Positions 1 through 64,000 of a stretch of DNA of 64,000 bases are shown here, piece by piece. The stretch spans positions 10,888 to 74,887 of the forward strand of contig CAYUBQ010000002.1 of assembly GCA_964443135.1 (NCBI GenBank), written 5' to 3'. Origin of the DNA: an uncultured Desulfobacterales bacterium (GTDB taxonomy: Bacteria > Desulfobacterota > DSM-4660 > Desulfatiglandales > HGW-15). The position numbers and the translations under genes were made by a program. The notes under the pieces were generated by a model, which searched no databases, was not told where the DNA came from, and saw only the letters and a program-made list of their open reading frames with translations. Every line of letters begins with the position of its first letter. Within the stretch, counting starts at the first letter, position 1.

Positions 1-606
1 GAAGAAGGCGAACCCCCCGCTCCGGCTCTTGCGGGACCGGGTCCCGGATGCGGCCGGCACCTGCCCGGTGAGCTCCACACCCTCGCTCTTCGCCAGGATC
101 TGCGCCACGGCCGCGGCCCCCATGAGGAGCCCTTCGCCGTACCGGTCGTTTTTCAGGTGGGGGACCATGTACCGGTCCCGCACCTCGCCGGCGAGCCCGT
201 CCGGGATCACCCCCTCGGTGCCGTAGCCCACCTCGATCCGCATCTTGCGTTCCTCGACCGTCACGAACAGGAGGACCCCCTTGTCCTCTCCCTCCTTGCC
301 GATGCCCCAGGTCTCGTAGAGCCGGGTGGCGTACTCGTTGTAGTCGGCGCCGCCGATGTCCGGCATGGTCACCACCACCACCGGGATCCCGGTCTTCCGG
401 TAGAGCTCACCGACCACGGCCTCGATCCGCCGCTCCTGGTCCAGGGGAACCACCTCGGCGAAGTCGTTGACCGGGCCGCGGGGCTCGGGAAGGGGCCGCT
501 CGGCCGCAGCCGGCCCGGCAAGGGTCAGGAAAAGCGCCGCCAGGAAGAACGGCCGCACCCAGGGGCGCGCTGCCGGGGCCTTGCGTGGACTGAAGGGTGT
601 GGACAT
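1..606 (-). CDS. TPM domain-containing protein (YgcG/TLP18.3-like) with signal peptide; C-terminal end runs off the window
   Basis: Not in the ORF track because there is no stop in the window. Hand translation from the ATG (complement of 604-606) gives MSTPFSPRKAPAARPWVRPFFLAALFLTLAGPAAAERPLPEPRGPVNDFAEVV...GIPVVVVTMPDIGG...GVLLFVTVEERKMRIEVGYGTEGVIPD, the TPM/YgcG pattern. The 606 nt equal 202 codons, in phase to position 1. Confidence 0.75.
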   Translation of the reverse strand, partial: MSTPFSPRKAPAARPWVRPFFLAALFLTLAGPAAAERPLPEPRGPVNDFAEVVPLDQERRIEAVVGELYRKTGIPVVVVTMPDIGGADYNEYATRLYETWGIGKEGEDKGVLLFVTVEERKMRIEVGYGTEGVIPDGLAGEVRDRYMVPHLKNDRYGEGLLMGAAAVAQILAKSEGVELTGQVPAASGTRSRKSRSGGFAFF

Positions 607-669
607 GGAAGATCCGATTCGTTGGGGTTTGCTTCGCCCGGCCCCGGGAAGGCCGGGCACACTGGGGCC

Positions 670-698
670 ACCATACGGTTCCGCCCCCGGTTTGTCAA
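670..698 (-). promoter_or_regulatory. sigma70-type promoter candidate for the TPM gene (TTGACA-N17-TATGGT on minus strand)
   Basis: -35 is the complement of 693-698 and -10 is the complement of 670-675. The -35 sits in the loop of a CCCGGTT/AACCGGG palindrome. Confidence 0.4.
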
Positions 699-738
699 CC
701 GGGCGCGGGCACCGGGCGCGGCCTCTGCGCCTTTTGCT

Positions 739-767
739 TTGACAACCCCCCGCCCCTTTCCTATGCT
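739..767 (+). promoter_or_regulatory. sigma70-type promoter candidate for nadC (TTGACA-N17-TATGCT)
   Basis: TTGACA at 739-744, a 17-nt spacer, and TATGCT at 762-767, about 40 nt upstream of the nadC ATG. Confidence 0.45.
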
Positions 768-807
768 CATTTCCAGGAGTTCGAACCGGTTACGATCGAG
801 GAGACCC

Positions 808-1677
808 ATGGACCCGCCGCTTCCCGAAATCGACCTCACCTCCCTGCTCGACCTGGCCCTCCGGGAGGACCTGGGACGCGCCGGGGACGTCACCTCCCTC
901 GCCGTGCTGGATGAACAGGCCCGGGGGGAGGCCGTGGTCCGGAGCAAGGAGACCGGTGTCCTGGCCGGCGCCTTCCTCCTCGCGCCCCTGTTCGCCCGGC
1001 TCGATCCGGGCCTCGAGGTGAGGGCGCTCCTGGAGGACGGGGCGCGGCTCGAGCGGGGCCGCGAGATCTGCCGCCTCTCCGGCGCCCTGGCCCCGATCCT
1101 CGCAGGTGAGCGCACGGCCCTCAACTTTCTCCAGCGGTTGAGCGGCATCGCCACCCGGACGGATCGTTTCGTCTCCCTGGTCCGGGGAACCCGCGCCGCG
1201 ATCCTGGACACCCGGAAGACGACGCCGGGGCTCCGCGCCCTGGAGAAGCGGGCGGTCCTGGCCGGGGGGGGACGGAACCACCGGTTCGGGCTCCACGACA
1301 TGATCCTCATCAAGGACACCCACGTCGCAGCGTGCGGGGGCCCAGGCAGGGCGGTCCGCAAGGCCGTCGACTTTCGCAGGGCCCGTCCGGAACGGGCCCG
1401 CCTCAGGATCGAGGTGGAGGTCCAGTCCAGGGCCGAGTTCGAGGAGGCCCTCTCGGCCGGACCCGACCGGATCATGCTGGACAACATGCCCCCCGGGCGA
1501 ATGGCCGACTGCGTCCGGCTCCGGGACGCCCGGTCCCCCGGCGTCGAGCTCGAGGCGAGCGGGAACGTCACCGAGGAGACCCTCCGCGCCGTGGCCGGGA
1601 GCGGCGTGGACTTCATCTCGGCCGGCGGTCTCACCCACAGCGTCCGCGCCCTGGACATCCACCTGATCGTTCTCTGA
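808..1677 (+). CDS. nadC: nicotinate-nucleotide diphosphorylase (carboxylating), quinolinate phosphoribosyltransferase
   Basis: Inner part of track ORF 157..1677, starting at MDPPLPEIDL (ATG 808). Contains the ERTALNFLQRLSGIAT, LDTRKTTPGLR, KDTH and MLDNM motifs typical of NadC. Confidence 0.92.
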   Translation: MDPPLPEIDLTSLLDLALREDLGRAGDVTSLAVLDEQARGEAVVRSKETGVLAGAFLLAPLFARLDPGLEVRALLEDGARLERGREICRLSGALAPILAGERTALNFLQRLSGIATRTDRFVSLVRGTRAAILDTRKTTPGLRALEKRAVLAGGGRNHRFGLHDMILIKDTHVAACGGPGRAVRKAVDFRRARPERARLRIEVEVQSRAEFEEALSAGPDRIMLDNMPPGRMADCVRLRDARSPGVELEASGNVTEETLRAVAGSGVDFISAGGLTHSVRALDIHLIVL

Positions 1678-1718
1678 GCCGCAGGGCTGGTGCCGGTCTG
1701 CAGCAGGCCCCTCTCCGC

Positions 1719-1747
1719 TTGACAGCGGGGCCCCCTCTTCTTATATT
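1719..1747 (+). promoter_or_regulatory. sigma70-type promoter candidate (TTGACA-N17-TATATT)
   Basis: Near-consensus hexamers with a 17-nt spacer, 58 nt upstream of the NifX-like gene. Confidence 0.5.
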
Positions 1748-1804
1748 GCATGCGGTTCCGGGCCCATGCGGCCCGGCCCTTCATCCAAACCCCGGAGAAG
1801 AACC

Positions 1805-2191
1805 ATGAAGATCGCGTTTCCCGTGGAAGAGAACAACGGCCTCGACAGCCCGGTGTACAGCCACTTCGGATCTGCCCCGTGGTTCGTCCTCACCGACGCG
1901 CAGAGCGAGCGGCTCGAGACCGTGACCAACGAGGACGCTCACCACGAGCACGGCCGCTGTCAGCCGGTCCAGGCCCTCGGGGGAAGGCCGGTGGACGCGG
2001 TGGTGGTCGGCGGCATCGGGGCGGGGGCCCTCCGCAAGCTCCAGGCCGAGGGCGTTCGGGTCTTTCGTGGTGTGGAAGGAAGCGTCCGCGAGAACCTGGA
2101 CCTGCTCAACGCCGGCAAGCTGCCCGAGTTCGCCTTCGAGATGACCTGCGCGGGTCACGGGAGCGGAGAAGGGTGTAACCACCACGGGTGA
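1805..2191 (+). CDS. NifB/NifX family (dinitrogenase FeMo-cofactor-binding fold) protein
   Basis: MKIAFPVEENNGLDSPVYSHFGSAPWFVLTD...VDAVVVGGIGAGALRKLQAEGVRVF. Start moved to ATG 1805 inside track ORF 1766..2191. Confidence 0.8.
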   Translation: MKIAFPVEENNGLDSPVYSHFGSAPWFVLTDAQSERLETVTNEDAHHEHGRCQPVQALGGRPVDAVVVGGIGAGALRKLQAEGVRVFRGVEGSVRENLDLLNAGKLPEFAFEMTCAGHGSGEGCNHHG

Positions 2192-2263
2192 CGGCCGCGG
2201 CCTACTCGGCAACCGGCTGAGGGCGCCCCGCCCTCGCGAACCACCTCCACGGAGGAACAGGAC

Positions 2264-2521
2264 ATGCCTCTCCACGACCATCTCTGCCTGGACTGCGGGC
2301 AAACCACCGAGCTGCTGGTCATCGCGGAGGACGACGAGGTCCGCTGCGGGGCATGCGGCGGCACGAACCTCAAACGACTCCTCAGCGCCCACTCCTCGCT
2401 CTCGGGAACCGCCCGGAACGCCATGCCGGGCCCCGGCGACACGGCCTGCTGCGGCAGTTCGCCCGACCGGGCCTCGTGCGCCGGCCCGGGTAGCTGCTGT
2501 GGGAAGGGACCGGCACACTGA
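2264..2521 (+). CDS. FmdB-family zinc-ribbon protein (CxxC...CxxC), Cys-rich tail
   Basis: MPLHDHLCLDCGQTTELLVIAEDDEVRCGACGGTNLKRLLS, the typical FmdB/CxxC_CxxC_SSSS N-terminus. Confidence 0.7.
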   Translation: MPLHDHLCLDCGQTTELLVIAEDDEVRCGACGGTNLKRLLSAHSSLSGTARNAMPGPGDTACCGSSPDRASCAGPGSCCGKGPAH

Positions 2522-2545
2522 CATCGGAAGGACGGCCGAACCTCG

Positions 2546-2833
2546 TCAGCCCGATTTTTCGTTGATCTTGTCGCGAAGCACCGAGGAGTACTTGAAGGTG
2601 ACCACCCGCCGCTCGGGGAGGATCAGATTCTCGCCGCTCTGGGGGTTTCTGCCTCTCCGGGTCCTCTTCCGTTTCATGCAGAACTTCCCGAAGCCCGACA
2701 GCAGGACGTCCTCCCCCTGGGCCAGGGTCTCTTTGATGATCTTCAGCAGGGACTCCACCAGTTCCACCGCATCTTTTCGCTTGTATCCCTGTTCGGCCAG
2801 GGACTCCACCAGGTCCGCCTTCGTCAGTGCCAT
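2546..2833 (-). CDS. ihfA: integration host factor alpha-like (HU/IHF family DNA-bending protein)
   Basis: MALTKADLVESLAEQ...LSGFGKFCMKRKRTRRGRNPQSGENLILPERRVVTFKYS. Start at the internal ATG (complement of 2831-2833) of track ORF 2546..2914. Confidence 0.85.
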   Translation of the reverse strand: MALTKADLVESLAEQGYKRKDAVELVESLLKIIKETLAQGEDVLLSGFGKFCMKRKRTRRGRNPQSGENLILPERRVVTFKYSSVLRDKINEKSG

Positions 2834-2928
2834 GGGACAGGCTCCCCGCAAGATCAACGCCGCGATTGACCGTGTGCAGCCCCCACTCGGGGCCCGAACG
2901 GTTGCTTCCTCCAATGGGCCGTAGGCTG

Positions 2929-2957
2929 AACCTAGTTCCAGGTGTTTGGAAAGTCAA
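2929..2957 (-). promoter_or_regulatory. sigma70-type promoter candidate for ihfA (TTGACT-N17-TAGGTT on minus strand)
   Basis: -35 is the complement of 2952-2957 and -10 is the complement of 2929-2934. Confidence 0.35.
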
Positions 2958-3059
2958 GACAAAAGGGACGTTTCTTGTTTCTTTCGGCGACGTTTGACGG
3001 CTTCGCAATCGCCCCCTCTGCGGCCGCGTTCGGGCCCTCCCGCCGGTCTCGAAAAGGGC

Positions 3060-3088
3060 TTGAACATCCCGTCCTACCCGTCCATAAT
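3060..3088 (+). promoter_or_regulatory. sigma70-type promoter candidate for ubiE (TTGAAC-N17-CATAAT)
   Basis: Hexamers at 3060-3065 and 3083-3088. Confidence 0.4.
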
Positions 3089-3165
3089 GCCCCAGCCCCT
3101 TCGTTCCCGCCAACCGGGCCGGGCGTCTCGACCCCGACCGGACCCTCGAACCTCTGGACAAGGCC

Positions 3166-3909
3166 ATGACCAGCGCGACCGAGCCCTCCCCGGCCCTCCC
3201 TCGAACCGATCCCGAGCACGCGCACCTCATCCGCCGCATCTTCGCCTCGGTCACGGGGACCTACGACTTCCTGAACCATGTCCTGAGCGTCCGGCGCGAC
3301 GTGGCGTGGCGGAGGAAGACCGTCGGCGAGATCCGTTTCTTCCGCACCCGCCGCCTGCTGGACGTGGCCACCGGAACCTGCGACCTGGCCGTCGAGGCCG
3401 CGCGGAGGCACCCGGACATCCGCGTGGTGGGCGCCGACCTGGTCCCGGAGATGATGGTGCGCGGCCGGGCCAAGATCCGGCGCTCCGGCCTCTCCTCCCG
3501 GGTCCGGCTCGTCCAGGGGGACGCCCTGGCCCTTCCCTTCGAGGACGGGGCGTTCGACGCGGCGGCCGTGGCCTTCGGCATCCGGAACATGCCCGACCGG
3601 GTCGCCGCGCTCCGGGAGATGGCCCGGGTGGTGGCTCCCGGCGGTCTCGTCCTGGTCCTGGAGATGGCCCTGCCGCGGTCACCGGCCTTCCGGCGCCTCT
3701 ACGAACTCTATCTGAACCGGATCCTCCCCCGGGTGGCCCGGTTCTTCTCCCCGAACCCCGACGCCTACCGCTACCTGGCCCGGTCCATCATGGACTTCCC
3801 CGATCCCGACACCTTTGCCGGGCTCGTGCGGAGCGCGGGGCTCGAGGGGGTGGAGATCCATCCCCTCACCTTCGGCATCGCCTACCTGCACACCGGGCGC
3901 AAGCCCTAA
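3166..3909 (+). CDS. ubiE: demethylmenaquinone / ubiquinone biosynthesis C-methyltransferase UbiE/MenG
   Basis: IFASVTGTYDFLNHVLSVRRDVAWRR, LDVATGTCDLA and AFGIRNMPD motifs of the UbiE/MenG SAM methyltransferases. Confidence 0.88.
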   Translation: MTSATEPSPALPRTDPEHAHLIRRIFASVTGTYDFLNHVLSVRRDVAWRRKTVGEIRFFRTRRLLDVATGTCDLAVEAARRHPDIRVVGADLVPEMMVRGRAKIRRSGLSSRVRLVQGDALALPFEDGAFDAAAVAFGIRNMPDRVAALREMARVVAPGGLVLVLEMALPRSPAFRRLYELYLNRILPRVARFFSPNPDAYRYLARSIMDFPDPDTFAGLVRSAGLEGVEIHPLTFGIAYLHTGRKP

Positions 3910-3938
3910 CACAAAGCTCACGAAATCCAAATCCTCTG

Positions 3939-3966
3939 CTGACATCCGGACTTTACATGGTATACT
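3939..3966 (+). promoter_or_regulatory. sigma70-type promoter candidate for the response regulator/kinase pair (CTGACA-N16-TATACT)
   Basis: -35 at 3939-3944 and -10 at 3961-3966, preceded by TGG (extended -10-like). Confidence 0.45.
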
Positions 3967-4049
3967 CGTGATCGCTTCGAAGCGGCCCGGCGGTTCCGCG
4001 GTCTCTTGGCAGACCCTTTCAACCTCAACGAGCTCAGGCGAGCGACAAC

Positions 4050-4742
4050 ATGGGAAAAGAACAGATCCTGGTCGTTGACGACGAGGAGGACATCCTGGAG
4101 CTCGTCCGGTTCCACCTGGAACGGGAAGGACACCCGGTCGGCTGCGCCGAGACCGGAGAGAAGGCCCTCGAGCTGGCGCGCGCCGAGAGGCCCGCGCTCG
4201 TGCTCCTCGACCTCATGCTGCCGGGAATCGACGGCCTCGAGGTGGCGAGGCTGATGAAGGCGGACCAGGCCCTCCGGGACATCCCCATCGTGATGCTCAC
4301 GGCCAAGGGGGAGGAGGCCGACGTGGTCACCGGCCTGGAGCTCGGTGCGGACGACTACGTGACCAAGCCCTTCAGCCCCCGGGTCCTGCTCGCGCGGGTC
4401 AAGGCGGTGCTCCGGCGCGGTGGCCGAATGGCGCCCGAACCGGACGAGACCGGCGTCATCCGGCGCCACAACCTCGTCATCCACCCGGGACGCCGCGAGG
4501 TGCTCGTGGACGAGAAGCCCGTCTCCCTGACCTACACGGAGTTCGCCGTCCTGGCCTACCTGGCCCGGCGGCCCGGATGGGTCTTCACCCGGACCCAGAT
4601 CGTGGACGCAGTGCGGGGGGACGACTACCCGGTCACGGACCGATCCGTCGACGTCCAGATCGTGGGGCTCCGCCGAAAGCTCGGCGAGGCCGGGTCCTTC
4701 GTGGAGACCGTCCGCGGCGTCGGATACCGATTCAAGGAGTGA
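4050..4742 (+). CDS. OmpR/PhoB-family response regulator (REC + winged helix)
   Basis: ILVVDDEEDILELV...LVLLDLMLPGIDG...MLTAKGEE...DDYVTKPF...GVGYRF. PhoB-like by sequence and by neighbourhood (PhoR-like kinase, PiT, DUF47). Confidence 0.9.
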   Translation: MGKEQILVVDDEEDILELVRFHLEREGHPVGCAETGEKALELARAERPALVLLDLMLPGIDGLEVARLMKADQALRDIPIVMLTAKGEEADVVTGLELGADDYVTKPFSPRVLLARVKAVLRRGGRMAPEPDETGVIRRHNLVIHPGRREVLVDEKPVSLTYTEFAVLAYLARRPGWVFTRTQIVDAVRGDDYPVTDRSVDVQIVGLRRKLGEAGSFVETVRGVGYRFKE

Positions 4743-4844
4743 CGCATTCGCAAGAACCCGCTCACGCGCCGCGGGTAGCGCTATAACCCGTTGAAATGCC
4801 GTGGGCAGATCTCGAGGTTTCGGGCTTCTTGCGACACCATCAAG
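4740..4844 (+). repeat. copy A of a ~106-nt intergenic repeat family (head TGACGCATTCGCAA, core CAGATCTCGAGG)
   Basis: Hand alignment to copy B (30206-30311): 31/33 identical at the head, a 12/12 core, and about three quarters identity overall with one 1-nt indel. Confidence 0.8.
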
Positions 4845-4857
4845 GAGTGAGCAGACC

Positions 4858-6666
4858 GTGCCCGGAAAGCCCCGACTCCTCTGGCAGCTCTTTCTCACCT
4901 ACCTGCTCATCATCGTTCTGTCCCTGGGCGCCGCGACCTGGTTCGCCGCGAGGACCTTCGACCGGTTCCTCCACGAGCAGTACGCGGCGGACCTGGAGGC
5001 GCGGGCCCGCATCCTGGAGAGCCAGTTCTCCTCCCTGCTCCTCCGAGGCGCCTACGACCGCATCGACCGCCTGGCCAAGGAGATCGGGGAGAAGTCCGCC
5101 ACCCGCGTCACCGTGATCCTGCCTTCCGGCCGGGTGGTCGGCGACACCCACGAGGACCCGGCCGTGATGGACAATCACGCGGACCGGGTGGAGGTGTCCA
5201 GGGCCGTCCGGACCGGGCTGGGCGTGTCCAACCGCTACAGCCGGACCCTGCGGCAGGAGATGATGTACGTCGGGCTCGGCCTCGAGCACGAGTCCGGGCT
5301 CCTCGGCGTGCTCCGGACCGCCGTCCCCTTCACCCCCATCGACCGCGCCATCGGCCGTATGACCTCCAGGGTCCTGCTCGGCGGGATCCTCATCGCCCTG
5401 CTCGCCGCGGGCCTCAGCCTCTGGATCTCCAGGCGTCACTCCCGGCCCCTCGAGGCGATGAAGGAAGGGGCCGAGCGCTTCGCCGCGGGCGATCTGGCCT
5501 TTCGGCTCCCCGTGCCCGACTCCGAGGAGATGAGCGCCCTGGCGGGCGCTCTGAACCGGATGGCCACCGAGCTGGACGAACGGCTCCGGGACATTCGGAG
5601 GCAGCGGAACCAGCTCGAGGCCGTGCTCTCGAGCATGGTGGAGGGCGTCATCGCCCTGGACGTCGAAGAGCGCGTGATCCGGATGAACCGGGCCGCGGCC
5701 CGCATGCTGCAATGCAGCCCGGCCGAGGCGCGCGGGCGGAGCATCCAGGAGGTTTCCAGGAGCAGCGGCCTCCAGCGGTTCGTCGCCGAGGCCCTGGAGA
5801 GCGACGCCCTGGTGGAACGGGACCTGAGCATCTATGCCGAGGGGGACCGGATCGTCCGCGCCCACGGTACCGGTCTCTGGGACGAACGGGGCGCCCGTAT
5901 GGGGGTCCTCATCGTGCTGAACGACATCACCCGGCTGAGGCGGCTCGAGAACGTCCGCCGGGACTTCGTGGCCAACGTGAGCCACGAGATCAAGACGCCC
6001 GTCACGGCGATCCGGGGGTTCGTGGAAACGCTTCGGGAGATGGCGCCGGGAGAGGAGCCTGAGAACAACCGCAGATTCCTGGAGATCATCGCCCGGCACG
6101 TGGAGCGGCTGGAGGCCCTGCTGGAGGACCTGCTCGATCTCTCCCGGATCGAGGAAGAGGAGGAGGCCGGGGGCATCGGGCTCCGGTCCGGGCATTTGGC
6201 GGACGTCCTCCAAGGGGCGGCCGGGATGGTGAGGGAGAAGAACGGGGTGCGGGAGGACCCGTTTCGCATCGCCTGCCCGCCCGACCTCCTGGTCCCCATG
6301 AACCCGATCCTCCTGGAGCAGGCCTTCGTGAACCTCCTGGAGAATGCCGTCAAGTACAGCCCCCCGGGAAGCGAGGTGCACGTCTCCGCCGCAAGGGCCG
6401 AAGGCGAGGTCGTGGTGCGGGTCGAGGACCGGGGCGCGGGGATTGCCGCGGAGCACCTGGATCGCATCTTCGAGCGCTTCTACCGGGTGGACCGGTCCAG
6501 GAGCCGAAAGCTGGGCGGGACGGGGCTGGGCCTGGCCATCGTGAAGCACGTGGTCCAGGTCCACGGGGGACGCGTGGAGGTGGAGAGCATCCCGGGCAAG
6601 GGAAGCACGTTCACGGTCCGGCTGGGAATCGCCGGGGAGGCCTCCCCCTCGGTCTCGACGAGATAG
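4858..6666 (+). CDS. PhoR-like sensor histidine kinase (2 TM, periplasmic domain, HAMP, PAS, HisKA, HATPase_c)
   Basis: RDFVANVSHEIKTPVTAIRGF H-box, plus NLLENAVKYS, DRGAGI and GGTGLGLAIVKH boxes. I prefer the GTG 4858 start, with AAGGAG at 4842-4847, over the track start at 4801. Confidence 0.88.
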   Translation: MPGKPRLLWQLFLTYLLIIVLSLGAATWFAARTFDRFLHEQYAADLEARARILESQFSSLLLRGAYDRIDRLAKEIGEKSATRVTVILPSGRVVGDTHEDPAVMDNHADRVEVSRAVRTGLGVSNRYSRTLRQEMMYVGLGLEHESGLLGVLRTAVPFTPIDRAIGRMTSRVLLGGILIALLAAGLSLWISRRHSRPLEAMKEGAERFAAGDLAFRLPVPDSEEMSALAGALNRMATELDERLRDIRRQRNQLEAVLSSMVEGVIALDVEERVIRMNRAAARMLQCSPAEARGRSIQEVSRSSGLQRFVAEALESDALVERDLSIYAEGDRIVRAHGTGLWDERGARMGVLIVLNDITRLRRLENVRRDFVANVSHEIKTPVTAIRGFVETLREMAPGEEPENNRRFLEIIARHVERLEALLEDLLDLSRIEEEEEAGGIGLRSGHLADVLQGAAGMVREKNGVREDPFRIACPPDLLVPMNPILLEQAFVNLLENAVKYSPPGSEVHVSAARAEGEVVVRVEDRGAGIAAEHLDRIFERFYRVDRSRSRKLGGTGLGLAIVKHVVQVHGGRVEVESIPGKGSTFTVRLGIAGEASPSVSTR

Positions 6667-6687
6667 CGTCCCCGGAACGGTCGCGCG

Positions 6688-7353
6688 CTACTCGGCGATC
6701 ATGGCCCGCATCATGTCCGAGGCGTTCTGGGCGTGGTCCGCGATGGAGCCGATGGTCTCCATGAGCCGGATCAGGTGGAACACGGTCAGGGGGTCCTCGA
6801 CCGTGCTGAAGACCTTGTGGATCAGCTCCCGTTCCAGGTGGTCGGCCTCGTGCTCGGCCTGGCGGATGTCGCGGATGATGGACTTGATCTCGTTCCGAAG
6901 GGCCTCGGACGGGGACTTGAAAAACTCGGCAGCCTTGTCCACGAGCGGGGACAGCGCCTCGATGGCGGGAATGACCTTCCCCACCAGGAAGAGCGTGTCC
7001 TCCCCCACCTCGTCATCGAGGCCCTGGGGCCGGTACGCCAGCCAGTAGAGGGACTCCTCCACCGCGTCCACCACCTTGTCCTGCTCCCGCAGGTACATGA
7101 AGAACTGGAACTTGTCCACCGGCATGAGCACGCCCTTGGGAAGGTGTCCGCGGATGTTCCGCTTGATGGCGTCCGCCTCGGACTCGAGCACGGCCACCTG
7201 GTCCGTGAGGTCGTCGAACATGTCGCACTGCTTGTCCAGGTGGCACTTCACCGCCTTGTGGAACACCCGCGCGCACTCGCTCACCTTGTCCGCATGGCGG
7301 TTGAGGTTCCCGAAGGGAGACTTGTAAAACAGCGACATGAACGTCGTACGCAT
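6688..7353 (-). CDS. DUF47/TIGR00153 family PhoU-like phosphate-transport regulator
   Basis: 221-aa helical protein, ...ESEADAIKRNIRGHL...QAEHEADHLEREL...IGSIADHAQNASDMM, immediately downstream of PiT in the same operon. AAGGGGGA lies 8 nt before the ATG. Confidence 0.8.
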   Translation of the reverse strand: MRTTFMSLFYKSPFGNLNRHADKVSECARVFHKAVKCHLDKQCDMFDDLTDQVAVLESEADAIKRNIRGHLPKGVLMPVDKFQFFMYLREQDKVVDAVEESLYWLAYRPQGLDDEVGEDTLFLVGKVIPAIEALSPLVDKAAEFFKSPSEALRNEIKSIIRDIRQAEHEADHLERELIHKVFSTVEDPLTVFHLIRLMETIGSIADHAQNASDMMRAMIAE

Positions 7354-7371
7354 GGAAGCTTCCCCCTTTGA

Positions 7372-8643
7372 CTACGTAAATAGGGTGACAAGCAGCTTGT
7401 AGATCACCATGGAGAGCACCAGGGTGAACGGGAGGGTGATGAACCAGGAGTAGAGGATGTTCCGGATCACCCGGAGGTCCAGGACCCCCATGCCCCGCAT
7501 GAACCCCACGCCGACGACCGAGCCCACCAGCACGTGGGTCGTGGACACCGGAAGGCCGAGCCGGGAGCAGATCAGGATCGTGGTGGCCGCTCCGAACTCG
7601 GCGCTGAACCCCCGCACGGGGGTGATCTCGGTGATCTTCTTTCCGATGGTCTGCATGACCCGCGAGCCGAAGGCCAGAAGGCCGCCGCCCACGGCGGCCC
7701 CGCCCGCGGCGAGCATCCAGGCCGGGACCTCCACCTGCATGGACACGGTCTGGGTCTTCACCACCGCGAAGATGGCGGCCAGGGGTCCAACGGCGTTGGC
7801 CACGTCGTTTGCGCCGTGGGCGAAGGCCACATAGCAGGCCGTGACGATCTGGAGGTAGAGGAAGACACACTCCACCTTCTCCTCCTCGTCCCCGCGGATC
7901 CAGCGGCACCCCTCGCCGCCGAGGCGGGAGAGCAGGATCTTCCCCGCGTAGCCGGCGGCGAGCGCGAAGGGGACGGCGATGAGGAGGGCCGCGCCGAACC
8001 CCAGGTTCAGGTGCAGGTTTTTCAGCCCCTTGAAGATCACCGACAGGATCAGGACCGTGAACACCACGGTGAGGAGCCACGGGGCGTACCTCTGGGTCTG
8101 CTCGTAGGGGTTCCCGGACGTCTGGATCTTGCGACGTATGAACAGGTACACCCCCCCGCCGATGATGCCGCCTGCCACCGGCGAGATGATCCAGCTCAGC
8201 ACGATGGCGATCACCGTGACCCAGCTCACCGCGCCGAAACCCACGGACATGATGCCGAAGCCCACCACCGCCCCCACGATGGAGTGGGTGGTGGAGACGG
8301 GCAGGCCGAAGTGCGTGGCGATCTGGACCCAGATGCCGGCCGCGAGCAGCGCGGCGAACATGCCCAGAAGGAGCTTCTCCGGGGATCCGGCCAGCAGGCT
8401 CGGGTCGATCATCCCCTTTCGAATGGTGTTGGTCACGTGCCCGCCGGCCATGACCGCGCCGATCATGTTGGCCACTATGGAGACCACCACCGCCTGGTTC
8501 ATGGTCAGGGCGCCCGAGCCGACCGAGGTCCCCATGGCGTTCGCCAGGTCGTTGGCGCCGATGTTGGCCGCCATGTAGAACCCCACGAGCGCCGCAAATC
8601 CCAGGATGTAGTACTCCATACCTGCCGAAAAGAGCTCCAGCAT
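7372..8643 (-). CDS. PiT-family inorganic phosphate transporter
   Basis: Duplicated GANDLANAMGTSVGS / GANDVANAVGP signature. Start taken at MLELFSAGMEYY (complement of 8641-8643) inside track ORF 7372..8808. Confidence 0.9.
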   Translation of the reverse strand: MLELFSAGMEYYILGFAALVGFYMAANIGANDLANAMGTSVGSGALTMNQAVVVSIVANMIGAVMAGGHVTNTIRKGMIDPSLLAGSPEKLLLGMFAALLAAGIWVQIATHFGLPVSTTHSIVGAVVGFGIMSVGFGAVSWVTVIAIVLSWIISPVAGGIIGGGVYLFIRRKIQTSGNPYEQTQRYAPWLLTVVFTVLILSVIFKGLKNLHLNLGFGAALLIAVPFALAAGYAGKILLSRLGGEGCRWIRGDEEEKVECVFLYLQIVTACYVAFAHGANDVANAVGPLAAIFAVVKTQTVSMQVEVPAWMLAAGGAAVGGGLLAFGSRVMQTIGKKITEITPVRGFSAEFGAATTILICSRLGLPVSTTHVLVGSVVGVGFMRGMGVLDLRVIRNILYSWFITLPFTLVLSMVIYKLLVTLFT

Positions 8644-8911
8644 CCGCGTCCGTCTTTTCCCTTTTGCCTCGAGTAGGTGGAGAGTCGTCGTGTGATCCAC
8701 CGCCCGGCGTCTCGCGACCGACGACGGGCGGTCGTTTGTCTTCGAAAACGGACGGATCCATACAGGCCCGATCCCCGGATCTCTACCATTACTCACCCAT
8801 GGAATCAAGGACCTTCAATGGACCCGGACTGCAGAGGTTGTCGAAGTCGGCGTGGGAGGATCACAGCAGCCTGGCGCAGAGCCCGGCCCGCGCTCCTGGG
8901 GCCCGCCGGAG

Positions 8912-10003
8912 CGGGGACGGGGATAAATTCATTACTTGACAGGCCGATCCGGGGTTTGCTAAGAACGATCATGCCCAGAAAATCACGCATTGACACGCCG
9001 GAGGCGCTTCATTTCATCACCGTACGGGGCATCGAGGGCAGAAGGACTTTCCGGGACGACGCGGACCGGGTCAACTTCCGTGATCGACTTGCGCGGATCG
9101 TCACCGACACGAACACGACCTGCTTTGCCTGGGCCCTGATGCCGGACCACGCGCACCTGCTTCTGAGGACCCGGCACGGATCCCTCGCCATGGTGATGCG
9201 ACGGCTGCTCACAGGGTACGCCATCACGCACAACCGGCGGCACGGCCGCCACGGCCCCGTGTTCCTGGATCGCTACCGCTCCGTTCTCTGTCAGGAGGAG
9301 CGCTACCTCGTCGAGCTCGTCCGCTACATCCACCTCAACCCTCTCCGCGCCGGGGTCGTCCCGGACCCGGGTCGACTGGAGACCTACGCCTATGCCGGGC
9401 ACGGTGCCCTGGCCGGCCGGCTGGACTGCCCCTGGCAGGAGGTGCGGACGGTCCTCTCCCGGTTCGGCGAGCGGTCCGAAACGGCCCGCAGGGCCTACCT
9501 CTCCTACGTGCAGGAGGGGGTCTCCCTGGGTCGACGACCGAACCTGACCGGCGGCGGGCTCGTGCGCAGCCTCGGCGGCTGGGAGCAGGTCAGGGAGAGC
9601 CGGCGACGGGGGGAGAGCCCCCAGGGCGACGAGCGGATCCTGGGAGATCCGGACTTCGTCCGGAACGTGCTCGACCGGGCCGGGGAGCGGCTCCACCCCA
9701 GGGACGCCCTGAGCCGGGGGGGAATGGACCTCGCCCGTCTCGCGGAGCGGGCTGCGGAGGCGTTCGGCGTGACGCCGGAGGAGCTGCTCCGCCCGGGCAA
9801 GTACCCGAAGACCGTGAAGGCCCGAAGCGTTTTCTGCTACTGGGCCGTCCGCAAGCTCGGGTACACGGCCACGGGGCTGGCCGGGCGGCTCGGGCTGACC
9901 CAGCCCGCCGTGAGCATCTCGGTCCGCCGTGGGCGGAAGCTCGCACAGGAGTTGAAACTGGGAATCGGGTGAGGACCTTTTTATGAATTCATTCCCGTCC
10001 CCG
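8912..10003 (+). mobile_element. RAYT cassette: tyrosine (HUH) transposase gene bracketed by 21-bp imperfect inverted repeats
   Basis: The left repeat is CGGGGACGGGGATAAATTCAT (8912-8932). The right repeat is ATGAATTCATTCCCGTCCCCG (9983-10003), whose reverse complement CGGGGACGGGAATGAATTCAT matches 19/21. Both flank the gene and its own TTGACA-N18-TAAGAA promoter-like site. Confidence 0.6.
8971..9972 (+). CDS. REP-associated tyrosine transposase (IS200/IS605-type Y1/HUH fold) fused to a DnaA-domain-IV-like C-terminal HTH
   Basis: HUH motif MPDHAHLLL and catalytic-Tyr motif LVRYIHLNPLRAGVV. C-terminal KARSVFCYWAVRKLGYTATGLAGRLGLTQPAVSISVRRG resembles the DnaA C-terminal DNA-binding domain. 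Start at ATG 8971 inside track ORF 8677..9972. Confidence 0.85.
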   Translation: MPRKSRIDTPEALHFITVRGIEGRRTFRDDADRVNFRDRLARIVTDTNTTCFAWALMPDHAHLLLRTRHGSLAMVMRRLLTGYAITHNRRHGRHGPVFLDRYRSVLCQEERYLVELVRYIHLNPLRAGVVPDPGRLETYAYAGHGALAGRLDCPWQEVRTVLSRFGERSETARRAYLSYVQEGVSLGRRPNLTGGGLVRSLGGWEQVRESRRRGESPQGDERILGDPDFVRNVLDRAGERLHPRDALSRGGMDLARLAERAAEAFGVTPEELLRPGKYPKTVKARSVFCYWAVRKLGYTATGLAGRLGLTQPAVSISVRRGRKLAQELKLGIG

Positions 10004-10017
10004 AACCGTGTTTGCGG

Positions 10018-10046
10018 TTGACCTGCCCTTTTCGGTCCTTTATACT
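10018..10046 (+). promoter_or_regulatory. sigma70-type promoter candidate for the MltD-like gene (TTGACC-N17-TATACT)
   Basis: Hexamers at 10018-10023 and 10041-10046. Confidence 0.45.
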
Positions 10047-10098
10047 CCGCCGTCAAGCGGGGCAAACGCAACACATTGACAAAAAAAGGAGAAATCAC

Positions 10099-11949
10099 GT
10101 GAAAAACCGTCCGTTCGTCCCCTGGACCTTCGCAGCCGTGTTGGCCCTGTTTCTCGCCCTGAACACCGGGTGCGTGAGACCGCGGCCCGCCCAGGACCTG
10201 ACGGCCGCCCCGCCGGCCGTTGCGGAACCCGAAACGCAACCGCCCGTGCGCGGGGACTCCCACGAAAAAGCGCCCCTGCCGCGACTCGAGGATCAACCGG
10301 CCGGACCCACCCGGCTAGACACCCTCGATGCGGTGGCAGCGGACGAGGGTCACACCGATGCCGGCGGTTCCAGGGCCCGGGAATCCATCGCCGACGGCGA
10401 GCTCACCAACCAGGAGCGCCTCGACTCGGCCATGGAGTTCTACCAGGCCTCGAGCGACTTCTGGGAGCAGGGCGATCTGGACAATGCCATGGGGGCCCTG
10501 GACAAGGCCTACTCCCTCATTCTCCGGGTGAAACCGGACGCCGATCCGGAGCTTCTCCAGCAGAAGGAGGACCTCCGCATCACCATCTCGCGCCGCATCG
10601 TCGAGGTCTACTCCTCCCGGTTCACTGTGGCCAACGGCAACCACATGGCCATCCCCCTGGTCATGAACGACGAGGTGGAAAAGGCCCTGAAGCTCTTCAA
10701 GGGCTCCCACCGGAAGTTCTTTCTGGAGTCCTATCGCCGCTCGGGCCTGTACCGTCCCATGATCCTGGAGGCCCTCAACGAGGCCGGGCTCCCCGAGGAG
10801 CTCTCCTGGCTGCCGCTGATCGAGAGCGGGTACAAGGTGCGCGCCCTCTCCCGGGCCAGGGCCCTGGGGCTGTGGCAGTTCATCGCCTCCACGGGATACA
10901 AGTTCGGGCTCAAGCGGGATCAGTGGATCGACGAGCGGATGGATCCGGACAAGGCCACCCTGGCCGCCATCGGCTACCTCAAGGAGCTGCACCAGATCTT
11001 CGGGGAGTGGACCACCGTCCTGGCCGCGTACAACTGCGGCGAGCGCCGGGTCCTCAACCGGATCAAGGCCCAGAAGATCCAGTACCTGGACGACTTCTGG
11101 GACCTGTACCGGAGGCTCCCACGGGAGACCGCCTTCTACGTGCCCAAGTTCCTGGCCGTGCTCCACATCGTGAAAAACCCCGAGGCCCACGGCTTCGACC
11201 TCCCGGAGGTTTACTCCCCCCGGCCCGTGGACGTGGTGGGGGTCGACAAGCAGATCCACCTCAAGACCATCGCCCAGCACCTCGACATGAGCTACGGCCT
11301 GCTGCGCGAGATGAACCCCGAGCTGCGACAGTACCTGACGCCGGAGGGTCCTTACACCCTCAAGGTGCCGGAAGGCAAGGGCGACGTCCTCGTGGCCAAG
11401 CTGGGGGACATCCCGGCGTGGAGCCGGCCGCAGCCCACCCACGTGGTGCATACCGTACGCAAGGGGCAGACCCTCTCGGGGATCGCCAGTCGCTACGGAA
11501 CGTCGGTCCGCGCCGTCATGAACATGAACGGGCTTCGCAGCAAGAACTACGTGAAGGTGGGCTGGCGCCTCAAGGTCCCGACCCGGGGAGGCACCGCCGC
11601 CGTGGCCGCAGCCTACTCCAAGAAGGGCGGCCTCACCACCTACCGCGTCCGGAAGGGGGACTCCCTCTGGAAGATCGCCAAGCGGTTCTCCACCACCACC
11701 GGGGCCATCCAGAGCGTCAACGGGCTCCGGACCACCCGGCTTCAGATCGGCCAGACGCTCAAGGTCCCGGCGGGCAGCAGCACGGGGTCCTCGGCCACCG
11801 TCCGCACCTATCGGGTCAAGCGCGGGGACTCACCCTACCTGATCGCCCGGAGACACCGGATGGAGCTCTCCGACTTCCTCAAGGTCAACCGCCTCACGCC
11901 CACGAGCACCATCTACCCCGGCCAGGTCGTGAAGGTCACTTCCCACTAG
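10099..11949 (+). CDS. MltD-like lytic transglycosylase lipoprotein with three C-terminal LysM domains
   Basis: Lipobox LALNTGC. SLT core LSWLPLIESGYKVRALSRARALGLWQFIASTG. Three LysM repeats (HTVRKGQTLSGIASRY, YRVRKGDSLWKIAKRF, YRVKRGDSPYLIARRH). GTG 10099 start with AGGAG upstream. Confidence 0.88.
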   Translation: MKNRPFVPWTFAAVLALFLALNTGCVRPRPAQDLTAAPPAVAEPETQPPVRGDSHEKAPLPRLEDQPAGPTRLDTLDAVAADEGHTDAGGSRARESIADGELTNQERLDSAMEFYQASSDFWEQGDLDNAMGALDKAYSLILRVKPDADPELLQQKEDLRITISRRIVEVYSSRFTVANGNHMAIPLVMNDEVEKALKLFKGSHRKFFLESYRRSGLYRPMILEALNEAGLPEELSWLPLIESGYKVRALSRARALGLWQFIASTGYKFGLKRDQWIDERMDPDKATLAAIGYLKELHQIFGEWTTVLAAYNCGERRVLNRIKAQKIQYLDDFWDLYRRLPRETAFYVPKFLAVLHIVKNPEAHGFDLPEVYSPRPVDVVGVDKQIHLKTIAQHLDMSYGLLREMNPELRQYLTPEGPYTLKVPEGKGDVLVAKLGDIPAWSRPQPTHVVHTVRKGQTLSGIASRYGTSVRAVMNMNGLRSKNYVKVGWRLKVPTRGGTAAVAAAYSKKGGLTTYRVRKGDSLWKIAKRFSTTTGAIQSVNGLRTTRLQIGQTLKVPAGSSTGSSATVRTYRVKRGDSPYLIARRHRMELSDFLKVNRLTPTSTIYPGQVVKVTSH

Positions 11950-11950
11950 C

Positions 11951-11986
11951 CGCCGCCGGAGCAGACACTGCGGCGCCGTTTGTTTG
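11951..11986 (+). terminator. possible intrinsic terminator after the MltD-like gene
   Basis: CGCCGC (11951-11956) pairs with GCGGCG (11970-11975), followed by CCGTTTGTTTG. The stem is short and the loop long, so this is weak. Confidence 0.3.
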
Positions 11987-11987
11987 A

Positions 11988-12070
11988 GATCCGGGGACAC
12001 CATACTTATTTCGTTCGCCCCTCGAGGGCAATGGACTCATCCCATGAAATAAGTATGGTGTCCCCGGATC
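11988..12070. repeat. perfect 25-bp inverted repeat (GATCCGGGGACACCATACTTATTTC) with a 33-nt spacer, between convergent genes
   Basis: The left arm at 11988-12012 equals the reverse complement of the right arm at 12046-12070. The spacer contains the 10-nt palindrome CCCTCGAGGG. Confidence 0.9.
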
Positions 12071-12085
12071 TTGTCCCCGGATCTT
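12060..12085. repeat. 13-nt tandem duplication GTCCCCGGATCTT x2 at the right edge of the inverted repeat
   Basis: 12060-12072 and 12073-12085 are identical. The second copy overlaps the MATE stop codon (12084-12086). Confidence 0.85.
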
Positions 12086-13499
12086 ACCGCTGCTCCCCTT
12101 CCTCGAAAGCCCGGTTCAGGATGCGCCGGGCGTAGACCGCGGTGAAGAGCGCCGCCGCCCAAGTGATGCCGAAGATCCCCCACCAGATCCCCAGGAGACC
12201 CGTGCCGACGGCGTGGACCAGGACGCCGAACACGGCCGCGGGCAGGACGATCTGCCTCGCCAGCCCGATCCAGATGGCGAAGAACGGGCGCTTGATTCCC
12301 TGGAGCGCGGCCACGTGCACGAAGAGCACCACGTAGGCGTAGAGGACCAGGGCGTCGATCCGGAGGTACACGGCTCCGATCTCCACCACGGTGGGGTCGT
12401 CCGTGAAGATCCCCATGAGGGGCCGGGCCAGGAGGAAGACGCCGGCCATTCCGCCGGCCATGACCACGGCGCCGTAGACGAGGGAGGTTCGAAGCGCTTC
12501 CCGGACCCGGCCGTGGAGCCGGGCCCCGTTGTTCTGCGCCACCAGGGCCAGGGTGGCCGTGTTGAGGCCGATGGTGGGGATGAGCACGATCTGCTCCACG
12601 CGCATGGCGGAGCCGTAGGCCGCCACGGCCTTCTCCCCGAAGACGCTCACGAAATAGGTGATCACGAAGATCCCGATCCCCACGGTGAGGAGGTTCACCA
12701 TGGCCGGGAACCCCTGCCGCAGGATCTCGCCCAGGGCCTCCCGGCCGGGAACGGCGTCCCGGGGACCCAGGCACGCCAGGATCCCGGTGCGCGCCACTTG
12801 CCGGCCCAGGTAGGCGCACCCGATCACCTGGATGAGCACCGTGGCGAGGGCGATCCCGGCGATGCCCATGCCCGGCACGCCCAGCCCCCCGTAAACGAAC
12901 CAAGGGTCCAGCCCCACGTTCAGAACGAACCCGACGATGAGAAAGTTCCGGAAGGAGCGGGTGTCCCCCAGCGCGTACAGGACCGCGTTGAGCATGTAGA
13001 CCATCACGAAAAAGACCGAACCCAGAAAGATGATGTGCATGTAGACGAGGCAGGTGTCCAGGTAGTCCCCGGAGGCCCCCAGTGCGGTGAAGAGGAAGGG
13101 CGAGGCGGCGAGGCCGAAGGCGGTGAGCCCGGCCGAGATCCCCAGCCCCACACCGAGTGCCTTCAAGGCCATCCGGCCGGCCTTGTCGCGGTCGCCCTCG
13201 CCGAAGGCGTTTCCGATGAGGGCCGTGGCCCCCGTGCCGAAGCCCGATCCCGCGGCGATGATGATGAAGAAGACGGGCAGGGAGAGGCTCAAGGCGGCCA
13301 GGGCGCGGGTGGAGATGAGCCCGGCAAAGACCGTGTCCACCACGTTGTACATGGTGCTGAAAAAGAGCCCCACGCTCGCCGGCACGGCCAGCCGCCGCAC
13401 CAGCAGGGGAACGGGAAGAGAGGTGAGGTCCCCGAATCGCGGGGCTCCGGGAGTGGGACGGGCGGCCCGGGCCTCGCATGGACGGGCTTCCCCGGTCAT
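12084..13499 (-). CDS. MATE family efflux transporter
   Basis: 12-TM profile with N-terminal ...LLVRRLAVPASVGLFFSTMYNVVDTVFAGLIS, typical of MATE/NorM proteins. Confidence 0.88.
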   Translation of the reverse strand: MTGEARPCEARAARPTPGAPRFGDLTSLPVPLLVRRLAVPASVGLFFSTMYNVVDTVFAGLISTRALAALSLSLPVFFIIIAAGSGFGTGATALIGNAFGEGDRDKAGRMALKALGVGLGISAGLTAFGLAASPFLFTALGASGDYLDTCLVYMHIIFLGSVFFVMVYMLNAVLYALGDTRSFRNFLIVGFVLNVGLDPWFVYGGLGVPGMGIAGIALATVLIQVIGCAYLGRQVARTGILACLGPRDAVPGREALGEILRQGFPAMVNLLTVGIGIFVITYFVSVFGEKAVAAYGSAMRVEQIVLIPTIGLNTATLALVAQNNGARLHGRVREALRTSLVYGAVVMAGGMAGVFLLARPLMGIFTDDPTVVEIGAVYLRIDALVLYAYVVLFVHVAALQGIKRPFFAIWIGLARQIVLPAAVFGVLVHAVGTGLLGIWWGIFGITWAAALFTAVYARRILNRAFEEGEQR

Positions 13500-13512
13500 C
13501 CGCAGGCCCGGA

Positions 13513-13842
13513 TCAGTCCTTGTCCCTGCTCAGGTAGTCTCCGAGCAGGCCGCGGCTGTGCTCGTCCTCGTGGCAGTAGACGCACAGGTTCTCCCAGTTG
13601 GAGCCGTCCCGCGGGTTGTTGTGGTGGTTTCCGTCCTTGTGGTGGACGGTGAGGAGGTGGCGGTCGGCGTGATCGAACTCCCGCCCGCACTTGGCGCAGA
13701 TCAGGCCGTGGATCCGGAGCGACGCCTCGCGGTAGTCCACGGTTTTGGGGGCGGTCTCTCCGCGGAGCCTGCGCACCGCCTCGTCCACGTCCTCGGGTCG
13801 GATCCGCCTGGACCCCTTGCGCCTCGGCCGGTCATCCCTCAT
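13513..13842 (-). CDS. yajD: YajD-family HNH nuclease
   Basis: GLICAKCGREF...LTVHHKDGNHHNNPRDGSNWENLCVYCHEDEH, the YajD HNH signature. Confidence 0.85.
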   Translation of the reverse strand: MRDDRPRRKGSRRIRPEDVDEAVRRLRGETAPKTVDYREASLRIHGLICAKCGREFDHADRHLLTVHHKDGNHHNNPRDGSNWENLCVYCHEDEHSRGLLGDYLSRDKD

Positions 13843-13945
13843 GGAACGGTCCCCCTTTCCCCCGGTATCCTCCCGGTTCCGGACTTTTTGCGTATCATAC
13901 CTCGCCCGGGGGGGTTTGAAAAGGGGAACGGGGCGGCATGCCGGT

Positions 13946-15547
13946 CTAGGCGAGCCAGACCGACTCCAGGTGGCTCCCGTGAAACTCCACCACCATCCGG
14001 GGCCGGTTCCTCCCCAGGTCCCACGGCACGAAGCAGGCGAGGTGATCCAGGAGGTCGCGCTCGCCGGGCCCCACCCGCGGCTCGACCGCTTCCAGGGCCT
14101 CGCGGACCGTGGCCAGGATGAGCCGGTCGCCCTGAACGGCCGCGTTCACGGCCCGCAGGTGGTTTGCGGTCTGGAGCTGCTCCACCGCCTCTTCCCAGTG
14201 GACCCCTTCCACCTTGCGCCGCAGCACGTATCCGTTCCCGCGGTCGCGGACGGCCAGGACCGGGGGGTTGACGAGAAGGCGGGCGTTTCGCGCCCGAACC
14301 CCGGCGGTCGAGCGGGCGAGCCGCTCGAGCAGCGCCTTCTCCCGCCGGATCCGGTCCAGCTGCCTGGCCTGCACCCGTTCGAAGATGAAGAGCTCGCCGT
14401 CCAGGGTCAGCTCCTTGAGCCGGGTGGGGTCGAACCCCAGGTCCAGGAAGTCCCCGATGGTGAGGGCATCCTGGAGGGTGGCCCCGCGCGCCTCGAGCCA
14501 GGACCCCAGGGCCGGCCTCGCGTAGTTGGGGAGAGCCTCGATGGTCCGGGCCGGGTTGCGCTCGAGCTCCTCGGGAAGCCTCAGGATGAGGGGGCGATCC
14601 CCGAAGACCAGCTCCGGCTCCGAAGCGAGCTCCGGAGGTGCGTAGGACTTGGTCTTGAGGGAGAGCACGGCCGGGTCCAGGACGATCTGCTCCAGGGAGT
14701 CCCCGCCCGTGTACCCGAGCAGGCCGGCGATCCTTCGGCGGAACCCGATCAGCTTGGTGACGTAGCGGGTGAACATGAACCGCATGAGGGATGTGATGCG
14801 GCCCTCGGTCAGCTCCCGGTCGAAGTAGGTGAGAAGCGCCGCGTACAGGTCGCGGAACTCCGCGATGGTGTGCTTGACCATCTCCTCGTTGTCCCGCATG
14901 TCGATGGCCGCCCTCTTGCGGGTCAGGTGGTGCATCACCCGCAGGACCGGCTCCTTGAGATTCCGGTCCCGGAAACGGGACGGGACGTAGATCATGAAGT
15001 TTCCGGTCCCCTCCGGGCCCGCGTCCCCCAGGATCGCCTCCAGGGGCTCCCAGGCCTGCTTGGTGTAGATCGTGTAGGTGGGGTCCTCGGGCGAGATGAT
15101 GTTGTCCAGGAGCCCCACGGCGGCTTTTTCCTGGAGGAACCGGCGGAAGTGCTCCAGCACCAGACCTCCCAGGCCCTTGCGCCGGAAAGGCGCCGCCACC
15201 TCCACGTAAACCAGGTAGTAGCAGGGAAGCGGTTTCTTGAGGTAGAGCATGTTGAGGCGGCCCAGGTTCTCCCCGGTCTCCCCGTTGATCTCGAGGACCC
15301 CGAAGCCGTTCCGGCTGTTCTCGGGCCTGAGCGGGTGGACGCGGGCCCCGGAGACGGTTCGCTCCACCAGTCCCCAGAGGTTGTCGAAGAGATCGGCCAC
15401 CGCGGGGGACCCCTCGATCCCGGACCGCGCTCCCTCGTCGATGAGTCCGATCAATCCGAGACGCTCGTGGAGCTTGAGCCCCGGAGACGCTGTCGCCTCT
15501 TCCCCGTCCTTCAGCCCCTTCCCGGCTGCATCCGTACCGTCCGGCAT
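13946..15547 (-). CDS. hypothetical 533-aa protein: N-terminal GNAT-like acetyltransferase fold plus ~380-aa domain of unknown function
   Basis: YLVYVEVAAPFRRKGLGGLVLEHFRRFL fits the GNAT acetyl-CoA motif A (R/Q-x-x-G-x-G/A). I recognise nothing in the rest. Start at MPDGTD (complement of 15545-15547). Confidence 0.6.
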   Translation of the reverse strand: MPDGTDAAGKGLKDGEEATASPGLKLHERLGLIGLIDEGARSGIEGSPAVADLFDNLWGLVERTVSGARVHPLRPENSRNGFGVLEINGETGENLGRLNMLYLKKPLPCYYLVYVEVAAPFRRKGLGGLVLEHFRRFLQEKAAVGLLDNIISPEDPTYTIYTKQAWEPLEAILGDAGPEGTGNFMIYVPSRFRDRNLKEPVLRVMHHLTRKRAAIDMRDNEEMVKHTIAEFRDLYAALLTYFDRELTEGRITSLMRFMFTRYVTKLIGFRRRIAGLLGYTGGDSLEQIVLDPAVLSLKTKSYAPPELASEPELVFGDRPLILRLPEELERNPARTIEALPNYARPALGSWLEARGATLQDALTIGDFLDLGFDPTRLKELTLDGELFIFERVQARQLDRIRREKALLERLARSTAGVRARNARLLVNPPVLAVRDRGNGYVLRRKVEGVHWEEAVEQLQTANHLRAVNAAVQGDRLILATVREALEAVEPRVGPGERDLLDHLACFVPWDLGRNRPRMVVEFHGSHLESVWLA

Positions 15548-15578
15548 GGGTCCTCTCCCTCGAAACCGACTGCGCGCC

Positions 15579-15614
15579 AAAAAAAAAGAGGCGGAGCCTG
15601 TGTGCTCCGCCTCT
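15579..15614 (-). terminator. strong Rho-independent terminator (minus strand)
   Basis: The minus strand reads AGAGGCGGAGC-ACACAG-GCTCCGCCTCT followed by T9, an 11-bp GC-rich stem with a poly-U tail. Confidence 0.8.
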
Positions 15615-15750
15615 TTCTGTTTCCCGTTGTGTTCAGTCGGGCTTTTGCACACACCTAGGCCATCCGGGTCCCCCGGTAAAGTAGATAAAATAAAAGCCCG
15701 GTGCGTGTGCGCGCATCATGATGGGTGTCGAATCTCCTGCTGCAAAACGT
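15579..15750 (-). ncRNA. candidate ~170-nt small RNA (or small-protein mRNA) between its own promoter and terminator
   Basis: Bounded by an A-tract + TTGACA-N18-TAACAT promoter and the terminator above. Contains an internal CGGGCUUUU...AAAAGCCCG long-range stem and a CCGGG/CCCGG hairpin. Family not recognised. Confidence 0.35.
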
Positions 15751-15756
15751 GAGCGA

Positions 15757-15786
15757 ATGTTAGGCCAACCCGGGAACGCCTGTCAA
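15757..15786 (-). promoter_or_regulatory. sigma70-type promoter candidate (TTGACA-N18-TAACAT, minus strand) with upstream A8 tract
   Basis: -35 is the complement of 15781-15786 and -10 is the complement of 15757-15762. A UP-element-like A-run is the complement of 15791-15798. Confidence 0.45.
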
Positions 15787-15829
15787 CGGATTTTTTTTCG
15801 TCGCCTCTCGAACGCACCGCGGCTGCGGT

Positions 15830-16228
15830 TCATCCCAGGTCCGCCCGGTAGACCCGCTGCAGGAAGGTCTTGTATGCCTCCCAGTTGTTGAACACGTTCC
15901 TCGGGTCCTCGAACACCGTCTCGTAGGAGACGACCATCTCGTCGAACGCCGTGTAACGGGAGGGGACCCGGTCCAGCATCCGGTCCCAGGCCAGGGCCTC
16001 CAGGTAGTTGGCCACCGCCTCGGGACGCATCTCCTCCAGGCGAACCGGGCCTTCCCGGACGGCCCGGACGAAGACGTCGGCCCCCGCTCTGCCGCACTCC
16101 ACCGCCTCCACGAGCGCCTCCCGCGACCCGTAGGGGCCGAGGGGCCGGGCTTCGTCACCGGGCCGCGGCGCCCCGCCGCACCCGGCGATCAGCAGAACGG
16201 CCAGGACCATGACCGAGGCTCGTCCCAT
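15830..16228 (-). CDS. hypothetical lipoprotein
   Basis: MGRASVMVLAVLLIAGCGG lipobox, with AAGGGAG 7 nt upstream of the ATG. No recognised family. Confidence 0.6.
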   Translation of the reverse strand: MGRASVMVLAVLLIAGCGGAPRPGDEARPLGPYGSREALVEAVECGRAGADVFVRAVREGPVRLEEMRPEAVANYLEALAWDRMLDRVPSRYTAFDEMVVSYETVFEDPRNVFNNWEAYKTFLQRVYRADLG

Positions 16229-16287
16229 GCGCCCGCTCCCTTTCTCCCCGCTCCTCACGGACCTCGACCGAAGGGGGGGAGGAAAGC

Positions 16288-16521
16288 TCAGTCGTCGTTC
16301 GGCTCCACCCAGACGATCTGGTTCTTGTTCACGATGAGGACCTTGCCGGATCCGTCGCGGGTTTCCACGTCCGTCATCACCACGAAGGGCGAGTCCGAAC
16401 GGGTGAAGAGCTCCGAGACCCGGTCTTTGATGCCGATGTTGACCTGGCCTGTCAGGGTCGAACCGTCAGTGGTCTTGACGGTGACCCCCCTGTACTCCTT
16501 CCTGTAGCTGTCCGTCGCCAT
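16288..16521 (-). CDS. small hypothetical protein (77 aa), beta-rich, Sm/PilZ-like pattern
   Basis: MATDSYRKEYRGVTVKTTDGSTLTGQVNIGIKDRVSELFT...GKVLIVNKNQIVWVEPNDD, with GAGGAG upstream of the ATG (complement of 16519-16521). Confidence 0.55.
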   Translation of the reverse strand: MATDSYRKEYRGVTVKTTDGSTLTGQVNIGIKDRVSELFTRSDSPFVVMTDVETRDGSGKVLIVNKNQIVWVEPNDD

Positions 16522-16686
16522 GGGGTGACTCTCCTCTGATGCCGGCCGGCACATCGGGGCGTCCCGGCTTCCGCCCGGACCGGAGTTCCAGGCCCCGGTC
16601 GGGGGCTTCTTCGCCGTTCGAACCGCTGCCAGGGTGCCGAGTATAGAGCAAATCGTCCCGGCGCGCAAGTCGGCGCCCGGAAGGGC

Positions 16687-18000
16687 TCAAGCCGTTTCCG
16701 GAGTCGCGATGTCCAAATGCACGTCCCGCTGGGGAAAGGGGATCTCGATGCCGTACTCCTTGAACCGGTCCCACACCTCGAGCAGGATGTCGCTCCGGAT
16801 GTTCACGGTCCCGTTCTGGGGATCCTCGATCCAGAACCTGAGCTCCAGGTCCACGGAGCTGTCTCCGAACCCCACCAGGCGGCAGACGGCCTCCGGCGCC
16901 TCGAGCACCCGGTCCATCATCCTGGCCGCTCCCACCACCAGGTCCATGGCCTTGCGGGGATCCGACCCGTAGGAGATGCCGATGGGCACCTTGAGACGGA
17001 TCTTCCGGCTGGAAAAGGACCAGTTGACCACCTGCTGGGTGATGAGGTCCTCGTTGGGGATGAGGTACTCCTTGCCGTCCCGGGTCACCACGGAGACGTA
17101 GCGGCCCTTGAGGTTGGAAATCCAGCCGTAGACGTCACCCGTCTGGATCACGTCGCCGGGCTTGATGGACTTGTCCAGGAGCAGGATGATGCCGCTCACG
17201 AAGTTTCCCACCACCTTCTGGAGACCGAAGCCCACGCCCACGCCGACGGCCCCGCTGAACACCGCCAGGGCCGTGAAGTCGATGCCCACGCTGTTGAGCG
17301 CCACCAGGAACACCAGGGTGAAAAGGGTGATCTTGACGACCTTGCTCAGGAGCACCGTGGTGGACGGGGTCAGCCCGGAGACCTGCCGGAGCCTCCGCTC
17401 CGCCGTTTCCCCCAGCCAGGACCCCAGCCGGAGGAGGACCAGGAGCACCACCACGGCCTTGAGGAGGGAGAGGAGCGTCAGCTGGACATTGCCGATGCTG
17501 AACCCGAACTCGTCCAGGAGGGCCAGGCCGGGACCGAGCACGCCGATGATGTGAAGCGCGGCGAGCATCCAGGCCGTGCCGGAGACGAACCGCGACCAGA
17601 ACCGGTCCAGCAGCATGGAGGAGACCAGCTTGATGGTCAACCAGGCCACGAGGAGGGTCAGGACGATGCCCAGGAGAAAGGTCTCCCCTCCGGCCCGCCT
17701 CACCACCAAGGAAGCCAGCCAGAGGAGCACCGTGACCGCCGCCGCGGGGACCAGGTGGACCGCCTCCTCCAGCAGCCTCCGGAGCCGGGTCCAGGAGCCC
17801 GGCCGGCCCTCCAGGAGCGCCGCGATCCGCCCTTCGAGGTACCTCCGAACGGGTCGCCCCGCCATCTCGCCCGCCACCACGACCGCCAGGACCACCAGCC
17901 CCTGGACCATCGTCTGGGGGGCGAAGATCCGTTCCCCCAGCCACTGCCGGGCCCCATCCAGCCAGGCCCGCACGTTCTCGGCGGAAAAGAACTCGTTCAT
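16687..18000 (-). CDS. mechanosensitive ion channel (MscS family, extended N-terminal TM region)
   Basis: C-terminal MscS core ...GFGLQKVVGNFVSGIILLLDKSIKPGDVIQTGD..GWISNLKGRYVSVVTRDGKEYLIPNEDLI. Confidence 0.88.
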   Translation of the reverse strand: MNEFFSAENVRAWLDGARQWLGERIFAPQTMVQGLVVLAVVVAGEMAGRPVRRYLEGRIAALLEGRPGSWTRLRRLLEEAVHLVPAAAVTVLLWLASLVVRRAGGETFLLGIVLTLLVAWLTIKLVSSMLLDRFWSRFVSGTAWMLAALHIIGVLGPGLALLDEFGFSIGNVQLTLLSLLKAVVVLLVLLRLGSWLGETAERRLRQVSGLTPSTTVLLSKVVKITLFTLVFLVALNSVGIDFTALAVFSGAVGVGVGFGLQKVVGNFVSGIILLLDKSIKPGDVIQTGDVYGWISNLKGRYVSVVTRDGKEYLIPNEDLITQQVVNWSFSSRKIRLKVPIGISYGSDPRKAMDLVVGAARMMDRVLEAPEAVCRLVGFGDSSVDLELRFWIEDPQNGTVNIRSDILLEVWDRFKEYGIEIPFPQRDVHLDIATPETA

Positions 18001-18158
18001 GATCCTCCTTCGCCGCCCACGTAGAGCATGCGGGCGTACTTGCGGCGCCGTCCCGTCTTCTCGTAGAGCCGGACGGCCTTCTCGTCGGCAAAGTCCACGT
18101 AGAGCGAGAGGCTCCCTCCTTGGCCGGTTCTGTCCCTGTCCCGTCTTCCGTCCGACAT
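17997..18158 (-). pseudogene. possible remnant of the C-terminus of a GNAT acetyltransferase
   Basis: GGSLSLYVDFADEKAVRLYEKTG resembles the last beta-alpha-beta of GNAT proteins, but the acetyl-CoA-binding core is absent. ATGA overlap with mscS. Confidence 0.25.
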
Positions 18159-18259
18159 TCTAGCCTCCCGGCCTTTCCTGCTCAAGCAAACAATCCCGGT
18201 GCGATGGGGATGGCGCACCCCCGGCCTTTGTGATATGGAATGGGGCTCGGGAGGACGAG

Positions 18260-19486
18260 ATGGGACTGTTCAAGATCTTCGCCGGGAAGAGCCCGGAGGA
18301 GTTGGAAGCCAGGGGCGACGCCCTGTTCGAGGCCGGGGAGTTCGGTCGGGGCAAGATCGAGTACGAGAACGCCCTGGAGAAGTGCCGCAAAAAGCCGGAC
18401 CGGGACAAGGCCCTGGAGGGCCGCCTGGTCGAGAAGTCCAGCAGGGCCCGGGAGGCCCTGGCCGTTCGGCACAAGGAGGAAGGGATCGAGATCCTCGACT
18501 CCGACTACGACGAGGCCGCGGAGGAGTGCTTCCGACTCGCCCTGGCGCTCACCGAGGACCCGGAGCTGGTCCGGGAGCTGGAGGGGCTCCTGGACGCCAT
18601 CGGCACCCGACGGCGGTCGGAGCCCCTCCTGCCCGATCCGGACGAGGACCTTTTCGAGGGAAACGACGAGTCCGGCGGCGGTCCCGGCCGCGGCGAGACC
18701 TTCAACGCCCTGCTGAGCTCCCTCCCCGGTCCGCTCCAAAAGGCGTTTCGCGGCTACGGCGAGGCGTTCCGGGACGGCTACGTGGCCTTGAACCAGGGCG
18801 ACTTCCGGCGCGCCGCGGAGAGGCTGTCCGAGGCCCTGGAGGAAAACCCGGAAGGGGACCGCATCCTCCCGGAGCTCGCCACGGCCTACCTGAACCTGGA
18901 CATGCAGACCGAGGCCTGGGACCTGGCCGAGGCGTTCCTCCAGGCCCACCCGGACGACCTCCAGGGCTATCCGGTCCTCTGCGAGGTGCTCTGGTCTTTG
19001 GGCGAGTACGAAACGGCCCTCCAGCGGCTGGACGCCTGTCCCTCCCCCCTGGCCGACTCCCTGCCCATCCTGCACCTGCGGGGAGAGACGCTCCTCCGGG
19101 CCGGGCGGACCGCCGAGGCCGAGCGGCTCTACGAGGAGGCGCAGGAGGCCCACGGCTTCGACCCGGATCTGGCCCGAGCCCTGGCCGGGGTCTACGAGCT
19201 CCGCGGCCGGAAGGAGGAGGCCCGGGACCTCTACGGGAAGCTCCTGAACGAGTGCCGCACCTGCGCGGGACCGAGCGACCCCGTGTCCAAGCAACGCTTC
19301 GCTCAGCTGAGCTTCGAGCTGGGGGACCGGAGCCCCGGCGTGCTCCAGCTCTTTCTCTCCCTGGCCCGGGAGCACCCGGCCGGCCGGGCCGACTACTACG
19401 ACAAGGTCAGCCGGATCTACGCGGACCAGGGAAACCGGGAAGAGGCCGAGCGGTTCGAGGGGTTCGCCCTCCAGGCCCGGGAGTGA
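18260..19486 (+). CDS. TPR repeat-containing protein
   Basis: Repeated A-x-x-x-Y/F-x-x-A-L helical hairpins (e.g. RAAERLSEALEENPEGD, AEAFLQAHPDDLQG, AERLYEEAQEAHGFDPD). Start at MGLFKIF (18260). Confidence 0.75.
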   Translation: MGLFKIFAGKSPEELEARGDALFEAGEFGRGKIEYENALEKCRKKPDRDKALEGRLVEKSSRAREALAVRHKEEGIEILDSDYDEAAEECFRLALALTEDPELVRELEGLLDAIGTRRRSEPLLPDPDEDLFEGNDESGGGPGRGETFNALLSSLPGPLQKAFRGYGEAFRDGYVALNQGDFRRAAERLSEALEENPEGDRILPELATAYLNLDMQTEAWDLAEAFLQAHPDDLQGYPVLCEVLWSLGEYETALQRLDACPSPLADSLPILHLRGETLLRAGRTAEAERLYEEAQEAHGFDPDLARALAGVYELRGRKEEARDLYGKLLNECRTCAGPSDPVSKQRFAQLSFELGDRSPGVLQLFLSLAREHPAGRADYYDKVSRIYADQGNREEAERFEGFALQARE

Positions 19487-19733
19487 ACACGGTCCCCCGG
19501 CTTCCCCTCCCCTTGCACAGTTTTCCGTTTCCGATGCCCAGCTTTCTGTGCTGACGCCGCCCCCGGTCCGGTCTTCTCTCAACCGTTTCCATCCCGGGAA
19601 CGGTCCCTGCAGGCATCGAAGGCTTCCCTCGGCACCTGCATCGCCCCGTACTTTCAGCCGCTTGACCCCGCCGCCTCCGGAACCCCTCAGGTGCCGACCT
19701 CCGTGTGCCCCGATCCCGCCGAAGCGGCATGAT

Positions 19734-19841
19734 TCTTGATGGAGTCGAGAAGAGCCTGGGGCTTCCAGGCACTTCAAGACGGAAGCGGGGCCGCTGAACC
19801 CGGTGCTCGACGACGGTCGCCGGGTTTCCTGAGGAGACACC
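19734..19841 (-). repeat. copy D: degenerate, inverted copy of the ~106-nt repeat family, abutting RAYT-2
   Basis: Shares three ordered blocks with the reverse complement of copy B: TCTTGATGGAGTCG (14/14), TGAACC(C)GGTG, and GGGTTT. Its length (108 nt) is the same. The middle is diverged. Confidence 0.45.
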
Positions 19842-19862
19842 GCTTTCGGGGGAGTTGGAACC

Positions 19863-20945
19863 ATGCCCAGAGCCTCCAGAATCGACGCGCCGGGCGCGCT
19901 CCACCACGTCACGGCCCGGGGAATCGAGCGGCGAAGAATCTTCGAGGCGGACGCCGACCGGGAGGATCTTCTCCACCGCCTCGGAACCCTCCTCCCCGAG
20001 AGCGGCACGACCTGCCTCGCCTGGTGCCTGATGCCCGATCACTTCCACCTCCTCCTGGAGACCGGCACGGTGCACCTCTCCACGGTCATGAGACGTCTCC
20101 TGACCGGATATGCCGCGGGGTTCAACCGGCGGCACGGCAGGAGAGGCCCTCTCTTCGGGGGTCGGTTCCGATCGGTCCTGTGCCAGGAGGAGACCTTCCT
20201 GCTGCCGCTGGTGCGCCACCTCCACCTGAACCCGCTGAGGGCCGGTCTGGTCGACGGCCTGGAGGGGTTGGAGGCCTATCCCTACACGGGTCACGGTGCA
20301 CTGGTGGGGAGGGCGGCGGTCCCGTGGCAGGAGACCGGCCGCGTCCTGGATCGATTCGGCGGGAACGGCCGGTCGGCCGCGGCCCACTACCGCGCCTTCG
20401 TCGCCCGTGGTGCGGCCCTGGGAAGGCAGCCCGACCTGACCGGGGGCGGGCTGGTTCGAAGTGCGGGCGGCTGGAGCCGGCTCAAGGCCCTTCGCAGGCG
20501 CAACGCGGATCCGGTCGGAGACGAGCGGATCCTGGGGGACAGCGACTTCGTGCAGCAGACCCTGGCCCGGGCGGGCGAGAACCTGGAACGGAGGACGCGG
20601 CGGACCCTGGAAGGGGTGACCCTGGAACGGATCGCCTCCAGGGTGGCGGCGCTCTGGGGCATGGAGGATGCCGAGGTCTGGGCCCCGGGCAGGCAGCGCC
20701 GCCGCGTGGAGGCGCGCAGCGTCCTCTGCTACTGGGCGGTGCGGGAGCTCGGTTTCACCATGACGGACCTGGCCCGAAGGCTCGACCTCTCGGTCCCCGC
20801 CGTGAGCAAGTCGGTGCTTCGGGGGGAACGGCTCGTGAGAGAACGGGACCAGGGGCTTCGGGGACCCCCGGCCGCTCAGGCGGGCGGGGGTGATCCGTCT
20901 CAGTCGAACGGGCCTTCCGGCAAGCCCGCTCCGATTCGTTCTTGA
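19863..20945 (+). CDS. RAYT paralogue (HUH fold + DnaA-domain-IV-like HTH) with His at the catalytic-Tyr position
   Basis: Collinear with the gene at 8971 for at least 130 residues (MPRxSRIDxP...MPDHFHLLL...). The motif reads LVRHLHLNPLRAGLV where copy 1 has LVRYIHLNPLRAGVV (CAC at 20217-20219 versus TAC at 9325-9327). Confidence 0.85.
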   Translation: MPRASRIDAPGALHHVTARGIERRRIFEADADREDLLHRLGTLLPESGTTCLAWCLMPDHFHLLLETGTVHLSTVMRRLLTGYAAGFNRRHGRRGPLFGGRFRSVLCQEETFLLPLVRHLHLNPLRAGLVDGLEGLEAYPYTGHGALVGRAAVPWQETGRVLDRFGGNGRSAAAHYRAFVARGAALGRQPDLTGGGLVRSAGGWSRLKALRRRNADPVGDERILGDSDFVQQTLARAGENLERRTRRTLEGVTLERIASRVAALWGMEDAEVWAPGRQRRRVEARSVLCYWAVRELGFTMTDLARRLDLSVPAVSKSVLRGERLVRERDQGLRGPPAAQAGGGDPSQSNGPSGKPAPIRS

Positions 20946-20984
20946 CGGACCGGCCGTACCGTATCGACCTCCGGCCGGTCTGTC
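20944..20984. repeat. 13-bp-stem hairpin starting inside the RAYT-2 stop codon
   Basis: GACGGACCGGCCG (20944-20956) pairs with CGGCCGGTCTGTC (20972-20984) with one G-T pair and a 15-nt loop. There is no T-run, so this is either a REP-like hairpin or a terminator. Confidence 0.4.
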
Positions 20985-21111
20985 AGGAGGATTTTCCCCC
21001 CGTCGCTCCCTCGTCCTCTCTCCTCTTGCGATGGTGCCCCACTTCCGGGTATCTTGCCGGAAGGGTCGGCCGCCGGCCCCCGCGAACGCCCCCTATGCCC
21101 TGGAGGAGGCC

Positions 21112-22314
21112 ATGGAGAGTCAGACTCTGATGGAGCGGGCCCGAGACCTGCAACCCCGCCTGACCCGAATCCGGCGGGAAATCCACCAAAACCCCGAGAT
21201 CGGTTTCCAGGAGATCGCGACCACGGAACGAATCCGGTGCGAGCTGGCCGGGCTGGGCGTGGAAATCCTGCCCCTGAACCTTGGAACCGGCCTCGTCGGG
21301 CTCCTGAGAGGGGAACGGGGCGGCCCGGGGCCGGTCACGGCCCTGCGGGCCGACCTGGACGCCCTGCCCGTGACCGAACGGACGGGGCTGCCCTATGCGT
21401 CCCGCAATGCCCGCGTCATGCACGCGTGCGGGCACGACGGCAACATCACCATGCTTCTCGGCGCCGCGCAGCTCCTCTCCGAGAACCGGGAGCAATTCTC
21501 CGGCGCGGTCAAGTTCCTGTTCCAGCCCGCCGAGGAGATCTTCGGCGGGGCGGAGGCCATGATCGAGGCGGGCTGCCTTCGCGAGCCCACCGTGGACCGC
21601 ATGGTGGCCCTTCACGGGTGGCCGGACATCGAGGTGGGCAAGGTGGGGGTTCAGGCCGGCCCCCACATGGCGTCGGCGGACCGGTTCGAGATCCGCGTCC
21701 GGGGGGCCGGGGGCCACGGGGCCTACCCCCACCTGGCACGTGACCCGGTGACGGCCGCGGCCCACGTGGTGACCGCGCTCCAGACCGTGATCAGCCGGGA
21801 GACGAGCCCCATGGACCGGGCCGTGCTCTCGGTCTGCACGCTGGAGGCGGGGACGGCCTTCAACGTGATCCCGGACGAGGTGGTCCTGGGAGGGACAGCG
21901 CGGTGCGAGAACGAGTCGGTGCGGGCGGCGATTCGGGAGAAGGTGGACCGGGTGGTCCGCGGGACCGCCGGCGCCATGGGCTGCGAGGGCGGGACGGCGT
22001 GGACCGGCCTGGTCCCGCCCCTGGTGAACGACGAAACCGCCTGCCGGGAGATCGCCGGGGCCGCCGAGGACGTCCTGGGGCCGGGGGCGGTGGAGGCCCC
22101 GGGCCTGACCATGGGCTCCGAGGACTTCGCCCTCTTCCTGGAGCAGGTGCCCCGGGGGGCCCTGGTCCGCATCGGTCTGAAGGAGCCGGGAAGGGAGGCC
22201 ATGCGGCTCCACAACGACCGGTTCGACTTCAACGACGACGCCCTGCCCGTGGGCGCGGCCCTGCTGGCCCGGCTGGTGCTCCGGACCCACGGTCCCTCGG
22301 GAAAGGAGAGGTAG
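21112..22314 (+). CDS. M20D-family amidohydrolase (N-acyl-amino-acid amidohydrolase / hippurate hydrolase-like)
   Basis: RREIHQNPEIGFQE, ALRADLDALP, MHACGHDGN, and a C-terminal GSEDFA motif. Start at MESQTL (21112) with GGAGGAGG upstream. Confidence 0.88.
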   Translation: MESQTLMERARDLQPRLTRIRREIHQNPEIGFQEIATTERIRCELAGLGVEILPLNLGTGLVGLLRGERGGPGPVTALRADLDALPVTERTGLPYASRNARVMHACGHDGNITMLLGAAQLLSENREQFSGAVKFLFQPAEEIFGGAEAMIEAGCLREPTVDRMVALHGWPDIEVGKVGVQAGPHMASADRFEIRVRGAGGHGAYPHLARDPVTAAAHVVTALQTVISRETSPMDRAVLSVCTLEAGTAFNVIPDEVVLGGTARCENESVRAAIREKVDRVVRGTAGAMGCEGGTAWTGLVPPLVNDETACREIAGAAEDVLGPGAVEAPGLTMGSEDFALFLEQVPRGALVRIGLKEPGREAMRLHNDRFDFNDDALPVGAALLARLVLRTHGPSGKER

Positions 22315-22329
22315 CCTGGCGGAAAGCCC

Positions 22330-23121
22330 CTACGGCGTGTAGGCGGGAATCCCCAGGGAGTAGCCGCCGTCCACCACGAGGAGCGTGCCCGTGCAGTAGC
22401 GGGATCGGTGCGAGAGGAGATAGCGCACGGCCTCGACCACGTCCTCGGGGCGGCCCTGGTCGCCCAGGGGAATGCGGGACCTCTTGGTCCGGTGCTCGGC
22501 CAGGGCGGCCTCGTCCCGAAGTCCCTCCCGGACCCCCTCGGTGTCGATGAGGCCCGGAAGGACGGCGTTCACCCGGATGCCGTGGGGGGCCAGCTCCACG
22601 GCGAGCACGCGGGTGAGCATGTTGAGCCCGGCCTTGGAGGACGCGTAGTGGGCCACGCCGGGGCGGGCGACCCGGCTGGCCGTGGAGCTCACGTTCACGA
22701 TCCGGCCTCCCCCGCCGCGGGCGATCATCTCCCGGGCCACGGCCCGGGTGGTGAGGTAGGGCCCCTTGAGGTTCGTTCCCTGGACCCGGTCCCACTCCTC
22801 CTCCTCCAGCTCCATGAGCCCCGTGACGGGATAGAGCCCGGCGTTGTTCACCAGCCCGTCCACCCGGCCGAACCGCTCCAGGCAGGCCGCGACCAGCCGG
22901 TCCACGTCGGCTTGTTGCGAGACGTCCCCGGCGACGCAGACGAGCCGCTCCCCGGCCGCCTCGGAGCAAAGACGCTCCAGCCCCTCGCCTCCCCGCGCGC
23001 AGGCCGCCACCCGGCCCCCCCGGGAAAGCAGATCCCGGACCACGGCCCGTCCGATTCCCCGGCTGGCCCCGGTCACGATGACGACCCGATCGGCGACCTC
23101 CTCCGTCACCCGCCGCTCCAT
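22330..23121 (-). CDS. SDR-family oxidoreductase (FabG-like)
   Basis: VTGASRGIGRA, NNAG, and YASSKAG (YxxxK) motifs. Confidence 0.88.
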   Translation of the reverse strand: MERRVTEEVADRVVIVTGASRGIGRAVVRDLLSRGGRVAACARGGEGLERLCSEAAGERLVCVAGDVSQQADVDRLVAACLERFGRVDGLVNNAGLYPVTGLMELEEEEWDRVQGTNLKGPYLTTRAVAREMIARGGGGRIVNVSSTASRVARPGVAHYASSKAGLNMLTRVLAVELAPHGIRVNAVLPGLIDTEGVREGLRDEAALAEHRTKRSRIPLGDQGRPEDVVEAVRYLLSHRSRYCTGTLLVVDGGYSLGIPAYTP

Positions 23122-23154
23122 TCTCCTTGTCCTCCTCGCCCTTTTCGCGGGCCT

Positions 23155-24402
23155 CTAGGTACAGAGCTCGATCACGAGACCGGCGAACACCTGGGCCGTC
23201 TCCACGAGCTCGTCCGCGGTCACGTACTCGTCCACGGTGTGGGCCCGGGAGAAGTCCCCGCCCCCGTACATGATGCCGGCCACGCCGTTCGTGGAGGTCC
23301 AGTAGGCGTTTCCCAGGGAGGAGTAGCCGGCCATGTTGCCCGTGGGAACCACGTCCTTTCCGGTCAGCTCGGCAACCACGGCCTGAACCGTCTTCACGAA
23401 GGGGTGGTCCGGGCCGATCCCGCCGGTCTGCCGGTCGTTCAGGAGGCGCATGCTCTCCACCACGAAGCCGGGGTCCTTCGCCTGGAGCTCCCGGACCGTG
23501 CGGTCCATGAACGCCTTCACCACCTCCTTCTTGCGGGCGGGCCGGATGTCGAAGGTGATCCTGCACCGCTCCGGCACCACGTTGATCGCCTCGCCTCCCT
23601 GGAGGATGCCCAGATTCACCGTGGTGGCGCCCATGAGCGGGTCCTCGTGGACCTCGAACCGCCGCACCGCGCTGGCCAGGTCGATGGCCCGGTCCACGGC
23701 GTTGATCCCCTCGGCCGGGTTTCCCCCGTGGGCCGGCCGGCCCTTGAGGACGTACTCGTACCAGAGCCGCCCCCGCGCCAGGCAACCCACGGTGTCGATG
23801 CCCGTGGGCTCGCCCGCGATGTGGTAGTCGGGCCTGGGAAAACCGTTCTCCTCGAACCCCCGCTCGATCAGGTAGCCCATGCCGGGCCACTGGCCGATCT
23901 CGTCGTCCACCGTGGAGGTGAGGAGCAGGTCCCCCTGGAGCTCCACCCCCGCTTCCCGGAGCGCCCGGTAGACGATGAGCTGGACCGCCAGGTGGGCCTT
24001 GGTGTCCTCGGCCCCGCGGCCGTAGATGCGCCCGTCGTGGAGCTCGCCGCCGAAGGGCGGGTGGCTCCAGGCGCTCTCGTCGCCCGTCCCCACCACGTCC
24101 ATGTGGGCGTCCAGGCAGAAGACCGGGCCGTTCCCGTTTCCGCGGACCCGGGCCACCACGTTGGGCCTGGGGACGGTGAGCCCCAGAGCCTCGATCTCCT
24201 CCCTCGGGGCCTCCACCACCATGGGGTCCAGCCCCTCGGCCCGGTAGTTCCCGAGCATGGCCTCGGCCATGCGGGCGTAGTCCCCGGGCGGGTTCACCGA
24301 GGGGATGCGAACCAGTTCCCGGGTGATGCGGATCAGGTCGTCCCGGGCCTGTTCCACCCGGGCGGCGACCGCCGCGCGAAGCGCCTTCTTGTCCGTGCTC
24401 AT
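23155..24402 (-). CDS. M20-family metallopeptidase (ArgE/DapE/ACY1-like)
   Basis: LVRIPSVNPPGD, LDAHMDVV, GRGAEDTK, and TVDDEIG metal-ligand motifs. Confidence 0.88.
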   Translation of the reverse strand: MSTDKKALRAAVAARVEQARDDLIRITRELVRIPSVNPPGDYARMAEAMLGNYRAEGLDPMVVEAPREEIEALGLTVPRPNVVARVRGNGNGPVFCLDAHMDVVGTGDESAWSHPPFGGELHDGRIYGRGAEDTKAHLAVQLIVYRALREAGVELQGDLLLTSTVDDEIGQWPGMGYLIERGFEENGFPRPDYHIAGEPTGIDTVGCLARGRLWYEYVLKGRPAHGGNPAEGINAVDRAIDLASAVRRFEVHEDPLMGATTVNLGILQGGEAINVVPERCRITFDIRPARKKEVVKAFMDRTVRELQAKDPGFVVESMRLLNDRQTGGIGPDHPFVKTVQAVVAELTGKDVVPTGNMAGYSSLGNAYWTSTNGVAGIMYGGGDFSRAHTVDEYVTADELVETAQVFAGLVIELCT

Positions 24403-24421
24403 GTCAGCCTCCTGATGTACT

Positions 24422-24460
<39 letters not shown>

Positions 24461-24472
24461 AATGGCGTGAGC

Positions 24473-25456
24473 TCAGCCTTCGCCGCCCTTCAAGTGGCAG
24501 GCGATCCACCGGCCGTCCGGTCCGGGACGCAGATCCGGCACCTCGCGGCGGCAGGCCTCGATCTCGTGGGGGCAGCGGGGCCAGAACCGGCAGCCCGGCG
24601 GGAAGCTCTCGGGGTCGGGCGGCTCCCCGATGCCCTGGGCCTCTTCCGTGCCGGTCCCCGGCCTCTTCCCGATCATCGGGATGGCCGAGATGAGGAGGCG
24701 CGTGTAGGGATGGACCGGACGGTCGAAGAGGGCCGCCGTCTCCCCCATCTCCACGACCCTTCCGGCGTACATGACCGCCAGCCGGTTGCACATCATGCGC
24801 ACCACGCTCAGGTTGTGGGAGATGAAGATGTAGGTCAGGTCGAACCGCTCCTTCAGGTCCAGGAACAGCTTGAGGATGGTGGCCTGGACCGAGACGTCGA
24901 GACCCGAGGTGGGCTCGTCCAGGACCACCAGGGAGGGGTTCAGGCAGAGGATGCGGGCCAGCCCCAGCCTCCGCTGCTGCCCGCCGCTGAACTCGTGGGG
25001 GTAGAGCGAGAGGTGCTCCTCGCCCAGGCCCACCGCGGCCAGCATCTCCCGGACCCGCTCCCGAACCGACCGGCGGTCCAGGTCCGTGTGAATGACCAGG
25101 GGCTCGGCCAGGATCCGGCGCACCTTCCACATGGGGTCCAGGGAGGAGCCCGGGTCCTGGTAGACGTACTGGATCTCCCGCTTGAGCCGGGTGGAAGCCC
25201 GTCTGCTCAGACGGGTGATGTCCCGCCCCTTGAAGCGGACCTCCCCCTCGGTGGGCCGGTAGATGCCCAGGATGGTCTTGCCCAGGGTGGACTTGCCGCA
25301 CCCGCTCTCGCCCACCACGCCGAAGGTCTCGCCCGGAAGGACCTGGAAGGTGACGCCGTCCAGGGCCTTGACCCGCCGCAGCTTCCCCTCCAGGAAGCCC
25401 CCGGAGCCCTTGAAGTGCTTGCGCAGGCTGTAAACGTCCAGAATGGGCTCTGTCAT
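24473..25456 (-). CDS. peptide/nickel-type ABC transporter ATP-binding protein (DppF/OppF-like)
   Basis: Walker A GESGCGKST, LSGGQ-like FSGGQQRR, Walker B VVLDEPTSGLD, and a C-terminal oligopeptide-ATPase Cys motif. Start at MTEPILD (complement of 25454-25456), ATGA overlap with the upstream gene. Confidence 0.9.
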   Translation of the reverse strand: MTEPILDVYSLRKHFKGSGGFLEGKLRRVKALDGVTFQVLPGETFGVVGESGCGKSTLGKTILGIYRPTEGEVRFKGRDITRLSRRASTRLKREIQYVYQDPGSSLDPMWKVRRILAEPLVIHTDLDRRSVRERVREMLAAVGLGEEHLSLYPHEFSGGQQRRLGLARILCLNPSLVVLDEPTSGLDVSVQATILKLFLDLKERFDLTYIFISHNLSVVRMMCNRLAVMYAGRVVEMGETAALFDRPVHPYTRLLISAIPMIGKRPGTGTEEAQGIGEPPDPESFPPGCRFWPRCPHEIEACRREVPDLRPGPDGRWIACHLKGGEG

Positions 25457-26460
25457 GGCTTCGGCTCCACCGGGTGGAAGCACCGGACCCAGTGGCCCGG
25501 CTCGATCTCGACCTTCTCCGGCCGCCCCTTCCGGCAGTCGGCCGAGGCCGACGGGCAGCGCGGGTGGAACCGGCAGCCCTCCGGCGGCCGGAGCAGGCTG
25601 GGGACCTCCCCCGGGATGTCCCGGATGTCGCCCTCGGGGTTGGGCAGGCTCTCCAGGAGCTCCCGGGTGTAAGGGTGCCCCGGCCGTTCGAAGAGGCGCT
25701 CCGAAGGGGCGTCCTCCATGTCCTGACCGGCGTACATGACCACGATGCGCCGGCAGATCTGGCTCGCCACGCCCAGATCGTGGGTGATGAAGAGGACCGA
25801 GACGTTCATCTCCCGAACCAGGCCTCGGAGGAGGGCCAGGATCTGGGCCTCCACGGTCACGTCCAGGGCCGTCGTGCACTCGTCCGCGATGACCAGGCTC
25901 GGCCGGGGGAGGAGCGCCATGGCGATCATGAGACGCTGGCGCTGTCCCCCGCTGAACTGGTGCGGGTACTTTTTGAGCTGCTCCCAGGGCGAGGGGATGT
26001 GCACCTCGCGGAGCATGTCCCGGACCCGTTCCATCTCGAGGCTTCCGGACGGGCTCCGGCCGCCCTTCCACTTGAGGATGTCCCGTACCTGGGTCCCCAC
26101 GGTGAAGACCGGGTTCAGGGAGTTGAAGGGGTCCTGGGGGACCAGGGAAATTTCCCTTCCCCGGACCGTGGCGTTGAGCTCCTTCTCGGGCATGGCCAGC
26201 AGGTCCCGGTGGTCGAACCGGATGCTCCCTCCGGTGATCCGGGCCGACGGGGGAAGAATGCGGAGCACGCCGCGGACCGTGGTGGTCTTGCCGGACCCGC
26301 TCTCGCCGATCAGGCCCACCACCTCGCCGCGCCCCACGAAGAGCTGCACCCGGTCCAGGGCCTGCACCACCCCCCGGTCCGTGTGAAAGTGCACGGTGAG
26401 ATCGTTCACCTCCAGCAGCCTGTCGCCCGAATTCGTCACACCCTTCTTGTCAGCCTCCAA
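25453..26460 (-). CDS. peptide/nickel-type ABC transporter ATP-binding protein (DppD/OppD-like)
   Basis: GESGSGKTT, FSGGQRQR, and VIADECTTALD. The start is uncertain: TTG at 26460 as in the track, or GTG at 26439. Confidence 0.88.
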   Translation of the reverse strand: MEADKKGVTNSGDRLLEVNDLTVHFHTDRGVVQALDRVQLFVGRGEVVGLIGESGSGKTTTVRGVLRILPPSARITGGSIRFDHRDLLAMPEKELNATVRGREISLVPQDPFNSLNPVFTVGTQVRDILKWKGGRSPSGSLEMERVRDMLREVHIPSPWEQLKKYPHQFSGGQRQRLMIAMALLPRPSLVIADECTTALDVTVEAQILALLRGLVREMNVSVLFITHDLGVASQICRRIVVMYAGQDMEDAPSERLFERPGHPYTRELLESLPNPEGDIRDIPGEVPSLLRPPEGCRFHPRCPSASADCRKGRPEKVEIEPGHWVRCFHPVEPKP

Positions 26461-26562
26461 TCGCCTGGTCGCATGCTCGATCTGTTTTCCGCGCCTTTTC
26501 CTTCTGGGCTCTGATCTCTTCTTTCATTTTTTCTCACCTTTCACTGTCAACCCTCACCGCCT

Positions 26563-27417
26563 TCAGTCGAACCCCCTCCGGATCCTCGGGTCGAGGATGT
26601 CCCGCAGACCGTCCCCCAGCATGTTGAACCCCATCACCACGATGAAGATGGCGAGCCCCGGAAAGGTGGCATACCACCAGGCATCGGGCAGGTACTGGCG
26701 GGACTCGGCGATGGTCACTCCCCACTCCGGCGTGGGAGGCTGGGCGCCCACCCCCAGGAAGCCCAGGGTGGCGGCCGTGAGGATGGTGAACCCCATGCCG
26801 ATGGAGCTTCGCACGATGATGGAGGAGGAGACGTTGGGCAGCACGTGGAGCAGGATGGTCCGGATGCTTCCGGCCCCCACCGCCTCCGTGGCCTCCAGGA
26901 AGGCCCGCTTCTTGAGGGCCCGCGTCTCCGCGTAGACGATCCGCGTGAACCAGGGCCAGTAGGTGATGGAGAGGGCCAGGATGACGCTTCGAATGCTCGG
27001 CCGGAACGACTGGGCCAGGAAGATGGCCAGGATCACCTGCGGGATGGCGAGAAAGATGTCGGCCACCCGCATGATGCCCTCGCTGAAGAGGTTCTCGAAG
27101 TAGCCGGCCACCAGCCCCAGGGGAACCCCGATGAGGAGCGACGCCCCCACGGCGATCACGGCGATGACCAGCGTCACCCGGGTGCCGAAGAGGAGCCGGC
27201 TCAGGATGTCCCGGCCCATGCTGTCCGTCCCAAGCAGGTGCTCGGCCGAAGGGGACTTCAGCCGCTCCGCCGGGTGGATCTGGAAGGTATCCTCGGGATA
27301 GGGCGCCAGCACCGGAGCGAACAGGGCCGCCAGGACCAGCACGAAGATGATGACGAACCCGATGAAGGCGAGCCGGTCGCGGGTGAACCTTTTCCATGCC
27401 AGGCGAAACCTTTTCAT
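26563..27417 (-). CDS. ABC transporter permease (DppC/OppC-like)
   Basis: MKRFRLAWKRFTRDRLAFIGF...HLLGTDSMGRDILSR. Start at the complement of 27415-27417. Confidence 0.9.
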   Translation of the reverse strand: MKRFRLAWKRFTRDRLAFIGFVIIFVLVLAALFAPVLAPYPEDTFQIHPAERLKSPSAEHLLGTDSMGRDILSRLLFGTRVTLVIAVIAVGASLLIGVPLGLVAGYFENLFSEGIMRVADIFLAIPQVILAIFLAQSFRPSIRSVILALSITYWPWFTRIVYAETRALKKRAFLEATEAVGAGSIRTILLHVLPNVSSSIIVRSSIGMGFTILTAATLGFLGVGAQPPTPEWGVTIAESRQYLPDAWWYATFPGLAIFIVVMGFNMLGDGLRDILDPRIRRGFD

Positions 27418-28433
27418 GTCTCCGCCTTCCTGGGGTCGATGAGGGACAGGGCGATGTCCACGAGGAGGTTCACGGTCACGTAGGCGATCCCCGCCCACAG
27501 GGTCACGCCGAGGATCGCCTGGTAGTCCGATAGCACGATGGCGTTGAAGGCGTAGAGCCCCAGCCCGGGCCAGTCGAACACGGTTTCGATCACCACGGTC
27601 CCGGCAAGGAGCAGCCCGAAGAGGAGCCCGATCTGGGTGACCGTGGCGATGATGGCATTCCGGAGAAGGTACTTGTAGACGACGAGCCCGGGGGGCAGGC
27701 CCATGGCCCGCTCATAGGTGATGAAGTCCTGCTGGACCACATCCAGGACCCCGGAGCGGGTGAACCGCGTGATGGTGGCGAAGGAAGCGAAGGCCAGGGT
27801 GAGGGCCGGCAGGATCATGTGGACCGAGGCGCTCCAGAGGGCCCCGCCGTTCAGGGTCAGGAGTGCATCCAGGATGTACATGCCCGTGATGGCGGCCGGG
27901 GGATCGACGTCCATGCCGATGCGTCCCCCGAGGGGGGTGATCCCCAGCCACATGCTGAAAAAGAGCTGCATCATGATCCCCAGCCAGAAGCTGGCGATGG
28001 CGAGCCCGGCCACGGTCACCCCGCGGAGGAGGTGGTCCAGGGCCGAGTTCCGTTTGAGCGCGGCCACGATCCCCAGGGGGACGCCGATGAGGATGGAGAG
28101 CCCCATGGAGACCAGGGTGAGCTCGAGGGTTGCGGGGAAGCGGTCCACCAGGTCGTCGAACACCTTGCGCCCGGAGTAGAGACTCTTGCCCATGTCCCCC
28201 CGGGCCAGGCGCTTCAGGTAGAGGACGAGCTGCACGTGAAGGGGCTCGTCGAACCGGTACTGCTTGCGGAGCTGCTCCACCTGCTCGGGCGTGGCCATCT
28301 CGCCGGCCACCAGGGCGGCGGGATCGGCCGGGATCACGCGCGAGATCACGAACACCAGGACGAGGAGCCCCAGGATCGTGGGCACGGCATAGACCATTCG
28401 CTTGAACGCGTAGATGAGGAGGCTGCGATTCAT
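27414..28433 (-). CDS. ABC transporter permease (DppB/OppB-like)
   Basis: MNRSLLIYAFKRMVYAVPTILGLLVLVFVISRVIPADP. ATGA overlap with the downstream permease. Confidence 0.9.
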   Translation of the reverse strand: MNRSLLIYAFKRMVYAVPTILGLLVLVFVISRVIPADPAALVAGEMATPEQVEQLRKQYRFDEPLHVQLVLYLKRLARGDMGKSLYSGRKVFDDLVDRFPATLELTLVSMGLSILIGVPLGIVAALKRNSALDHLLRGVTVAGLAIASFWLGIMMQLFFSMWLGITPLGGRIGMDVDPPAAITGMYILDALLTLNGGALWSASVHMILPALTLAFASFATITRFTRSGVLDVVQQDFITYERAMGLPPGLVVYKYLLRNAIIATVTQIGLLFGLLLAGTVVIETVFDWPGLGLYAFNAIVLSDYQAILGVTLWAGIAYVTVNLLVDIALSLIDPRKAET

Positions 28434-28497
28434 GAAAAACAGATGCCTCCCTCCCCTGCGCGGGGAGGGAGGCGGTGTCGGGTTGTCCGGATGTGGA

Positions 28498-30108
28498 TCA
28501 CGCCAAGTGGATCCAGCGGCACTCCTGCCCGTTTCCAACGGGGCAGAACCGCAGCCCCTCGACACTCTTGCGGTACGGTCCGTACCACTTGGTGTTGTAG
28601 ATCCAGATGTCGGCCGCGTCGTCCACCACGATCCGGCTCGCCTTCTCGTAGAGCTCCTTGCGCACGGGGCGGTCGCTCACGGTCCGGGCGCGGGCGAGGA
28701 GATCGTCCACCTCCGGGTTCTTGTACCAGGAGGAGGCCTTCCAGGCGCCCCAGCGGGAGGAGCTGTACATCTCGCCGATCCAGTTCTCCGGATCCGCGTA
28801 GTAGGTGCTCACCCAGTGGATCCACATGTCCGGAGAGGTGTCCATGTCCTTGGCCTTGCCCGAGAGGGTCGGCCAGGTCTCGCGGACGATGTTCACCTCG
28901 ATCCCGATCTGCCGCAGACCTGCCTGGAGGATCAATGCGGCGTCGTCGGTCTGGGAGTACCCGGTCATGGGGTGGATGTTGAGCGGCCGGTCCACCTTGA
29001 CCTTGGCCTTGGCCAGCTCGGCCTTGGCCTTCCCCAGGTCGAAGGAGTAGCCCTTCAGGTCGTCCGGAGAACCCCACATGTTGTTGGGGATGGGGCCGGG
29101 GTTCCGCGCCACCCGGCCCTTGAGGATCTCGTTGTTGAAGGAGCCGTAGTCGAAGGCGTAGCTGATGGCGCGGCGTACATGGACGTCGTTGAACGGGGGG
29201 CGCTGGTTGTGCATCCGGATCAGGAAGATCCGCATGGACTGCTCCTCGTAGACGTTGATGTCCTTTGCCCCCTCGAGCTTGGCGATCTGCTCCACGGGGA
29301 GGTAGCCGTCGCAGCCGTGGATGTCCCCCTTCATGAGGGACATGACCCTCGAGGCGGTCTCGTGGATGGTCCGAAACTCGATCCTGTCCACGTGCTTTCC
29401 TTCCCAGCCCATCCAGTGGTCCTTGAAGCGCTTTCCCTTCCAGCCCACGCCCGGGGTGTACTCCTCCAGGATATAGGCTCCCGATCCCGCCTCGTTCTGG
29501 CTGAGCCACTCGCTGCCCCAGGGACCGGGCTTGCCTTCCAACACCTTGGGGTTCACCACGCAGAAGGTGGGCAGGATACTGAGGAACGGCGCATAGGGCT
29601 CCTTGAGGGTGAAGGCCACGGTGTATCGGTCCACCGGTTTCACGCCCTCCGAATCGATCACCGGCTTGAACAGCGCCGATGCCCCCTTGCCCAGGGCCAG
29701 GAGCCGCTCCATGCTGTACTTGACCGCTTCGGCCGTGACCTCGTCGCCGTTGTGGAACTTCGCACCCTTGCGGAGCTTGAAGGTCCAGGTCCGCTCGTCG
29801 TCGCTCACGGTGAAGCTCTCGGCCAGCCAGGGATGAATCTTGGGCGGGTTGTCCAGGTACCGGTAAAGGTGATCGTACAGGTTGAGCCGGAGATTCTCCG
29901 AGGTCACGTCGTAGATGGCGTGGGGATCCATGCTCTGGAACTCGCTGGGTCCTCCCCAGATGAAGCGGGGCGACTCCGCCGCCCACGCGTGAAGGGGGTG
30001 GAGCTGAAGCCCCGAGAGTGCGAGCGATCCTACGCCGACGGTCTTGATGAAGTCCCGCCTGCTGATCCCCTTGCCGCTGTCTTTGCCGGATGGGCCTCTT
30101 CCTTCCAT
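28498..30108 (-). CDS. ABC transporter substrate-binding protein, family 5 (peptide/nickel), Tat signal
   Basis: Twin-arginine leader GISRRDFIKTVGVGSLALSG followed by a family-5 SBP body. Start at MEGRGPS (complement of 30106-30108) with AAGGAG 8 nt upstream. Confidence 0.88.
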   Translation of the reverse strand: MEGRGPSGKDSGKGISRRDFIKTVGVGSLALSGLQLHPLHAWAAESPRFIWGGPSEFQSMDPHAIYDVTSENLRLNLYDHLYRYLDNPPKIHPWLAESFTVSDDERTWTFKLRKGAKFHNGDEVTAEAVKYSMERLLALGKGASALFKPVIDSEGVKPVDRYTVAFTLKEPYAPFLSILPTFCVVNPKVLEGKPGPWGSEWLSQNEAGSGAYILEEYTPGVGWKGKRFKDHWMGWEGKHVDRIEFRTIHETASRVMSLMKGDIHGCDGYLPVEQIAKLEGAKDINVYEEQSMRIFLIRMHNQRPPFNDVHVRRAISYAFDYGSFNNEILKGRVARNPGPIPNNMWGSPDDLKGYSFDLGKAKAELAKAKVKVDRPLNIHPMTGYSQTDDAALILQAGLRQIGIEVNIVRETWPTLSGKAKDMDTSPDMWIHWVSTYYADPENWIGEMYSSSRWGAWKASSWYKNPEVDDLLARARTVSDRPVRKELYEKASRIVVDDAADIWIYNTKWYGPYRKSVEGLRFCPVGNGQECRWIHLA

Positions 30109-30205
30109 GATGGGTCTCCTTTCCATTGGGACTGCTGATGGTTCTGGTCTGGGGGCCGGCCTCGACCCTGCCCGGCGTCCTTTCTCCGAACGGTCTTCCG
30201 AAGAC

Positions 30206-30311
30206 TGACGCATTCGCAAAAACCCGCTCACGCACCGCTGGGGACGATATCACCGGTTCATCTCCCAGGGACAGATCTCGAGGACACGGGCTTTTGTACG
30301 ACTCCATCAAG
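30206..30311 (+). repeat. copy B of the ~106-nt intergenic repeat family
   Basis: Fills nearly the whole gap between the aminotransferase stop (30314) and the SBP leader. Here it is in the opposite orientation relative to the flanking genes compared with copy A. Confidence 0.8.
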
Positions 30312-30313
30312 AC

Positions 30314-31156
30314 TCAAGCCGGTCGGACCCGATTCCGTAAGGCGGCCTGAAGCCTGCGCGTGACCGGACCGGGTCCGGAGGCCCTGAACCCGCCGTTCAG
30401 GAACCGGAGAACCGGGGTGACCTCCACGGTGGTGCCCACGATCATGATCTCCTCCGCCCGTTCGGCCCGCTCCACCGGAAGGGCCTCCTCTCGGACCGGG
30501 ATGTGGAGCTCCCGGCAGAGATCCAGGACCACGGAGCGGGTGATGCCGCCGAGGATGGCGTCCGTCCGGGGCGGGGTGACGACCTCCCCGCCGAAGGCGG
30601 CCAGCACATTGCTGTGGGTGCCCTCCGTCAGAACGCCTTCCCGCTCGAAGAGCGCCTCGGAGGCGCCGGCGTCCATGGCCTCCTGGTGGGCCAGGACGTT
30701 GGGAAGAAGCCCGATCGTCTTGAGATCGCATCGGGCCCAACGCCGGTCCGGCGCGAGGATCACATCGACGCCGTGCTCCATCTCCTCCACATGGGGAGCG
30801 AAAGAGCGTGCAGAGGCGAAAACCGTGAGGGGCGTTCCCTCCGGGGGAAACCGGTGGGTGCGGGGCGCCGCCCCCCGCGTCACCTGCAGGTAGACCGTGG
30901 CGTCCCCCCCCATGAGCCCGTTTCTCGCCACGAGGCTCTCGGCCACCTCGGCGAGGGAACCGAAGTCGGTTTCGTGAAACCGCAGGGCCCGGGCGCCCCG
31001 CGCCAGCCGCTCCAAGTGGGCTCGGGTCTCGAAAAGCCTTCCTTCGTAGCTTCGAATGACCTCGTAGAGGCCGTCGGCGAACAGGAAACCGCGGTCATCC
31101 GGTGAAACGGCGACCTCGTCCCTGTCCAGATACAGGCCGTTGAAGTAAGCGATCAT
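30314..31156 (-). CDS. class IV aminotransferase (D-amino-acid / branched-chain transaminase fold)
   Basis: DRGFLFADGLYEVIR, ...CDLKTIGLLPNVLA..., and LTEGTHSNVLA motifs. Start at MIAYFNG (complement of 31154-31156). Confidence 0.85.
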   Translation of the reverse strand: MIAYFNGLYLDRDEVAVSPDDRGFLFADGLYEVIRSYEGRLFETRAHLERLARGARALRFHETDFGSLAEVAESLVARNGLMGGDATVYLQVTRGAAPRTHRFPPEGTPLTVFASARSFAPHVEEMEHGVDVILAPDRRWARCDLKTIGLLPNVLAHQEAMDAGASEALFEREGVLTEGTHSNVLAAFGGEVVTPPRTDAILGGITRSVVLDLCRELHIPVREEALPVERAERAEEIMIVGTTVEVTPVLRFLNGGFRASGPGPVTRRLQAALRNRVRPA

Positions 31157-31220
31157 GGTGATCGATCCGTGGGTTCTCGTGTCTTCGAAAGCCGCGTGGG
31201 GCAATGATCTCGGAGGCTTC

Positions 31221-31249
31221 ACCTTAGGTCAGCCGACGCGTCCTGTCAA
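31221..31249 (-). promoter_or_regulatory. sigma70-type promoter candidate for the aminotransferase/ABC operon (TTGACA-N17-TAAGGT, minus strand)
   Basis: -35 is the complement of 31244-31249 and -10 is the complement of 31221-31226. Confidence 0.45.
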
Positions 31250-31393
31250 CGGTCAGACGGCTCTTTTCTGATTCCGGAGGCAGAACATACGCCCAGGATT
31301 TGCCTTGACACACCGCACCCCGAGGGCGTGCAATGGGAGAAGCAACAGGCACCTGCGACAAACTGGTATCCTGCCTTCACTCGAGGACCGGCC

Positions 31394-32497
31394 ATGCAGA
31401 ACCCGCCCTCTCCGGATCCGATCCGATTTCTCCGGTTCACCATGGACAACCTGCCCATCGGCGTGCTCACCGTGGACGCGAGCAGAAGGGTGACCAGCTT
31501 CAACCCGCAGGCCGAGACCGTCACCGGGTACTCGAAGGAGGAGGTGCTGGGAAGGTTCTGCGGCGAGGTGCTCCAGGGCGGCATGTGCAAGGAACAGTGC
31601 CCGCTGGCGAGCGTGATCCGGAGGCGGGCCCCCATGGTCCAGCTGGAGACCACCATCCGGGACCGCCACGGCAGGACCATCCCGGTCCGTCTTCAGACCG
31701 CCGCGCTGCTCGACGACGACGGCCGGCTCATCGGCGGGGTGGAGACCTTCCAGGACATCACCTACATCAAGGGCCTCGAGCGCGACAAGGCCGCATTCGT
31801 CTCCATGGTCGCCCACGACATGAAGTCGTCGCTCACCGTCATCGGGGGGTTCGCCCGCAGGCTCAGCAAGCCGCGGGTCCGGAAGAACGAGGAGAAGCTG
31901 GGACGGTATCTGGAGATCGTCCTGAACGAGACGGAACGGCTCGAGTCCATGATCCGGGACTTCCTGGAGTTTTCCCGGCTCGAGACCGGATCGCTCAAAC
32001 TGGAGTTCCGCCCCGTGTCCCTGAACGAGGTGATCGAGCAGCTTGCGGCCACCTACCAGGTGCAGGCGGAGCAGCTCGGGATCCGGCTGGAGGTGGGCAC
32101 CGACCCGGAGCTGGGGTCCCTGACCGCCGACGCCGAGCGCCTGAGACGGGTCTTCAAGAACCTCCTGGACAACGCGCTCAAGTTCTCCGACCCCGGGGGG
32201 AGGGTGAGGATCACCACGCAGGACGCGGGCCCCTTCGTGCAGGTCCGCGTCGAGGACGAGGGGGTGGGGATCGAAGAGGCGGAGCTGCCCCACATCTTCG
32301 ACCCCTACTTCCGCGCGAACAACCGGCCCGAGGCGAGCGGTTTCGGCGTCGGCCTCGCCGCGGTCAAAGCGGTGGTGGAAGGGCACGGAGGGCGCGTCGA
32401 GGTGGAAAGCGAGCCGGGACGCGGGTCCGTATTCACCGTCCACCTGCCCAGGGTCCCGGCGCCGGAGGACGCCGCGGCGCAGCCGGCGCGCAGCTAG
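31394..32497 (+). CDS. cytoplasmic PAS-domain sensor histidine kinase
   Basis: PAS domain (LPIGVLTVDASRRVTSFNPQAETVTGYSKEEVLG) with a Cys-rich insert, H-box FVSMVAHDMKSSLT, and N/G boxes. Start at MQNPPSP (31394). Confidence 0.88.
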   Translation: MQNPPSPDPIRFLRFTMDNLPIGVLTVDASRRVTSFNPQAETVTGYSKEEVLGRFCGEVLQGGMCKEQCPLASVIRRRAPMVQLETTIRDRHGRTIPVRLQTAALLDDDGRLIGGVETFQDITYIKGLERDKAAFVSMVAHDMKSSLTVIGGFARRLSKPRVRKNEEKLGRYLEIVLNETERLESMIRDFLEFSRLETGSLKLEFRPVSLNEVIEQLAATYQVQAEQLGIRLEVGTDPELGSLTADAERLRRVFKNLLDNALKFSDPGGRVRITTQDAGPFVQVRVEDEGVGIEEAELPHIFDPYFRANNRPEASGFGVGLAAVKAVVEGHGGRVEVESEPGRGSVFTVHLPRVPAPEDAAAQPARS

Positions 32498-32931
32498 CCC
32501 CGGACCGACTTTTTCATGTAGGACTCCAGGGCCTCCTGGAGGGTGGCCGCCGCGAGGAACGCACAGTGCCGATCCTCTTCCGGAAGACCGCCCAGAATGC
32601 CGAGAATGGCCTCGCCGGAGATCTCCGTGACCTCGTCCGGGCTCTTTCCCAGGGCCAGCTCCGCGGCGAACGACCCGCAGACCGCGCTGGAGCCGCAACC
32701 GTCGGTCCGGTAGGCCGCCTCCGAGACGCGGTCCTCCCGGAGACGCAGGAAGATCTCCATGGTGTCCCCGCACGAACCGGTGAGCCGCCCGTACCCGTCC
32801 GGATTCTCCAGGGCGCCTTCGTATCGGGGGTTGCGCCACCGTTCGTAGGCCACCTCCCCGTAGTCCTGCCTGGCTTCCTCGTAGACCTGCTCCTGCAGGT
32901 CGCGAACAAACGCGTCGAAATCGTCGGCCAC
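32494..32931 (-). CDS. NifU/IscU N-terminal-domain Fe-S cluster scaffold-like protein
   Basis: GSCGDTMEIFL...DGCGSSAVCGS...LPEEDRHCAFLAAATL, the three-Cys IscU pattern. GTG start (complement of 32929-32931) with AAGGAGGA 8 nt upstream. Confidence 0.8.
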   Translation of the reverse strand: MADDFDAFVRDLQEQVYEEARQDYGEVAYERWRNPRYEGALENPDGYGRLTGSCGDTMEIFLRLREDRVSEAAYRTDGCGSSAVCGSFAAELALGKSPDEVTEISGEAILGILGGLPEEDRHCAFLAAATLQEALESYMKKSVRG

Positions 32932-33072
32932 CGTCCTGGTCCTCCTTGATCTGCAGCCGGCCCCGGGGGCCGGCGCCGGTCCTGATGACGATCCATGGTG
33001 CCTGATACTGTTTTGAACTGCAACGCAAATTGATACCATGAAACCGCTCTCGAAACGATCGTGAAACAGGTC

Positions 33073-33101
33073 TTGACAACCATGTGTATACGGTATACAA
33101 A
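33073..33101 (+). promoter_or_regulatory. TTGACA -35 box followed by a perfect 7-1-7 palindrome TGTATACgGTATACA (33085-33099) covering the -10 region: promoter plus operator candidate
   Basis: TTGACA at 33073-33078, with TATACA/TACAAA at spacers of 15-17 nt. The palindrome is exact. Confidence 0.45.
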
Positions 33102-33152
33102 AGCGGTTCTGCATCGCTCTTTACCGTGAAAATACCCCTCGGTGGGCCGGGC

Positions 33153-33222
33153 GTAGGGCGGCATTTCATATGCCGCCGCAAGGTTGGCGACAAGCACGGC
33201 GGGGTGTAAAACCCCGCCCTAC
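33153..33222. repeat. REP-like doublet: two GTAGGGCGG-headed hairpins in inverted orientation
   Basis: 33153-33177 is GTAGGGCGGCATTTCATATGCCGCC. The reverse complement of 33198-33222 is GTAGGGCGGGGTTTTACACCCCGCC. Each folds into its own 7-8-bp hairpin. Confidence 0.6.
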
Positions 33223-33343
33223 GAAAACCCCTGTTTTCATCAGCGGGGGTGACCGGACGCCGGTCATGGACGTTTGAACCGAAACCCCGCCCGTCTGGAC
33301 AGGCCCCGCATCCTGCCGCCTGCGCTTCCGGAGGTTCGTGCTC

Positions 33344-35131
33344 ATGCTCTTTGACCTGCTCCTGTTCGGCTCTCTGGGCATCTTCCTGCTGGGAACGGCC
33401 TGGAAAATGTTCCCCTGGTTCTCCCGGGGGATCGGACCGGGCTCCCGGGGGATCCCACGGTCCCGAAGGGTCCGCGCCGCCCTTCTCGGCGCCGCCCGGA
33501 CCGTCTTCAGCCGGAACGTTCTGACCGTCTTTCGCGTCGTCCTCGTGGACGGCCTTCTCCAGTGGAGGATCCTCAAGGAGGACCGCCTCCGCTGGGTCAT
33601 GCACTTCTCCGTCTTCGCCGGGTTCATCCTGCTTCTCCTGATGCACGCCCTGGACGACCTGATCACGGCGAACCTGTTCGAATCCTACTACAGCACCGTC
33701 AACCCCTGGTTCTTCCTGCGGGACCTGGCCGGCGTGCTCGTGCTCGCGGGGCTCGCGCTGGCCGTGCTCCGGCGGACCGTCTGGAAGGTCCCCCGCCTGA
33801 GGACCCGGGCGCCGGACGTGATCGCCCTCGCCTTCCTGGCCCTGATCGTGGTCTCCGGCTTTCTGCTCGAGGGCGCCAAGATGGGCTCACACGACGCCTA
33901 CCTGCGCATGGTGGAGGAGTGGGCGGACCCGGACGCCGTCGATGAGGTCCGGGCCCTGGAGAGCTACTGGATCCAGGAGCTCGGGCTCTACGCCACGCAC
34001 CTCTCCCCGCCGTTCTCCGAGGACCGGCTGGCCCAGGGCCGCGAGCTCCACGAGATGAACTGCGCCTTCTGCCACGCCCCGTCCCAGTGGGCCTTTGCGA
34101 GCTACGGGGCGAACCGGGCCATGGCGCCTGCCGCCTCTTTCCTGGACCGGGTGGACGCGACCCTCGTCTTCTGGCACATCCACATCCTCGCCTGCTTCGC
34201 GGGGCTCGCCTACCTGCCCTTCAGCAAGATGTTCCACGTCGTCGCCACCCCAATCGGTCTCGTGGTCAGCAGGCTCACGGACCGGGAGCGCTCCGACGCG
34301 GCCAACGTCGCCACCCGTCAGGCCGTGGAGCTGGACGCCTGCACCCAGTGCGGGACGTGCAGCCTGAGATGCTCCCAGGCGGGTGCGGCCATGGCCATGG
34401 GCAACCCCTACATCCTTCCCTCGGAGCGAATGGCCTGTCTTCGGCGGGCGGGCCTGGGAGGCCGTCTCGAGCCGGCCGAGCGGGAGGCGATCCGCCGGGG
34501 CGCCGTCATCTGCTCCAACTGCGACCGGTGCACGGTGGTCTGCCCGTCGGGCATCAACCTGAAGGAGCTCTGGGTCTCAGTGCGGGAGGAGCTGATCCAG
34601 CAGGGGGACCCCGAGCCCGCCCTGCTCTCGCCGTTTTCCCATCTTCGCGGCCTCCGGAGGGACGATCTGGAGGCGGTGACGGACTACGCCCGTCCCCTGA
34701 GCCGGGCCCTGCACGTCCTCGTCCCCAACGGGAAGGCCCGAGCGCCCGAGGTCGAGGCCCCGCCCCTGGACCTGACGGAGCAACCGGACATGCCGGTGGA
34801 CCCCGACCTGGAGTCGGGGCACTTCGCCGACTGCTTCGGCTGCCGGACCTGCACCTCCGTCTGCCCTGTGGTGGGCAACTACGAGGACCCCGAGCAGACC
34901 CTCGGGCTCCTGCCCCACCAGATCATGTACTGCCTGGCCCTCGGGATGCCGGCCATGGCTTCCCGGTCCCGCATGCTCTGGGACTGCGTCACCTGCTACC
35001 AGTGCGAGGAGCACTGCCCGCAGGGCGTGCGCATCACGGACATCCTCTACACGCTGAAGAATCGCGCCGTTCGGGTCGAGGCAGGCCGCGCTGCGCCTTC
35101 CCCGGCCGAGGAGCGGACCGGGCCGGCCTAG
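33344..35131 (+). CDS. fusion protein: NarI/HdrE/DsrM-like 5-TM cytochrome-b-type membrane domain (with a CXXCH loop) plus a cytoplasmic domain with four CxxCxxCxxxC iron-sulfur motifs (HdrC-like)
   Basis: TM helices with positive-inside loops and a terminal-helix motif LPFSKMFH. Cys motifs are CTQCGTCSLRC, CSNCDRCTVVCP, CFGCRTCTSVCP and CVTCYQCEEHCP. ATG 33344 preferred (GGAGG 9 nt upstream) over the track start at 33338. Confidence 0.8.
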   Translation: MLFDLLLFGSLGIFLLGTAWKMFPWFSRGIGPGSRGIPRSRRVRAALLGAARTVFSRNVLTVFRVVLVDGLLQWRILKEDRLRWVMHFSVFAGFILLLLMHALDDLITANLFESYYSTVNPWFFLRDLAGVLVLAGLALAVLRRTVWKVPRLRTRAPDVIALAFLALIVVSGFLLEGAKMGSHDAYLRMVEEWADPDAVDEVRALESYWIQELGLYATHLSPPFSEDRLAQGRELHEMNCAFCHAPSQWAFASYGANRAMAPAASFLDRVDATLVFWHIHILACFAGLAYLPFSKMFHVVATPIGLVVSRLTDRERSDAANVATRQAVELDACTQCGTCSLRCSQAGAAMAMGNPYILPSERMACLRRAGLGGRLEPAEREAIRRGAVICSNCDRCTVVCPSGINLKELWVSVREELIQQGDPEPALLSPFSHLRGLRRDDLEAVTDYARPLSRALHVLVPNGKARAPEVEAPPLDLTEQPDMPVDPDLESGHFADCFGCRTCTSVCPVVGNYEDPEQTLGLLPHQIMYCLALGMPAMASRSRMLWDCVTCYQCEEHCPQGVRITDILYTLKNRAVRVEAGRAAPSPAEERTGPA

Positions 35132-35186
35132 GGGACGGTACAGTGAAACGACCCCCAGGGGGTCCCGAGACAACACGGAACCAGAC

Positions 35187-36020
35187 ATGAAGACCTATGC
35201 ACTCTACCTGGGCTGCAACATCCCCGCGCGGGTCCAGTCCTACGAAACGGCGTCCCGCGCGGTCCTGGAGAGGCTCGGGGTTCGGCTCCTCGACAGTCGG
35301 GAGTTCGCCTGCTGCGGATACCCGCTGAGGAACCTGGACCGGGGCGCCTATCTCCTCTCCGCCGCCCGCAACCTGGCCCTGGCCGGCCGCACGGGACACG
35401 ACATGCTGGTCCTGTGCAGCTGCTGCTTCGGCTCCCTCAAGGCCGCGCAGCACCAGCTCCGCCGTTACCCGGAAGCGCGCAGGGAGGCGGACCGGAGGCT
35501 CCGCCGGGAAGGTCTCCGTTACGACGGCGACATCGAGGTCAAGCACCTTCTGAGCGTCCTCCGGCACGACGTCGGGCTGGAGGCCCTGAAGACCCACATC
35601 AGACGTCCATTCGAAGACCTCAGGATCGGGGCGCACTACGGGTGCCACGTCCTTCGGCCCAGCCACGTCACGGAGTTCGACGACCCCGTCGCACCCACCC
35701 TGTTCGAGGCCCTCGTCGAGGTCACCGGGGCCCAGTGCGTCGAGTGGGACCCGCGGATGGACTGCTGCGGGGCGCCCCTGCTGGGCGTGAACGACGAGCT
35801 CAGCCTGGACCTGACGCGCGGCAAGCTGAGGAAGGCCGCCGAGGCCGGGGTGGACCACCTGTGCACGGCCTGCCCCTACTGCCAGCTTCAGTTCGAAACG
35901 GTCCAGCGGAAATGGATCGCGGGAAACGGAAGCGGCACACCGGCGGTGGCCTCCCTGGTCTACCCCGAGCTGCTGGCCCGCTGCATGGGCCTGGAAGACG
36001 AACGGTTGAAACGGCCATAA
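35187..36020 (+). CDS. hdrB: heterodisulfide reductase subunit B-like (two CCG domains)
   Basis: LGCNIP...ACCGYP...LCSCC and YGCHVL...DCCGAPLL...CTACPYC. Confidence 0.88.
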   Translation: MKTYALYLGCNIPARVQSYETASRAVLERLGVRLLDSREFACCGYPLRNLDRGAYLLSAARNLALAGRTGHDMLVLCSCCFGSLKAAQHQLRRYPEARREADRRLRREGLRYDGDIEVKHLLSVLRHDVGLEALKTHIRRPFEDLRIGAHYGCHVLRPSHVTEFDDPVAPTLFEALVEVTGAQCVEWDPRMDCCGAPLLGVNDELSLDLTRGKLRKAAEAGVDHLCTACPYCQLQFETVQRKWIAGNGSGTPAVASLVYPELLARCMGLEDERLKRP

Positions 36021-36074
36021 CCCCCCGGGGGAGCCCTTCGAGGGGCGAAGCCGGGGTCTCATCCGGAGCGGAAC

Positions 36075-39000
36075 GTGAAACGCGAAGAAACAGGCGCGGT
36101 ACTGGTTGTTGGAGGGGGAATCACCGGAATGCAGTCGGCGCTGGACCTGGCCAACTCCGGTTTTTTCGTCTATCTCGCGGAGCGATCGAGCTCGATCGGG
36201 GGAATGATGTCCCAGCTGGACAAGACCTTCCCCACCAACGACTGTGCCATGTGAATCATCTCGCCCAAACTGGTCGAGGTCGGCCGGCACATCAACATCG
36301 AGCTGCTCACGCTCACCGAGGTCAAGGAGATCACCGGGGAGCAGGGGGACTTCCAGGTCCGCGTGGTCCGGCACCCCCGGTACGTGGACGTGGACAAGTG
36401 CATCGCCTGCGGCGCCTGCACCGAGAAGTGCCCCCGCAAGGTCCCGGACGAGTACAACGAGAGCCTGGTCCCCAGAAAGGCGATCTACGTGAAGTACGCC
36501 CAGGCCGTTCCCCTCAAGTACGCCATCGACCCGGAGCAGTGCATCAAGCTGACCCGGGGGAAGTGCGGGAACTGCGCCAAGGTGTGCCCCACCGGGGCGA
36601 TCGACTACGAGGACACGGAGAAGGAGAACGTCCTTCGGGTCGGCGCCGTGGTGCTCGCCGACGGATCGGAGACCTACGACCCCGGGGGGCACGACACCTA
36701 CGGCTACAGGAAGAACCCCGACGTGGTCACCAGCATCGAGTTCGAACGGATGCTCTCCGCCTCGGGTCCCAGCGGGGGACACCTGGTCCGCCCTTCGGAC
36801 GGGAAGGAGCCGTCCCGGATCGCCTGGCTCCAGTGCGTGGGATCCAGGGAGCCGGCCCTGGGAAACCGCGGCTACTGCTCCGGCGTCTGCTGCACCTACG
36901 CGGTCAAGGAGGCGGTGCTGGCCAAAGAGCACTGCGGGGGGGACCTGGACGCGGCCGTCTTCTACATCGACATCCGAACCACCGGAAAGGACTTCGAGCG
37001 CTACTACGAGCGCGCCAGGGAGGAGCAGGGGGTCCGCTTCGTCAAGGCCAGGATCTCGCACCTCGCCAGGCGGAACGGGTCGAACCTCATTCGCTACGTG
37101 GACGAAGCGGGCAAGCGGGTCGAAGAGCCTTTCGACATGGTGGTCCTCTCCGTAGGCCTCGGCGCGAACCGGAAGAGCGCCGAGCTGGCCGAGACCCTGG
37201 GCGTCCAGATGGACCCCTACCGGTTCGTGAGCACGAGCAGCTTCCACCCGGTTCGGACCTCGAGGCCCGGGATCTACGTCTGCGGCGCCCACCAGGCGCC
37301 CAAGGACATCCCCTCCTCCGTGGTGGACGCCAGCGCGGCCGTCGTCGAGGTGGCCGCCGATCTGGCCGACACGCGCTGGACGCTCACCCGGACCGCCGAG
37401 CTCCCCGAGGAGCGGGACGTGCGCGGCGCCCCCCCGCGGATCGGGGTGTTCGTCTGCTGCTGCGGCACCAACATCGCCGGGGTCGTGGACGTTCCTTCGG
37501 TCGTGGAGTACGCCCGGTCCCTGCCCGGGGTGGCCTACGCGGAGGAGAACCTGTTCAGCTGCTCCCAGGACACCCAGGACAAGATGACCCGGATGATCCG
37601 GGAAAAAGGGCTCAACCGGGTGGTGGTGGCCGCCTGCACGCCCAAGACCCACGAGCCGCTCTTTCAGGAGACTTTGACCAGCGCGGGCCTGAGCAAGTAT
37701 CTCTTCGAGATGACCAACATCCGCAACCAGTGCTCCTGGGTACACCGGGACCAGCCCGAGGCCGCCACGCAGAAGGCCAAGGAGCTGGTCGCCATGTCCG
37801 TGGCCAAGGCGAGCCGCCTCACCCCCCTGAGCGAGCCGGTCCTGGAGATCACCCCGACCGCCCTGGTCGTCGGGGGCGGCATCGCCGGCATGGAGGCGGC
37901 GAGGAGCCTCGCCAACCAGGGGTACCCCACCTACCTGGTCGATCGGAACCGGCGTCTCGGGGGGCAGGCCCTGACCCTTCACGAGACGTGGAGAGGGGAG
38001 TCGATCCAGGCCTATCTCTCCGAGCTGATCGAGGACGTCGAGCTGCACCCCGGGATCCAGATCTTCCTGAAGGCCGAGGTGGACGAGGTGGACGGGTTCG
38101 TCGGCAACTTCCGGACCATGATCCGCCAGGGCCGCGAGAGCCGGATGATCGAGCACGGCGTGACCATCGTGGCCACCGGCGCGCTCGAGTACAAGCCGCG
38201 CGAGCACCTCTACGGGGAGCACCCCAACGTGGTCACCGGACTGGAGCTCCAGGACCGGCTGATCCGGGAGGACCCCTCGCTTCGCGAAGCCCGGACCGCG
38301 GTGTTCCTCCAGTGCGTCGGGTCCCGCATCCCGGAACGCCCTTACTGCTCCAAGGTGTGCTGCACCCAGTCCATCAAGAGCGCGCTGGCCCTGAAGGGGA
38401 TCAACCCTTCCATGCGGATCTTCGTCGTCTACCGGGACATGCGGCCCTACGGGCTGAGGGAGGACCTGTACCGGAAGGCGAGGGAGGCGGGCATTATCTT
38501 CATCCGCTACAGGTCGGAGGAGGGCTTCGACGTGGTCTTGGAGGACGGGCGACTGCGGACGGCCTTCACGGACACCGGCCTGCACCGGAAGATGGAGATC
38601 CACCCGGACCTCCTGGTGCTGGCCTCCGCCGTGGTCCCGAGCGAGCAGTCGCGGCTCGCTCAGCAGTTGAAGATCTCCCGGAACGACGACGGGTTCTTTG
38701 CGGAGGCCCACGTCAAGCTTCGCCCGGTCGACTTTTCCACCGAAGGGGTCTTTGTCTGCGGGCTGAGCCACGCCCCCAAGCCCGTGGACGAAAGCATCGC
38801 CCAGGCCCAGGCTGCGGCGGCCAGGGCTGCGACCCTTCTTGCGGCCGGGCGGATCCCGGTGAGCGGAACGGTGGCGGCCGTGGATCCGGATCTGTGCAGC
38901 ATGTGCGGAGTATGCGCTTCCATCTGCCCCTACTCCGCTCCCGGCGTGGACGAAAAGACCGGCAGGATGAGCATCCAGAGCACCCTGTGCAAAGGCTGCG

Positions 39001-39089
39001 GGCTGTGCACAGCCTCCTGCCGGTCCGGGGCGATCCGGTTGAACGGCTTTGACAACAACCAGATCCTGGCGATGATCGAGCAGGTGTGA
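36075..39089 (+). CDS. hdrA: tandem HdrA-type FAD/Fe-S flavoprotein (QmoA-like module fused to a full HdrA/QmoB-like module), with in-frame TGA at 36252-36254 read as selenocysteine
   Basis: GTG 36075 (GGAG upstream) opens the same frame as track ORF 36363..39089. N-terminus is [19 protein letters not shown]...[20 protein letters not shown] second FAD fold is [19 protein letters not shown]. Also present are YCSGVCC and YCSKVCC motifs and four ferredoxin-type CxxCxxCxxxCP motifs. Confidence 0.75.
36258..36280 (+). promoter_or_regulatory. candidate bacterial SECIS hairpin downstream of the in-frame UGA
   Basis: AUCUCGCC / CAAACU loop / GGUCGAGGU, an 8-bp stem with one G-U pair and one bulged U, beginning 4 nt after the UGA. 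Confidence 0.35.
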
Positions 39090-39128
39090 CCGGGGCACGC
39101 CGCTCCGCCGGGGGAAAGGGAGGGCGCC

Positions 39129-39584
39129 ATGATCGAGATCATCCAGCTCAAGAGCATCCGCATGCTCGGCAATCTCACGGACGAGATGCTCGAGAAGATC
39201 CAGCCCGTCACCACCCTCGTGGATTTCCAGGCGGGGGAGTACATCTTCCGGGAGGGGGAGTACGCGGAGTACCTCTACTCGATCCTGGACGGGGAGGTGG
39301 GGCTGGAGACCGAGAAGAACCCTTCCAAACGCATTCTCGTCACCAAGATCAGCCGGTGCATGACCCTGGGCTTCTCGGCCCTCCTGGACACCGAGTACCG
39401 AAAGTACGTCGGGTTCGCCAAGGCGATCACCGACGTGAAGCTCTTCGCCTGGAAGGGCGTGGAGCTGGAGAAGCTCTTCGTCAACGACTACGAGATGGGG
39501 TTCCTGATCATGCGGCGCATCGCAAACACCATCCAGAAGCGACTCCAGATCACCAAGACCCAGCTCGTGGACATCTACCAGTAG
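39129..39584 (+). CDS. cyclic-nucleotide-binding (cNMP/Crp-type beta-barrel) domain protein without an HTH
   Basis: FQAGEYIFREGEYAEYLYSILDGEVGLE...RCMTLGFSALL, the cNMP-binding fold. At 151 aa there is no DNA-binding domain. Confidence 0.75.
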   Translation: MIEIIQLKSIRMLGNLTDEMLEKIQPVTTLVDFQAGEYIFREGEYAEYLYSILDGEVGLETEKNPSKRILVTKISRCMTLGFSALLDTEYRKYVGFAKAITDVKLFAWKGVELEKLFVNDYEMGFLIMRRIANTIQKRLQITKTQLVDIYQ

Positions 39585-39591
39585 CGCCTCG

Positions 39592-39620
39592 GCGGGGCGG
39601 GCCTCCAGGGTCCGCCCCGC
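39592..39620. terminator. GC-rich hairpin between convergent genes (possible bidirectional terminator)
   Basis: GCGGGGCGG (39592-39600) pairs with CCGCCCCGC (39612-39620) with an 11-nt loop. No U-tract. Confidence 0.3.
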
Positions 39621-39630
39621 TCTCTCGGGC

Positions 39631-41001
39631 CTACTCCTCGAAAGCGTCCAGGATCTTTGCGCGCCTTCGGAAGAACCCCGTACTCAACATGAGGTACACG
39701 AACCCGATTGCCACCCAGATGCCGCCCGCCGTCTTGGCCCTCGGGGAGAGGTTCACGAACAGGATCAGGCAGGTCAGGAAACCGAAGAACGGCACCAGCA
39801 GGTAGCGAACCGCGTCCCATCCCTTGCGTCTCTTCTGCCGGATGAAGTAGTGCGCGATCACCGACAGGTTCACCAGCATGAACGCAGAGAGGGCCCCGAA
39901 GTTGATCATGGTGATGATCGTCTCCATGTCCTGGGTCGCGCCGATGACCGCGATTCCGGCCAGGATCAGCAGGCTGTAGACAGGGGCCTTCGTGCGGGGA
40001 TGGAGATAGGCGAAGATCCGCCTGGGAAGCGCCTCGTCCCGGCCCATGCCATACAGGACCCGGGCCACCCCGGCCTGGGAGTCGATGGCGTTCGCCAGGG
40101 CCCCGGCGATCACGGAGATGCTCACGAAGGTGACGAGCGTTTGCCCTCCCGCCCGGCCGATCGCCTCGAAGAAGGCGGTGTCGGCGGACTCGAACAGGGT
40201 CCAGTCGGGGTGGACCGACTGGGCGCAGTAGGCCTGGAGGATGAAGAGAAAGGCCATGAAGAAACAGACGGAGATCGTGCCCCTGGAGAGCGTCTTCCCC
40301 GGCTCGTGGACCTCCTCGGCCAGGGTGGTCATGGCATCGAACCCCATGAAGGAGAAGCATGCGATGGAGGTGCCCAGCAGGAGGGCGCCCATCTCGAAGG
40401 TCTCGGGGTTGTAGAAAGGCAGCGTGGTGAACCCCCAACCCACGCCCTGGGCGAGCGAGGTGAAGGAGGAGACCACCGTGTACAGCACGGCCAGGAGCAT
40501 GAAGATCACCAGGAAGGCGTTCACCCGGGAAACGCTCTTCACGCCGAGGAGGTTCACCACGGTGATGAGGACGATGGCCGTGACCACGATCCCCCAGTAG
40601 GGCAGGCTCGGGAACATCATCTGCACGAAGATCCCCACCACGATGTAGTTCAGGATGGGAAACAGGGCATAGTCGAGCAGGATGGTCCATCCGGCGAAGA
40701 ACCCGGCATACGGGTGAATGGCGCGCTGGGTGTAGGTGAAGGCGGAACCCGCGATGGGGTAGGCCCCGGCCATCTGGCCGTAGCTGTAAGCGGTGAAAGA
40801 CATGGGAATCACGGCGATGAGGTAGGCCAGGGCCATGTGCCCCATAGAGGCGGCCGTGACCGCACCGAACACGATCACCGGCGCGATGGGAACCATCATA
40901 CCCACCCCGTAGATGAACACGCTCCAGAAACCCAACTCCCGCTTGAGCTCCTGCTCGTAGCCGAAACGCTCCAGGTTTTCGGTGCCTCTGTTCTCGCCCA
41001 T
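39631..41001 (-). CDS. APC-superfamily amino acid/polyamine permease
   Basis: 12-TM profile with N-terminal LKRELGFWSVFIYGVGMMVPIAP...AYSYGQMAGAYPIAGSAFTY, typical of the APC family. Confidence 0.85.
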   Translation of the reverse strand: MGENRGTENLERFGYEQELKRELGFWSVFIYGVGMMVPIAPVIVFGAVTAASMGHMALAYLIAVIPMSFTAYSYGQMAGAYPIAGSAFTYTQRAIHPYAGFFAGWTILLDYALFPILNYIVVGIFVQMMFPSLPYWGIVVTAIVLITVVNLLGVKSVSRVNAFLVIFMLLAVLYTVVSSFTSLAQGVGWGFTTLPFYNPETFEMGALLLGTSIACFSFMGFDAMTTLAEEVHEPGKTLSRGTISVCFFMAFLFILQAYCAQSVHPDWTLFESADTAFFEAIGRAGGQTLVTFVSISVIAGALANAIDSQAGVARVLYGMGRDEALPRRIFAYLHPRTKAPVYSLLILAGIAVIGATQDMETIITMINFGALSAFMLVNLSVIAHYFIRQKRRKGWDAVRYLLVPFFGFLTCLILFVNLSPRAKTAGGIWVAIGFVYLMLSTGFFRRRAKILDAFEE

Positions 41002-41091
41002 CCTTTTCCTCCTCTGGTGATTGGCGTTTTCCCGCAGGTCGTTCTCAGGCCGTTCCTTCAGAGGGATCTGCAGAGTACCTCCAGCCGTGGG

Positions 41092-42276
41092 CTACCCCTC
41101 CGGTTCCCAGAGCTTCTGGATCTCGCGCCAGTCCTCCTCGGACGCCGGCGGAGACTGGCATCGGGCCCCCTCCGCCTCGTGGCAGGGAGGCGTAAAAGCT
41201 CCCCGCTCCATCAACCTCCGGATGTTGCCCCGGTAGATCTCGTCCACCTCCGCGTGATGCATGGGCTCCTGTTCCAACCACAGGTTCCGGGGGTGAATGG
41301 ACTTCTCGTACATGCGCTTGAACAGCTCGGTCCGCAGATCCTTGGTCCAGTTGCTGTTGAGGTTCATAACCCGGTACTGGCGCAGGCTCTCGATGTCGAT
41401 GATCGCGGCGACCATGGTGTTGCTGCCCGAGGCCTGGTAGGAGATGACCTCGCCACGGTAGTTCACGATGTGTGAGTTGCCTCCGCCCACGTCGAAAGGG
41501 TGCCGGATCTTCGGGTGGACGTAGACGGGTCCGACGTTGGGGCACAGCATGTAGACCGAGTTGAACTCCGCGTGGCCGCGGTTCTGGACCATCCAGCTTC
41601 CGCCGCCCGGGTAGCCGGACCCGGTCATGGGCATGGCCTCGCTCGGGCGGTAGACCAGCTCCGCGCCGTTGAGGGCCAGCGCGCGCACGGCCTCGGGGTA
41701 CTCCCCGTCGCTGCAGCAGATGGTGCCGATGTTCCCGACGTCTTCGGTCTTGAGCACCGGGTAGAAGGCGTCGATGTCGTCGCCGAACAGCTCCACCCAG
41801 CGGTCGTAGACGTCGTGCGGCGTGCAGGATCGCTCCCGGCACCAGACGTGGTTCTTGGCCGCCTTGTGAACCATCTGTCCCTGGGGATCGATCACGAACA
41901 TGGTGTTGAAGTAGCGATCGGCGATCACCTCGGGCCAGCGCGCCTTGCACTGGGCGATGATGTAGGTCTCGTACTCCCGGGCGAGGGCGGCGAGCCGGTC
42001 CGTCTCCTCGCCGGGAACCTCGATGAAGATCTCCCGGGCCGCGAGGGTGTGCGGGATGTCGAACACCTCGTCCGTGAAACCGGTGAGCGCACCCTCGGCC
42101 AGGGCGACGATCTTGACCGGCATGTTGATGTTCGTGATCTCCACCGCGGCCCGCAAAGCGTCCTCGATGTTGTCCAGGTTCTCGCGGATCTCGCTTCGCC
42201 GGCTCACACCGTGTACGATGGTCGAAAGGCCGATGGCCAGGTACGGGGGTATGGGCTTCTGCTGTGGGTTTTCCAT
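41092..42276 (-). CDS. carbon-nitrogen hydrolase (nitrilase superfamily amidase-like) with ~70-aa C-terminal extension
   Basis: E-K-C triad contexts ALAEGALTG, HKAAKNHVW, and IGTICCSDGEYPE. Start at MENPQQK (complement of 42274-42276) with AAGGAGAAGG upstream. Confidence 0.82.
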   Translation of the reverse strand: MENPQQKPIPPYLAIGLSTIVHGVSRRSEIRENLDNIEDALRAAVEITNINMPVKIVALAEGALTGFTDEVFDIPHTLAAREIFIEVPGEETDRLAALAREYETYIIAQCKARWPEVIADRYFNTMFVIDPQGQMVHKAAKNHVWCRERSCTPHDVYDRWVELFGDDIDAFYPVLKTEDVGNIGTICCSDGEYPEAVRALALNGAELVYRPSEAMPMTGSGYPGGGSWMVQNRGHAEFNSVYMLCPNVGPVYVHPKIRHPFDVGGGNSHIVNYRGEVISYQASGSNTMVAAIIDIESLRQYRVMNLNSNWTKDLRTELFKRMYEKSIHPRNLWLEQEPMHHAEVDEIYRGNIRRLMERGAFTPPCHEAEGARCQSPPASEEDWREIQKLWEPEG

Positions 42277-42323
42277 GAGGGCCTTCTCCTTCCGGAAATT
42301 TCCCGCTGGAGCCTTGGGAAAAG

Positions 42324-42344
42324 GGAATGAATGGGATTCATTCC
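42324..42344. promoter_or_regulatory. perfect 9-3-9 palindrome GGAATGAATgggATTCATTCC in the divergent gntR / CN-hydrolase control region (operator candidate)
   Basis: Exact inverted repeat 48 nt upstream of the hydrolase ATG, next to an unusually AT-rich patch (42361-42385). Confidence 0.45.
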
Positions 42345-42405
42345 TACCATATTGGGATGCCCAGTTCAATAATATATTAAATTGGGCTGATCAATCGAAG
42401 GCCCC

Positions 42406-42434
42406 TTGATTCCACCCGTGCGTCTCCATAGAAT
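42406..42434 (+). promoter_or_regulatory. sigma70-type promoter candidate for the GntR gene (TTGATT-N17-TAGAAT)
   Basis: Hexamers at 42406-42411 and 42429-42434. Confidence 0.45.
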
Positions 42435-42482
42435 GGGAGGGCCTCCACGCACAAACGGAAAGGCAACACATCAGGAGGACCC

Positions 42483-43229
42483 ATGAAGGAAAGGGTGTCC
42501 ACGACCCGGCAGGTGGTCGACACCATCGTCTCCGGTATCCGCAAGGGGACGTTCCAGCCCGGCCTGCGGCTCCCGTCCCAGCGGGAGATGTCCCGGCTGT
42601 TCGGCGTGAGCCGGACTGCGGTCCGGGAAGCCATCAAGATCCTGGAAGGCCGGGGGATCGTTGCGAGCCGGCGGGGAAGCGGCATCTTCATCCGCAAGGG
42701 ACCGGACGGATTGTGCGTGGGGGACAATGTCCGTTCCGGCCGGGCCCTGGTGATGAGCACGGAGGAGGTGATGTCCTTCGCCCGGCAGATCTGGTATGCC
42801 TCCCTGGAGCAGGCCGTGCAACAGGCCACGGACGAGGAGATCGCCCAGCTCCACGCCCTGAGCCGCGAGTTCCACGAAGGCTGCAGCAACGCCACACCGA
42901 TTCAGGAGGCGTACATCTACGAGACCTCCTTCGGCATGAGGATATGCAAGGCGTCAGGAAACCCGCTGAACTACGCGATCATGCTCCAGCTTCTCGAGAT
43001 CACCACGGACATCGACTACGGTGTCGTGTCGGACCGTGCCCTGTACAAGAAGGTCACCGCCATCGATCTTCGCATCACGGAGGCCATGAAGGAGCGGGAC
43101 ACGGGCCGGGCCCTTCTCTGGGCCGGGGAGAGGGACCGTGAGATCCAGAAGATCGTCGGACGCCGGCCCGGGCTGGTGGAGGATCGGCGCTACAACATCC
43201 TCCTGAGCCTCTCCCTGCAGGACGCTTGA
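42483..43229 (+). CDS. GntR-family transcriptional regulator (FadR/FCD subfamily)
   Basis: N-terminal wHTH LPSQREMSRLFGVSRTAVREAIKILEGRGIV plus an all-helical C-terminal FCD-like domain. Confidence 0.88.
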   Translation: MKERVSTTRQVVDTIVSGIRKGTFQPGLRLPSQREMSRLFGVSRTAVREAIKILEGRGIVASRRGSGIFIRKGPDGLCVGDNVRSGRALVMSTEEVMSFARQIWYASLEQAVQQATDEEIAQLHALSREFHEGCSNATPIQEAYIYETSFGMRICKASGNPLNYAIMLQLLEITTDIDYGVVSDRALYKKVTAIDLRITEAMKERDTGRALLWAGERDREIQKIVGRRPGLVEDRRYNILLSLSLQDA

Positions 43230-43267
43230 CCACGAACCTCATCCACACGCTCCCCGTCTTCCACCTT

Positions 43268-43345
43268 TGACGGATCCCAAAAACCCGCTCACCCGCCGCT
43301 GGAAACGCCATAACCTATTGATGTTCCCGGGGCAGATCTCAAGGA
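43268..43345 (+). repeat. copy C (5' two-thirds) of the ~106-nt repeat family
   Basis: TGACGGATCCCAAAAACCCGCTCACCCGCCGCTGG...GGGGCAGATCTCAAGGA. It has a 14/14 block AAAAACCCGCTCAC and an 11/12 core versus copy B. The 3' arm is missing. Confidence 0.65.
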
Positions 43346-43575
43346 GCGCGTGAGGCGACTGCGCGAGCTCGGCGGCAGGCCCCGGCGCAGGCGGCCCCTG
43401 GTCGATGGAGGCCGCCCCCGGACGACCGGCATGCCGGAGCACGTGCGGCGGCAGGCGCCGTCCCAGGTGGCACGTGGGCGGGCTCTGGTTCCGAGGGAGG
43501 GGAACACGCGGAACCTGGGCGGTCCGGAATGCCGTTTGCATGTCGAATCAAGGAGATGGGAGCCATTCGGGCGGC

Positions 43576-43604
43576 TTGACCCCGGGGAAAACACGGTGTA
43601 ACAT
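43576..43604 (+). promoter_or_regulatory. sigma70-type promoter candidate for the plus-strand pel genes (TTGACC-N17-TAACAT)
   Basis: Hexamers at 43576-43581 and 43599-43604, about 100 nt upstream of pelC. Confidence 0.4.
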
Positions 43605-43702
43605 GGCGGATCTCATAACCTTTGATTTTTCGGTCATTTGTGGAACACCATCTCGAGTCCGGCAACCTGCGGGGGTCCCTGAACCAGGGCGGGGGGAGAC
43701 GC

Positions 43703-44263
43703 ATGGCGAAGAGAAGCAAGAGGGTTGCAGCAATCGGCGCCGTCATTTTGACGTTTCTGGCGGGGTGCGCCTACCAGCGAGGGACGGTGGAGACGGGGAC
43801 CGTGCTCCAGGAAGGGCGGCACGCCGCGATCCTTCCGCTGGTGAACCTCACCACCTACCCCCACGCCGGCCGCATCGTCGGGGACCTGCTGACCACGGAG
43901 ATGTACGCGTCCTCCGGCTTTCGGATCATGGAGAGCACCGAGATGCTCGAACGGCTCAAGGGCGATGAGGAGGATCTCGACCGGGTCCTGGACCGCACGG
44001 TGGCGCAGAGGATCGGCGCACGGCTGGCGGTGGACACGGTGGTCTTCGGCTCGGTCACCGAGTACCGCTACAAGCGCGGTCTGGACGAGGACCCCGTGGT
44101 CGGGATCAACATCCGCATGCTGGACGTGAAGAGCGGGAACATCCTCGCGGTCGGCAGCCGATCCGAGACGGGCGGTTGCTTCTGGTTCTGCGAGGACTCC
44201 CTGAACCGCCTGGCCCAGAAGGTCTGCCACGACCTCGTGCGCCGGATGGTCAAGGTGAATTGA
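43703..44263 (+). CDS. pelC: PelC-like outer-membrane lipoprotein
   Basis: Lipobox LTFLAGC, about 170-aa mature size. AAILPLVNLTTYPHAGRIVGDLLTTEM...VVFGSVTEY fits the PelC/CsgG-like fold. Supported by the pel gene context. Confidence 0.65.
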   Translation: MAKRSKRVAAIGAVILTFLAGCAYQRGTVETGTVLQEGRHAAILPLVNLTTYPHAGRIVGDLLTTEMYASSGFRIMESTEMLERLKGDEEDLDRVLDRTVAQRIGARLAVDTVVFGSVTEYRYKRGLDEDPVVGINIRMLDVKSGNILAVGSRSETGGCFWFCEDSLNRLAQKVCHDLVRRMVKVN

Positions 44264-45768
44264 GTCCGAGTCTCCGCCAGAACCGCCGGTTTCGACCCCT
44301 GCTTCCCGTCCTGGTCCTGCTGGCCTGGGGCCTCTGGGGGACCGTCGGCCTCCCCGGTCCGGACCGGGACGCCCGGGCGGAACCGGCCGCCGGAGAGGCC
44401 GATCCCGGAACCGAGGCCCTGCCGCCGGCCCTCGTGAGGCAGATGGACCTGATCCGCGCCCGGATCCTGGCCCGGAAGGGCCTGGTCCCCGACTCCCTCT
44501 CCCTGTACCGGGACCTCCGCGCCCGCTACCCCGGGGACCGGGAGATCTGGATCGACTACATCGAGACCCTGGTCAACGAAGGGTTCTTCGAGGCGGCCGG
44601 GGGCGAGCTGAGCCGGTTCCTGGACCGGTATCCCGGCGACCCCCGCGCCTCCCGCATCCGGGCGAGGCTCCTCTACGAGCAGGGTCGGTTCGAGGCCGCC
44701 TTTCCCGTGTACGAGGGGCTCCTCCGGACGTTCCCCGAGGACGCGGGGATCTGGTCCGACTACGGCTACGCCCGGCAGGAGACCGGCGACTGGGCCGGCG
44801 CGCTCGACTGCTTCTCGCGGGTCCTGGAGCTCGACCCGGAGAACGGCGACGTCCTCCGCAGCCTTCACGGCATCCTTCGCGATCACCTGCCCAGGCTGGA
44901 CGCGGGCTTCCGTCTCTACCGCCAGGACGAGGGGGATGCGGACTGGACCACATGGTTCCTCCGCTACGAACGGCACTGGACGGAGCGCTCCTGGTGGACC
45001 TTCTCCTACGACCGGATCCGGATGGAGCGGTCCGAGCAGCCCTTTCTTCCGGCCGTGAACGAGACCGTCCACGACGCCTCGGTCCGGGCCGCCTACACCT
45101 TCAACCGCCTTTTCACGGGCCGGGCCGGGGCCGCCGTCTTCTCGGGCATGGGCGGCGGGGCCGGCGCGTTTCTCGGGCTGGAGGCCCGGCCGACCCGGGG
45201 CCTGGTCCTGCGTGCGGACTACGCGCACGCCCGGCCCTGGTACGACCCCATGGAGGCCGTGGCCGAGGAGGGCCGGGAGCACCCCCTGGTGATCTCGGCG
45301 GACTGGTCCGGCTGGGACCCGTGGCTCTTGTACGCGGAGGCGCGGCAGACCGACTACGAGGTCCGGGACCTGGAGGAGTACGGACGCCGGAGAGGGGTTC
45401 TGGGCGTGCTCTCGAGGCGCTTCGGCCACAACCCGCTCCTTCTGGTGAGCTACACCTGGGCCCGGACCCGGTTCGAGTACGGGAGCGAGACCTTTCGGCC
45501 CGTCCTCCTGATCGAGCGGGAGCACGTGCATGGGCTCTCCGCCCTCCTCGAGCACCGGCCCTGCACCTACTGGACCTACCGCCTCTACGGCGGGGTCCGG
45601 AGGGACACCGCCCGCGATCTGGACGCCTGGTTCGTCCGCCCGGAGATCCTGGTCCGGCTGGGGAACCGGGTGGAAGGACGCTTCTCCTTCGAGCAGTCGA
45701 GCGAGGCGGGAAACGTGCTCGGCGGCACCAGCCGCACCTTCGAGGCGGGTCTCCGTGTCCTGTTCTGA
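44260..45768 (+). CDS. TPR + C-terminal beta-barrel outer-membrane protein (PelB C-terminal porin-like)
   Basis: N-terminal signal/TM, then TPRs (YRDLRARYPGDREIW, LSRFLDRYPGDPRA...). The C-terminal half has alternating beta-strand patterns and ends ...FEAGLRVLF (terminal Phe). The start is uncertain: TTG 44260 overlaps the pelC stop. Confidence 0.6.
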   Translation: MSPSLRQNRRFRPLLPVLVLLAWGLWGTVGLPGPDRDARAEPAAGEADPGTEALPPALVRQMDLIRARILARKGLVPDSLSLYRDLRARYPGDREIWIDYIETLVNEGFFEAAGGELSRFLDRYPGDPRASRIRARLLYEQGRFEAAFPVYEGLLRTFPEDAGIWSDYGYARQETGDWAGALDCFSRVLELDPENGDVLRSLHGILRDHLPRLDAGFRLYRQDEGDADWTTWFLRYERHWTERSWWTFSYDRIRMERSEQPFLPAVNETVHDASVRAAYTFNRLFTGRAGAAVFSGMGGGAGAFLGLEARPTRGLVLRADYAHARPWYDPMEAVAEEGREHPLVISADWSGWDPWLLYAEARQTDYEVRDLEEYGRRRGVLGVLSRRFGHNPLLLVSYTWARTRFEYGSETFRPVLLIEREHVHGLSALLEHRPCTYWTYRLYGGVRRDTARDLDAWFVRPEILVRLGNRVEGRFSFEQSSEAGNVLGGTSRTFEAGLRVLF

Positions 45769-45811
45769 CCGGGAAATCGCACCAACCGCCCTTGAAGGCG
45801 CCGTTTTCGTG

Positions 45812-46651
45812 ATGAAATTGAAACCAAGCCTCGACACCTGGCTCTGCTTCTACGGGCTGGAGGCCCCTCCCGAGGCCTACGCCCGGTTCGACCTGGTGGT
45901 CTTCGACAGCACCTGGCACCCCGACCTGGTGCGGAGGGAGGACGGGGGGCCCGTGATCCTGGGCTACCTGAGCGCGGCCGAGGTCCTGGAGGGGGGGCCC
46001 TTCTGGCCCCGGGCGGCGGGGCGGGACATCCTGGTCCGGAAGAAACCCCAATGGAACTCCTGGGTCCTGGACCTGCGCGACCCGGCCTGGCGGGATTTCC
46101 TGGTCCGCGAGGCGGTGCCCGGGATCCTGGAGCAGGGCTTCGACGGCATCCTCCTGGACACCCTGGACTCGGCCCTGGCCCTGGAGCTCTGGACGGACCC
46201 GGCCCGCTGGCGCGGGACCCGGGAGGCCGTGATCCGGCTGGTGGAGGAGATCCGCCGCTCCCGGCCGGACACGCTGATCGCGGTCAACCGGGCGCTCCCG
46301 GTCCTGGGGGAGATCGCCCCCTCTCTGGACCTCCTGGTCCTGGAGGGCCTCTCCAGTGTCTACGGAGGCCCGGGGACCGGGTACGTGCCCGTTGCGCCGG
46401 AGGAGCGGCGGCGCCTCCTCGAATGGCTGGAGGCGGGCCGGGCAGAGCGGCCGGGGCTCCCGGTCCTCACCCTGGACTACGCCCCGGAGGACCGGCCGGA
46501 CCTCGTGAACAACGCCGTGGCCCGGGCCCGGCGGAAAGGATTCGTCCCCTATGTCAGCACGCTCGAGCTGGACCGGATCTACCGTCACACGCTGGACGGC
46601 GGCTGCACTCCTGGCGGCGCTCCTCGCCCTTCCGGCGGCGGCGCCGGCTGA
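45812..46651 (+). CDS. TM1410/GH114-like putative glycoside hydrolase (PelA hydrolase-domain analogue), no obvious signal peptide
   Basis: WLCFYG...VILGYLSAAEV...WNSWVLDLRDPAWRDFLV...GFDGILLDTLDSA, the TIM-barrel pattern of this family. Confidence 0.65.
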   Translation: MKLKPSLDTWLCFYGLEAPPEAYARFDLVVFDSTWHPDLVRREDGGPVILGYLSAAEVLEGGPFWPRAAGRDILVRKKPQWNSWVLDLRDPAWRDFLVREAVPGILEQGFDGILLDTLDSALALELWTDPARWRGTREAVIRLVEEIRRSRPDTLIAVNRALPVLGEIAPSLDLLVLEGLSSVYGGPGTGYVPVAPEERRRLLEWLEAGRAERPGLPVLTLDYAPEDRPDLVNNAVARARRKGFVPYVSTLELDRIYRHTLDGGCTPGGAPRPSGGGAG

Positions 46652-48668
46652 GGTCCCTCTCCAGAGAAAGGTGCTGGTGCTCCTGGACCGGGAGGGCCCC
46701 CGGGCCCATCTGGAGAACATCGTCTACGAGACCTGCCAGATGGTGCTCAACTACTACGGCATGCTGCCGGAGTACCGGAACGTCGACGCCGGCCCGCTTC
46801 CCGGCGACGAGGCCATGGCCGCCTACCGGGGCGTGATCACCGCCTTTTCCGGGAGCGGGCCCGAGGACTCGAAGGCGTGTCTGGCGTGGCTCCTCCGGCA
46901 GATGGAGGCCGGCCGGAAGCTGATCGTGCTCGGCTCCCTCGGCGTGCCGGCGTCCGGGGACCCCGAGTCCGAGGCGGACCGCCTGGCGAGCGACGTCTAC
47001 GGCGGGCTGGGCCTCCGGCACGAGGGGAACCACACCGGCGTCCGGTCCCTTCTCCGGTACGCACGCAAGGACCCCGCAGGGATGGAGTTCGAGCGGGACC
47101 TCCCCGCCTTTCCGGAGATCTACGAGCAGTACGTGCCCACGGACGAGGACCTCCACGTCTTTCTGAGCGTCCGTCGGATCGACCGGCCCGAGTCCGAGAG
47201 CGCCGTGGTCGTCACGGGACCCGCCGGCGGTTTCGCCATGGTGGAGTACATGCGGTGGCAGGACCCGGTCACCTTCAAGAAGCAGTGGTACCTGGACCCG
47301 TTCCGGTTCTTCCGCGAGGCCCTGGGCCTCGAGTCCGCGCCCGCTCCCGACCCCACCACCCTGAACGGCCTCCGGGTGGCGATCTCCCACGTGGACGGCG
47401 ACGCGTTCAGCGGCCTCTCCCGCATCGACGACGACCAGCGCCTGTGCGGGGAGGTGATCCGGGACCGGGTCCTGGAGCGGTTCGACTTCCCCGTGACGGT
47501 CTCGGTCATCACCGGGGAGGTGGCCCCCGAGGCCCTGGGGAGCGAGCGGTTGAAGGAGCTCGCCCGGGAGATCTTCGCCCTGCCCAACGTGGAGCCTGCG
47601 AGCCACTCCTACTCCCACCCGTACTACTGGGACCCCGCCTTTTCCGGCAAGAGCCGCTACCACCGGCTCCACGGGATCGAGATCCCGGGCTACGCGTTCG
47701 ACCCGGCCGTGGAGATCGACGGGTCCGTGGCCTACATCAACCGGGAGCTGGCCCCGCCCCACAAGCCCTGCCGGGTGTTCCTCTGGACCGGGAACTGCGA
47801 GCCCCGGGCCTCGGACCTGGCCCGGTGCGACCGGCTGGGGCTCCTGAACATGAACGGGGGCGACACGCTGTTCGACGAGCTGTCCGACTCCTACACTTCC
47901 GTGGCCCCCTACTACCGGAACGTCCGGGGGGAGATCCAGGTCCACACGGGGCAGGCCAACGAGACCATCCTCACCAACCTGTGGGAGGGTCCCTATCAAG
48001 GCTACCGGAACGTCATCACCACCATGGAGCGGACCGGCTCGCCCCGCAGGGTGGCCCCCATCGACATCTACTACCACTTCTACAGCGCCGAGTACCCGGC
48101 GTCCCTCGAGGCTCTCCAGGACGTCTACGCCTGGGCCCTCGGGCAGGAGACCGCCCGCATGTTCACCTCCCGGTACCTGGAGATGGTGCAGGGATACCTG
48201 GACGCAGGCATGCGTCGGCTCGGGCCCGGCCGCTGGGAGGTTCGGGACTACGGCGCCTGCACCACCGTCCGGTTCGAGGACCCGTCCCTCCGGGTGGACC
48301 CGGGCCGGTCGGAGAACGTCCTCGGGTGGATCCGGGGGCCCCAGGGGCTCTTCGTCTCCCTGGCGCCCGACCGGGAGCGGGCCGTGGTCCAGCTGTCGGA
48401 GAACGCCGTCCCGCCCCGGGAGGCCCCACCCTGCGTGCGAAAGGCCGGCGGGCGGGTGGAAATCGTCGGGAGGGAGGAGAACCGGCTGTCTCTCCGGTAC
48501 CGGGGCTTCGGCGAGGGGATGATCCAGATCGCCGGGCTGGAGCCCGGCCGGACCTGCACGGTCTCGGGCTCCGCCCTGGGGGAGAGCGGGTTCCGGCGCG
48601 CCCCCGACGCCGACGGAACCCTGACCCTGAGCCCCGTCTTCACGGGCACGCTGGAGGTCTCATGGTGA
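46551..48668 (+). CDS. secreted polysaccharide deacetylase-like protein (CE4-type motifs; PelA deacetylase-domain analogue)
   Basis: Signal peptide WTAAALLAALLALPAAAPA. ISHVDGDAF (Asp-Asp-type motif 1) and SHSYSHPYYW (H-x-x-x-H motif 2). Overlaps the preceding gene by 101 nt in another frame. Confidence 0.65.
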   Translation: MSARSSWTGSTVTRWTAAALLAALLALPAAAPAEVPLQRKVLVLLDREGPRAHLENIVYETCQMVLNYYGMLPEYRNVDAGPLPGDEAMAAYRGVITAFSGSGPEDSKACLAWLLRQMEAGRKLIVLGSLGVPASGDPESEADRLASDVYGGLGLRHEGNHTGVRSLLRYARKDPAGMEFERDLPAFPEIYEQYVPTDEDLHVFLSVRRIDRPESESAVVVTGPAGGFAMVEYMRWQDPVTFKKQWYLDPFRFFREALGLESAPAPDPTTLNGLRVAISHVDGDAFSGLSRIDDDQRLCGEVIRDRVLERFDFPVTVSVITGEVAPEALGSERLKELAREIFALPNVEPASHSYSHPYYWDPAFSGKSRYHRLHGIEIPGYAFDPAVEIDGSVAYINRELAPPHKPCRVFLWTGNCEPRASDLARCDRLGLLNMNGGDTLFDELSDSYTSVAPYYRNVRGEIQVHTGQANETILTNLWEGPYQGYRNVITTMERTGSPRRVAPIDIYYHFYSAEYPASLEALQDVYAWALGQETARMFTSRYLEMVQGYLDAGMRRLGPGRWEVRDYGACTTVRFEDPSLRVDPGRSENVLGWIRGPQGLFVSLAPDRERAVVQLSENAVPPREAPPCVRKAGGRVEIVGREENRLSLRYRGFGEGMIQIAGLEPGRTCTVSGSALGESGFRRAPDADGTLTLSPVFTGTLEVSW

Positions 48669-51268
48669 GCCCGGAGAATGCCGGGAAGGAGCTGGACCCG
48701 GCCACGGAACCCACCGGATCCAAAGCCGCTTCCGGCTACAACCGCCTCTCCCTGATGCGGTTCCGGGCGTGGCAGATTCTCCTCGTGCTGCTGGTGCTGG
48801 CCGGGGTCTCCTTTCTCCTGTTCCCGCGCGAGCGGAGGCTCGTCGACTTTCACCTGGAGCGGGGCCGGACCCGGGACGCCCTGGTCGAGCTCGACCGCAT
48901 GCTGAGGAAGAGGCCGACCGACCCGGCGCTCCTGGAGCTCGCGGCCGAGACCCGCTTTCGAGCCGGCGACATGGAGGAGGCGATCCGCCTGCAGGAGCAG
49001 GCCGCCCGGCTCTCCCCGGGGGACAAGAGCGCCTGGGAACGGCTCGCCCGGTTCCACGAGTGGAGCCGGAACCCGGCGGAGGCCCTCAGGGTCTACGAGC
49101 GCATCGCCTCCCTGGAGCCCGCGGACCGGGCGGCCCGGGAGAAGATCATCGAGTACGCCCGCTACCTGGGGCGCACCGACCTGGAGGCTGCGGCCGTGGC
49201 GAGCCTCCTGGAGCACGGCGAGGAGCCGGGCCCCGGGGAGGAGCCCCTCCTTCGGGAGCTGACCCGGACCCTGAAGGCCCTGGCCGGGGAGCGAACAGCC
49301 GGTGGGGAGGATCCCCTGCTCGACGAGCTTCTGGTCCGGCTCCACCTGGTGCGATCGGACCTCCTCGAGGAGCGGGGCGAGACCGGGATCTCCGAGGCGG
49401 CCCGGACGGACGCGGCGGAGGCCGCCCTCCACTTCTTCCTGGTGAACGGCCGGCTGGACGACGGCCGAGCCTTCGGCCGGCGTCTGGACCGGAGTCTCCA
49501 GGAGGGCGTGGCCTTCCGCCGGACCTGGGTGGACCTCCTCCGCTGGAACGGGCTCCCGGAGCGTGCCCTGGCCCTGCTGGACGAACTCCTCCAGGAGGAG
49601 CCCGGGAACCGGGAGCTCCTGCGCCTCGCCGGGGAGATCGCCGCTCGGACCGGAAACGTCCGGCGGCTCGCCCTCTCGCTCGAGGAGCAGCTTCGGCTCG
49701 ACCCGGAGTCCGAGAGGCTTCGGGCCTCCCTGGCCGAGCTCTACCGGTTCTCCGGCGATCCCGGCCGGGCCGTTTCCCTGTACGAGGCCCTCCACCGGGA
49801 TCACCCCCGGAACCGGGCCTACCTGGACGCCATGCTTGCAGCGGCCGAGGACGCCGCCGACCCCGCGATCAAGGTGCGGGCCGCGGATTTGGCGGCCGGT
49901 GTGGATCCCCGGGACGCCGACCTCCTCGAACGGCGGGCGGAGCTCTACCTGGCCGCGGAGAAGCCGGGAAAGGCCTGGCCCCTCCTGAGCGTTCTGGCCG
50001 GGCGGGCCGGGGGGGACGAGAAGGCGGTCCGGAGGATGCTCGAGGTGGCCGGGTACACGGACGATCCGGGGACCCTGAAGAAGGCCCTGTCCCAGGCCCT
50101 CTCCCTGAGGCCGACGGACCGGGACCTGCGCCTGGAGGCTGCGGACGCCTTCCTCTGGCTGGAGGGGCCGGAGCGGGCCTACCGGGCCCAGCTCGAGCTC
50201 GTGAAACAGGGCGGCGCCACGCGAGAGGACGTGTTCCGTCTGATCGAGCTGGCCCTGTTCACGAACCGGCCCGAGAACGAGCGGGAGGCCGTGACGCTGG
50301 CCGCCCGGCGGCTCCGGGGACCGGAAGTGCGCGTCCTTCGCGACCGCGCCGCGCAGCTCCCGGAGGGCCTCTCGGACCAAGAAATGCTCGCGGCCGTTCG
50401 GACCTACCTGGATCGGCACCCCGGGGACACCGCCTTCCGGGACCGCCTGATCCGGCTCTACATCGAGTCCGGACGCCCGGGCCGGGCCGCGCCCCTCCTG
50501 GCCGACCGGTCCGAACGGTCCCCCGGCGACCTTCAAAAGGCCCTGGACGCGGGGGAGGCCTATCTCCAGGCGGACCGGCTGAAGCAGGGCCTTCCCTACT
50601 TCGAACGGGCCCTGGCCCTCGACCCGGGGAACGCGGCTCTCCAGAGACGGCTGGTGACCTACCACGGCTGGCTCGGGATGCGGGAGGAGCAGATCGCCGG
50701 GCTGATCCGGCTCGAGGAAGAGGGCCTCCTGGAGCCCGGGGAGCGGACCCGGCTGGCCGGGGCCCTCCTGGAACGGGGAGAAGGGGAACGCGCCCTGGAG
50801 ATCCTCCGGCCTGTGGAGGACCGGGACCCCCTGCCGAAGGAGGGAGGGATCCTCCTGGCCGCGGCCTACGACGCCGCCGGGCAGCGGGAGCGGGCCCTCG
50901 CCGTTTACGAGAGGCTCGCGCGGGACCACCGGGACGACCCGGCCCTCCTGGCCGAGCTGGGGGACCGGGCCCTCTGGCTGGACCGGCTGCCCGCCGCCCT
51001 GGCATTCTACGAGGCGGCCCTGCGGCTCGAGCCGAAGAACCTCCGCGCGCTCAAAGGAAGCGGCCAGATCTACGCCTGGAACAACAACCCGGAGCGGGCC
51101 ATCGCCCGGTTCGAGGCCTACAACCGGCTCGAGCCGGACGACTTCGAGGTGCGGTACCAGCTGGGGGAGCTCTACTTCGCGAACGAGCGGAAAGGTGCGG
51201 CCTTCAAGGAGTACCGGAAGACCCTGGGCCTGATCGACCGGAGGAAAAAGGCCGTCACTCCTCCTTGA
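48662..51268 (+). CDS. membrane-anchored multi-TPR protein (PelB N-terminal TPR-scaffold analogue)
   Basis: One N-terminal TM (WQILLVLLVLAGVSFLLF) followed by about 800 aa of TPR hairpins. ATG 48662 overlaps the deacetylase stop (ATGGTGA). It is the in-frame tail of track ORF 46877..51268. Confidence 0.7.
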   Translation: MVSPENAGKELDPATEPTGSKAASGYNRLSLMRFRAWQILLVLLVLAGVSFLLFPRERRLVDFHLERGRTRDALVELDRMLRKRPTDPALLELAAETRFRAGDMEEAIRLQEQAARLSPGDKSAWERLARFHEWSRNPAEALRVYERIASLEPADRAAREKIIEYARYLGRTDLEAAAVASLLEHGEEPGPGEEPLLRELTRTLKALAGERTAGGEDPLLDELLVRLHLVRSDLLEERGETGISEAARTDAAEAALHFFLVNGRLDDGRAFGRRLDRSLQEGVAFRRTWVDLLRWNGLPERALALLDELLQEEPGNRELLRLAGEIAARTGNVRRLALSLEEQLRLDPESERLRASLAELYRFSGDPGRAVSLYEALHRDHPRNRAYLDAMLAAAEDAADPAIKVRAADLAAGVDPRDADLLERRAELYLAAEKPGKAWPLLSVLAGRAGGDEKAVRRMLEVAGYTDDPGTLKKALSQALSLRPTDRDLRLEAADAFLWLEGPERAYRAQLELVKQGGATREDVFRLIELALFTNRPENEREAVTLAARRLRGPEVRVLRDRAAQLPEGLSDQEMLAAVRTYLDRHPGDTAFRDRLIRLYIESGRPGRAAPLLADRSERSPGDLQKALDAGEAYLQADRLKQGLPYFERALALDPGNAALQRRLVTYHGWLGMREEQIAGLIRLEEEGLLEPGERTRLAGALLERGEGERALEILRPVEDRDPLPKEGGILLAAAYDAAGQRERALAVYERLARDHRDDPALLAELGDRALWLDRLPAALAFYEAALRLEPKNLRALKGSGQIYAWNNNPERAIARFEAYNRLEPDDFEVRYQLGELYFANERKGAAFKEYRKTLGLIDRRKKAVTPP

Positions 51269-52277
51269 CCTTCGCCTCGAAGTGCTCGAAGGCGTCGACG
51301 ATGTCCAGATAGACGCCGTCGAACCCCGCGTCGACGATCCGGTCCAGGGCGGACGCCTCCCCGCCCATCAGGATGCGCCGCCACGCCTCCATCCAGTACT
51401 TCACCTTGTAGTTGCCCGGCCAGTCCGGGTTCTCCTCCCCGAGCCAGGGCGGGGGGGAGCTCTTCCACTCCGGCTTCCAGTAGGGCCGGTACTCCTCGGC
51501 CTCGCCGATGCTCATGTAGGCCAGCACGAAGCGGTTTCCCCCGCACGCCTTCTGCCGGAGCGCCGCGACCTCCCGGCGCGAGAAGGGGACGTCGCCGTGG
51601 AAGAAAGGATCGGTGACGACCATGTCGTACCGGGTCTCCCGCACGGCGTCCACGAAGGCGTCCCGGTCGGTGTAGCTGCACATGTTCAGGAGGTAGAGGA
51701 AGTTCTCGGCCTCCGCCGGCGAGGAAAGGGGGCGGCAGTGGTGTCGAAACGGGCGGGCCGGGTGGGCGGGAATGCGGTCCAGGGCCCGGCTGGTCGCGGC
51801 GAAGCCGATGTATCCCCGCCCGCTGTTGAGCCGGTAGGAGCGCTCGACCTGCTCCCGGCTCCGGCAGTAGTCCGTCACCAGGACCAGAAGGCCGCTTTGC
51901 TGCGCCACCGCCAGAAGCCCGTTCAGCCGGCGCCGGACCGCCTCCGGCGTGGGTCGGCCCAAGCCGCCGTACCCGAAGAACAGGCTCTCCTGGCCCACGC
52001 CGTCGACGGCCGCCACGTACCGGGCCGACACCCGGTCCCCGGGGTCCCCGCCCTCGGTCAGGAGCTGGAGCCCGTTCTGGGGCACCACGAGGAACCCGGG
52101 CCGCTGCTCCCGGGCGTAGGCGCCGATGCGCACCACCAGGTCCCGCATCTCCGCGCGGTAGTCGCGGGGCCTGCTGCCCTCGGGCTCGTCCTTACGCGGG
52201 GCCTCGCGCGTGCAGCCCCCCAGGAGGAGCAGGGAGAGAAACAGGACACAGCTCGTGGGGAAAGCGATCGCTCGCAT
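51255..52277 (-). CDS. MJ1477/TM1410-family (GH114-like) putative glycoside hydrolase lipoprotein
   Basis: Lipobox LLLLGGC. YMSIGEAEEYRPYW...WPGNYKVKYW...GFDGVYLDIVDAFE. Last gene of the minus-strand pel operon. Confidence 0.78.
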   Translation of the reverse strand: MRAIAFPTSCVLFLSLLLLGGCTREAPRKDEPEGSRPRDYRAEMRDLVVRIGAYAREQRPGFLVVPQNGLQLLTEGGDPGDRVSARYVAAVDGVGQESLFFGYGGLGRPTPEAVRRRLNGLLAVAQQSGLLVLVTDYCRSREQVERSYRLNSGRGYIGFAATSRALDRIPAHPARPFRHHCRPLSSPAEAENFLYLLNMCSYTDRDAFVDAVRETRYDMVVTDPFFHGDVPFSRREVAALRQKACGGNRFVLAYMSIGEAEEYRPYWKPEWKSSPPPWLGEENPDWPGNYKVKYWMEAWRRILMGGEASALDRIVDAGFDGVYLDIVDAFEHFEAKVKEE

Positions 52278-52365
52278 GGTTCACGGTCCTTGGGGTGGTC
52301 TTGTCCGGGGAACGTATGGTTTCGTCATCCCCGCGTGTGGATCCTGTCCTTTTTGACCCTCGAGG

Positions 52366-53757
52366 TCAACCTGTTTCGGCGCTGCCCTGCACACGCAGGT
52401 CCGAGGCCCGTCGAAACACCTGGTACTCCAGGCCTCCCACGGTCCGGTTCACGAGGAAGAAACCGGCCGCAGCGGCCGTCAAGGAGGCGGCCAGGAAGCC
52501 GGTCCCGTGGAATCGCCAGCCCGCCTCGATGGAGAGCAGGGTGAAGACGGCGTTCAGCAGGCAGAACAGCCCGTTCAGCCTCAGCAGGAGGCCGTACTCG
52601 TCGAGGTACTGGATGATGAGAAAGTAGAAGAAGTAGAGGGAGAAGAAGATGGTGCCGGTCAGCAGGTAGTGGAACACGAAGGGGTTGGACCACGGGATGG
52701 GGACGATGCCGATGTAGACCAGGAAGAGGACGAGCATGCAGGCCCCGCCGTAGAACAGGAACAGGGAGGAGGAGGTCTGGGCGATCCCGCCGAACAGCTT
52801 CTCCTTCTCCACGGCCAGCTCCCGAAAGGGGAAGTTGTTCGAGAGCTTGAAGATGAACCGCTCGTAAGGGCCGTTGATGCTCCTCTTGATGCCCTTGTAG
52901 ATGATCAGGGAGCCGACCATCATGATGGTCAGGGCCACGAAGAACGGAAAGTCGTACTCCCCGTAGAAGTGAAACACCCCGTCCACGGACTTCCCGGTGG
53001 CCGGGTGAAACCAGAAGAGGATCTTGTCCACCCAGAACCCGAACATGAACAGGAATGCGGACAGACCGATCCGCCCGGCCTGGGCCCGTTTCAGGAAGGC
53101 GTCGTCCAGGCGGACCTCCGCGCGGAGGTAGAGCTTTACCACGTAGGAGTACCCGCCCGCCGCCGGGATCGCCACGCCGATGGAGAAGAAGAGGAGCAGG
53201 GCCTGGGTCTCCGTCATGCGGGTGGCCCCGAAGAGGATCAGGGTGGTCCCCATGCCGAGCCCGAACAGCTTCAGGAGCAGACGCTCGCGGCGCACCGAGC
53301 TGAGGACCGTGCCGATGCACCAGAACAGGCTCAGAACGGCGGTGAGACCGATGAAGGTGATCTTGAGGTTCACGTCGATGGAGGAGAACGGCACCACCAG
53401 CACGGCGGCGAGCAAAAGGGCCAGCACGGTCACCAGGATGGTCAGGACCATGAGGCTGTTGACGATGTCGTGAAACGTCCCCAGGTAAACCTTGTCCGCC
53501 ATGTGGCGGGTGAACAGGGTGTGAAAGGGGGAGGTGAGGACGAGAGAGAGGGCGGTCGCATAGGTGACGAGGAGGTAAAAGAGCACGGGAGCGCGGCTCG
53601 TCATCAGGTGAACGGTGACGCCCATCACGGCCAGGCAGAAGATGGTGAGAAACCACGCGCCCACCGCCTCGAAGGAGTCCAGCGACTCCTCGAGGAGGAG
53701 CCTGGTCATGGAGGGCCGGCGCTTCAGCCGCTCAACCAGCCGTACGATATCGCCCAT
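52366..53757 (-). CDS. pelG: PelG-like polytopic membrane protein (Pel exopolysaccharide export/polymerisation component)
   Basis: About 12 TM helices, about 460 aa, directly downstream of pelF. The assignment rests mainly on size, topology and conserved gene order. Confidence 0.65.
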   Translation of the reverse strand: MGDIVRLVERLKRRPSMTRLLLEESLDSFEAVGAWFLTIFCLAVMGVTVHLMTSRAPVLFYLLVTYATALSLVLTSPFHTLFTRHMADKVYLGTFHDIVNSLMVLTILVTVLALLLAAVLVVPFSSIDVNLKITFIGLTAVLSLFWCIGTVLSSVRRERLLLKLFGLGMGTTLILFGATRMTETQALLLFFSIGVAIPAAGGYSYVVKLYLRAEVRLDDAFLKRAQAGRIGLSAFLFMFGFWVDKILFWFHPATGKSVDGVFHFYGEYDFPFFVALTIMMVGSLIIYKGIKRSINGPYERFIFKLSNNFPFRELAVEKEKLFGGIAQTSSSLFLFYGGACMLVLFLVYIGIVPIPWSNPFVFHYLLTGTIFFSLYFFYFLIIQYLDEYGLLLRLNGLFCLLNAVFTLLSIEAGWRFHGTGFLAASLTAAAAGFFLVNRTVGGLEYQVFRRASDLRVQGSAETG

Positions 53758-55210
53758 GCATGAGCTCCCGGTAGAGGTCCCGGTACCGCTTCAGGACCAG
53801 GTCTTCGCCGTATCGGTTCTCGATCCGGCGGATGCCGTTCTCCGCCATGCGATCGGCTGCGGTCTCGTCCCGGAGCACGGCGAGGGCGGCCTCCGCGATC
53901 CCCTCGGCGTCCATGACGCGGCGCACCGAGCCCGCCTCTCCGATCCCGTCCCCTTCCCCGAGGAGGAGCTCGCGACAGGCGCCCACGTCGGTGGCCACCA
54001 CGGGGAGGCCGCTCGCCATGGCCTCCATGACGGCCAGGGGCATGGCCTCCTTGACGCTGGTGAGGAGGAGGACGTCCATCTCCCGGTAGTAGGGGATCAC
54101 GTCGGCGGGGCCGGTGAAGGTGAGGGTCTCACCCAGACCGAGCATCTTCACCAGGTCCCTGCACTCCTGGTAGTAGCCGGGCTGGTCGTCGGTGGGGCCG
54201 ACGGCGAGGGCTCGGACGTCCGGCAGGGCCTGCCGGATGAGTGCCACCACCTGGATGAAGGTCTTGATGTCCTTGACGGCGTCCACCCGCCCGACGAACC
54301 CCACGGTCGGCGGCCGGGTCCTGCACCGCTCCCGTCTCGCCTCCAGGAACCGCGGGATGTCGATCCCGTTCGGGATCACCTGGATGCGCTCCGGGTCCGC
54401 GCCGTACTCCTCCTCCAGCCTGCGGTTCCCCTCGAACAGGGTGACGATCCGGTCGCAGGCGTTGTACTGCCACAGGCAGAGGGCGGTGAAGCTGTCGATC
54501 CACATCTCCTTCAGGTAGGCGTCGTCCAGCCACTCGCTCTTGAGCAGCTCCATCTCCCGCTCCTGGAGGTAGATGCCGTGCTCCGTGATCAGGCCGGCCC
54601 GGTCGTCGAGCACGGCCTTGAGGCAGGTCACCAGGCCCCCGTAGCCCGTCCCCGGGGAGTGATAGACCGCGGCCTCCGGGATCCGGGGCAAAATCGTGAG
54701 GAGGCGGTAGAGGATCAGGTGGATGTTTCGAACGTTGTAGAAGTACTTCAGGAACCCCGCGTCCCCCCGGAACTCCTCGTAGAGGCGGGTGAGCAGGGAG
54801 AACGCGGGCTCGTCCTGGAAGAAGTTCCGAAAAACGCCGGGGGAGAGCTCGAAGATCACCTCGCGGAGGGTCTCGATGCTCCCGTCGGAGAGCCTCCCCT
54901 CCTTCCACTCCGTCATCAGGCGGTAAAGCCCTTCGGAGAGGGCGGCCCATCGTTTCCGGGAGATTTTCAGGGGCGCGGACGCCTCGATCTCGGTGCAGTC
55001 GAAAATGTCGAACTCCTGGTACGACACGACGTTTTCCGGGAGCCGGTATCTCCGATCCTCCGCCTTCTTCTCCTCGGCGACGAGGGCCACCACGGCGAAC
55101 GAGAGCTCCTCGAGGTTCTCCATGAGCCACTGGAGCCACGAGGAGACCCCGCCCGTGACGTAGGGGTAGCTTCCCTCTACAACCAGGCAGATGTCAGCAC
55201 TCTTCGCCAT
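53732..55210 (-). CDS. pelF: PelF-type GT4 glycosyltransferase
   Basis: N-terminal ICLVVEGSYPYVTGGVSSWLQWL motif as I recall for PelF proteins, plus the GT4 C-terminal E-x7-E region (SVKEAMPLAVMEAMASGLPVVATDVG). Start at MAKSAD (complement of 55208-55210). Confidence 0.82.
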   Translation of the reverse strand: MAKSADICLVVEGSYPYVTGGVSSWLQWLMENLEELSFAVVALVAEEKKAEDRRYRLPENVVSYQEFDIFDCTEIEASAPLKISRKRWAALSEGLYRLMTEWKEGRLSDGSIETLREVIFELSPGVFRNFFQDEPAFSLLTRLYEEFRGDAGFLKYFYNVRNIHLILYRLLTILPRIPEAAVYHSPGTGYGGLVTCLKAVLDDRAGLITEHGIYLQEREMELLKSEWLDDAYLKEMWIDSFTALCLWQYNACDRIVTLFEGNRRLEEEYGADPERIQVIPNGIDIPRFLEARRERCRTRPPTVGFVGRVDAVKDIKTFIQVVALIRQALPDVRALAVGPTDDQPGYYQECRDLVKMLGLGETLTFTGPADVIPYYREMDVLLLTSVKEAMPLAVMEAMASGLPVVATDVGACRELLLGEGDGIGEAGSVRRVMDAEGIAEAALAVLRDETAADRMAENGIRRIENRYGEDLVLKRYRDLYRELMHGRYRTAG

Positions 55211-56190
55211 GCGCTTGCCGCCTCTTTGACGCGGTCCGGGATGAACACCCCGCCCCCCGATTCGATGAGCAGGTAGAGGTCCTGGAACGTGTCGTAGTTC
55301 CTGCTTCGGAACGCCAGCTCGAACTCGTAGCTGATCCACTTGGGGAAGTAGTAGTCGCCCGTTGCCCGGGCCTGCCGGTAGATCATGTCCGCCTCCTCGA
55401 CCCGGTCCGCCTCGAGCAGGTAGCGGACGGCGAAGAGGGCGTCGTCCTCGGTCTTGCCCCGGTGAAAGGCCCGGATGGCGCAGTCGCAGGCCTTGGAGGC
55501 GTAGAACGGCTTCATCACCGGATCGGCCAGATCGAGGTAGCTGATCTCATGGTACAGGTTGGCCAGGTGGACCAGGTCCGAGGGGCCCGTCTCGGGCGAG
55601 GCCTCCAGCTGGTTGATCTCGTGGAGGATCTTGTCCATCTTCTTGTTCAGGACGTCGATGGCCATGAGCACGACGCTCTGGTGCGGGCTCAGCCGGACGA
55701 TGTACTTCAGGAGGCCCGACTTGGTGGCGGACCAGTCCATGTCCCCGATGAGGCCGACCATCTTCAGCCCCTGGCTTCTCGTCAGCCCCCGGATGAGCAG
55801 GGCCTCGGAAACGGGCATGGTGCGGCCCTCGAACGACCTCTGGAGGACCAGAAGGACGTCCTGGTTGACCTTGTGAAACGACTCGGACCGGACCGGGTGG
55901 ATCGGGTAGAACCGCAGGAAGAGGCAGAAGAAGAGGGCCGAGGCCGGCCCGATGACCGGAATGGCGGAGACGACCACCAGAAACGCGAGGAACCCGCGGT
56001 TCATCACACGCTTTCGGAGCATCCTGTCGGTCCCCATCAGGAGGCCGTTGATCAGCACGGTCAGCCCGACGGCCGTGGCGTGGGAAAGGAAGAACCCCGC
56101 CAGCTCGGTGTGCCCCGAAATGCCTCCCAGGAGGAAGTAGGCCGAGGAAAGCTCCGTGACGGTCCAGTAGACATAGAGCTTGTACTTCAC
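55177..56190 (-). CDS. pelE: PelE-like inner-membrane protein with C-terminal helical (TPR-like) domain
   Basis: GTG start in a GTGA overlap with the pelD stop. N-terminal TM helices followed by a helical repeat region. Position between pelD and pelF. Confidence 0.6.
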   Translation of the reverse strand: MKYKLYVYWTVTELSSAYFLLGGISGHTELAGFFLSHATAVGLTVLINGLLMGTDRMLRKRVMNRGFLAFLVVVSAIPVIGPASALFFCLFLRFYPIHPVRSESFHKVNQDVLLVLQRSFEGRTMPVSEALLIRGLTRSQGLKMVGLIGDMDWSATKSGLLKYIVRLSPHQSVVLMAIDVLNKKMDKILHEINQLEASPETGPSDLVHLANLYHEISYLDLADPVMKPFYASKACDCAIRAFHRGKTEDDALFAVRYLLEADRVEEADMIYRQARATGDYYFPKWISYEFELAFRSRNYDTFQDLYLLIESGGGVFIPDRVKEAASAWRRVLTSAWL

Positions 56191-57413
56191 GCCGGCACCT
56201 CGGGCTTCCCGGGCCATGCGGGCGCCGACTCGAAGGCGAGCTCCGGGTGGGCCCGGGACAGCCGCCTGATCACGTAGGGGACGTTCGCCTCCGCGGCCAT
56301 GGCCAGGCAGAGGGTCAGCTCGTCTTCGCCGGTCATCACCAGCATGTCGTAGAGCCGCAGGGAGGACGCGAGGGCCCTCGCCCGCTCCTCGGTGACGGGT
56401 CCGGTGACGCGCAGGACCGCATAGGGGAGCCCGTAGCGGCGGTACCGGGCCGTGGTCCGGGCCATGACGCGCTCGCCCTCCTCCCGCTTGTACACGAGGA
56501 CCGACGAGAAGACGCTCATGGGAAGGAGCTCCTCCAGGTGGAGGCGGTTCTCGATCAGGACCTTGATCCAGTGGGCGGCGATCTTGAGCAGGTTGATCAC
56601 GTTGTCGGAGAGGTTGATGAACCGGATCTCCTCCAGCAGGAGGACGTACCGGAGCGCCCCGGCCTGGGAGAGGATGGGAACGGCCATGACCAGCCGGTTC
56701 TCGATCTCCTTGGGGACGACCACCTCCTGCTCCGTGGCGGCGACCTTGATGATCTCCGGCATCTCTTCGGTCTTCCACTCGAGCGTGTCCGGAAGAGACG
56801 TCCCTCCGAAGGAGACGGCACGGACGAAGGTGCCGCTTCCCCGGGGCTCGAAGAGGCTCGACTTCTCCACGTGGCAGTGGGAGTGGAGGACGTAGAGGAT
56901 CTCGTTGAAGAAGGCGTCCCGCTCCGGGATCTCCTCCAGGCGCCTCAGGGCCTGGTACATGATCCTCGGAGACTCCATGTCCACGAGGACATCCTGGAAG
57001 GCGTCCTGGAGAGCCCGGTCCCTCTCGGAGAGCTCGATGGTCACCCGCTCCAGCCGCTTGCGCAGGATGGTGTTGGTCAGCTCGGTCCCCAGGACCCTCC
57101 TGTCCGTCCCGGTCCGCACGAACCCGATGAGGAGGAGCGCGGTGACGAAGAAGGTGACCTCGAGGTAGCGCCCGGCGAGGAACCCGGGCAGACCGGCGCC
57201 CATGTCGGCGAAGAGGAGAGCCGCCGTTCCCGCCGCGGCCCCGATCATTCCCCGGACGCCGTAGTAGAGAGCGAGCGCCAGCCCCACGAAGGCCGTGACC
57301 AGGAAGTAGAGCTCCAGCCCGAGGATTTCTTCCCTTCGCAGGATCAGGACGGTGCCGTAGAAGAGGACGATCTCTCCCAGGAACGCCGTTTGTTTCCATT
57401 TCGAAGACGACAT
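56187..57413 (-). CDS. pelD: PelD-like c-di-GMP receptor (4 TM + GAF-like + degenerate GGDEF)
   Basis: Four N-terminal TM helices. The C-terminal ...SSLRLYDMLVMTGEDELTL keeps an RxxD I-site five residues before a degenerate GG(D/E)EF position. Confidence 0.7.
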   Translation of the reverse strand: MSSSKWKQTAFLGEIVLFYGTVLILRREEILGLELYFLVTAFVGLALALYYGVRGMIGAAAGTAALLFADMGAGLPGFLAGRYLEVTFFVTALLLIGFVRTGTDRRVLGTELTNTILRKRLERVTIELSERDRALQDAFQDVLVDMESPRIMYQALRRLEEIPERDAFFNEILYVLHSHCHVEKSSLFEPRGSGTFVRAVSFGGTSLPDTLEWKTEEMPEIIKVAATEQEVVVPKEIENRLVMAVPILSQAGALRYVLLLEEIRFINLSDNVINLLKIAAHWIKVLIENRLHLEELLPMSVFSSVLVYKREEGERVMARTTARYRRYGLPYAVLRVTGPVTEERARALASSLRLYDMLVMTGEDELTLCLAMAAEANVPYVIRRLSRAHPELAFESAPAWPGKPEVPA

Positions 57414-57470
57414 GCACCCGCTCCGGCCGGTTCGTTCGCGTCACGGCCTCTGTCCGGGGGTCGAACCGAA

Positions 57471-57812
57471 TCAGGCGGCAAACGCCCGGACGGCTTCTTC
57501 CCTGCTCTCGAAGATACGGAAGACCTGGTCCATGCGCACCACCTTGAACAGGTCCTGCACCTGGCTGGAGACGCTGCACAGGAGCAGGTCCCCCCGGCCC
57601 TCATCCTTCACCTTTCGGAGGCAGGAGAGGAGGGCGCCGCAGCCCGAGCTGTCCACAAAGATCAGCCCGGACATGTCGAACACCACCTGCCTGTGCTGTT
57701 CCAGGATCGGCGCGACCTCGTTCTTGAACTCCTGGCTGTTGCCGGCGTCCAGGGTGTCGCCGGGGATCATCACCAACGTGACCTCCCCGGCGGGCTCCGT
57801 CCGAAGCTCCAT
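57471..57812 (-). CDS. STAS-domain anti-sigma-factor antagonist (SpoIIAA/RsbV-like)
   Basis: 113 aa, with ...VVFDMSGLIFVDSSGCGALL keeping the phosphorylatable DSSG serine context. GGAAGGAGGG upstream of the ATG (complement of 57810-57812). Confidence 0.88.
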   Translation of the reverse strand: MELRTEPAGEVTLVMIPGDTLDAGNSQEFKNEVAPILEQHRQVVFDMSGLIFVDSSGCGALLSCLRKVKDEGRGDLLLCSVSSQVQDLFKVVRMDQVFRIFESREEAVRAFAA

Positions 57813-57844
57813 CCGACCCTCCTTCCGCGTGTGCACCGGTCCCG

Positions 57845-60800
57845 CTATGTCGGAAGCGGACGCTTCTTCACGAGCCGGACCTGGTTGGTTCCGTCGGGCG
57901 CGCGGGAGTACGTCACGCCGTCCATGTAGTTTTCCATGATGATCAGACCGAAGCCGTGGTCCCGGATCGGGTCGGCGGGGGCCGAACCCTCCTCCGCGCC
58001 CAGGAACGGCTTTCCCCAGTGGTGGAGGGTGAACTCCCACCGGTCGGCAAACACCTCCGCCGACAGCTGAATGCGTCCCGAGGGATCCTCCTCGTAGGCG
58101 TGCTTCACGATGTTGGAGACGGCCTCGTTCAGCGAGATCCCGATCTGCCACTGGGTGTCCTCGTGCGTCCCCTCCAGGCCGCCGGACGTGCACGCACGCC
58201 GGACGAAGTGGCGGAGCGTGTCCAGCTCGTCGAGCCGGCTCTCGAGCTCCAGATCCATCCGGGAAAGCGGTTCGCCCCCCCGTTCCCCGCCGATCTTGAC
58301 AGCCACGCAGGTGAGGTCGTCCAGGAACGTCCGGATGTGGGAAAACGCCGTCACGGTGTCCCGGACCTTCTCGATGACCTGCTCCACGGGGAGCCGGGCC
58401 GCCTCTTCGATGCAGCGGGAGAGCCGCTCCCGGCCGAAGAGCCGTCCCCGCTCGTCCCGGGCCTCGGTGACACCGTCCGAGTAGAAGAAGAAGAGGTCCC
58501 CCTCCTCGAAGGGGACCGAGGCCTGCCGGTAGGTCTCGTTCATCCGGAAGCCCAGGGGGACGTTGTACCCCTCCAGCAGGGTCGTCTCGTCCGCGGCGGC
58601 CCGCACGTGAAGGGTTCGCGGGTGGCCGCAGTCCACGAAGTCGAGCCGGCGGGCGTCCAGGTCGAACCGCGCGTAGGTGAGGGTGACGAAGGCCTCCAGG
58701 TCGATGAGCTCCTCGACCATGCGATCGTGGACGCTCTGCACGATGTCCCCGGGGAGGGGCACCATGCAGGCGGGAGAGAGCATGGCGCTCAAGGCCTTGA
58801 GAAAGTGTCCCTTGGTCCCGGCGCCGAGGAGCGCAGCGGGGACCCCCTTCCCCATGACGTCGCCCACGATGAGATCGAAGACCCTGTCGGACAGGGAGAT
58901 GAACTCGTAGAAATCGCCGTCGATGCGCTGGGACGGGATGGTCATGGCGGCGATCCGGACCCCCTTCAGGTTCCTGGGCGGCGAGGCCAGGAGCAGGGTC
59001 TGCTGGATCTTGGAGCCGATCTCGATCTCCCGCTCCCGGGCCTTGGACAGGTCCCGCTCGGCGCGCTTCAGCTCGAGGATCTCGCCCAGCTGCTCGGCGA
59101 CCACCTGGAGAAGCGTGCGTTCCTCCACGAGAAAGGGACCCTCGTCGCGCTCGGGGCGTTCCTCCTTGTAGAACACCTCGATGAGACCGGTTTTTCGTCC
59201 GTTGAGCTTCACCGGCCGGCTCAGACCCCACTCCGTCTCCCGGAACCCGGCCGAGCGGAACACCTGCTTCCCGTAAGTAATCCGCGCGCAGGCGATGTCG
59301 GGGTAGAGAAACGCGGGGGGAATGAGCTCCAGGATGCCGCGCAGGATGTCGATCGCACGGGCCTCCGGCCGGCCTTTGAGCCGCGAGATGGCGTACAGGC
59401 AGTAGACCTGCTTGTACCGCATGTCGAGCTCCTGCGTCCTCCGCCGAAGCGCCTCTTCGGCCTCCTTTCTCTCCGTGATGTCCCGCACGATGCCCAGGGC
59501 GTTCCAACGGCCCTTGACCTTGCCCGTCGACAGCGACAGCTCGATGGGGAACTCGGTCCCGTCCGAGCGGCGTGCGGCCAGCTCGCGGGTCCTTCCGATC
59601 ATGGCGCCTTCGCCGTTCTCCTTCCAGGCCTGGACGGCCTCCGCATACTGCTCCCGGAACCTCTCCGGGGCCAGCAGGGTGTGGGCGTCCCGCCCCAGGG
59701 CCTCGTCCTCGGTGTAGCCGAACATGTACTCGGCGGACCGGTTCCAGTAGTTGATCACGCCGTCCTGGTCGACGGAGATGATGGCGTCCTGGGCGGCGCT
59801 GGCCAGGTTCCGGAACCGCTCCTCCACCTCCGCCCGGGCCTCCTCCGCCTCGCTGCGCTCGGTCACGTCCCGGAAGATGGCGCGCGTGGAGACCGGCCGC
59901 CCTTCCTCGAACCTGCAGTTGACGTTCCCCTCCACGACGACCCTCCGCCCGTCCTTGGCCAGAAAGACCGCCTCCAGGTCCCTGACGGACTTCCCCGAGA
60001 GCACCTCCTCGAACGCATCCTTGCAGTGGGACAGGCTCTCCGGGGCGATGACGTCGAAGAGGTTCAGCTCGGATACCTCCTTCGCGGTGTAGCCGAGGGT
60101 CTTGGTCCACATCCGGTTGACGTACAGGAACCGTCCGTCGGAAGAAACCGAGTGGATCAGGTCGTTGGCGCTGTCGAAGAGATCCCGGAGCCGCTCCTCG
60201 CTCTCCTTGAGGGCGGTCTCGGTCCGCTTCCGCTCCTCGATCTCCTCTGTCAGACGGGCGTTGGCCACGGAGAGCTCCTGCGTCCGCTGCTTCACCCGCT
60301 CCTCCAGCTCCGCGTGCGCTTTCCGGAGGGCGGTCTCGGCCGCCTCCTTCTTCCGAAAGAGGAGGGCGTTCTCGATGGCCGCGGCCGCGGCGCCGCTCAG
60401 GGCCGTCAGCAGGTAGAGGTCGGACTTTCGAAAGCCGAAGGGCTTGTCCACCGAGTGCACGTACAGGGCGCCCATGGTCCGGGACTTGCTCACGAGAGGC
60501 ACACACATGACGGACTTGATCCGCTTGAGCTCCATGCTCTCGGGGAGGTCCTCGTCCTCCTCCTCGGTGTCGGCCATGATGACGGCCTTCCCCTCGGCGA
60601 GCGTCCGCCGCACCACCGTGAGGCTGTACTCGGACCGCGAGTCCCCGTCCGGGAACTTGGAGCGGGTGGCGAGCTCCCTCAGCTCGCCGCTCTCCTCGTC
60701 GATCAGCAGGATGGCCATGGTGTCGCCGGACTCGAGCGTGGAGGACACCGACTCCACGATCTGGTACAGCAGACCCGACAGGTCCAGGGACTGCATCAGC

Positions 60801-61237
60801 AGGTTGGAGATCTCGTGGACCGTCTCCAGCTTCTCCCGGTCGGTGATCCGCCGGTCTTTGAGGAAATTGAAGCGCTCGCTCTCCGTCTCCAGGCCCGCGA
60901 GATCGATCATGTACCGGGAGATGAGGCCCTCCTCCTCGTAGACCCGGCCGACGGTCACCAGGATGTTGCCGACGGAGATGTGCTGACCCAGGGAGACGGG
61001 GACCTCCACGCCGGGTTCGATCCGCCGGCCGTCGGTCCAGGTCCCGTTCCGGCTGTGGAGGTCCACCACGTGGTACGCCTCCCCCCGCCTGAGGATCTTC
61101 AAATGCTCACGCGAGACCGACAGGTCGTTGATGCGCACGTGGTTGGTCGTCCCCCTGCCCACGTTCACCTCGTCTTCCTCGAGCGGAAACTCAATCCCAT
61201 CGAACCGGCCGTTGATGACATAAAGCTTGGTTTTCAT
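57845..61237 (-). CDS. 1130-aa multidomain signalling protein: FHA - GAF - PAS - PAS - unassigned module - PP2C/SpoIIE phosphatase - RsbW/SpoIIAB-type serine kinase (HATPase_c)
   Basis: FHA (NVGRGTTNHVRINDLSVSREHLKI...SRNGTW). GAF (...MCVPLVSKSRTMGALYV). Two PAS S-boxes ending DVTERSEAEE and DITERKEAEE. PP2C (GDFYEF...GDVMGKGVPAAL...YSDGVTEA). Kinase N-box NEAVSNIVKHAY and G-box DHGFGLIIM. Start at MKTKLYV (complement of 61235-61237). Confidence 0.88.
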   Translation of the reverse strand: MKTKLYVINGRFDGIEFPLEEDEVNVGRGTTNHVRINDLSVSREHLKILRRGEAYHVVDLHSRNGTWTDGRRIEPGVEVPVSLGQHISVGNILVTVGRVYEEEGLISRYMIDLAGLETESERFNFLKDRRITDREKLETVHEISNLLMQSLDLSGLLYQIVESVSSTLESGDTMAILLIDEESGELRELATRSKFPDGDSRSEYSLTVVRRTLAEGKAVIMADTEEEDEDLPESMELKRIKSVMCVPLVSKSRTMGALYVHSVDKPFGFRKSDLYLLTALSGAAAAAIENALLFRKKEAAETALRKAHAELEERVKQRTQELSVANARLTEEIEERKRTETALKESEERLRDLFDSANDLIHSVSSDGRFLYVNRMWTKTLGYTAKEVSELNLFDVIAPESLSHCKDAFEEVLSGKSVRDLEAVFLAKDGRRVVVEGNVNCRFEEGRPVSTRAIFRDVTERSEAEEARAEVEERFRNLASAAQDAIISVDQDGVINYWNRSAEYMFGYTEDEALGRDAHTLLAPERFREQYAEAVQAWKENGEGAMIGRTRELAARRSDGTEFPIELSLSTGKVKGRWNALGIVRDITERKEAEEALRRRTQELDMRYKQVYCLYAISRLKGRPEARAIDILRGILELIPPAFLYPDIACARITYGKQVFRSAGFRETEWGLSRPVKLNGRKTGLIEVFYKEERPERDEGPFLVEERTLLQVVAEQLGEILELKRAERDLSKAREREIEIGSKIQQTLLLASPPRNLKGVRIAAMTIPSQRIDGDFYEFISLSDRVFDLIVGDVMGKGVPAALLGAGTKGHFLKALSAMLSPACMVPLPGDIVQSVHDRMVEELIDLEAFVTLTYARFDLDARRLDFVDCGHPRTLHVRAAADETTLLEGYNVPLGFRMNETYRQASVPFEEGDLFFFYSDGVTEARDERGRLFGRERLSRCIEEAARLPVEQVIEKVRDTVTAFSHIRTFLDDLTCVAVKIGGERGGEPLSRMDLELESRLDELDTLRHFVRRACTSGGLEGTHEDTQWQIGISLNEAVSNIVKHAYEEDPSGRIQLSAEVFADRWEFTLHHWGKPFLGAEEGSAPADPIRDHGFGLIIMENYMDGVTYSRAPDGTNQVRLVKKRPLPT

Positions 61238-61436
61238 GGAAATCCCGGCGGAAGGAGGTGCCCCGGAAAGCCTCGTTCGATCCAAAACCTAATGGTTTTC
61301 TTCCGTGATTGTCAACGAATTCAGCTTGCAACCGAATCGGGTCGAGCCTCCGGTTTCCCCGCCTTGTCAAACCCGCCGCGATCTTCTAGGGTGGACGGAG
61401 TCGAACGCCCGCCCCGGGACGACGGAGGAAAGAGCC

Positions 61437-62144
61437 ATGGAAGCGGACAACCACACGGGCGGGAATCCGTCATCAGACCCCTTTACGGTGCTGGCCGATC
61501 TCCTTCCCCCGGGGCTCGAGCTGGTCCTCACCCCGGAGGAGGAGGCCGTGGTCCGGGACGCGCTCGAGGAGCCGATCGCCCTGGCGGCGCGGCCCCTTAT
61601 GGTGCAAAAGGCTCTGGCCGTGGCCGCCGCCGCCCACCGGGGCCAGGTGCGGAAAGGCTCGGCGCGGCCCTACATCCTCCATCCCGTGGCCGTGGCCCAG
61701 CTCCTCGTCGAGGCCGGGTGCGGGGACGAGGTGATCGCAGCCGGGCTCCTCCACGACACCCTGGAGGACACGAGCCTGACCCTCGGGGAGCTCCGGGACC
61801 AGTTCGGAGCAAAGGTTGCCAGCGTCGTGGCCGGCTGCAGCGAGCCCCACAAGTCGGTCCCCTGGGAGAAGCGGAAGCGACACACCCTCGTGACGCTGAA
61901 AGCCGCGCCCTGGGAGGTGCGGGTGGTCACCTGTGCGGACAAGCTGGACAACCTGCTCTCCCTGTCCGTGGACCTCGAGGAGCAGGGCGACGCCCTGTGG
62001 GGCCGTTTCTCGAGGGACCGGGACGACCAGGCCTGGTACTACCGCGCCGTCCTGGAGCGCCTTTCCGAAGGCCCCGAGCTGTACGATCCCGGGCTGGAGC
62101 TCCTCCGCCAGCTCCGCCGGGCCGTAGGGGACGTTTTTGCATAA
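61437..62144 (+). CDS. HD-domain protein, RelA/SpoT-type (p)ppGpp hydrolase fold (small alarmone hydrolase-like)
   Basis: AAAAHRGQVRKGSARPYILHPVAVAQLL...IAAGLLHDTLEDT. Start at MEADNH (61437) with GGAGGA upstream. The last five codons and the stop lie in repeat e. Confidence 0.8.
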   Translation: MEADNHTGGNPSSDPFTVLADLLPPGLELVLTPEEEAVVRDALEEPIALAARPLMVQKALAVAAAAHRGQVRKGSARPYILHPVAVAQLLVEAGCGDEVIAAGLLHDTLEDTSLTLGELRDQFGAKVASVVAGCSEPHKSVPWEKRKRHTLVTLKAAPWEVRVVTCADKLDNLLSLSVDLEEQGDALWGRFSRDRDDQAWYYRAVLERLSEGPELYDPGLELLRQLRRAVGDVFA

Positions 62145-62153
62145 TTGCATAAC
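62127..62153 (+). repeat. 27-nt repeat, copy e (GGGGACGTTTTTGCATAATTGCATAAC)
   Basis: Identical core to copies f and g (which are inverted). Contains the TAA stop of the HD gene (62142-62144). Confidence 0.95.
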
Positions 62154-62190
62154 GCGACCCCTTCCCATCCCTCCGGTCTGCCGAGCCATC

Positions 62191-62217
62191 GTTATGCAAT
62201 TATGCAAAAACGTCCCC
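62191..62217 (-). repeat. 27-nt repeat, copy f (inverted)
   Basis: GTTATGCAATTATGCAAAAACGTCCCC is the exact reverse complement of copy e. Copies e and f form a 27-bp stem with a 37-nt spacer. Confidence 0.95.
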
Positions 62218-62237
62218 TGCGATCGGCCCGTGCTTGC

Positions 62238-62264
62238 GTTATGCAATTATGCAAAAACGTCCCC
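62238..62264 (-). repeat. 27-nt repeat, copy g (inverted, direct with f)
   Basis: Exact third copy. It encodes the last residues (GRFCIIA) and the TAA stop (complement of 62239-62241) of the molybdopterin oxidoreductase. Confidence 0.95.
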
Positions 62265-64000
62265 CAGTTTTTGACAGAATCTTCTCGGGGGTGATGGGGA
62301 GGTCCCGGATCCTCACGCCCACGGCGTCGTACACGGCGTTGGCGACGGCGGACGCCACGCAGACCATACTGCCCTCCCCGACGCCCTTGGCGCCGAAGGG
62401 ACCGGTGGGCTCGCGGGACTCCACAATGACGGCGTCGAGCTCGGGCACGTCCACGGATCGCAGCAGCCGGTAGTCCCTGAGGCTCCCGTTCCGGACCTTC
62501 CCCTTCTCGAGGACCAGCCCCTCGGTGAGGGCCCACCCGATGCCCATGACGCCCCCGCCGGTGATCTGCCCCTCGACCAGGTCCGGGTTGACGGCCCGGC
62601 CCACGTCGAACGCCCCGGTGAGCCGGACCACCCGCACCTCCCCCGTGTCCGTGTTCACCTCGACCTCGGCGAAGTGCGCGCCGTAGTACCCGGGCATGGA
62701 GGGGGCCACGCCGGAGAAGGTCTCCACGATCTGCTCGCAGCGGGCCATGTCCGTGATCTGGGTCTTGCGCATGAGGTCCGCCACGAAGAGGCCGTGCTCC
62801 GGGTCTTCCCGGTCGTGGATCCAGCTCTTTCGGATCTCCAGGTCCTCGGGGGGAACGCCCAGCTCCGCGGCGGCAGACTCGAGGATCCGCCTCCGGGCCT
62901 TCCCGGACGCCTTTTGTACGGCGAGCCCGCCGCAGTAGGTCTGACGGCTGCCGTGGGTGCCGCCGTCCAGGGGCGTCACGGAGGTGTCGGTGGGCGAGAG
63001 GCCGATCTTCTCCATCTCGATTCCCAGCACCTCCGAGGCGATCTGGGCGAGCGCCGTCCGGTTGCCCTGCCCGTCGTCCGCGGCCGCGGTCACCAGTCCG
63101 ACCGTGCCGTCCGCGTGGATCATGACCGTGGCGGAGGCGGGGTCGGGCAGGCCCCGGGCCGCGCCGGTCCCGTGGAGGAGCACGGCCATCCCGCGTCCCC
63201 GCTTCACGGGGCCCCGGGCCGCCTCCCGGTTCAGCGCGGCATTCCAACCGAACACCCGGCCCCCTTTCTCCAGGCATTCCTCGAGGCCGTTGCTGCGGAT
63301 CTCGTCGTCGAAGACCGGATCGATCCGGCCGAGGCGGCGGTAGTTCTTCAGCCTGAACGCCACCGGGTCCATCCCCAGCTCCCGGGCGATCATGTCCATC
63401 TGGGACTCCTGGGCGAAGTTCATCTGGGGGTTGCCGTACCCGCGGAACGCACCGCCGGGGCTCGTGTTGGTGAAGACCGCGGCCGCCTGAAAATCCACGT
63501 TGGGAATGTCGTAGAGCCCCACGCCGGTGGAGAGGCAGTCCGCGAGGACGCCGATGTAGTGGGTGCCGTATGCGCCGGCGTCCGCGAGGATTTTGATCTC
63601 GTTCGCCGTCAGGACGCCGTCCCGGGTGACGCCGGTCCTGAGATCGACGGTCATGGGGTGCCGGGACTCCGTGGCGGTGAGCTCCTCCCTCCGGCTGAAG
63701 GAGATCCTGACAGGACGCCCGGTCTTTTTGGACAGGCTGCAGCACAGGGTCTCCAGCCCGTGCACCAGGCCACAGCGGCCGCCGAAGGACCCTCCCGTGT
63801 GAGGCTTGACGATCCGGACCCGGTTCATGGGGAGACCCAGGGCGCCCGAGAGATACATCTGGCTCCAGTGGGGCAGCTGCGTGGACGAGTAGACCGTCAG
63901 GCGCCCGTCCGCCCCGTAGTCCGCCAGGCAGGTCCCGATGGGCTCCAGGGGCGTGTGCTTCTGCTTGGAGGTGTGAAAGCGGTTCTCGAGAACCAGGTCG
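62239..64000 (-). CDS. xanthine dehydrogenase/aldehyde oxidase-family molybdopterin-binding subunit; N-terminal part lies beyond the window end
   Basis: The frame stays open upstream of the track Met (63858) to position 64000 (...ENRFHTSKQKHTPLEPIGTCLADYGADGRLTVYSSTQLPHWSQMYLSGALGLP...VRIVKPHTGGSFGGR). Typical MoCo-binding motifs GGAFRGYG and GPFGAKGVGE. Confidence 0.88.
   Translation of the reverse strand, partial: DLVLENRFHTSKQKHTPLEPIGTCLADYGADGRLTVYSSTQLPHWSQMYLSGALGLPMNRVRIVKPHTGGSFGGRCGLVHGLETLCCSLSKKTGRPVRISFSRREELTATESRHPMTVDLRTGVTRDGVLTANEIKILADAGAYGTHYIGVLADCLSTGVGLYDIPNVDFQAAAVFTNTSPGGAFRGYGNPQMNFAQESQMDMIARELGMDPVAFRLKNYRRLGRIDPVFDDEIRSNGLEECLEKGGRVFGWNAALNREAARGPVKRGRGMAVLLHGTGAARGLPDPASATVMIHADGTVGLVTAAADDGQGNRTALAQIASEVLGIEMEKIGLSPTDTSVTPLDGGTHGSRQTYCGGLAVQKASGKARRRILESAAAELGVPPEDLEIRKSWIHDREDPEHGLFVADLMRKTQITDMARCEQIVETFSGVAPSMPGYYGAHFAEVEVNTDTGEVRVVRLTGAFDVGRAVNPDLVEGQITGGGVMGIGWALTEGLVLEKGKVRNGSLRDYRLLRSVDVPELDAVIVESREPTGPFGAKGVGEGSMVCVASAVANAVYDAVGVRIRDLPITPEKILSKTGGRFCIIA

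Follow-up and report, generated by a model that had tools for sequence, protein, structure and literature searches.

Three exact copies of a 27-nt repeat that lie in the gap between two convergent genes of an uncultured Desulfobacterales bacterium are very probably gene-less terminal inverted repeat (TIR) units of a TIRtron, deposited with their heads outward between the gene for an HD_4-domain hydrolase and that for a molybdopterin-binding subunit of the XDH/aldehyde-oxidoreductase family. We read them in this way because in other contigs the same 27-mer, or variants of it with 2-3 mismatches, flank in inverted orientation transposase genes of the TIRYT type, which is the known architecture of TIRtrons. 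RAYT-like genes with long terminal inverted repeats were termed TIRtrons, and their enzymes TIRYTs, by Di Nocera 2013 (PMC3733652); that account describes an outer motif, GGGGWSAS, in many but not all TIRs, and moderately abundant TIR families whose units occur singly, as dimers or in clusters. Most TIRYTs were placed in TnpA_REP subclass 2.1, with Bac_DnaA_C- or HTH-like C-terminal domains, by Quentin 2018 (PMC6006769). The 27-mer is a new TIR sequence family within this known class.

The stretch of DNA analysed (64 kb; hereafter the window) contains the following features, in which the three copies of the repeat are labelled e, f and g:

8913-10002, plus strand: complete TIRtron with a different TIR family; its TIRYT gene is at 8971-9972
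11993-12065 (inverted repeat 11987-12071), no strand: two TIRs of a third family (GGGGACACCATACTTATTTC) arranged as a heads-outward dimer, head GGGGACAC
19863-20858, plus strand: another TIRYT gene, sharing 56% identity with the one at 8971-9972 and lacking recognisable TIRs
61437-62144, plus strand: HD_4-domain hydrolase gene (Pfam), native ...QDLFG replaced by the TIR-coded GDVFA*
62127-62153, plus strand: TIR unit e, GGGG head on the left and facing away from the cluster; the HD gene takes its final 5 codons and its TAA from it
62154-62190, no strand: e-f spacer of 37 nt, the loop of the predicted e/f hairpin; unconserved at non-orthologous loci
62191-62217, minus strand: TIR unit f, in the opposite orientation to e, with which it makes up a heads-outward dimer of 91 bp
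62218-62237, no strand: f-g spacer of 20 nt, poorly conserved in alignment even with the close relative L009
62238-62275, minus strand: TIR unit g (62238-62264) and its A-rich outer flank; encodes the XDH tail SKTGGRFCIIA*
62239 to beyond 64000, minus strand: XDH/aldehyde-oxidoreductase family molybdopterin-binding subunit gene (MoCoBD), running off the window; last 11 residues TIR-derived

The earlier note on this DNA had described a 27-nt repeat in three copies, the second and third inverted, and exact matching of GGGGACGTTTTTGCATAATTGCATAAC bore this out; 100 shuffles of the window yielded no match, even with up to 3 mismatches tolerated. Copies e and g have 29 nt in common. Each unit carries the octamer TTGCATAA twice in tandem, these being all six of its occurrences in the window, and forms an AT-rich island in a window of 67% GC. 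On the minus strand, the A-rich outer flank of copy g reads GTCAAAAACTG; many copies of the family have a comparable flank (AAAAAC/ATA), which may be part of the repeat or may reflect a target preference.

The identity of the repeat emerged from its occurrences elsewhere. Among species-representative genomes, a 22-nt core was found in a related Desulfobacterales MAG (contigs L001, L003 and L006) and in a short contig, L005; a metagenome contig, L007, also has this core. Two Bacteroidaceae matches (L002, L004) were treated as unrelated: 22 nt are shared, but the GGGG head is missing and no Y1 gene lies close by. In L005, inverted copies bracket a gene for a 345-aa protein, the 27-mer being exact on one flank and changed at two positions (...TTCGATAAC) on the other, and the 25-kb contig L017 has the same arrangement. 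A transposase 96.8% identical to this one, again with the repeats, was found in L018 in an unrelated context of 41% GC beside an IS110 gene; across these three elements the inverted flanks are the exact 27-mer or variants with 1-3 mismatches. Transposases that are 85-90% identical (L013, L014, L015) have co-varying TIR variants, both outer repeats of each element bearing the same lineage-specific substitutions. It is thus a direct observation that the repeat is the same as the TIRs that flank TIRYT genes. In one lineage the outer TIR is separated from a degenerate inner one by a phd/PIN toxin-antitoxin pair.

The L005-type transposase matches Pfam Y1_Tnp and NF047646, the NCBIfam model of REP-associated tyrosine transposases, the latter with E = 5e-21 and 3e-15 (75.1 and 56.2 bits, below the model cut-off of 80). 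These proteins are 333-345 aa long and possess an extra C-terminal helix-turn-helix (HTH) domain, in keeping with TIRYTs in general, which exceed RAYTs in length through such a domain (Bac_DnaA_C, HTH_23 or HTH_28). In a profile of 22 family members the HUH histidines H60 and H62 are invariant and the tyrosine of the YIHxNP motif, Y119, is nearly so. A search of the PDB with the single transposase sequence returned no match; in a profile search of the same database the DnaA-like C-terminal domain alone was matched, to DnaA domain IV structures (E = 2e-4), and Pfam Bac_DnaA_C matched the C-terminus weakly. The family is large, with at least 8000 homologues below 1e-30.

The window itself encodes no TIRYT flanked by the 27-mer, its two TIRYT genes having other TIRs or none. 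The TIRtron at 8913-10002 is bounded by inverted repeats of the form GGGGACGGG(G/A)AT(A/G)AATTCAT. The head of the 27-mer, GGGGACGT, agrees with GGGGWSAS at only 6 of 8 positions, and that of the dimer at 11993-12065 at 8 of 8. Five TIRYT lineages of 50-60% identity, including the window element and those of L019 and L020, share the head GGGGACG, and the remainder of their repeats is unrelated, which makes the head a family-wide feature and the tail a lineage-specific one. These comparisons bear on three suggestions made earlier. The proposed link of GGGGACG to the flanks of the RAYT-1 gene (8912, 10003) was sustained, since the head does flank the transposase gene at 8971-9972. The inverted repeat at 11988-12070 had been called unrelated, which proved wrong, as both its GGGGAC head and its heads-outward geometry match. 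The supposed head at 30240 carries no meaning, being only the heptamer GGGGACG, of which the window has 45 occurrences.

Both genes that flank the cluster run into the repeat. When the 27-mer is entered from its GGGG end, stops are encountered in frames 1 and 3 (GDVFA* and GRFCIIA*) and none in frame 2; entry from the other end meets no stop. The earlier statement that this element offers TAA in two of three frames hence stands. The HD gene ends in copy e as GGG GAC GTT TTT GCA TAA, and the GDVFA end is seen in the three aligned HD proteins whose genes enter the repeat. In the same alignment, orthologues without the repeat-coded tail end in ...AVQDLFG, ...ATLFDHGVRS, ...QDLFDQGT or ...ASLFGV. 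The HD gene of L008 has the native QDLFG, and its TAG stop lies directly against a degenerate repeat; relative to it, 16-17 nt are missing from the window gene, whose reading frame enters the repeat instead. The repeat-coded D-V-F by coincidence mimics the native D-L-F, including the phenylalanine that is invariant in the HD alignment, which probably explains the tolerance of the GDVFA variant.

The MoCoBD protein of the XDH family presents a parallel case. Its similarity to 150 representative homologues ends at ...PITPEKIL, after which the homologues continue with (K/E)AL and 3-15 further residues, in place of which the window protein has SKTGGRFCIIA*, its gene ending (...GGRFCIIA*) within copy g. 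These alignments show that both tails are repeat-coded and that the native C-termini have been replaced. The earlier claims that the HD gene takes its C-terminus and stop from copy e, and that the molybdopterin oxidoreductase ends in copy g, were accordingly upheld, for HD orthologues without the repeat have other tails and similarity to the XDH homologues is lost exactly at ...PEKIL; the comparison of orthologous C-termini had been set beforehand as the refuting test, and the differing tails that it found agree with an insertion-derived origin.

Several other genes end in this repeat family: 1) the XDH-family gene of L008, which ends GDVAA* in another frame and another copy; 2) mutY of L007, which ends ...KLGDVFA*; 3) the phosphoglucomutase gene of L005, L012 and L017, and of L013, where it ends GDVLA*; 4) one gene of unknown function in L013. 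The transposase gene itself ends in its TIR, read from the opposite side (...ELCKNVP*). The C-termini and stops of at least five unrelated host genes have been rewritten by this repeat family.

An insertional origin, as proposed in the earlier note, is also borne out by differences in presence, absence and copy number among relatives. At the 3' end of mutY a heads-outward dimer is present in L007, and the orthologous site of L006 is empty, mutY there ending ...KASS* and overlapping the convergent gene. The HD-XDH locus has two degenerate copies in L008, three perfect ones in the window and four in L009, where an inner pair is nested in an outer one; the more distant relative L011 has no copy after the HD gene and an exact dimer 570 nt further on. 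Upstream of an FHA gene, L003 has the 27-mer and the window only a degenerate remnant; L008 and L011 have a different repeat there, GGGGTCAGGTCTTGAATTTTGAC, with its head at the same coordinate as that of the L003 27-mer. Copy number is apparently low, with 4 exact matches in the related MAG and one metagenome contig matched.

The units occur as dimers in L006, L007 (two), L008 and L011, as clusters in the window (3) and L009 (4), and as singles at contig ends in L001 and L003. All dimers, at no fewer than five independent loci, are heads-outward and resemble a TIRtron minus its gene. At non-orthologous loci their spacers are no more similar to each other than shuffled sequence, so the dimers are not copies of one master element. 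Between the orthologous dimers of L006 and L007, 53 of 54 TIR positions are identical, the spacer is ~89% identical and the outer flanks have indels. Since spacers are unrelated across loci, and diverge more than the repeat, as do the flanks, even between these orthologues, the conserved and presumably recognised unit is the repeat alone. Insertion polymorphism among relatives, replacement of native C-termini and conservation of the TIR beyond its surroundings are, in short, all observed directly.

One alternative is that the 27-mer is a host regulatory or protein-binding site maintained in place, such as an operator, a DnaA-box-like element or a sigma-54-like -24/-12 promoter. In favour of this, the 27-mer does not change at all between assemblies in which the proteins on either side share 74-90% identity, and one pair of units is placed between the divergent cyclase and mutY genes. 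The tail also has two tandem TTATGCAA(A/T) boxes that resemble TTWTNCACA, and of the four places in the window that match TTWTNCAMA, three are the copies themselves. Yet, most copies are situated at gene 3' ends and inside coding tails; their presence and number vary at orthologous sites; and in three different genomic contexts a transposase gene has this sequence, inverted, at its two ends. A scan for sigma-70-like promoters found none, and the face-to-face orientation of the units would be odd for promoters. A sigma-54 promoter in particular fits by eye, with GG-N10-GC spacing present, but was rejected because copies lie in coding 3' ends, face to face, and flank a transposase gene. We consider a host site very unlikely.

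The units could also be classical REP/REPIN elements, that is, GTAG-tagged palindromic units whose doublet replicates as one through a single-domain RAYT, a possibility on which their secondary structure bears. The e/f hairpin, predicted to be very stable, dominates the modelled fold of either strand (-83.9 kcal/mol, z -7.8, and -93.2 kcal/mol, z -8.1), and the earlier proposal of a potential 27-bp stem with a 37-nt spacer was confirmed as to spacer length and predicted dominance. The stem is AT-rich and no T run follows it; a scan of 61800-62600 for intrinsic terminators found none, and the whole window has no Rfam match at gathering thresholds. The hairpin may plausibly serve as a 3'-end RNA structure for both convergent genes. 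A single 27-mer unit, by comparison, folds weakly as DNA (-3.2 kcal/mol, z -2.2) and the transposase-flanking variant TTCGATAAC loses even that hairpin, so the units are not REP-type palindromes. A further candidate hairpin, between the A-rich flank (CAAAAAC) and the internal GTTTTTG, was discarded, as it folds in one variant and the variants GTTCTTG and GTATTTG have no compensating changes in the flank.

Affinity with REP, BIME and REPIN-RAYT systems is real (Nunvar 2010; Bertels and Rainey 2011, PMC3116915): the N-terminal domain of the transposase is homologous, and in both cases short inverted pairs, mostly downstream of genes or between convergent genes, can form long hairpins and co-vary in sequence with the associated transposase (PMC3116915). 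The association with a RAYT-like gene (the NF047646 matches given above), the inverted doublets between convergent genes and the GTAG that precedes copy e and the L005/L017 copy all accord with it. However, besides lacking a palindromic unit, the family has doublet spacers that are unrelated between loci and a low copy number, and its transposase, at 333-345 aa, has an additional DNA-binding HTH domain and does not reach the cut-off of the RAYT model. Nor is GTAG consistent: it precedes the head in 3 of ~27 copies (e, its L009 orthologue and that of L005), most of the others having YA. The classical REP/REPIN reading is hence largely refuted, and we regard it as highly improbable.

A DDE-type insertion sequence could instead have given rise to a miniature element (MITE) with TIRs and target-site duplication. 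Such an element would likewise have 27-nt terminal inverted repeats with heads outward, and the outer flanks here are often A-rich or end in TA. The filled mutY site of L007 has a possible 3-5-bp duplication, TCA(AA) versus TCA(GA). A target duplication of this size is unexpected for HUH Y1 transposition. Against such an origin, no consistent duplication is seen at other copies of the family, no interior is conserved between copies, a Y1/HUH transposase is the sole coding partner that such TIRs were found to enclose, and plasmid, phage and viral collections contain no copy of the 27-mer; the chance that it is correct is very slight. Inspection by eye also set aside a dif/Xer site, a CRISPR and Tn3-type ends, there being no dyad core, no regular array and no 5-bp duplication beside the GGGG.

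That the cluster is an assembly artefact or an invertible-DNA switch is extremely unlikely: contigs L001, L003, L010 and L014 do end exactly at a TIR boundary, a normal consequence of contigs breaking at repeats, but the three copies recur unchanged in a separate Logan assembly of this organism (L016, SRR15425353), which disposes of the artefact, at least three other samples have copies at the orthologous loci of related assemblies, no recombinase gene is nearby and the 37-nt segment is too short for inversion.

The comparison that fits best is with TIRtrons themselves. The likenesses (PMC3733652, PMC6006769) are: 1) a RAYT-like transposase of the Y1/HUH type, ~335-345 aa long, whose C-terminus has an HTH resembling Bac_DnaA_C; 2) a gene placed between long, non-palindromic inverted repeats that start with GGGG, with extra copies as singles, dimers and clusters; 3) a distance of ~58 nt, in several elements, between the upstream TIR and the start codon, and a 3' TIR that overlaps the gene end. 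Relative to the TIRtrons described there, the present family differs in its head GGGGACGT and its tail of two tandem TTGCATAA octamers, in its uncultured Desulfobacterales-like hosts (judged from the related MAG), in the repeated recruitment of the TIR as a gene tail and stop codon, and in the one lineage with phd/PIN between inner and outer TIR.

Other short bacterial repeats, MITEs and palindromic elements that come to form part of ORFs, provide functional parallels. Rickettsia RPEs, Neisseria Correia/NEMIS elements and ERIC sequences have conserved interiors, or are mobilised by DDE enzymes, or have no known transposase. In the present family the 27-nt TIR alone is conserved, and its partner is a Y1 enzyme. 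What these elements, summarised in part in PMC3733652, have in common with it is that short insertions at or inside gene ends change C-termini and supply stops and RNA hairpins.

The TIRtron reading would entail the following course of events. The TIRtron is a small element in which a RAYT-like Y1/HUH gene, a TIRYT with a DnaA-domain-IV-like C-terminal helix-turn-helix, lies between a pair of inverted TIRs, each with GGGGACG at the start of its outer end. TIR units of this family would have been deposited, heads outward, in the short convergent gap between the HD and XDH genes, presumably through a cognate TIRYT that is encoded at another place in the genome and moves or copies them in trans, its HUH domain acting at the conserved head. 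Given the TAA in two of the three frames that enter from the head, each insertion would have cut the host ORF by a few codons and furnished a new tail and stop, and the 27-bp hairpin may now act at the 3' ends of both transcripts. We know of no biochemical demonstration that a TIRYT moves TIRs.

A more speculative extension, which we think unlikely, treats the TIR as a bipartite signal and the whole as a system rather than junk. The HUH domain would use the family-wide GGGGACG head, the DnaA-domain-IV-like HTH would read the lineage-specific tail, here with its tandem DnaA-box-like octamers TTATGCAA, and new units would home to existing heads. Such homing, if true, would explain both the different TIR families at one coordinate upstream of the FHA gene and the hotspot at the 3' end of the HD gene. 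The tail, TTATGCAAA, resembles two DnaA boxes when set against TTWTNCACA, a suggestive likeness given the DnaA-like domain. DnaA boxes as a general rule for TIRs were rejected, as the TIR tails of the L019 and L020 TIRYT lineages are without them, and for the same reason the likeness in the 27-mer may be coincidence. Were the bipartite reading true, the units would act as portable modules for gene ends, with stops in two frames and a 27-bp hairpin, which the host tolerates or exploits.

Returning to the TIRtron reading, which reveals no new kind of system, one practical consequence is that the GDVFA* and GRFCIIA* tails should be annotated as repeat-derived and not as conserved protein features. 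The matched pair of transposase and TIR, together with the conserved head, is usable for experiments on TIRYTs. More generally, the family offers, from uncultured sulfate-reducer-like bacteria, a clean example of how TIRYT-associated repeats behave: a conserved 27-nt end, a heads-outward arrangement and fast turnover at one locus.

Two transposase genes and repeats of three further kinds accompany the GGGG-headed 27-mer in the window, where a TIRtron denotes a RAYT-like Y1/HUH transposase gene (TIRYT) bracketed by inverted TIRs with their GGGG heads outward:

8913-10002, complete TIRtron of a repeat family other than the 27-mer
8971-9972, TIRYT gene (333 aa) inside this TIRtron
11987-12084, dimer with outward heads, belonging to a third family of repeats (GGGGACACCATACTTATTTC), spacer 33 nt
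19863-20858, another TIRYT gene, sharing 56% identity with that at 8971-9972
33152-33223, GTAG-tagged REP doublet, classical in look

The first TIRYT gene has inverted GGGGACGGG(G/A)AT(A/G)AATTCAT repeats on both sides, the upstream one lying 58 nt from the start codon. No flanking inverted repeats are recognisable around the second, possibly a copy that has decayed or been domesticated. The GGGGACACCATACTTATTTC dimer is directly preceded by a LysM/transglycosylase-like gene, and a 13-nt tandem duplication, TGTCCCCGGATCT, adjoins its right end. The two units of the doublet, GTAG-GGCGGCAT..ATGCCGCC and GTAG-GGCGGGGT..ACCCCGCC, are palindromic, differ from each other and are mutually inverted with 18 nt between them; the genome therefore has REP-type and TIR-type repeats together.

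Around the 27-mer itself, the outer flanks of copies e (62106-62126) and f (62218-62238) are partly complementary, with CGGGCCG in both, such that the e/f arms reach 49 nt at 84% complementarity and the predicted stem is lengthened. This complementarity may be due to chance (p ~0.03) or be a vestige of the event that produced copy f. In four contigs of different assemblies the repeat boundary coincides with a contig end, exactly or to within 2 nt (the ends of L001 and L010, the starts of L003 and L014). These stops are likely to reflect branching of the assembly graph at the repeat; heterogeneity of the adjoining sequence in the population is a possible alternative. An exact 22-mer of the repeat, ACGTTTTTGCATAATTGCATAA, also occurs at two mutually homologous loci of Bacteroidaceae MAGs (L002 161-182; L004 3054-3075), which have neither the GGGG head nor a Y1 transposase nearby, and is probably a coincidence in AT-rich DNA.

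Upstream of the FHA/PAS/GAF/SpoIIE gene, one and the same coordinate (alignment A3) is occupied by the 27-mer in the related contig L003 (1-27) and by another GGGG-headed repeat, GGGGTCAGGTCTTGAATTTTGAC, in the relatives L008 and L011; the window retains only a degenerate remnant there (~61330-61385). This occupancy by different families suggests that one repeat can take the place of another at a head already present.

The TIRtron of two relatives (L013 337-2280; L015 788-2730) encloses a phd/PIN toxin-antitoxin pair. On one side of the pair is a degenerate inner repeat overlapping the 3' end of the transposase gene, and on the other an intact outer repeat, which a phosphoglucomutase gene adjoins. 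A further contig, L018, of 41% GC, contains:

1483-2575, a 96.8%-identical TIRYT with its repeats, adjacent to an IS110-family transposase gene
3977-4003 and 4949-4975, two extra repeat copies downstream of this TIRYT

This setting suggests that the TIRtron as a whole has moved horizontally.
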